A stretch of 24,880 nt of DNA from a virus. Taxonomy: Duplodnaviria > Caudoviricetes. Location of the stretch: IMG/VR virus record IMGVR_UViG_3300030620_000020, positions 1-24,880 of that record. One strand, written 5' to 3'. Shown piece after piece: positions 1 through 24,880 of the stretch. A program made the translations under genes and the position numbers. The notes beneath the pieces are model-generated. The model had not been told where the DNA came from. It searched no databases and saw nothing but the letters and a program-made list of their open reading frames with translations. Positions within the stretch are counted from its first letter, which is position 1. Every line of letters begins with the position of its first letter.

Positions 1-60
1 TTCACGACGATCGCCTTAACCGCGATCGCCGCCTATTGCAACCGGAGTTACCGGCCATGA
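1..60 (+). CDS. 3' end of a hypothetical protein (partial)
   Basis: Frame 1 is open (FTTIALTAIAAYCNRSYRP*) and its TGA overlaps the next ATG (ATGA 57-60), like other junctions in this cluster. Confidence 0.45.
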   Translation, partial: FTTIALTAIAAYCNRSYRP

Positions 61-224
61 GCACTGTCGCGAAACACTGCGGCCGATGCGGCTCGGAACT
101 TTCGACCTCGACGCCTGGCTTGCTCGGCTTCTGCATGGATTGCCTCCGGGCAATTCTCTTCGACTGGCAGCGGCGGCAGTGCGAACCGATCGACCTGGAG
201 CTCGCGGATATCGACGATTCCTGA
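57..224 (+). CDS. 55-aa Zn-ribbon protein (CxxC-x14-CxxC)
   Basis: GGAG at 44-47, ATG 57; CGRCG...GFCMDCL; acidic C-terminus. Confidence 0.7.
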   Translation: MSTVAKHCGRCGSELSTSTPGLLGFCMDCLRAILFDWQRRQCEPIDLELADIDDS

Positions 225-231
225 TTCCGCT

Positions 232-323
232 TTGCCGCCGGGCGAGCTGAGGCACCCCCTAATGCAAACCCAGGTTTTGCATTAGGGGCGAGAAGCTGCC
301 AACGGCCACGACCCCGGCGGCAA
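232..323. repeat. Nested inverted repeats forming a long rod-like hairpin
   Basis: TTGCCGCCGGG (232-242) / CCCGGCGGCAA (313-323) is a perfect 11-bp pair. It encloses CCCCTAATGCAAA (256-268) / TTTGCATTAGGGG (276-288), a perfect 13-bp pair with a 7-nt loop. Confidence 0.85.
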
Positions 324-331
324 TATCCCCC

Positions 332-406
332 GCGGAGGTAGCTCAATTGGCTAGAGCGCGGCGCACTCCCGCGCCGAGGTTGCAGGTTCGACTCCTGCTC
401 TCCGCT
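332..406 (+). tRNA. Non-canonical tRNA with a Gly-type acceptor stem and an 8-nt anticodon loop (CACUCCCG); CCA not encoded
   Basis: Acceptor GCGGAGG/TCTCCGC; U8-A9; D arm GCTC-AATTGGCTA-GAGC; anticodon stem CGGCG (359-363) / CGCCG (372-376); variable loop AGGTT; T arm GCAGG-TTCGACT-CCTGC; discriminator T406. Confidence 0.88.
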
Positions 407-407
407 T

Positions 408-574
408 GTCTCCCGGCTGCCGCTCTTCATCCTTTCAAGCGGGTGCCGGGGGACGCCGCCGCCGCGTGCGGGCGTTATCGATCAAACGCGGCACTTTGTA
501 GGTCACCAACCTGGAGGAGCGGCCCCGGTGTGTCATCGCGGCATCAGGGCCGGTGACGGGGCCGCCGCTTCCAG
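408..574 (+). ncRNA. Putative structured RNA: three consecutive hairpins downstream of the tRNA
   Basis: GTCTCCCGGC (408-417) / GCCGGGGGAC (445-454) with inner CCGCT/AGCGG; GCCGCGT (461-467) / ACGCGGC (486-492); CTGGAG..GCGGCCCC (511-526) / GGGGCCGC..CTTCCAG (558-574). No convincing ORF; ends just before the RBS at 582-590. Confidence 0.45.
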
Positions 575-593
575 CACAAACAAGGAGGGGCAT

Positions 594-881
594 ATGGCAG
601 GGGAGAACCCCATACATGACGTCATCTTCCGCCGCTCAGGCCGCGGTCCGGCGCAGTGTCCGCCGAATCCGGACTATCCGCACGGTATGGACTTGGACGC
701 GGCCGGGACCGCGCCCGCGTCCTGCACGGTCAAGCTGCCGTATCCCGCGCCGGAGTGCGGGCATTTTCTTGTGTCCTGCCACGGGTGTGGGTTGAGCGTG
801 GGGGTCACCGCGGCCGGGCGTCCGGACGATCCCAGCAGCATCAAGCTGCCCTGCCGGCCGGGGCGCGGCTTTCAGGCGTAA
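594..881 (+). CDS. 95-aa Cys/Pro-rich phage protein, probably Zn-binding
   Basis: Strong RBS AAGGAGGGG (582-590), ATG 594; CPPNPDYPHG..C..LPYPAPECG..CHGCG..AGRPDDP..LPC. Confidence 0.85.
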   Translation: MAGENPIHDVIFRRSGRGPAQCPPNPDYPHGMDLDAAGTAPASCTVKLPYPAPECGHFLVSCHGCGLSVGVTAAGRPDDPSSIKLPCRPGRGFQA

Positions 882-883
882 CG

Positions 884-1090
884 ATGGGTGAGGATATCCA
901 ACTCGATCTGACCGACGACCAGCGGGCGGAGCTCCGCCACCGCCTCGCCAATCCGCTGCAGGTCATCACGTCCGGAGCGGAGCTGATTATGTTAACCACC
1001 GAATCGGATGAAGACCGGATTCGCGCGCGCGGAGTATTGACGAGTGCGAAGCGGTTGGAAGAGGAGCTGAAGGGGATCTTCGGCATATGA
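884..1090 (+). CDS. 68-aa stand-alone HisKA (DHp)-like protein
   Basis: ATG 2 nt after the upstream stop, TGA overlapping the next ATG. ELRHRLANPLQVITSGAELI resembles an H-box, followed by a second amphipathic helix (VLTSAKRLEEELKGI). Confidence 0.7.
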   Translation: MGEDIQLDLTDDQRAELRHRLANPLQVITSGAELIMLTTESDEDRIRARGVLTSAKRLEEELKGIFGI

Positions 1091-1470
1091 CCCTCGACGC
1101 CATTCTCAAATACGCGGTCCACCACGACGGAATGAAACGCTTGGTCTTTCAGGCGCAAGGCCGCATTCCGGCGTTCGACGAATTCGTGGGCCGGCCGCTC
1201 GCCTTGCGGTTGGAGGGCGGCGTCTCGACGCGCTGGCTCTTCGGCGTCCGGATGGATTGGTTTATGGCCGGTGCCCAGGAGTTCCGGTTCTCGGTCTGTG
1301 TTCCGAATTGTCCGCCGGTGCCGAAAGGTTGGCTGCGCTGGCCGGTCTGCGTTCATCTGGAGCTTCAAGAGCGGGATTTGTTCTACGTGGAACCTAAAGG
1401 GGAATTTGGGGAATTCCTCAATCGCCGCAGCCGGGCACGGCGCGGCGCAGTAAAAAAGGAGTCTGTATGA
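1087..1470 (+). CDS. 127-aa hypothetical protein
   Basis: ATGA overlaps at both ends; GAAGGGG upstream; no recognised motif. Confidence 0.7.
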   Translation: MTLDAILKYAVHHDGMKRLVFQAQGRIPAFDEFVGRPLALRLEGGVSTRWLFGVRMDWFMAGAQEFRFSVCVPNCPPVPKGWLRWPVCVHLELQERDLFYVEPKGEFGEFLNRRSRARRGAVKKESV

Positions 1471-1838
1471 ATTGGAAAGCGGCGATCGATGATTTGATCG
1501 AGCAGCGATCCCGGATCGACCGCGCGATCGCGGCGTTGGCTGAACTGGATGGGGGGGGTAGTGCGGTCCGGGAATTCTCCGTGAACGAGCCGAGACGCCG
1601 GCCCGCCGGAAAGAAAAAATACGCGCGCGTGCGCTGCGAGGGCTGCGGGCGGGGTATCGACCCGCGCGGCCTGCATAAACACCAACAGGCCTGTAAACCG
1701 AAAACCAACGGATCCGGCTTGCGCTGCGATCACCCGGGATGCGGTGAGACCTTTGAGAACGCGCGCGGCCTGGGCGTTCACAAAAGCAAGACGCATTACG
1801 GAGCGTCCAGTCTGACGCGTTCGCAATTGGGAGGATAG
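1467..1838 (+). CDS. 123-aa protein with an N-terminal coiled coil and two Zn fingers (C2HC and C2H2), putative nucleic-acid binding
   Basis: RBS AAGGAG; IDDLIEQRSRIDRAIAALAEL; CEGC..LHKHQQAC; CDHPGCGETF..GLGVHKSKTH. Confidence 0.85.
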   Translation: MNWKAAIDDLIEQRSRIDRAIAALAELDGGGSAVREFSVNEPRRRPAGKKKYARVRCEGCGRGIDPRGLHKHQQACKPKTNGSGLRCDHPGCGETFENARGLGVHKSKTHYGASSLTRSQLGG

Positions 1839-2159
1839 ATGCCCTTGCGCGATCCCATGAACTTACCCGCATCGAGTTATAGGCGGCATGTCGATCTCGT
1901 GGCGCTCGAACTCTATCTCGCCGGTGAACGGCGGAGCGCGATCACCAACCCGTCGATCCGCAATCCGCTAGACCGGAAAAAGTACCGGGCGCTGGCCCGG
2001 CGTGCGATTGACTTCTCCCGCGACGTGTGGCCGGAAGCGGTCTGCGCCGTCTGCGGGTGTACCGACGCGGTGGCCTGCCCGGAGGGATGTTCCTGGATTG
2101 TCGTCAACCGGATGATCGGCCTCGGGGTCTGTTCGCAATGCGTGAAGGAGCCGCGGTGA
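1839..2159 (+). CDS. 106-aa protein with a C-terminal Cys-rich motif
   Basis: RBS GGAGGA; CAVCGCTDAVACPEGCSW...VCSQC, a motif common in small phage proteins. Confidence 0.85.
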   Translation: MPLRDPMNLPASSYRRHVDLVALELYLAGERRSAITNPSIRNPLDRKKYRALARRAIDFSRDVWPEAVCAVCGCTDAVACPEGCSWIVVNRMIGLGVCSQCVKEPR

Positions 2160-2239
2160 TTTCCCGCCGCGCGCAAGTGTATCTCTGGCTCGCCCTGACG
2201 GCCTGGGCGGGCTGGGTGTTCTTTGGGCCGGTCGGGTGA
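2156..2239 (+). CDS. 27-aa single-pass membrane peptide
   Basis: RBS GAAGGAG (2144-2150); GTG overlaps the upstream TGA; MISRRAQVYLWLALTAWAGWVFFGPVG; fills the gap exactly. Confidence 0.65.
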   Translation: MISRRAQVYLWLALTAWAGWVFFGPVG

Positions 2240-2243
2240 GGCG

Positions 2244-2492
2244 ATGCCGTTGCCGAATACTCTGAGCGGTCTCGCCAACGCCGGATACGTTCACGGCGGC
2301 ACGGAACGCTGCGCGGCCTGCGGCGTGAAGCTCGAATGGTTCTTAACGCCGAAGAATCACTGGATCCCGATGAGCTTGGTCCGCCGGGTGATCGTCGGGG
2401 AAGACGTGATTCAGGATGTGACGAGTGAGACGCAGTATGAAGCGCATTTTGCGAGCTGCCCGAAAGCGGAGCGGTTCCGGAGAAAACGGTGA
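2244..2492 (+). CDS. 82-aa Zn-binding phage protein (CxxC...HxxxC)
   Basis: GAGG upstream of ATG 2244; CAACG..LEWFLTPK..WIP...AHFASCPKAERFR. Confidence 0.85.
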   Translation: MPLPNTLSGLANAGYVHGGTERCAACGVKLEWFLTPKNHWIPMSLVRRVIVGEDVIQDVTSETQYEAHFASCPKAERFRRKR

Positions 2493-2752
2493 GCCGGCGA
2501 AGCACGAAACTCCTCGCGCGTGATATCGCAATGCTCATCCATTCCAAGGGAGCGGAATTCATTCAACGCCTCGACGATGTTCAACTGAAGCGCATGGCGC
2601 GGATTCACGCGATGCTGACTCCGTCGAATTGCTGGTACATCGCTTTTCAGCTCCGCGACTACCTGGCAGGGTTGGCCTGCGACGAACTCGGCCGCCGCGG
2701 CTATAAGAAAACCCCGGCAGGGCGCTGGAGGAAACCACGGAGGAGACCATGA
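2489..2752 (+). CDS. 87-aa basic hypothetical protein
   Basis: GGAG RBS; GTGA and ATGA overlaps with its neighbours. Confidence 0.7.
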   Translation: MSRRSTKLLARDIAMLIHSKGAEFIQRLDDVQLKRMARIHAMLTPSNCWYIAFQLRDYLAGLACDELGRRGYKKTPAGRWRKPRRRP

Positions 2753-2937
2753 GCCACGCTCTCCAAATCCTCGGCCGTATTTACAGCGAATGCCAGAGTA
2801 AGCGGGCGTACACAAAAACGTGCGCGAAGATCGCCGCGAAGCGGATGCGGCGGAAGGGCAACGCGAGACTCATCGCGTATCATTGCCCCTTTTGTCACCG
2901 GTGGCATGTGGGGCACCGGAGGAAAACCAATGGCTGA
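2749..2937 (+). CDS. 62-aa Zn-finger protein (C..K..Y...YxCxxCxxWH)
   Basis: RBS GGAGGAG; CQSKRAY...AYHCPFCHRWHVG. Confidence 0.8.
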   Translation: MSHALQILGRIYSECQSKRAYTKTCAKIAAKRMRRKGNARLIAYHCPFCHRWHVGHRRKTNG

Positions 2938-3139
2938 GGAAACCGAACGCCAGCAATTCATCGAGAAAGCCAAAGAGATCGCCATTCGCGCGATGAACAA
3001 ATGGGCACCGGAAGCCGACCGGTTAGGATTGCCCGTCTTGGCACGGGAGTTCGCCTACCTTGGGCATGAGCTGCTCGGCCGGATTGAGCTGCAGTTGAAG
3101 ACGCTGAAGGGCGGGAATGTGCCGGAGGGGTTTCGATGA
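2930..3139 (+). CDS. 69-aa helical hypothetical protein
   Basis: RBS GGAGG before ATG 2930 (MAEETERQQF); ATGA overlap with the HNH gene. Confidence 0.75.
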   Translation: MAEETERQQFIEKAKEIAIRAMNKWAPEADRLGLPVLAREFAYLGHELLGRIELQLKTLKGGNVPEGFR

Positions 3140-3723
3140 AATGGAAGGACATGTCACCCGAGCAGAAGCAGCGGAAGCTGGCGCACGACAATGCTTCGAA
3201 GCGGAAACGTCGAAAAGAGGACTCTAAGTATCGCGACAAGCTTCGGAAGAGAGACCGTGAGCGCCGACGGCGAAAACCGTTAACTCCGGCCCAGAAAGCT
3301 CGCCGGGCTGAACTCCAAAAGATCAGAGCAGCCAATCCGGCACATCGGGCCAAAGCGAATCAAGCATCTCGTCGTCATCAGCAAAAGCGACGCGCTGACC
3401 CAGCGTTAAGTGCGGCCGAAAAAAAGAAGAGGCGTCGGCGGTATTACTTGGGGCGCAAAATTAAAGTTGCTTGGCTCCTTGACCATCCCTGTGTTGACTG
3501 CGGAGAGACCGATATTCGACAACTTACGTTTGATCATATCCCGCAGCGCGGCCGTAAACGCTTTAATATTAGCCAAGGCGCAAATTGGTCCATAGAATCG
3601 CTCGAAGCAGAAATCCTAAAATGTGAGGTGCGCTGTAAATCCTGCCATCGCAAGAAAACTGCAGAACGAAAAGTTGGGACGCCGGCCCCCTCCACTCCGA
3701 AGCAACTTTCCCTGCTAGACTGA
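3136..3723 (+). CDS. HNH endonuclease with a long Lys/Arg-rich N-terminus
   Basis: PCVDCGETD..LTFDH...KRFNIS...EAEILKCEVRCKSCHRKKT, a Zn-binding HNH motif; RBS GGAGG; locally lower GC. Confidence 0.9.
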   Translation: MKWKDMSPEQKQRKLAHDNASKRKRRKEDSKYRDKLRKRDRERRRRKPLTPAQKARRAELQKIRAANPAHRAKANQASRRHQQKRRADPALSAAEKKKRRRRYYLGRKIKVAWLLDHPCVDCGETDIRQLTFDHIPQRGRKRFNISQGANWSIESLEAEILKCEVRCKSCHRKKTAERKVGTPAPSTPKQLSLLD

Positions 3724-3803
3724 ACCCTATGGCCCGGAAGCACGCCGACAAGTAGCGCTAGTCCCGCGGCGGCCCCACCACCAACGCTCCCGGATTCTCG
3801 GTC

Positions 3804-6800
3804 TTAATTCTTGGGCTTTCCGGCGAGCAAGGTCTGGAGTGCGCTGGCGCCGCCGTCTTCGTTGAGCGCGATGAACGCGTCCACCATACGCTGGACCTGC
3901 GTGGCGGGAAGATGGAACACAATGCCCGCCGTGTGGATGAATGCTTTCCATGCGGCCTCATCCACCTCGCCCTGCCGGACCTGCAGCACGAGTCCGGAGG
4001 CTTCCGCAAAGAAACCCGCGCCAGCCTGTCCTTTATATTGGAAGCCTTCGACCGCGCCCGTCAATTCACGCCCGAACACCACGGTATTCAAGAGATAAGA
4101 CAATTGTTCTTGGGCAAGCCGCTTCATTAGGGCCTCGTCATCATCGCCGCCGCGCATCGCATCGCGCACCGCCGTTTCCAGGAGCATGGGTAGGGTGTAC
4201 AACGTCAACAGGCTCACCGCCAATTTCGCCATGGAGGCCGGATCCCGGAACCGCGTCCGGGCCACCGCTTCCGCGCCCTGGTTGTAAACCACGGAAAAGT
4301 AGCTCATGAACTGAGTGAAGAGTTTAAGCGCGGGCGTGCCCCGCTGCGTCTTCGCGAGATCCTTAATATGTCCGGAACCCTGCGAGTCGATCACAGCCTG
4401 GTCCGCCAGAGCAATGGCCCGCGCTTCGGATTCGCCGGCCGCGCGGGATTTCTCATACTGTCCAAGCCACGTGGGAACATCGGCGATCATCTGCGCGCGC
4501 GAAATCAGCCAGAAGTAGGAATCCTCGATCGTGCCGTAAGTATCGCCAATCGCGAGGCCCGCCTGAGCGCCGATTTGGCCGCCCGGCAGGCGGCCGATCG
4601 CGGCAGCAACCAGGGAACCGCGAGGACTGACCTTATTGCGAACTTCGTTGATTTCGCGCATGAGCGTCTTGTGGCGGAGCCGCATAAACGGCGACTGCTC
4701 GTGAACCCACGTCACGCTCGATTCCATCCGGGCCGCATCCCCCAGCCAACGCGCAATCCCGCGGCCGACCCATCCCGGACCCACACGGCCAAACGACACG
4801 GTGAGCCCCAAAGGCTGGACGAGGGCGGTCATCGTATTCCAGCCCATCCGGGCAATGGAGGTGCCTTGCCGCAACCATTCCAGGGCACGTTCGCCCTGCT
4901 GCTGCACGGGAACGTGGCCGGCCGCGATGTCGCGGACCGCATCCTGGATATTCCGGTAAACGATATCTCCGTAGTGATCGAGAATCGCACGCTGGACGGG
5001 CTTACTGCCGAGCAGCCGGTTGACGTCAATCAGCATCTCGTGGTGCGTGAGATCGTGAATGACTTCCGATGTGTGCTCCCAGATGGTATTCAGGCTCAGG
5101 CGGGGTTTCCGGTTGACGGTGTCTGCCCGTTCTTTCGTGAACCCGCGGCGTGTCGTGGCGCGCGAAAATGCGCCTTTCATCATCTGCTCGGAGATTTCCG
5201 CCGCGGATTGGGCCTGTGTTTGTGGGTCACTGACCGCATACTTCAGCGGAACGTAACCTCCAGGAACCTCACCGAATCGCGTGGGGTACGCCAGCGCCTC
5301 GACCTTTTCCGGAGCGACACCGTAGACGCGTTTCTGCTTGGCTTCAATGTCGGACCAATAGGAATTGACTTCCTTCCAGATGCCCCGCACAAAGGACCAG
5401 TCCTTTTCGTCCAGCGTATCGAGGACGCCTGCGATTTGCTGCTCGTTCCATTTGTAGCCGCCCATGACGCGCTGGCGGCCTTCTGCATTGCCCCAATAGA
5501 GCGCGAGCATGATCCGGGCTTCTTTCGACAGCGATGTGTTGACGGCCGGAATGTAGTCTTTCCGGCTCAGCGCGGCGAGTTCCGGCCGGGAGTAAATCTT
5601 GAGAATGTCCATGTAGCGGAGCGTCGCGGCCTCTTTCATCACCGTTTCCGCGTCGGCCGCTTCGTTGATCGGCCGCATCACATACTCCCAGACGGCGCCG
5701 CCATCTTGACCGCCGTCCATTTGACGGACATACGAGGCTAGTTTGCGCTGCCAGGCGAAGAACCCGGCCAAGCCGCGGCGATGGCGTTCTCCGGGAGCTT
5801 CATCCTCAAGAATCACCGGACGCCGGCCTTTCGAATTTCCCTCGATCGAGCCCGAGACGGCTGCGGCTGCCGACTCCAAGTCGCGCTTGTCCTTCGCCTT
5901 CAGCAGCTTGTTCTTGAGCCGTGCCAGGTGCGCGATATGCTCGACGGCATCCCGCAATCCGGCGAGTTCTTCGACCGTTGCATCCCGGTAGGACATCCGC
6001 CGCGATTCATCGAGCAGTGAGGCCGGGATATCCACGGGCAGGTTTTGGGCTTGGCGGTCGGCGGCCCAGGCGGCGAGCTGCTTCCGCCGTTCAATTTGCT
6101 TATTCGTCAATCTTGCGAAATCGAACCGCTCCCGTAAGGCGTCAATCTGATCGAGGTAGTCGTCGCCCGCCTTGCCGATGCGCTCCCGTTTCTTCTTCTC
6201 ATCGAAGGAGCGCATCAATTGACGGATGGACTCGATCTCTTTTTGCGCATCGAGCGCGGCCCGGTACATTTCCACGTTCAGCAGCTCGCGCTGTTTCCAG
6301 GTGAGCGCCTCATCGAACCTCTGCTCCAACGCCGCTTGCGTGGCCGATTGACTGGCCCGCCGCGCCGCCGCCCAATACGTGCCCGGCCGGACATCGCGGA
6401 CCTTCGCTTCCCGCACGCGTTGTTCCGCCCAGCTCCGGATGACGGAGAGTTTCGGCACGAACCGCTGAAACGTCTCGATCCCGCGGGCCTGCGTTTCGCG
6501 TTGCGCTTGCCGTTCCTGACGTTGACCTTCCCGGAGGAGGGGAGCCGCCTGGCGCTGGGCGCGGGCCAATGCTTTAATTTCTTCAAGTATCACTTCCGCG
6601 CGCCCCTCGGTCATGACTGCATCTTTCGCTTTTTCCGCTGCGGTCCCATCCGTGAGCATGTCCCCGTACTGATCCTTCATCCGGGAATCGGTTTCCGCAT
6701 CGATCAAGGCGTCCATCGGACGGGCGTTGACCAGCGCTTGCACGAGCTCGTCGCCGGAGGAGTAGCCGAGCAGCTCCGCGGCGGTGTCCGGGGAGATCCC

Positions 6801-9800
6801 GTTCTCTTTGCGGTACACATTCAACTCGAATAGCCGTTTGGTGATTCCCGATTCGGAGACTTTCCCGTAGCGGGCATGCAGCCAGGCGGCATCGAGCTTG
6901 AACGGTTCCACGCCTTCGGGGAGGGGTGAACCGTCGGGCAGCGTGCCTTTGCGCAAGACAGCGAGCGCGATGTATTGCTTTTGCTGATGCACTTCCGCCG
7001 CGACGTCCGCACGAACTTCCTTCCGCCGTTGCTGCCACCAGGCCTTCGCGGTCCGCTGGTATTCGTCCATGAATTCGTTTTGCAGCGCATCCCGCCGGGC
7101 GTCGCCCGCCTTCTGGACTTTGTCCCGGTAGAGCTTCAACTGTTCCGGGGAGACGCCCAGGCGTTCCGCCATGCCTTGATCTTCAATTAAGGCGAAGATT
7201 CCGGCTTCCTGCTCGGCCTGGGTGATTTGCTCATCGGTCGCGACCAACCGGTCCATCACCCCGCGGACTTCCGGCGTCAAGTTCACCCGCAGTTGAGACA
7301 GGGAACGGTAGATCGCCACGAGCCAGGCGCGGAACCGGGCGAAGACCGAACGCAATTCCGGGTTCGGCGTTTTCCCTTCCCGGAGATAGGCTTCGAAACC
7401 GCGCGCCCATTGCTCGTGCTGGTCTTTGCCGATCTGGCTGCGCGATTCCACACCGAGCCAGGCCAGCAGCGTACTGTAGTCTTCGACCATCCGTTGCTGC
7501 GTCGGGTTGAGCTCGCCCGGACGGGTCTGCAGGTCCTCGACGAGGTCGCTGAAGACTTCTAGGTAGAAGTGTCCGGATTCGTGGAGGAACGTCGAGAGGT
7601 CGGCTTTCTCGAGGAGTTCGATCGTGAATTGCCGGTTGGGGCCGAAGCGGATGGCGCCGCGCTTTTCGAGGTCGAGTTCGGTGGTTTGGCGGAGTTCGGT
7701 CCGTCCGGAGCGGTCGCGGAGGGAGGCGGAATTATCCACACCGCGGATCTGGTCTGCCGAAAACACGGCATAGACATCGGAAAGGCCTGCTTCATCGTGG
7801 TAGGCATCATCGATATTGCGAAATATCACCCCATCCCGGCCCTGTTCCTTCGCTCTCATCGTGAGTCGATACATCGCGCCCTGACTGATATTGGCTGTTC
7901 CTTGCTCCCGGGCTCGCTTTAGGGCAATCTCGGCTTCACCGCGCGTTTCATAGTCGCCGCCAAACCACTCACCCCCGGCCTCCCCGTAATCCTTATGTAT
8001 CGACCACGAATTAGTGCCGCTCTTCATCACCTCGACTTTAAAATCCACGACCAACGGATTCCTTATCTGAAGGTATACGTCCTTGCGTTTTGGTCCGTAT
8101 GAAGAGGCGACCTGGGAGGAAGACGTGAACCACATCACGCCTTTCATGGACTGCATTACGTATCCGGTGGGCTTCTGTAAATCGAAGCCGTCAAAGTCCT
8201 CGCTCGTGCCGTGATAGACAATCAGCGGATCACCGTTGTCGTCGACGACTTTGCTACCAGCAAACCATTCCTTGAAATTGCCCGGCATCGCCTCCTGCTC
8301 TAACACCGTTCCCGTCTGCGGGTCAATCTCCGGCTGCTGAGAGGCCTCCTGGAGCAACTGCCGGATCTCGGCATTCGTGGCCGATCGTAAATCCACATCC
8401 CGCGCTTTCAGGTAACCCTGCAGTTGCTCCAGGATCATCGCCTGTTCGATCGCCTGGGCATTCTGTTGCGGTTGGGCGTAGACCGGAGTTCCCTGCAATT
8501 CCTTATCGATCGCATCGAGGAAATCCGCGATGGTGGATTGTTCCGGCAGATATCCCGCTTCCGCCGCGGCTTCTCTCGCTTTGTCGAGCGGCAATCCTTC
8601 TTCCCGGATTAGCTTCTTCTGAAACGGTTTCAGTTCTTTGTCCGCTTCCCGCGAGGCGAGATCTCCGCCTTCGTCTTGCACACCGCCTTTGCTCTTGAGA
8701 AAGTCCAGCAGGGACGTCCCGAACATCTCCTGTTGAGACGGCCGCTTTCCCGCGCGCAATCGATCGATCAAGGTATCGAGCGCCACATCGGTATCCGGCA
8801 GCGATCGCAAAATCTCCGGGACGGGGCGGACGATCTTCAGGCGGTAGGGTTCGTAGAGCGCAAAGGGATCCACCCCCGCACGCTCGCCCATGGTCCGGAA
8901 CGTCGATTCCACCAAGGCCGCGTAGGCGTCGATCGTGTCCCGGTTGAAGCCTTGGCCTAAGAGTTGACCGGTGATGTCGTCGCGGATCCGCGCGGCGCCG
9001 CGGAGCTGGTCTTCCGGCGCGAGGATCTCGGGCGCGGGTTCTTCGGCGAGGGCTGTCTCGAACGCTTCCGTTTCCCGGGCGGTCATTTCCTCGGGGGCCA
9101 AGCGGAGTTCTTTCGCAAAGAACGCGTTCGCCTCGGTCGGCGCGATGGTGGCCGCGTACGCCGCGGTGGGAATCGCCAGGTCTTCGCCCGTGGCGACCGA
9201 TTGCGCGTAGTCTTCGCGGGAAATCCCCAGGTCTTCCGCTTTTTGCGCTGGGTCGAGGTTCTGGTCCTGCCAGAAGGTCTGCCAGGATTCCGCGGGGACA
9301 TAGACGGTGTCTAAGGGTCCGTCTTTCGTGGCGATCGCCACCAGCTCCTGGAGCTTCGGCGGCAACCGTTGGAAGGTCTTCGAATTCGTGACGCCTTCCC
9401 CGAGGGCCTGGATGAACCGTTCATTGGTGCGCGCCTGGTTCCGCCGCCGCGCGCCCGCCGCGGATAGGATGATCGCTTGCGCAATCCCGCCCGCACTGCC
9501 GGCGATCAACGCTTCGTACGCCGTCCCCGTCCCAATCTCGGCTTCGGGATTGGTGAGGATTTTCCGCGCGATATCCTGGAGGCTGGCTTCGGACACTTCT
9601 TGCGTGGCTTCCGAGGCGGCGCCGATCAAGACGCCCGTCAATCCGCGGATCGCCCGGTTGCGGATGGCTTCCGGAACGCGCCGCATCAAGACATCTAAGC
9701 CGAGCCGTTCGGTCGCCGCCGTCGCGACCGCTCCCGCGAGAATCGCCAGGTCCTCTTTCGCGGTGATCTCCGAATCCGGAGGCAGATATGGCGCGACGTC

Positions 9801-10625
9801 CCGGAGCTCCGCTTCCCCGATATGCACATCCCCGAACGCCCGCGCGGCCTCCTGGGACATCCGCCGCGGTTCGCTCCGGATCTGTTCCGCCTGGATATCC
9901 GCGCCTTGCGCCAAGAGCGACGCGAAGGAAGCGGCGGATCCACCCACCACCGCAACGCCCACTTGTCCGATGATCTGCCCGACCGCTTCCACGATATCGT
10001 GAGAGATCCCGCGCCGTCCTTCGGGGGCGCGCATCGTCCCGGCCGCTTCCTTGAAGGTCCCGCCCGGCTGCCGGAGGATTTCGCTCGGATTGCCCCACCA
10101 GGGGAGCACGGGTGTCTCGAGAGCCCGGCGGACGGGCGCGGGCAGCACCGAGCCCATGGCGCGCGCCAGGACGTCGTTCAACGTGCCGAGTCCGGAGAGC
10201 GCGCCCCCCACGAATCCGGTCGGTCCTGCAGCCGCCGAGCCGAGATAATCCCGTCCTTGGGTGAGCAGCCATTCGAGCATCCCGAGCTGGGGGAGATCGT
10301 CTTGCGCCAAGGCGGCGTTGTCCGGATCGGCAATCCACTCCGCGAGCTTCGGGGTGTCCCGGAGCATTTGGGAGTACGGCGTGTCGGCGATTTGCGCGCG
10401 TTTCTTAATCGTGTCGAAGTTGCGGTCGATGACCGATGAGGGCAAGCCGGTGCGTTCGGAGAGCGAGAGAATCTCCGCTTCTCTTTCCGGGGATTGCTCC
10501 GCGGCTTGCTTCGTGGCCAAACGCAATGCCGTTTCACTCTGGCGCTGTTGCTGCCGCAGGGTTTCCCGGTAGGGATTGCGGTCCTCATCCTGGAGGAGGG
10601 TTTCTTCGTAAGGATTGAGTGGCAT
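3804..10625 (-). CDS. 2273-aa large polyvalent ejection (internal virion) protein with an LPD22-like N-terminus, ART-PolyVal-like domain and HExxH zincin-like motif
   Basis: Likely start MPLNPY, 7 nt after the upstream stop. Motifs: P.LAEWIADPDNAALAQDD; NFKEWFAGSKVVDDNGDPLIVYHGT..WFTS..VYLQIRNPL..GRDGVIF..VFSADQIR; ADLSTFLHESGH..HEQWARGFEAYLREG. Last gene of the ejection module. Confidence 0.9.
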   Translation of the reverse strand: MPLNPYEETLLQDEDRNPYRETLRQQQRQSETALRLATKQAAEQSPEREAEILSLSERTGLPSSVIDRNFDTIKKRAQIADTPYSQMLRDTPKLAEWIADPDNAALAQDDLPQLGMLEWLLTQGRDYLGSAAAGPTGFVGGALSGLGTLNDVLARAMGSVLPAPVRRALETPVLPWWGNPSEILRQPGGTFKEAAGTMRAPEGRRGISHDIVEAVGQIIGQVGVAVVGGSAASFASLLAQGADIQAEQIRSEPRRMSQEAARAFGDVHIGEAELRDVAPYLPPDSEITAKEDLAILAGAVATAATERLGLDVLMRRVPEAIRNRAIRGLTGVLIGAASEATQEVSEASLQDIARKILTNPEAEIGTGTAYEALIAGSAGGIAQAIILSAAGARRRNQARTNERFIQALGEGVTNSKTFQRLPPKLQELVAIATKDGPLDTVYVPAESWQTFWQDQNLDPAQKAEDLGISREDYAQSVATGEDLAIPTAAYAATIAPTEANAFFAKELRLAPEEMTARETEAFETALAEEPAPEILAPEDQLRGAARIRDDITGQLLGQGFNRDTIDAYAALVESTFRTMGERAGVDPFALYEPYRLKIVRPVPEILRSLPDTDVALDTLIDRLRAGKRPSQQEMFGTSLLDFLKSKGGVQDEGGDLASREADKELKPFQKKLIREEGLPLDKAREAAAEAGYLPEQSTIADFLDAIDKELQGTPVYAQPQQNAQAIEQAMILEQLQGYLKARDVDLRSATNAEIRQLLQEASQQPEIDPQTGTVLEQEAMPGNFKEWFAGSKVVDDNGDPLIVYHGTSEDFDGFDLQKPTGYVMQSMKGVMWFTSSSQVASSYGPKRKDVYLQIRNPLVVDFKVEVMKSGTNSWSIHKDYGEAGGEWFGGDYETRGEAEIALKRAREQGTANISQGAMYRLTMRAKEQGRDGVIFRNIDDAYHDEAGLSDVYAVFSADQIRGVDNSASLRDRSGRTELRQTTELDLEKRGAIRFGPNRQFTIELLEKADLSTFLHESGHFYLEVFSDLVEDLQTRPGELNPTQQRMVEDYSTLLAWLGVESRSQIGKDQHEQWARGFEAYLREGKTPNPELRSVFARFRAWLVAIYRSLSQLRVNLTPEVRGVMDRLVATDEQITQAEQEAGIFALIEDQGMAERLGVSPEQLKLYRDKVQKAGDARRDALQNEFMDEYQRTAKAWWQQRRKEVRADVAAEVHQQKQYIALAVLRKGTLPDGSPLPEGVEPFKLDAAWLHARYGKVSESGITKRLFELNVYRKENGISPDTAAELLGYSSGDELVQALVNARPMDALIDAETDSRMKDQYGDMLTDGTAAEKAKDAVMTEGRAEVILEEIKALARAQRQAAPLLREGQRQERQAQRETQARGIETFQRFVPKLSVIRSWAEQRVREAKVRDVRPGTYWAAARRASQSATQAALEQRFDEALTWKQRELLNVEMYRAALDAQKEIESIRQLMRSFDEKKKRERIGKAGDDYLDQIDALRERFDFARLTNKQIERRKQLAAWAADRQAQNLPVDIPASLLDESRRMSYRDATVEELAGLRDAVEHIAHLARLKNKLLKAKDKRDLESAAAAVSGSIEGNSKGRRPVILEDEAPGERHRRGLAGFFAWQRKLASYVRQMDGGQDGGAVWEYVMRPINEAADAETVMKEAATLRYMDILKIYSRPELAALSRKDYIPAVNTSLSKEARIMLALYWGNAEGRQRVMGGYKWNEQQIAGVLDTLDEKDWSFVRGIWKEVNSYWSDIEAKQKRVYGVAPEKVEALAYPTRFGEVPGGYVPLKYAVSDPQTQAQSAAEISEQMMKGAFSRATTRRGFTKERADTVNRKPRLSLNTIWEHTSEVIHDLTHHEMLIDVNRLLGSKPVQRAILDHYGDIVYRNIQDAVRDIAAGHVPVQQQGERALEWLRQGTSIARMGWNTMTALVQPLGLTVSFGRVGPGWVGRGIARWLGDAARMESSVTWVHEQSPFMRLRHKTLMREINEVRNKVSPRGSLVAAAIGRLPGGQIGAQAGLAIGDTYGTIEDSYFWLISRAQMIADVPTWLGQYEKSRAAGESEARAIALADQAVIDSQGSGHIKDLAKTQRGTPALKLFTQFMSYFSVVYNQGAEAVARTRFRDPASMAKLAVSLLTLYTLPMLLETAVRDAMRGGDDDEALMKRLAQEQLSYLLNTVVFGRELTGAVEGFQYKGQAGAGFFAEASGLVLQVRQGEVDEAAWKAFIHTAGIVFHLPATQVQRMVDAFIALNEDGGASALQTLLAGKPKN

Positions 10626-10632
10626 CCGTGCC

Positions 10633-12378
10633 TTATTTCCGCTCCTGTTGCTTGGTCTGGATATAGAGATCCACAACCGCCTCGTCGGTGACCACGCGGT
10701 TCGCTTCGCGCAGCGCGGCTTCGATCTGCCGCCGGTCCTCACGCGGAATGTCGCGGATGGTCACCTGGACGAGCGGTTTCTCCGTATCCCAGATCCAACC
10801 GTCCACCGTGTAGGAGGTGGCCACGATATCGTCGGCAATGGCCTGGATATCCTCATTCGTGGGTGGCTTTCCCGTCGCCCGCGCTAAAGCTCCCGCCCGT
10901 TCGCCGACCATCTGATGCACCCGCGAGGCCGTGGCGTGGTTTTCTTTCAACCCGGCATCGATGCCCATCTGGCCCAGGGTGTTGTTGATGATCTGCGTTT
11001 CCGTGCGGAAGTCATCGAGCTGCGTGTCGGCCTCCTTCTGTTTCCCTTCCCGGATGTTGTTCTGGAGCCGCTTCAACTCCTTCAGGTCGGTGTCCTCGAT
11101 TCGATGAATCTCCAGGCCAAGGTCGCGCTCGGCGAACCCGGATGGATCGACGTTGGCTTCATCCATCAGCATTAACCACCGCGGCATATCCGTGTCGATG
11201 CGGCCTTTCTCCTGGTACTGCCGGTTGTAGCTTTCCAGTGCGTTCCGCTCGGAACTCGTCAGTTGATTCCACACCGAGGGCGGAACGACGTCGCGCGCAA
11301 ACACCGGACGCCGCCGGTCGATCAAATTCAGCATGTCCGTCATGGTGCGGTCCAGCGCGTCTTTCGCCTGCAGTAACGTGCGCTCCCGCTCCTCGCGTTC
11401 CAATTGCTTCCGGAGCCGCCATTCCGCGTCGACCCGCTGCGTGACCAGGTCGCGCAGTTCGGGCTCTTCGATTTTCCGGGCCGCGTCGAGGGCGTCCGCA
11501 TGGGATTCGAATTGCGCGAGGATCGTATCGGCAAACCGCTGGGACTGTCCGCGGAGGGATCCTTCCTGGAGGGACGATTCCACGCGCGCCAGGTCCTGAC
11601 CGAGGATTTCCGCTTTGCGTATCCGGAAGTAGGTCCGCGCGTTGATGTCCTGGCCGTTGGCGAGCATGCGGTCAATCACGCCCACGTGCGTGGCACTGAC
11701 GGCCGCGTCCATCCGGCGCTGGCTCTCTTCGGCCGGGAGTCCGTAGTCTTCGCCGTGAATCCGCAGGCGCATCCGGATGCGCTCCAGTTCCGTGCCCACG
11801 CGCGTGGGATCGTCGAAGTTCGCGACCGCCGCCTGCTGGGCGTTCAAGATGTAGGCTTCCGTTTCGGCTTGACCGAACTTCTGAAACTCCGCGCTTTCGT
11901 GGCGCGTGACGCGGTCCACCACGTTTTGCCGGCGCGTGTGCGCCAGGCGCATGAAGGCGTCTTTCTGTTCCTGGTTGCTGAGCCCTTCATAGACCGTGTC
12001 TACTCGCTTTTCAAATTCCTCAGAGACTTGGCCGATCAACCCAAACGCGTTCTCCCCTTTGCGCAGCAGGACGCCGTTCCGGGGATCGTCGAGAACCGTG
12101 TTTTCCCATTCCGCAAGCTGCCGGTCGGCGTGCAGGATGCGGATATCGTCCTGCCGCTGTTTTTCGTTCTGCCACTCCTCTTCGCGCTGCCGCATCTGAT
12201 CGGTCGCAATATCCTGCCCCACCCGCGCGAGCGTCTCCCCGAACTGCGCCGCCCCGCCTCCGGAGGGAACGTTGCGGATCACCGGCGCTTCGACTTGCGG
12301 AATCGCGACGCCGCCCCGCCGGACGTTCGGCCGGGGCGCGGTGGGTTGCTGCTGCCGGTAGGTTTGGACTTTGGGCAT
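10633..12378 (-). CDS. 581-aa internal virion (ejection) protein, positional equivalent of T7 gp15
   Basis: MPKVQTY start, predicted helical, G.L.RKGENA motif; lies between the small and large ejection genes. Confidence 0.8.
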   Translation of the reverse strand: MPKVQTYRQQQPTAPRPNVRRGGVAIPQVEAPVIRNVPSGGGAAQFGETLARVGQDIATDQMRQREEEWQNEKQRQDDIRILHADRQLAEWENTVLDDPRNGVLLRKGENAFGLIGQVSEEFEKRVDTVYEGLSNQEQKDAFMRLAHTRRQNVVDRVTRHESAEFQKFGQAETEAYILNAQQAAVANFDDPTRVGTELERIRMRLRIHGEDYGLPAEESQRRMDAAVSATHVGVIDRMLANGQDINARTYFRIRKAEILGQDLARVESSLQEGSLRGQSQRFADTILAQFESHADALDAARKIEEPELRDLVTQRVDAEWRLRKQLEREERERTLLQAKDALDRTMTDMLNLIDRRRPVFARDVVPPSVWNQLTSSERNALESYNRQYQEKGRIDTDMPRWLMLMDEANVDPSGFAERDLGLEIHRIEDTDLKELKRLQNNIREGKQKEADTQLDDFRTETQIINNTLGQMGIDAGLKENHATASRVHQMVGERAGALARATGKPPTNEDIQAIADDIVATSYTVDGWIWDTEKPLVQVTIRDIPREDRRQIEAALREANRVVTDEAVVDLYIQTKQQERK

Positions 12379-12379
12379 C

Positions 12380-13066
12380 TCAGTAACTCAGGGACACGCC
12401 GCGGCCCGATAGCGGCGAAGGCCTGCGGAATCCAAATTGTTGATAGGCGAGATTCGCCCCTCCGGCGAGAAACGTCGAGGCCGCGCCCCATTTCCCCGCC
12501 GAAGCCGCCGCGTCCCCGCCCATGCGCAACGACAGGGCTTCACTGCGGCCCACCCGGCGCGTCGCATCCGCCTGCAGCCGTCCGGTTTTCCGCAGCGCCC
12601 GTTCCTGCTTGCGCTCCGATTCGGCTTCCACCTGGAATCCCCAGGCTTCGCGGGCCGCATTCGTCCGGATCGTCAAGGCGTCGAGCTCCGCCTGATAGGC
12701 GGTATCCATCTGGACGTCCAAGGCGGTACCGGCGTGGATCTCGACGTTCTGGCCCGCAAAGGCCGCCCGTTGCGCGCCGATGAATCCGCGGACGTCCGTA
12801 CGGAACCGCTGCTCCTCTTCTTTGCCTCTCCGGACGGAATCGCGCGCCATCGCTTCGAGCATCCGGGCGTTGAAGGCGAGGATATCCGCGTTCGCCTCGG
12901 TGCCTTCCTCGAGTAACTGCGCGTTGAATTCGGCGGTGTCCTCGATCGAGCGGGCGTTGATCTGGGCGATCCGCTTTTGCGCGTTGCCGGCTTGGATCTG
13001 TCCGATGCCGCCGAGGATCGTCCCTCCGGCCTGGATCGCGAGCTGGGCGATTAAGGGGAATGCCAC
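12380..13066 (-). CDS. 228-aa small ejection protein, positional equivalent of T7 gp14
   Basis: GTG 13066 after GGAGG; Gly/Ala-rich hydrophobic ends; IGAQRAAFAGQNV...GTALDV..DT...ELDALTIRTNAAREAWG. Confidence 0.85.
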   Translation of the reverse strand: MAFPLIAQLAIQAGGTILGGIGQIQAGNAQKRIAQINARSIEDTAEFNAQLLEEGTEANADILAFNARMLEAMARDSVRRGKEEEQRFRTDVRGFIGAQRAAFAGQNVEIHAGTALDVQMDTAYQAELDALTIRTNAAREAWGFQVEAESERKQERALRKTGRLQADATRRVGRSEALSLRMGGDAAASAGKWGAASTFLAGGANLAYQQFGFRRPSPLSGRGVSLSY

Positions 13067-13067
13067 A

Positions 13068-15587
13068 TCAACCTCCAATATCTCCGCTGGGCATGACGCC
13101 CAGAATGGCGAGCGGCAACGGATCCGACTGCCGGATGGCCACCCGTCCGGGTTTATTCCAGGTCGATTGCAGGGCGACTTCGATGATTTCCGTCCGGAGT
13201 ACTCCTCCGGACTCGCTGAAAATGTCCGTCCCGAGGACCGTGCCGGGCGCTGCGGCGTGGGGCGTCAAGTGGTCGAAGTCCGGACCGGCCTGGACGCCCC
13301 GCGACCGCTCCACCAGGAGCGACGCGGATTTGACGAGTTTCTTCCTGTCGCGCAAGGGCGCGTCTTGGGAATCGAGATCCAGCGTCTCCACGTCCGCCTC
13401 GATCGGCAATCCCACGTGCACAATGTCGTAGAGGCCCGCGAGCGGCACCGCCCCCGTGTCCACGGTGGCCGCAAGCACCACGCCGTTCGCGAGGATCGAG
13501 ACGGCCCGGCCTTCCAGGTGCTCTAATCCCGCCACTTCATCCACCGCCAGCGACCAGAAGAGCGTCGCGGTGTTCCGCAAAGAGGCCGCGACGGTCGAAA
13601 TCGGATTGCCTTTCACCACCGTCGCGGAGACAAATTCCGTGATGACGATGCGGTTGACGTCTTTATTCGTATCGACCGCTGTGGGATCCCAGACGGTGAC
13701 CCCGTTGCCGACGTCGCCGGCCGCGAACTTATCCGAGCTCGCGGTCACCGTGATGAGATCGGCAGTGGTCCATCCGGCAGCCGTCGTCAGGGTGACCGTC
13801 ACGCCCGCGCCCACGTCGTTCACGCCGTTGTAGGTGAGGAAGGAATCCAGGAAATGCCCATCGAGGCGGTAATCCTCGATCTGCCGCGAGGCAAAGCGCT
13901 CGATGTACCGCTTCGTCTGCCCGTCAATCGTGCGCTTTACGACCACATAGACCGCGTCTTCTTCTTTTCCACGGATGGAGGAGCCCGGAGGGGGTGGTGT
14001 GGTTTCCGGTACCGCGACCACGTCTTCGTAGACGTCCCCGTCTCCCGTGTCGTGACGGTGCCATCCCCAGATATCGAATTCGCGGAGGTAGGTCAGGCCC
14101 AGGAGGACCCCGTCGGAGCGCACAGCCCAGTTGATCGAGTGCGGCATTTGCGCGAACGCCATCCGTTCAATGGCCTTCCCTTCGAACAAATGCGGCGCGT
14201 AGACCGTCAGGTCGCGGCCGTCATAGCCTTCCACGGCCGAGTCAAAGCGGAGATCCCGGACGATGCCGCCGCGCGCCTGGACGTAGATTAGGTTGTTGCC
14301 GATCACGGAGGGCTGCACGGTGGAGGCGCCATAGAAGCTCTGCTGCCGCAAGTTGATGGCGGTTGGGCGGAGTACTCCGTCGACGTCCCCCACGACAACC
14401 CACTCGCCGATCGACGTCAAGATGACCAGCTTGCCGACTTCGATCAAATGCCGGATTTCGTTATAACCCCGTCCCGCAATGCGGAACTGGATCGCGTCGT
14501 CATCCTGGATCGGGGAGGAGATCGTATGATTTTTGAAGAACCCGCTCCGCGAGGCAAAGACGTCCTCGGGCAGGGTATTGGTCCCACCGAAGACCAGGCG
14601 GTGCTGGTAATAGCCTGCGGTTCCCGGCCGCTCATCGGCATCTTCAAACAGCACGCGGGGCACGGGAGGCGCCACCGAGAAATCGGGCTCGAAGCCGATA
14701 TCGTTGAAGGCATTCGTGGACGCAATCCCGATGAAGCCGTACAGCCCATTGCCGTCTTTGTCGAGATAGACGTTGTACTCGGCGGCATCGGCCACCGCGT
14801 CCCAGGCCAGGGTATTGGGGGCGGCTTCCGTGGGCGCCGTGCACGTAATATCGTCGTTGGCCGAGGCCACCGATTCTTCGTAATCGCCGTCATGGACAGC
14901 GGTCACTTTGTAGCTGTACGCGAGCGGGCCCGCCGTGCCTTCGGTCGCCGCCAAGTTGGCGGGCGCGGCAATTCCCGGAGCCGTCGCGTAGAGCGTCAGG
15001 GTCCACTTGGCCGGAAACCGTTTCAACTCGCGCGGCTGATACTCCGGGTGGGTGATGGTGAGGACGTCGCCCGACTGGACGACGTGCAGCGCGCTTAAAT
15101 GCCCGGCCGCGTAGGGCGTCGGAATTTCCAGGATATCGCCCGTCAAGGCGTACCAGAAGTCTTCCCAGTTCGTTCCTACGCCCGGCTCATCATTGGCTTC
15201 ATTGGAGGTGTGATCCGCAATGCAGTAGTAGTTGACGCTGTTGTGGACCACCAGATCCCCTTGTTCGTAAGCCGTCACATCCGCCCATGCGTCCGGCGTG
15301 CCCACGGTGACTTGCGCGCCTTCCCGGACGAAGCGGAAGTAGCCGGCGCCGGCTTCGATCACATAGGTGTCGTCCGCCGAGAAAATGAACGTCAGGAGGT
15401 AGGTCCGGACGGACGAGGTTTTGACTTCCACGATGAACTGGTGCCCCGGCCGGTTCGCCACCCCGCCGCCCTTCATCAAGATGAAGTTCCGGCAGGTGGC
15501 TAACGCGGAGAGATACCGCGGAAAGTCCGCCCCTCCGTAAAAGGTGGGGCCGACTTCTCCACCCGCAAAACTGCGTTGAATCGCCAT
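13068..15587 (-). CDS. Tail tubular protein B / nozzle (Bbp13-like), 839 aa
   Basis: QRSFAGGEV.P...CRNF....GG..NRPG; QSGDVL...HP.Y.P; YYQHRLVFGG; GWHRHDT; KRYIERF; IRQSDPLPLAILGV. Confidence 0.92.
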   Translation of the reverse strand: MAIQRSFAGGEVGPTFYGGADFPRYLSALATCRNFILMKGGGVANRPGHQFIVEVKTSSVRTYLLTFIFSADDTYVIEAGAGYFRFVREGAQVTVGTPDAWADVTAYEQGDLVVHNSVNYYCIADHTSNEANDEPGVGTNWEDFWYALTGDILEIPTPYAAGHLSALHVVQSGDVLTITHPEYQPRELKRFPAKWTLTLYATAPGIAAPANLAATEGTAGPLAYSYKVTAVHDGDYEESVASANDDITCTAPTEAAPNTLAWDAVADAAEYNVYLDKDGNGLYGFIGIASTNAFNDIGFEPDFSVAPPVPRVLFEDADERPGTAGYYQHRLVFGGTNTLPEDVFASRSGFFKNHTISSPIQDDDAIQFRIAGRGYNEIRHLIEVGKLVILTSIGEWVVVGDVDGVLRPTAINLRQQSFYGASTVQPSVIGNNLIYVQARGGIVRDLRFDSAVEGYDGRDLTVYAPHLFEGKAIERMAFAQMPHSINWAVRSDGVLLGLTYLREFDIWGWHRHDTGDGDVYEDVVAVPETTPPPPGSSIRGKEEDAVYVVVKRTIDGQTKRYIERFASRQIEDYRLDGHFLDSFLTYNGVNDVGAGVTVTLTTAAGWTTADLITVTASSDKFAAGDVGNGVTVWDPTAVDTNKDVNRIVITEFVSATVVKGNPISTVAASLRNTATLFWSLAVDEVAGLEHLEGRAVSILANGVVLAATVDTGAVPLAGLYDIVHVGLPIEADVETLDLDSQDAPLRDRKKLVKSASLLVERSRGVQAGPDFDHLTPHAAAPGTVLGTDIFSESGGVLRTEIIEVALQSTWNKPGRVAIRQSDPLPLAILGVMPSGDIGG

Positions 15588-15621
15588 CCGTGGCTTGTCC
15601 TTTAAAGCGGCTCAGCCGCTG

Positions 15622-17355
15622 TTACTGAATATCCCAGGCGGACGGGAACGGCTCCCAGTCCTGCCCGTGCCCGCCGGTCAATCCGGTCCGCGCGCGGATC
15701 CATTCCGCTTCGGGATCGGGTTCCGCTTGCGCTTCGTTGAGCGCCCGGGCGGCGGCCCGGATTTTCTCGAGCTCATACATCCGCAGCGCTTCGGCCGCAA
15801 CTTCCGCATCCTTTAATAGAGGCGCCAGCGTCCCGCCGATCTTCCAGGCGAGCGCGGAGACAAACAGCGCGTCGAACTGAGCCGGATCGGTGATCTTCCG
15901 CGTGTATTCCACCTGCACCTCATCGCCTTCCTCCGCGCCCAAGCCCGGCCAGTCGGTATAGAGAAACGCGCCGTTGAACACTTTCGACCAGGTCGTGAAG
16001 GCCGTATCGAGCACCCCCGCAGCCACCGTGCGGTCCGGAGTCCCGCGGACGACGGTCGTCCCATCGAACGCCTCGATCGTCACCGTCACCGAATCCGGCC
16101 CCAGACGCATCCGGATCCCGTGGCCGACATCGGTCGACGCGAAAAACGCCGCGCTCGCGGTGATTTCGATTTCTCCGGGTGTCGCCGTGGTCGCGAGCGT
16201 CATCGTGATCGCCGTCGCGTTCGGCCGCTCATGCCCGCCGCGGATCTGCCACGGCTCGGGACTTGTATCCCGCCGTCCCGCGCCGGTGACGATGCGCCGG
16301 ATGGTGACCGAGTCGTGCGGAATCCGGTAGGCGAAGGTCCAGTCGTCGTTGACCGGATCTCCGGATTCCCCGTCCACGAGCTCCAGCTCCGCATAGCCCC
16401 CGGCAAACGGCCAGGGGAAATCCCGGAGGACCTGGTCGCGCTCGTCGGCGAAGTTCAGTCTCGGGAACACCGCTTCGACGCCGGCGTCGAGCCGCACGCC
16501 GATCCGCGTCAAGGCGAGCTGCAGGATTTGGCGCACCCGGGCGCCGGTTTCTCCGGTCGCCGTTTCATGCTGGCCTTCCGCCGCGGCCCGGGTCATCGCG
16601 GCCTGGCGTTCCGCGGCGTATTGCTCCAGGCAATGCTTGGCTTGCTCGGGCATGCGCGAGAGCGGCGCCGCCAGTTGCGCGCCGAGTCTCCAGGCGAGCA
16701 TCGAGACAAAGACGCTGTCGAATTCCTCCGGCTCGACACCCCGGAAGGTGTACTCGATCGACGGAGAGGCTTCATCGGTGAAAAGCAAGCGTCCGGATCG
16801 AAAGACCGTCCCTCCGGACGTGTAGGCGCTGTGACTGGATCCGTCTTCCCCGGAGAGCTCGAAGGTGTCCGCGGTTTTATTCGCGACCGTGAAGACGCGG
16901 TTGTTGAGCTGGGTCATCCCGGCAACGCCGGAGATAAAGACCACGTCGTTGTTCGAGAGTCCATGCGCCACCGCGGTAATCACGACGGGATTGGCAGCCG
17001 TCGCCCCCGTGATCGTCTTCGTCACGCCGGCGCCGTCTCGTCCGATCGCAAACGGCGGCGGATCGGTTTGTTGCCGGCCGAGCGAGGTCACAATGCGCCG
17101 GACCGCCAGACAATCCGGGGGGTAGCGGTAGCTGAAGCCCCAGTCGCTATTGGGATCCGTGCCCACCAAGGTCAGCGCGCCGTACTTCCGCGCCCACGGC
17201 CAGGGGAAGTCGCGTAAGACGTAATCGCGCTCATCATCGAAGATGAGCCGCGCGGAGAGGGCTTCGGTGGTCGTATCGGTGTCGGCGTCCTCCAACTGCT
17301 GCTGGACGCCCAGCCGGAGCAGGGCGAGATTCACGATTTGGGTTTTTGTGGCCAT
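15622..17355 (-). CDS. Tail tubular protein A / adaptor, 577 aa; tandem duplication with two inserted beta domains
   Basis: Start MATKTQIVNLAL (TAATG overlap). Two copies of QI..LAL.R.G..DERD.VLRDFPWP.A..W.F.YR.P.D...RRIVT..EYT..FD..FVS.LAW. Confidence 0.9.
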   Translation of the reverse strand: MATKTQIVNLALLRLGVQQQLEDADTDTTTEALSARLIFDDERDYVLRDFPWPWARKYGALTLVGTDPNSDWGFSYRYPPDCLAVRRIVTSLGRQQTDPPPFAIGRDGAGVTKTITGATAANPVVITAVAHGLSNNDVVFISGVAGMTQLNNRVFTVANKTADTFELSGEDGSSHSAYTSGGTVFRSGRLLFTDEASPSIEYTFRGVEPEEFDSVFVSMLAWRLGAQLAAPLSRMPEQAKHCLEQYAAERQAAMTRAAAEGQHETATGETGARVRQILQLALTRIGVRLDAGVEAVFPRLNFADERDQVLRDFPWPFAGGYAELELVDGESGDPVNDDWTFAYRIPHDSVTIRRIVTGAGRRDTSPEPWQIRGGHERPNATAITMTLATTATPGEIEITASAAFFASTDVGHGIRMRLGPDSVTVTIEAFDGTTVVRGTPDRTVAAGVLDTAFTTWSKVFNGAFLYTDWPGLGAEEGDEVQVEYTRKITDPAQFDALFVSALAWKIGGTLAPLLKDAEVAAEALRMYELEKIRAAARALNEAQAEPDPEAEWIRARTGLTGGHGQDWEPFPSAWDIQ

Positions 17356-18224
17356 TACAGGTTTCGTCCTTTGATGAAACTGAAATCGGGATTCGACGCC
17401 ACGCCGCCGCAAGCCGTATCGCTCAACATGCCGATTCGCCCGCTGGCTAAGGGCGAGTTATCCAAGTGCGAGAGCGTGACCCCGCCCGCAAACCCCTGGA
17501 CCCGGGCGCCCGAGCCCTCCACTTCCGCAGTAATCCGCAACGTGATCCCTTTGGCGAGATCCCGGCCCGCGATGGAGGCGGACGTCAGTACCGATCGCGT
17601 CCCGCCGCTGCGCTTGATTAAGCGGAACCAGATCAGGTTGGCGCCGTTCTCGCAGGTCCCTCCCGCCGGGTTGCCGTTGTAGACCCGCGCCGTGAACGCA
17701 TAGCACGACGAACTCCCGAAGCCCGCACCCGCACACCGTACCGCCGCACCCACTTCCCGGTAGCCCGGGTTGCCCGACGTGGTGAAGTTGTTGACCTTGT
17801 TGTAGACCACGGCGGCTTCTTGATTAAGAGCCGATCCGCACGCATCGACGGTTTTATAGATCATCCCCGCCCCGGTGGCGATCGCCAGGCCTCCGCTGAT
17901 GGTGAATCCGCCGAGGTTCGTGTAGTCCCCGGGCACCGTAAAACTTCCGCCAATGCAGCCTTCCCAGTCTTCCGTGCATTCCACTTCGGGACACTCGGGA
18001 CATTCCGCGCAGTGGCACTCTCCAGGAATGTAGCGTTGCTGCATGGCCAAGGCGATGCCATCCCGGCGCGTGTTCGAGAGCTCCCGCGCTAAGATTTGCT
18101 GCCGTCCATAGACGACGTACAGTTGCCGTCCGCAACCGCCCCGGTTGTTCATGGCCCGCGCCATGGCATGCCGGCGGGAGGCCGACCGGGTCGCGCGGTT
18201 GCGGTTATCCGCCAGAACTTTCAT
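17355..18224 (-). CDS. 289-aa putative virion appendage: Arg-rich N-terminus, Cys-rich linker, C-terminal ConA/lectin-like beta domain
   Basis: RBS GGAGGA; ECHCAECPECPEVEC; GAAVR..CYAF..FRLIKRSGGTRSVL..LDNSPLASGRIGM. Confidence 0.75.
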   Translation of the reverse strand: MKVLADNRNRATRSASRRHAMARAMNNRGGCGRQLYVVYGRQQILARELSNTRRDGIALAMQQRYIPGECHCAECPECPEVECTEDWEGCIGGSFTVPGDYTNLGGFTISGGLAIATGAGMIYKTVDACGSALNQEAAVVYNKVNNFTTSGNPGYREVGAAVRCAGAGFGSSSCYAFTARVYNGNPAGGTCENGANLIWFRLIKRSGGTRSVLTSASIAGRDLAKGITLRITAEVEGSGARVQGFAGGVTLSHLDNSPLASGRIGMLSDTACGGVASNPDFSFIKGRNL

Positions 18225-18226
18225 GG

Positions 18227-18367
18227 TTAAGCCCGTCCTCCCAATCGCCGGCGCCGGCGCCAGACGGCCAGATAGGCTCCGGAGGGGGCTTCCTCGGCCT
18301 CGGCCTTGCCGCTGAAATCCCGCGCGCGGCTATTGCCCAGGCCGCCATATCCGAGCACGCGGCGCAT
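18227..18367 (-). CDS. 46-aa basic microprotein (not in the ORF track)
   Basis: MRRVLGYGGLGNSRARDFSGKAEAEEAPSGAYLAVWRRRRRLGGRA*; TAATG overlap upstream; stop 2 nt before the next ATG. Confidence 0.7.
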   Translation of the reverse strand: MRRVLGYGGLGNSRARDFSGKAEAEEAPSGAYLAVWRRRRRLGGRA

Positions 18368-18516
18368 TACCCTTTATCCTTCTGGTTTTGGTAGCGCCGC
18401 AGCCCGGCCTGACGGTCTTCCCGTTTCCGGAACCGCCGGTAGGCCCGGGGCCAGAGATGCGCATAGAGCGCCCCGCCCATCAGTCCGGCCGCCAACGCGA
18501 GAATCAAGTCTTCCAT
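18367..18516 (-). CDS. 49-aa single-pass membrane microprotein (not in the ORF track)
   Basis: MEDLILALAAGLMGGALYAHLWPRAYRRFRKREDRQAGLRRYQNQKDKG*; hydrophobic N-terminus and basic tail; tiles the gap. Confidence 0.65.
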   Translation of the reverse strand: MEDLILALAAGLMGGALYAHLWPRAYRRFRKREDRQAGLRRYQNQKDKG

Positions 18517-18526
18517 GGCATTTCCA

Positions 18527-19720
18527 TCAATGAATCACGAAGAACACATCGTCGGCCGGCGCTTCGGTGAGCGCCTCGACGGTGAAGGTTTGCGTGGCGC
18601 CCGTGTAGTCGGTGATGGCGGTTTGCTGGCCCGCGAGCGCCCCGGTCAAGAACGTGATGAGCCGTCCGATGAAGTGATCGTCGGTCGCCTCGGTGAATCC
18701 ATCCGCCACGAAGGTGGTTGTGGTCGCGCCGGCATCATTGACCTGGGCGACCAGGATGCCGTCCATGAGCGCTTCCAGCCGGTCGGCGGCCGTGGCGTCT
18801 CCGGAGATGGCCAGCAGATCGGATTTCATGTGGCCGCCTGCGGTCAGCGCGGCCGGTACTCGCCCGGGAACATCCGCATCCGCAAGCGTTTGCAAATTGG
18901 TCGCCGCTGTACCGTTCGATTTAATCGCGTCAACATCAGCGATGATACGGCCCGCCGATACTGAAGGGGGCGTCCCGCCGAGCCACAACCTCACATCCGC
19001 AGCGCCGAACGGGACGACCGTGTAGGTGCTCGTCGCGTCCGGAGACTCACTCCAATCCGGACTCACCGTCGCGAGTTTCGATACGGTGTTGTAGTTCGTA
19101 ATCAACCGAGTTTGCCCAACTCCTGTGCTTCCCGTGATAAACACCACGGCCCCTTTTAGGTCGTTCGCGGGCGCGCCAGCTCGTAACGTAATTGTGCTTA
19201 CGGCTCCTGCTTGCGCCGTTCCCGCATCGATTTGGAAGTTGGCGAAATAATCGGCGGCAAACTTCGCGGCGGTAAGCGCGCCTGCAGCAATTTTACCGGC
19301 GGTGACCGCCCCATCAACGAGTGTGCCGATCTCCGATAGTCCTAGATCCACCGCATTCTCAGCATCGTAGTCCACGAGGCGGACCCGTCCGCCAATTACC
19401 ACCATGCCCGTCACGGTCCCACCGACGTCCACATAGTTAGCCCCAGTGGCGAACGCGGCGTCGGGCAGGTCCAGCCGGTATTCCCCGTCGCTGATGTGCA
19501 GGAATCCGCCGTCCGCGTGCGCGTCGTCGAGTGCGGGTGTTGCTAAATCCGCCTCGGTGATGGCGATTCGCAACCCGCCTTCCCGCCGGTACCACAGATC
19601 GATTCCGGCTGAATCGAAAACGACGCCGGTTTCGGGTGTGCCGTCGGCCGAGTCGATAATCCGGATCGTAACCGAACGGTCCGTCGATCCTTTCTTGACG
19701 ATGTCTAAAAGTGCTGCCAT
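18527..19720 (-). CDS. 397-aa putative fibre/appendage protein with two related beta-repeat domains
   Basis: N-terminal KKGSTDRSV.IRIIDS..G.YRLDLPDAAFA.GA domain; two copies of G....F.TG...GQ...IT.Y......TV....E.P......V; structural-operon context. Confidence 0.8.
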   Translation of the reverse strand: MAALLDIVKKGSTDRSVTIRIIDSADGTPETGVVFDSAGIDLWYRREGGLRIAITEADLATPALDDAHADGGFLHISDGEYRLDLPDAAFATGANYVDVGGTVTGMVVIGGRVRLVDYDAENAVDLGLSEIGTLVDGAVTAGKIAAGALTAAKFAADYFANFQIDAGTAQAGAVSTITLRAGAPANDLKGAVVFITGSTGVGQTRLITNYNTVSKLATVSPDWSESPDATSTYTVVPFGAADVRLWLGGTPPSVSAGRIIADVDAIKSNGTAATNLQTLADADVPGRVPAALTAGGHMKSDLLAISGDATAADRLEALMDGILVAQVNDAGATTTTFVADGFTEATDDHFIGRLITFLTGALAGQQTAITDYTGATQTFTVEALTEAPADDVFFVIH

Positions 19721-19723
19721 GAC

Positions 19724-20947
19724 TTAACTCGCGTACTGCATCATGTGCGGGAGGATCGTGCCGCCCGGCGCTAAATCTTCCGCCGCGAAGTCATCGACGG
19801 CCACTCGATCGCTCCCGCCGCCGCTGAAAATATAAAGTCCGGTGCGGACTTGCCCGGAAAAGGTTTCGTCCGTGATGCTGTCCTGTTCCACGCCGTCGAG
19901 ATACGACTTGAGCGTCGACCCGTCGACTTCTGTTTTGACGACTTCGCCCACAACGACCGTGCTCACGATGGGGTCTCCCAAATCGGAGCGCGTGCCCGCG
20001 GTGGTCTTTCGCAGCCTGACGTAGGAATTGCTATCATCAATCGCGTTGACCCAATTGCGTTGGGCCATATAGCTTGAATTCGCGGCAGCGTCGAAACGCG
20101 CACACGCGCCCCACTGCCGGGAACTGGTAGCGCTCAACACAATCACCGCAGTTTCTCCGGCAACGCTGTGATCGTCGCCCGCTAGATCCTGTTCCGCCCG
20201 TGCGTATCCAGCCGTTGTGCCGACCTGCCTCCATGTCTCGTCCTGAATCTCGGTATTGTTTAAGACTTCAGCCCATTGCCAGGTTCCGGCGCCGCCGTTT
20301 AACGTTTTGCCGGTATCCAGTGCATTCAAATCCGTGTCGTCGGCGCGGTTAAACGAATCACCGATCGAGGTGCTGCGAGCGAGCTTGCCTTCGTCTTCGA
20401 GGTCCGGCGGGATGAAGTGCTGATAGGGCACGCGGTACTTGTGCTCCCACCAGTCGAGCCTCTTTTTGTAGAACTCGGAACCGCGGGCGAGATCGAATTC
20501 ACGTTGAGCCCGGTACTGAGCTTGGATGCGCGTCTGCACTTCGGCTCCGCGCTCGTGGTTCAGAATTTCGAAAGCTTCTGAGCGGACCAAGCCAATTCCG
20601 CCTCCCAGCCGCAATTCCAGAATGCGCTTCATGGTCGGCATCAACGCGCTGCGGTACCAGAGCCAATCGTGGATGCGCGATTCGTTGATTGTCCAACCAT
20701 AGGTGTCGCTGATCGCGCGTTTCTGCGTCGAGGTCAGCAGCGCGGTGGGATCGTCGCCAAGCCGGATGCCGAAGCCGGGATCTAGGTCGTAGACAAACAG
20801 GCCCGGCCCCGTCTCGATACCCGGACTCGCACACTGGGCATGGGTCCGCAGATCGAGCGCAACGCGGCCGCCCGCCGGTGCGGTCCAGTGCGGATCGCCC
20901 GGTACGGCCAGCGTTTCCCACCACCAATTGGACAAGATTAATAACAC
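19724..20947 (-). CDS. 407-aa putative virion appendage with a C-terminal ConA/lectin-like domain
   Basis: GTG directly after the upstream TAA; DSFNRADD..GACAR..VRLRKTTAGTRSDLG..GSTLKSYLDG..TGLY..VDDFAAEDL. Confidence 0.78.
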   Translation of the reverse strand: MLLILSNWWWETLAVPGDPHWTAPAGGRVALDLRTHAQCASPGIETGPGLFVYDLDPGFGIRLGDDPTALLTSTQKRAISDTYGWTINESRIHDWLWYRSALMPTMKRILELRLGGGIGLVRSEAFEILNHERGAEVQTRIQAQYRAQREFDLARGSEFYKKRLDWWEHKYRVPYQHFIPPDLEDEGKLARSTSIGDSFNRADDTDLNALDTGKTLNGGAGTWQWAEVLNNTEIQDETWRQVGTTAGYARAEQDLAGDDHSVAGETAVIVLSATSSRQWGACARFDAAANSSYMAQRNWVNAIDDSNSYVRLRKTTAGTRSDLGDPIVSTVVVGEVVKTEVDGSTLKSYLDGVEQDSITDETFSGQVRTGLYIFSGGGSDRVAVDDFAAEDLAPGGTILPHMMQYAS

Positions 20948-21298
20948 TTACCGCCTCGCCAACAAGGCCACATCGAGCAACGTGGCGCCGTCCCCCGCGG
21001 TCACGTGCGGGCGCACGAACCGCGTGATTTCCATGACGGCGAAGATGCCCGCCGCCGTCACCGCCAGATCCGCGCCGAACGGATCGCGCAGCAGCGCCCA
21101 GTTCGTGCCGTCATTGGACCCTTCAAGCGACAAGGTCCCGCCCGCCCCGAAGGTCCCCGAGACCTGGACCGAGCGGTCCGACCAGGACGATTGCGGGAAC
21201 GGCGCTCCGGTGTCGCCGGTCGCGAGGTCCGTCCATTGGGCCAGGCTTGAGCTTTCGCCGAAGTCGACGATGCGGGACACGGTGAGCGGTTGTTCCAT
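20948..21298 (-). CDS. 116-aa small beta-sandwich virion protein
   Basis: SVQVSGTFGAGGTLSLEGSNDGTNW...RFVRP motif, typical of small phage structural proteins. Confidence 0.8.
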   Translation of the reverse strand: MEQPLTVSRIVDFGESSSLAQWTDLATGDTGAPFPQSSWSDRSVQVSGTFGAGGTLSLEGSNDGTNWALLRDPFGADLAVTAAGIFAVMEITRFVRPHVTAGDGATLLDVALLARR

Positions 21299-21305
21299 TG
21301 TTCAC

Positions 21306-22175
21306 CTACGCGGTATTGGGACGGATGGAGACGGCTCCAATTGCCCAATTGTCCGACGTCATCCCCCAACTCATGGTGACGCTTCCGGCGGCCCCCGGCT
21401 CCGTACTCGATGCCCCATAGGGAGCCAGCGTCACTAACGGCTCCTGGCCGCGTTCGGTCTGGCCTGGGCCCACAGAAGGCAGGTCGGCCGCAAAGAGCGA
21501 ATCGACAACGAAGTCCCCGATCGCACTTGCGACGGTAACCGATGGCGCGCCCGACGACGCCCCGGCACTCGCTGCGGTGCGCAGCGGCGTCGTCTGATGC
21601 ACGCCGCTGAAGGTATGGGCAAACGTCTGGATTCCATCGTCGGGTAGTGTGTCGAAGCTGACTGCGATGGGTACAGCGCCGCCAACCGGCGGATTGACGA
21701 AGTACCACATGTCGCATTTGAACGTCCCCGCTCCGGCCTCGGCCTCCGCGCCAGGAACCTGCGTGGCGCCCACTCCATCCACAGTCACGCCCGTGACCGA
21801 CCGCTCGGTGAAACTGGATTCCCAGACAATACAGATAATCAGCAGCCGGTCCGCCACGTCGGGCACGTTGTGGGTGAAGTCAATGGACGTCCCGGTGTCC
21901 TCGCCTGTGGTGGTGTTCTCATACTGGACTTGCGCCGGATTGCCGCCTCCGTCCACCGGCAGCCCGGCGCCTTCGGCAAATCCCGCGAGCTTGAACAGGT
22001 TTTTCAGGGTGTTGATTTCCCCATGCACGACGGCGAATTCGGCTTCGGCGTCCGCTTTAAGTGTCGCGAGCGAGGTGTCGTCGAGCGCCGCGGCGGAGGT
22101 GTCGGCCGGGACGGGCTGGGGCGGGATCGCCTCCCGGATATCCCCTGCGGTGACGTGATGCGTGCGGAGCTTCAC
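21306..22175 (-). CDS. 289-aa putative virion decoration protein (short helical N-terminus plus Gly/Ser/Thr-rich beta domain)
   Basis: GGAGG RBS, GTGA overlap; FTHNV...DRLLIICIV..VTGVT.DG...FSGVHQTTP. Confidence 0.75.
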   Translation of the reverse strand: MKLRTHHVTAGDIREAIPPQPVPADTSAAALDDTSLATLKADAEAEFAVVHGEINTLKNLFKLAGFAEGAGLPVDGGGNPAQVQYENTTTGEDTGTSIDFTHNVPDVADRLLIICIVWESSFTERSVTGVTVDGVGATQVPGAEAEAGAGTFKCDMWYFVNPPVGGAVPIAVSFDTLPDDGIQTFAHTFSGVHQTTPLRTAASAGASSGAPSVTVASAIGDFVVDSLFAADLPSVGPGQTERGQEPLVTLAPYGASSTEPGAAGSVTMSWGMTSDNWAIGAVSIRPNTA

Positions 22176-22639
22176 CGCCGGACCTCCAGCGCCACGGTGA
22201 ACTGCTCCTCCGAGACGGGCGTATAGGCATTCCGCGCGACGAGCACGCCGTAGAGCGCGGGTTGCGCGGCGAGGATCACGCCCGCGCCCACCGACGCCGC
22301 GGCATTGCCGGCCGCTCCCGCGCCCGCATTGACAGCCTTGAACTGATCCGAGCCGAATTCCACGATCCCCACCAGCTTTTCGAGCTCGGCGTCCGTTGGG
22401 GCAAAGGCCGCGTTGTCGGCCGCCACGGTCGGCGCTTCGGTAAAGAGGTAGAGTTCGAGATCCGGCTTCGTCGCTTGGTTGGCCGAGCTGATGCAGGCCG
22501 CGCCCTCGATGCGCGCCCCCTGGTCGTGGTACCGGGGAAGGGGCTCAAACGTCAGGAGCTCCCCGACCACATCCCCGTCGGCGTATTGGGTCGTGTCCGC
22601 CGGGCGCGTCACGGAGGCGGTAATCCGTGCCGCAAACAT
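22172..22639 (-). CDS. 155-aa conserved phage structural beta protein
   Basis: TRPADTTQYADGDVVG..LELYLF...ADNAAF...LYGVLVARNAYTPVS; TGATG overlap. Confidence 0.8.
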   Translation of the reverse strand: MFAARITASVTRPADTTQYADGDVVGELLTFEPLPRYHDQGARIEGAACISSANQATKPDLELYLFTEAPTVAADNAAFAPTDAELEKLVGIVEFGSDQFKAVNAGAGAAGNAAASVGAGVILAAQPALYGVLVARNAYTPVSEEQFTVALEVRR

Positions 22640-22944
22640 CAGATCGCCTCACCGCTGCGCGGGGCTCCGAGCGCGCCGCTGCGCAACGCTTCCGATTCCG
22701 CATCGAGCGCGCGCTGAGCCCCGTTGACTTCTGCGGGCGTTTCGCGCGCCGAAGCGTCCACGCGCTCCATCCATTCCTCACTGAAGTGTTTCGGGGTTTT
22801 CAAGGTGAAGACCGCGCCTTCTCTGCGCCGTTGCAGGCCGTAATAGCCAATCCGGCCGTCCTTCACCCGCACGCGCAGCGGCCCCTCCGCGGGCCGGCGG
22901 GCGGGCGGGTTGTCCGGTTCACCTGTCTTTTTCTTTGTTGCCAT
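22639..22944 (-). CDS. 101-aa small head-associated protein
   Basis: GGAGG 8 nt before ATG 22944; GYYG..RRREG.VF...FSEEWMERV motif, as commonly seen after capsid/cement genes. Confidence 0.75.
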   Translation of the reverse strand: MATKKKTGEPDNPPARRPAEGPLRVRVKDGRIGYYGLQRRREGAVFTLKTPKHFSEEWMERVDASARETPAEVNGAQRALDAESEALRSGALGAPRSGEAI

Positions 22945-22966
22945 AAGCGGCCCCTCCGCGGGCCGG
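22877..22966 (-). repeat. Exact 21-bp direct repeat containing an RBS hairpin
   Basis: AGCGGCCCCTCCGCGGGCCGG at 22877-22897 and 22946-22966 (+ strand), 69 nt apart and in frame (RPAEGPL). Confidence 0.9.
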
Positions 22967-23007
22967 GGGTCCGGCGGGCTTGTGGTCACCCGCCGGGGGA
23001 TTCAGGT
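22945..23007 (-). promoter_or_regulatory. Intergenic double hairpin: GC stem followed by an SD-in-loop hairpin
   Basis: Minus strand CCGGCGGG-10nt-CCCGCCGG (22996-22971), then GGCCC-GCGGAG-GGGCC-GCTT-ATG. Confidence 0.6.
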
Positions 23008-23949
23008 TTAGCGGTACGCGTACGCGGCGAAATGCGCCACGTCGATGCTCTTCACCGCCGCGCTGGTCGAGGCGAGATAGAGCACCGGGCTGCACTCTTC
23101 GTCGACGTCCAGCGCCGCAGCAATCTGCGTGATCTGGACTTTGTTCGCGAAACAGGTCATGACGCCCGCCGCGGAGATTTCCACCCGGAGGCGGATATCG
23201 GTCGCGGCCGCGGGCATATCCTGCCCGGTGTCCACACCCGCCGCCGTCGTCGCAATCGATGCCGCTTCGTCGCTCTTGTTGTGCGGCGCGAAGAGCCGGT
23301 CGCCGTCCGTCAAGCCGACGTCCATGAACAGCCCGGCCAGGTCGTCCTGGACGAGGGTTAAGGTCGTGGTGGCGCCCGTGATGGCTTCCACGAGTCCGTC
23401 CGCGGCCGTTCCCAGGAATCCGCAGAACAGCGCCCGGAGTGTGATCGCCGAGACGTTCGTGAAGAGCGTATCGAGGACCAGGAGTTGATGCTGGTCCGGC
23501 TGCATGACCCCGGCGCGCATGCCGACCGCCGCGACTTTCGTGTCCGCGGCGTTGGCGGTTAACCGGGCGCGCCGGCCGCCTTCCCCGGCGGCCTGGACCA
23601 CGAGCCCGGAATCGGTTTCGACGATCCCATCGCCGAAGACGCGCAATCCGGAACCGGGAATGACGGCCTCCGCATCGGTATTGGCGTCCGCTTTCCCGGC
23701 GCCGTCCCGGAAATCGGTGTGCACGCCAAACAACGGCCGTTGATCGAAGCCCACGGGGGTGTAATAGGGGCTCCCGAGCGTGCCTTCGTTGCAGAACAGC
23801 ACGCCGTTCAACGTGTCGAACAGAAAGTTCCCCGGCTCGACATACCCGACCAGCGTGCCGTTGGTGCCGCTGGAGGGCGCGCCCTCGAATTGCAGGACGC
23901 GCGGAGACTCGCCCACGTAGGGCGGAATATACGGTTGATGGGTACGCAT
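23008..23949 (-). CDS. 313-aa putative head decoration/fibre protein
   Basis: RBS AAGGAGG; N-terminal GAP..G..GT..G...PG....DT.NG.L..N.GT..SP motif; beta-rich C-terminal domain; directly after the cement gene. Confidence 0.8.
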   Translation of the reverse strand: MRTHQPYIPPYVGESPRVLQFEGAPSSGTNGTLVGYVEPGNFLFDTLNGVLFCNEGTLGSPYYTPVGFDQRPLFGVHTDFRDGAGKADANTDAEAVIPGSGLRVFGDGIVETDSGLVVQAAGEGGRRARLTANAADTKVAAVGMRAGVMQPDQHQLLVLDTLFTNVSAITLRALFCGFLGTAADGLVEAITGATTTLTLVQDDLAGLFMDVGLTDGDRLFAPHNKSDEAASIATTAAGVDTGQDMPAAATDIRLRVEISAAGVMTCFANKVQITQIAAALDVDEECSPVLYLASTSAAVKSIDVAHFAAYAYR

Positions 23950-24007
23950 GACGATGGCCCCTCCTTGGGCCGGGGCCGGGAGCCCGCGCTCCCGGCCGGT
24001 TCAAGGA
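23950..24007 (-). promoter_or_regulatory. Intergenic double hairpin: 10-bp GC stem followed by an SD-in-loop hairpin
   Basis: Minus strand GGCCGGGAGC-GCGG-GCTCCCGGCC (23997-23974), then GGCCC-AAGGAG-GGGCC-ATCGTC-ATG; no U-tract. Confidence 0.65.
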
Positions 24008-24445
24008 TTAGCTGATCGTGTAGTTCTTCGCGTACGTCTCCGCGACTTGCGCGAACATCGACTGCGGCATGAGGAACACATCGACGGTGAAATCGACCGT
24101 GCCGGTGATGTCGAAACGGCCGCCCCAATACCGCCGCGCCGGTGCGTGTCCTGGCGAGATTGGCACGAAGTACGCCTTGCCGGCCGCAATGTCGGCGGTC
24201 GCCAAATCGACTTCGCCGACAATTTCCGGCGAGGACAAATTCGCGTTCGGCGACTGGATCGCCAGCAGTTTCGCGCTGCCGGTGGTGGTCCCGATCGCGC
24301 TGATGAACACGCCGATCCCGACCGGTTCCCCGGTCCCGAGACGGCGCTTCGGGGTCACATCCCCCGCGTCGAATGTGTTTTCGGTGTCCGCGTCGGCGGT
24401 CACTTGCTGATCCTCCGCCAGTTGCAAGTTTGCATCAAGATACAT
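24008..24445 (-). CDS. Bbp16-like capsid cement protein, 145 aa
   Basis: MYLDANLQLAEDQQVTA.A.TENTFD.G.....G.GEP...AG.....P.....RYW; RBS AAGGAGG; immediately after the capsid gene. Confidence 0.85.
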   Translation of the reverse strand: MYLDANLQLAEDQQVTADADTENTFDAGDVTPKRRLGTGEPVGIGVFISAIGTTTGSAKLLAIQSPNANLSSPEIVGEVDLATADIAAGKAYFVPISPGHAPARRYWGGRFDITGTVDFTVDVFLMPQSMFAQVAETYAKNYTIS

Positions 24446-24456
24446 TGGGTGCCTCC

Positions 24457-24880
24457 TTAGCTGACCGCTGCTTCGGTTTCGAGCAGCGCGTCGCAGTTGC
24501 GGATCGGAATCCCGCGGAACGACATGACTTGTTTACCGTCGATGGTGTCGTAGGTGAGTCCCCCGCCCTGGACCACGTTATCGTGGCGTTGGATATCGAG
24601 GAACTCGATCACGGTCGGATTCGCGTAGATCCGGCAGTTCCGCTTGTTGCGGATGCGGTGATACGCCTTGATGAGCAGTTTGGTGAGATTCGCGGCGCCC
24701 GATTCCCCGGTGAGGTTGGAAATATCGATATTCGCGATACGTACCACTTTGCGCCAATCCTTCAGCGCAATGCCGGCTTCCCAGCGCCACCGGTCGACCA
24801 AGGCCACCATCAACGCGCCGGTCACGCCGTTGGCGTTCTGGATGATGACTTCGCCTTTGTCTTCGTGGGTGATGCCGACC
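24457..24880 (-). CDS. Major capsid protein (Bbp17-like), C-terminal part; 5' end lies outside the window
   Basis: Frame open to the window edge: GITHEDKGE...W.W.AGI.LKDWRKVVRIANID...FRGIPIR.CDALLETEA.V. Confidence 0.93.
   Translation of the reverse strand, partial: VGITHEDKGEVIIQNANGVTGALMVALVDRWRWEAGIALKDWRKVVRIANIDISNLTGESGAANLTKLLIKAYHRIRNKRNCRIYANPTVIEFLDIQRHDNVVQGGGLTYDTIDGKQVMSFRGIPIRNCDALLETEAAVS

Follow-up and report, generated by a model that had tools for sequence, protein, structure and literature searches.

An eight-nucleotide-loop tRNA-Gly-type gene in a podovirus-like phage fragment, a candidate non-ribosomal glycine donor

We describe a tRNA-Gly-type gene with a remodelled anticodon arm and no encoded CCA (332..406, plus strand) in a soil phage DNA stretch of 24,880 nucleotides (hereafter the window), and we hold with moderate confidence that it is a non-ribosomal glycine donor whose partner enzyme would lie outside the assembled part of the genome. 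Its structure and glycine identity bases are intact, its architecture recurs in other genomes, and in other phages this architecture is linked to Mom, the enzyme that in phage Mu takes glycine from Gly-tRNA-Gly and attaches it to adenine in DNA (PMC13219725). The window contig is a fragment of a podovirus-like phage whose genes include those for tail, internal virion and capsid proteins, in a record that is 57% complete by its own estimate. The tRNA is surrounded there by small genes that lack annotation, with a palindrome (256..288) on one side of it and a hairpin (408..454) on the other.

The gene was recognised by sequence, ARAGORN, Rfam and folding. The 5' acceptor strand (332..338, plus strand) pairs with 399-405 and carries G1:C72, C2:G71 and G3:C70, with U73 at 406, which together form the complete bacterial glycine identity set (PMC9976931), as the first-pass annotation of this DNA had proposed. 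The D arm (341..357, plus strand) is canonical by sequence and by the Rfam model, with G18G19 at 349-350, and the T arm (382..398, plus strand) has G49:C65, C50:G64, A51:U63 (384:396) and a canonical T loop at 387-393. U8, A14 and A15:U48 (346:381) are present and all 21 stem pairs are intact together with the elbow; the Rfam tRNA model scores the gene at 53.6 bits (E 4.8e-10). The anticodon arm (359..376, plus strand) combines a 5-bp stem (359-363/372-376) with an 8-nt loop, CACUCCCG at 364-371, and in folding and alignment the C364:G371 pair extends it to a 6-bp stem with a 6-nt open loop. If the loop register is set from its 3' end, UCC (367-369) occupies positions 34-36, C stands at both 33 and 37, and A365 is the extra base on the 5' side; on this register, taken from alignment, 368-369 would be C35 and C36, which are GlyRS determinants (PMC9976931). 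The 7-nt loop, U33 and purine 37 of canonical elongator tRNA-Gly are therefore all lacking, and both this and the closing pair agree with the earlier reading. ARAGORN returns a single tRNA across the window, of undetermined type and with a four-base anticodon, ctcc, which together with the Rfam score is the outcome that had been foreseen for it.

An assembly indel had been raised as a point to check. In run X1, a Logan contig of depth 8.4 has the same letters as positions 1-1500 of the window, with 0 differences and 0 gaps, and a second run, X2, has no coverage of the loop. X1 is the probable source sample, so that the contig argues against an assembly indel and does not amount to a second isolate; an assembly artefact is rejected to the extent that a single contig from the same sample permits. 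We conclude that both the tRNA gene and the 8-nt length of its loop are real.

Regarding its surroundings, the near-perfect palindrome or hairpin lies 44 nt upstream of the tRNA (z -3.8) and may have a role in processing or regulation, and the stable plus-strand hairpin that directly follows the discriminator (z -3.0 for 407-470) may serve 3' processing or stability. Further along, a 95-aa Cys-rich protein (594-881, plus strand) has 199 homologues and falls in no Pfam, PHROG or Atlas family; Atlas searches with this ORF and with ORF 1087-1470 gave no usable family. On the minus strand, 3804-10742 is a 2312-aa ORF with ART-PolyVal and LPD22 domains, a polyvalent protein that is probably delivered from the virion.

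The loop is at edit distance 4 from any canonical glycine loop, and under a rough model the chance that 4 random changes all fall in 8 bases and spare 42-67 others is 1e-4 to 7e-4. We searched for similar genes with loop-blind scans, defined by a Gly acceptor and a long D-to-T distance (17 viral and 120 metagenome loci), and with scans requiring YCC in the loop (63 viral and 20 genome loci); L133, being the record of the window itself, was left out of lineage counts. Sixteen glycine tRNA sequences that are canonical apart from a one-base insertion, 0 of them with A51:U63, were excluded as likely errors or simple mutants. Among 12 members with an 8-nt loop that were chosen by hand, 96% of stem cells are paired, and the loop-closing 32:38 pair is kept in 10 of the 12 when aligned, with both sides changed in 6. 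Additionally, in three orthologous Bacteroidales prophage loci (L215:4993-5066, L221:4993-5067 and L235:1412-1484) the 8-nt loop is invariant while the stems differ. Recurrence with compensatory stem changes, together with the invariant orthologue loops, indicates that the 8-nt design recurs under selection, and the earlier claim that the loop is not the product of random decay is supported. Close homologues of the window locus were not found in IMG/VR, and a blastn search of GenBank phages returned, among the best 20 of 361 records, ordinary tRNA-Trp/Asn. Relatives reached through the nozzle protein had 0 tRNAs in 9 loci, and those reached through ORF 594-881 had one tRNA call in 5 loci, spurious-looking on reading. 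No RNA holder of the window tRNA is listed.

The T stem had been overlooked in the first-pass annotation. With the additive values of PMC3239215, the predicted EF-Tu affinity of the window T stem is -9.6 kcal/mol, and the same values give bacterial tRNA-Gly class means of -10.8 (UCC) and -11.0 (CCC, GCC) kcal/mol; the tight G51:C63 T stem of canonical elongator tRNA-Gly is absent here. A dedicated non-ribosomal tRNA-Gly has been described for staphylococcal wall synthesis, and this non-proteogenic (NP) tRNA has A51:U63 and a predicted affinity of -9.6 to -9.7 kcal/mol (PMC7826273). We parsed 151 distinct Gly-body sequences and dropped 39 with imperfect stems before counting. A51:U63 was found in 10 of 18 remodelled sequences with 8-9-nt loops (loop-blind scans, window included), in 0 of 53 canonical ones and in 0 of 14 with a one-base insertion. 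When near-identical sequences were merged and the window was removed, 7 of 14 remodelled-loop lineages had A51:U63, against 1 of 114 canonical tRNA-Gly called by ARAGORN (p 3e-7), and CC at 35/36 is kept in 5 of those 7. Weak pairing at 51:63 with a kept CC would be the pattern expected of a charged tRNA that is steered off EF-Tu.

The link to a glycine-transferring enzyme comes from other phages. Of 35 records picked for odd glycine tRNAs, 7 have Mom (PF25680), always beside the tRNA, and none of 50 controls has it; these seven records have a D-arm subtype different from that of the window. From 567 related IMG/VR loci the best 80 were taken as Mom loci, a set biased to the clade of the seven Mom proteins, and in 53 of these 80 a Gly-acceptor element lies at most 70 nt from the end of mom, compared with 2 of 1500 random windows. 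A strict parser passed 26 distinct Mom-linked elements (35 loci); A51:U63 occurs in 16 of them and a paired 32:38 in 24, and the exact T stem of the window in 5. Four tRNAs downstream of a Mom or Mom-like gene have a C:G-closed 8-nt loop as in the window, among them the Mom-linked L273, L329 and L334. The L135 tRNA, which came from a loop-blind scan with no Mom query, is about 79% like the window tRNA and begins 3 nt past an ORF fragment that matches Mom (local E 4e-6); by Pfam this match spans 26 residues with 24.4 bits (E 2.6e-5), below the cut-off of 27.1. The window tRNA has the Gly acceptor, the weak A51:U63-type T stem, the paired 32:38 and the kept CC of the genes beside Mom homologues. 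It differs from most of them in its D and T loops, which are degenerate there and canonical in the window (G18G19 and TTCGA), as in L135.

The 3' ends of the Mom homologues in L263-L342 mostly carry a tRNA-Gly-like gene within a few bases of Pro-Tyr-Pro codons. These genes have degenerate D and T loops and often overlap the end of the ORF, and many are missed by ARAGORN. In L260 (G819 22220-23462), the tRNA is directly preceded by a tandem pair of Mom-like genes, of which the second gives two separate hits. A Gly-body tRNA of the same design as in the window (8-nt loop, A51:U63) was also found in L051:616-689, L113:301-374 and L116:301-374, in a non-phage-looking setting, and in L051 it adjoins a fatty-acid desaturase gene; the design is thus not confined to Mom, and this tRNA might be a cellular non-ribosomal donor. 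Mom is absent from 28 of the 35 odd-tRNA records, and from 4 of the 7 odd-tRNA virus records that are at least 90% complete.

In the window record itself (57% complete), neither Pfam nor a custom six-frame profile detected Mom; no mom gene adjoins the tRNA, and the Mom profile found no remnant upstream. The same incomplete record has no PF22559 match, and no Fem transferase was found by Pfam among 29 window ORFs. A DruA search gave no match in the window record nor in any other record scanned and so carries no weight. PF22559, a phage GNAT-like family, was matched in 2 of 78 records, both of which belong to the three genomes that carry the Bacteroidales 8-nt tRNA; the link does not reach significance (2/28 vs 0/50, p 0.13). 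In the L235 genome it is part of a DAM-like/GNAT-like fusion far from the tRNA, and in G002 the PF22559 gene is on contigs other than that of the tRNA.

For a glycine donor, we propose that the window tRNA would be expressed and receive its CCA, and that the host glycyl-tRNA synthetase probably charges it, C35 and C36 being retained if the loop is read from its 3' end. Weak binding, as predicted by the additive model, would let the charged tRNA avoid EF-Tu, and the 8-nt loop with C33 and C37 would make it a poor decoder. Its glycine would then probably pass to a GNAT enzyme of the phage that depends on Gly-tRNA, for instance Mom, presumably encoded in the unassembled part of the genome. The first-pass annotation had offered three functions; the weak EF-Tu T stem and the likeness to Mom-linked tRNAs favour the donor, and the quadruplet decoder among them gained no support.

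A different end to the same history would be that the gene came from a mom-tRNA cassette which has lost its enzyme and that the tRNA is now a jobless relic, which we regard as unlikely. Gln-Tyr-Pro codons (321..329, plus strand) end 2 nt before G1 and resemble the Pro-Tyr-Pro end of mom; a mom-like Pro-Tyr-Pro end precedes the tRNA in 44 of 53 Mom-linked cases and has a chance rate of 0.96%, although this motif test was devised only after the Mom loci had been seen. These codons are a weak indication of a possible cassette remnant and would be compatible either with a donor captured from a cassette or with a relic. The absence of Mom from the incomplete record would also suit a relic, but the elbow and every one of the 21 stem pairs are preserved and the Mom profile finds nothing upstream.

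Of similarly low probability is that the tRNA is a decoy, a charged or uncharged look-alike of tRNA-Gly which, unshielded by EF-Tu and off the ribosome, would soak up toxins or defences that target tRNA-Gly. The acceptor has the determinants of FaRel2 (G1:C72, C2:G71, G4:C69 and purine5:pyrimidine68; PMC11559606) and of TacT (U73/G71; PMC9976931), and many odd glycine tRNAs stand without a Mom gene. However, ordinary tRNA-Gly has the same FaRel2 and TacT determinants, a literature search found no paper on such a phage tRNA decoy, and the strongest genomic link found for the design is with Mom.

The tRNA could also be a nuclease-resistant triplet decoder of GGA/GGG that replaces host tRNA-Gly cut by an anticodon nuclease, and altered-loop phage tRNAs have been proposed to evade defences (PMC10264068, PMC11464382). 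The intact elbow and a UCC in register from the 3' side would fit this role, and SufJ, whose 8-nt loop has its extra base on the 5' side, still forms three pairs when bound in the A site (PMC4238358). Against it, A51:U63 is almost absent from decoding tRNA-Gly (1/114) and C33 and C37 replace U33 and purine 37, which leaves this role improbable.

We consider a natural +1 frameshift or quadruplet decoder of GGAG/GGGA sites very unlikely. The window tRNA has an 8-nt loop with an extra base 5' of the anticodon, like sufD (tRNA-Gly) and SufJ (tRNA-Thr), but these are single insertions in normal tRNAs (PMC4238358), whereas the window shows about four loop changes and a weak T stem, which would disfavour delivery of the tRNA. 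Evolved UAGN four-base decoders converged on U at the inserted position (PMC4764823), so that an 8-nt loop can decode; the window loop contains one U. No dedicated shift site is evident in the window. In the 26 window genes there are 98 in-frame sites: GGA-G occurs 44 times vs 54.5 expected (p 0.08), with no significant depletion, and GGG-A is enriched (54 vs 35.4 expected). The end of the nozzle gene had been put forward as a test site, and the position of its in-frame GGAG at 13076 and the open +1 frame, with 230 codons of the next gene, are as claimed. A role in shifting gained no support: the site is a GGAGG five bases before the GTG start of the next gene and is accounted for as its ribosome-binding site, and the nozzle gene has, upstream of it, four further quadruplets that lead into the same +1 frame. 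Least credible of all is transcript punctuation, a tRNA-shaped cleavage signal with a loop free to drift, since strong hairpins on both sides of the tRNA and a Bacteroidales prophage slot between tail genes that holds different tRNA-like genes would suit it but the retention of Gly identity and of CC at 35/36 and the invariant loop in three orthologues would go unexplained.

Returning to the glycine donor, its nearest described counterparts are the staphylococcal NP1-3 tRNAs, with which the window shares the Gly identity set, A51:U63, a predicted affinity of about -9.6 kcal/mol, a six-pair anticodon stem and a UCC-type loop (PMC7826273). It differs from them in having G49:C65 and C50:G64 instead of A49:U65 and U50:A64, a canonical TTC T loop instead of TGC/TGT, and a 6-nt open loop (5-nt in NP) with C at 33; moreover, it is phage-borne, with no Fem transferase in view. 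The window is thus a non-proteogenic tRNA-Gly variant with an 8-nt loop, an intact elbow and no adjacent enzyme; it stands outside the staphylococcal NP family, and it is a donor for Mom only as a candidate. Mu Mom (PMC13219725; PF25680) is alike in that a phage puts Gly-tRNA to a non-ribosomal use. That Mom draws glycine from tRNA was shown in 2026 with host tRNA as the tested source, the E. coli tRNAs used in PMC13219725, and the window has no mom in its assembled part. No mention of a phage-encoded tRNA was found in the main text of that paper, nor of an adjacent tRNA gene in its preprint. Among titles and abstracts, with subscription papers outside the scope of the search, we found none describing phage-encoded donor tRNAs. 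Within these sources, the Mom-linked phage tRNA-Gly-like genes are not a published family.

If phages do supply a translation-silent donor, this would explain how DNA can be modified without draining translation, and it would account for a set of undetermined phage tRNA calls. A51:U63 with a closed loop could then be a search mark for new tRNA-dependent enzymes. The window locus alone is a weak test case as its partner is unseen; stronger cases are offered by L135, L329 and the Mom-linked set. More tentatively, and with doubt on our part, EF-Tu-avoiding phage glycine tRNAs might be a mobile module able to work unlinked from its enzyme, with the 8-nt-loop, intact-elbow form serving a Gly-tRNA-dependent enzyme not yet recognised as Mom and marking a chemistry of glycyl transfer to phage DNA or proteins that is yet to be discovered.

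Some minor observations were made on the way. The tRNA of the Bacteroidales loci L215, L221 and L235 is flanked by two genes of the tail region, a short way upstream of the tape measure gene and behind a conserved upstream element, and orthologue searches in 401 genomes each gave no further 8-nt member. A tail-chaperone frameshift role for these tRNAs was considered and rejected: the gene downstream forms a single open frame and, by eye, there is no evident common GGA shift site. In L242:1150-1520, L245:1400-1800 and L246:1400-1800, the same prophage slot is occupied by other tRNA-like genes, namely one with a long anticodon-arm insert, one Ala-end element and one tRNA-Ser. A prophage cluster in L345 (9408-14164) contains ATP-grasp, amidoligase/DAM-like/GNAT-like fusion and octopine-dehydrogenase-like genes and is a candidate modification pathway. 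Finally, the tRNAs of L017, L019, L025 and L123 have a GCG/CGCU acceptor and a common 9-nt loop without CC, and tRNAs of this kind are paired with a tRNA called Phe(AAA) in three phages.
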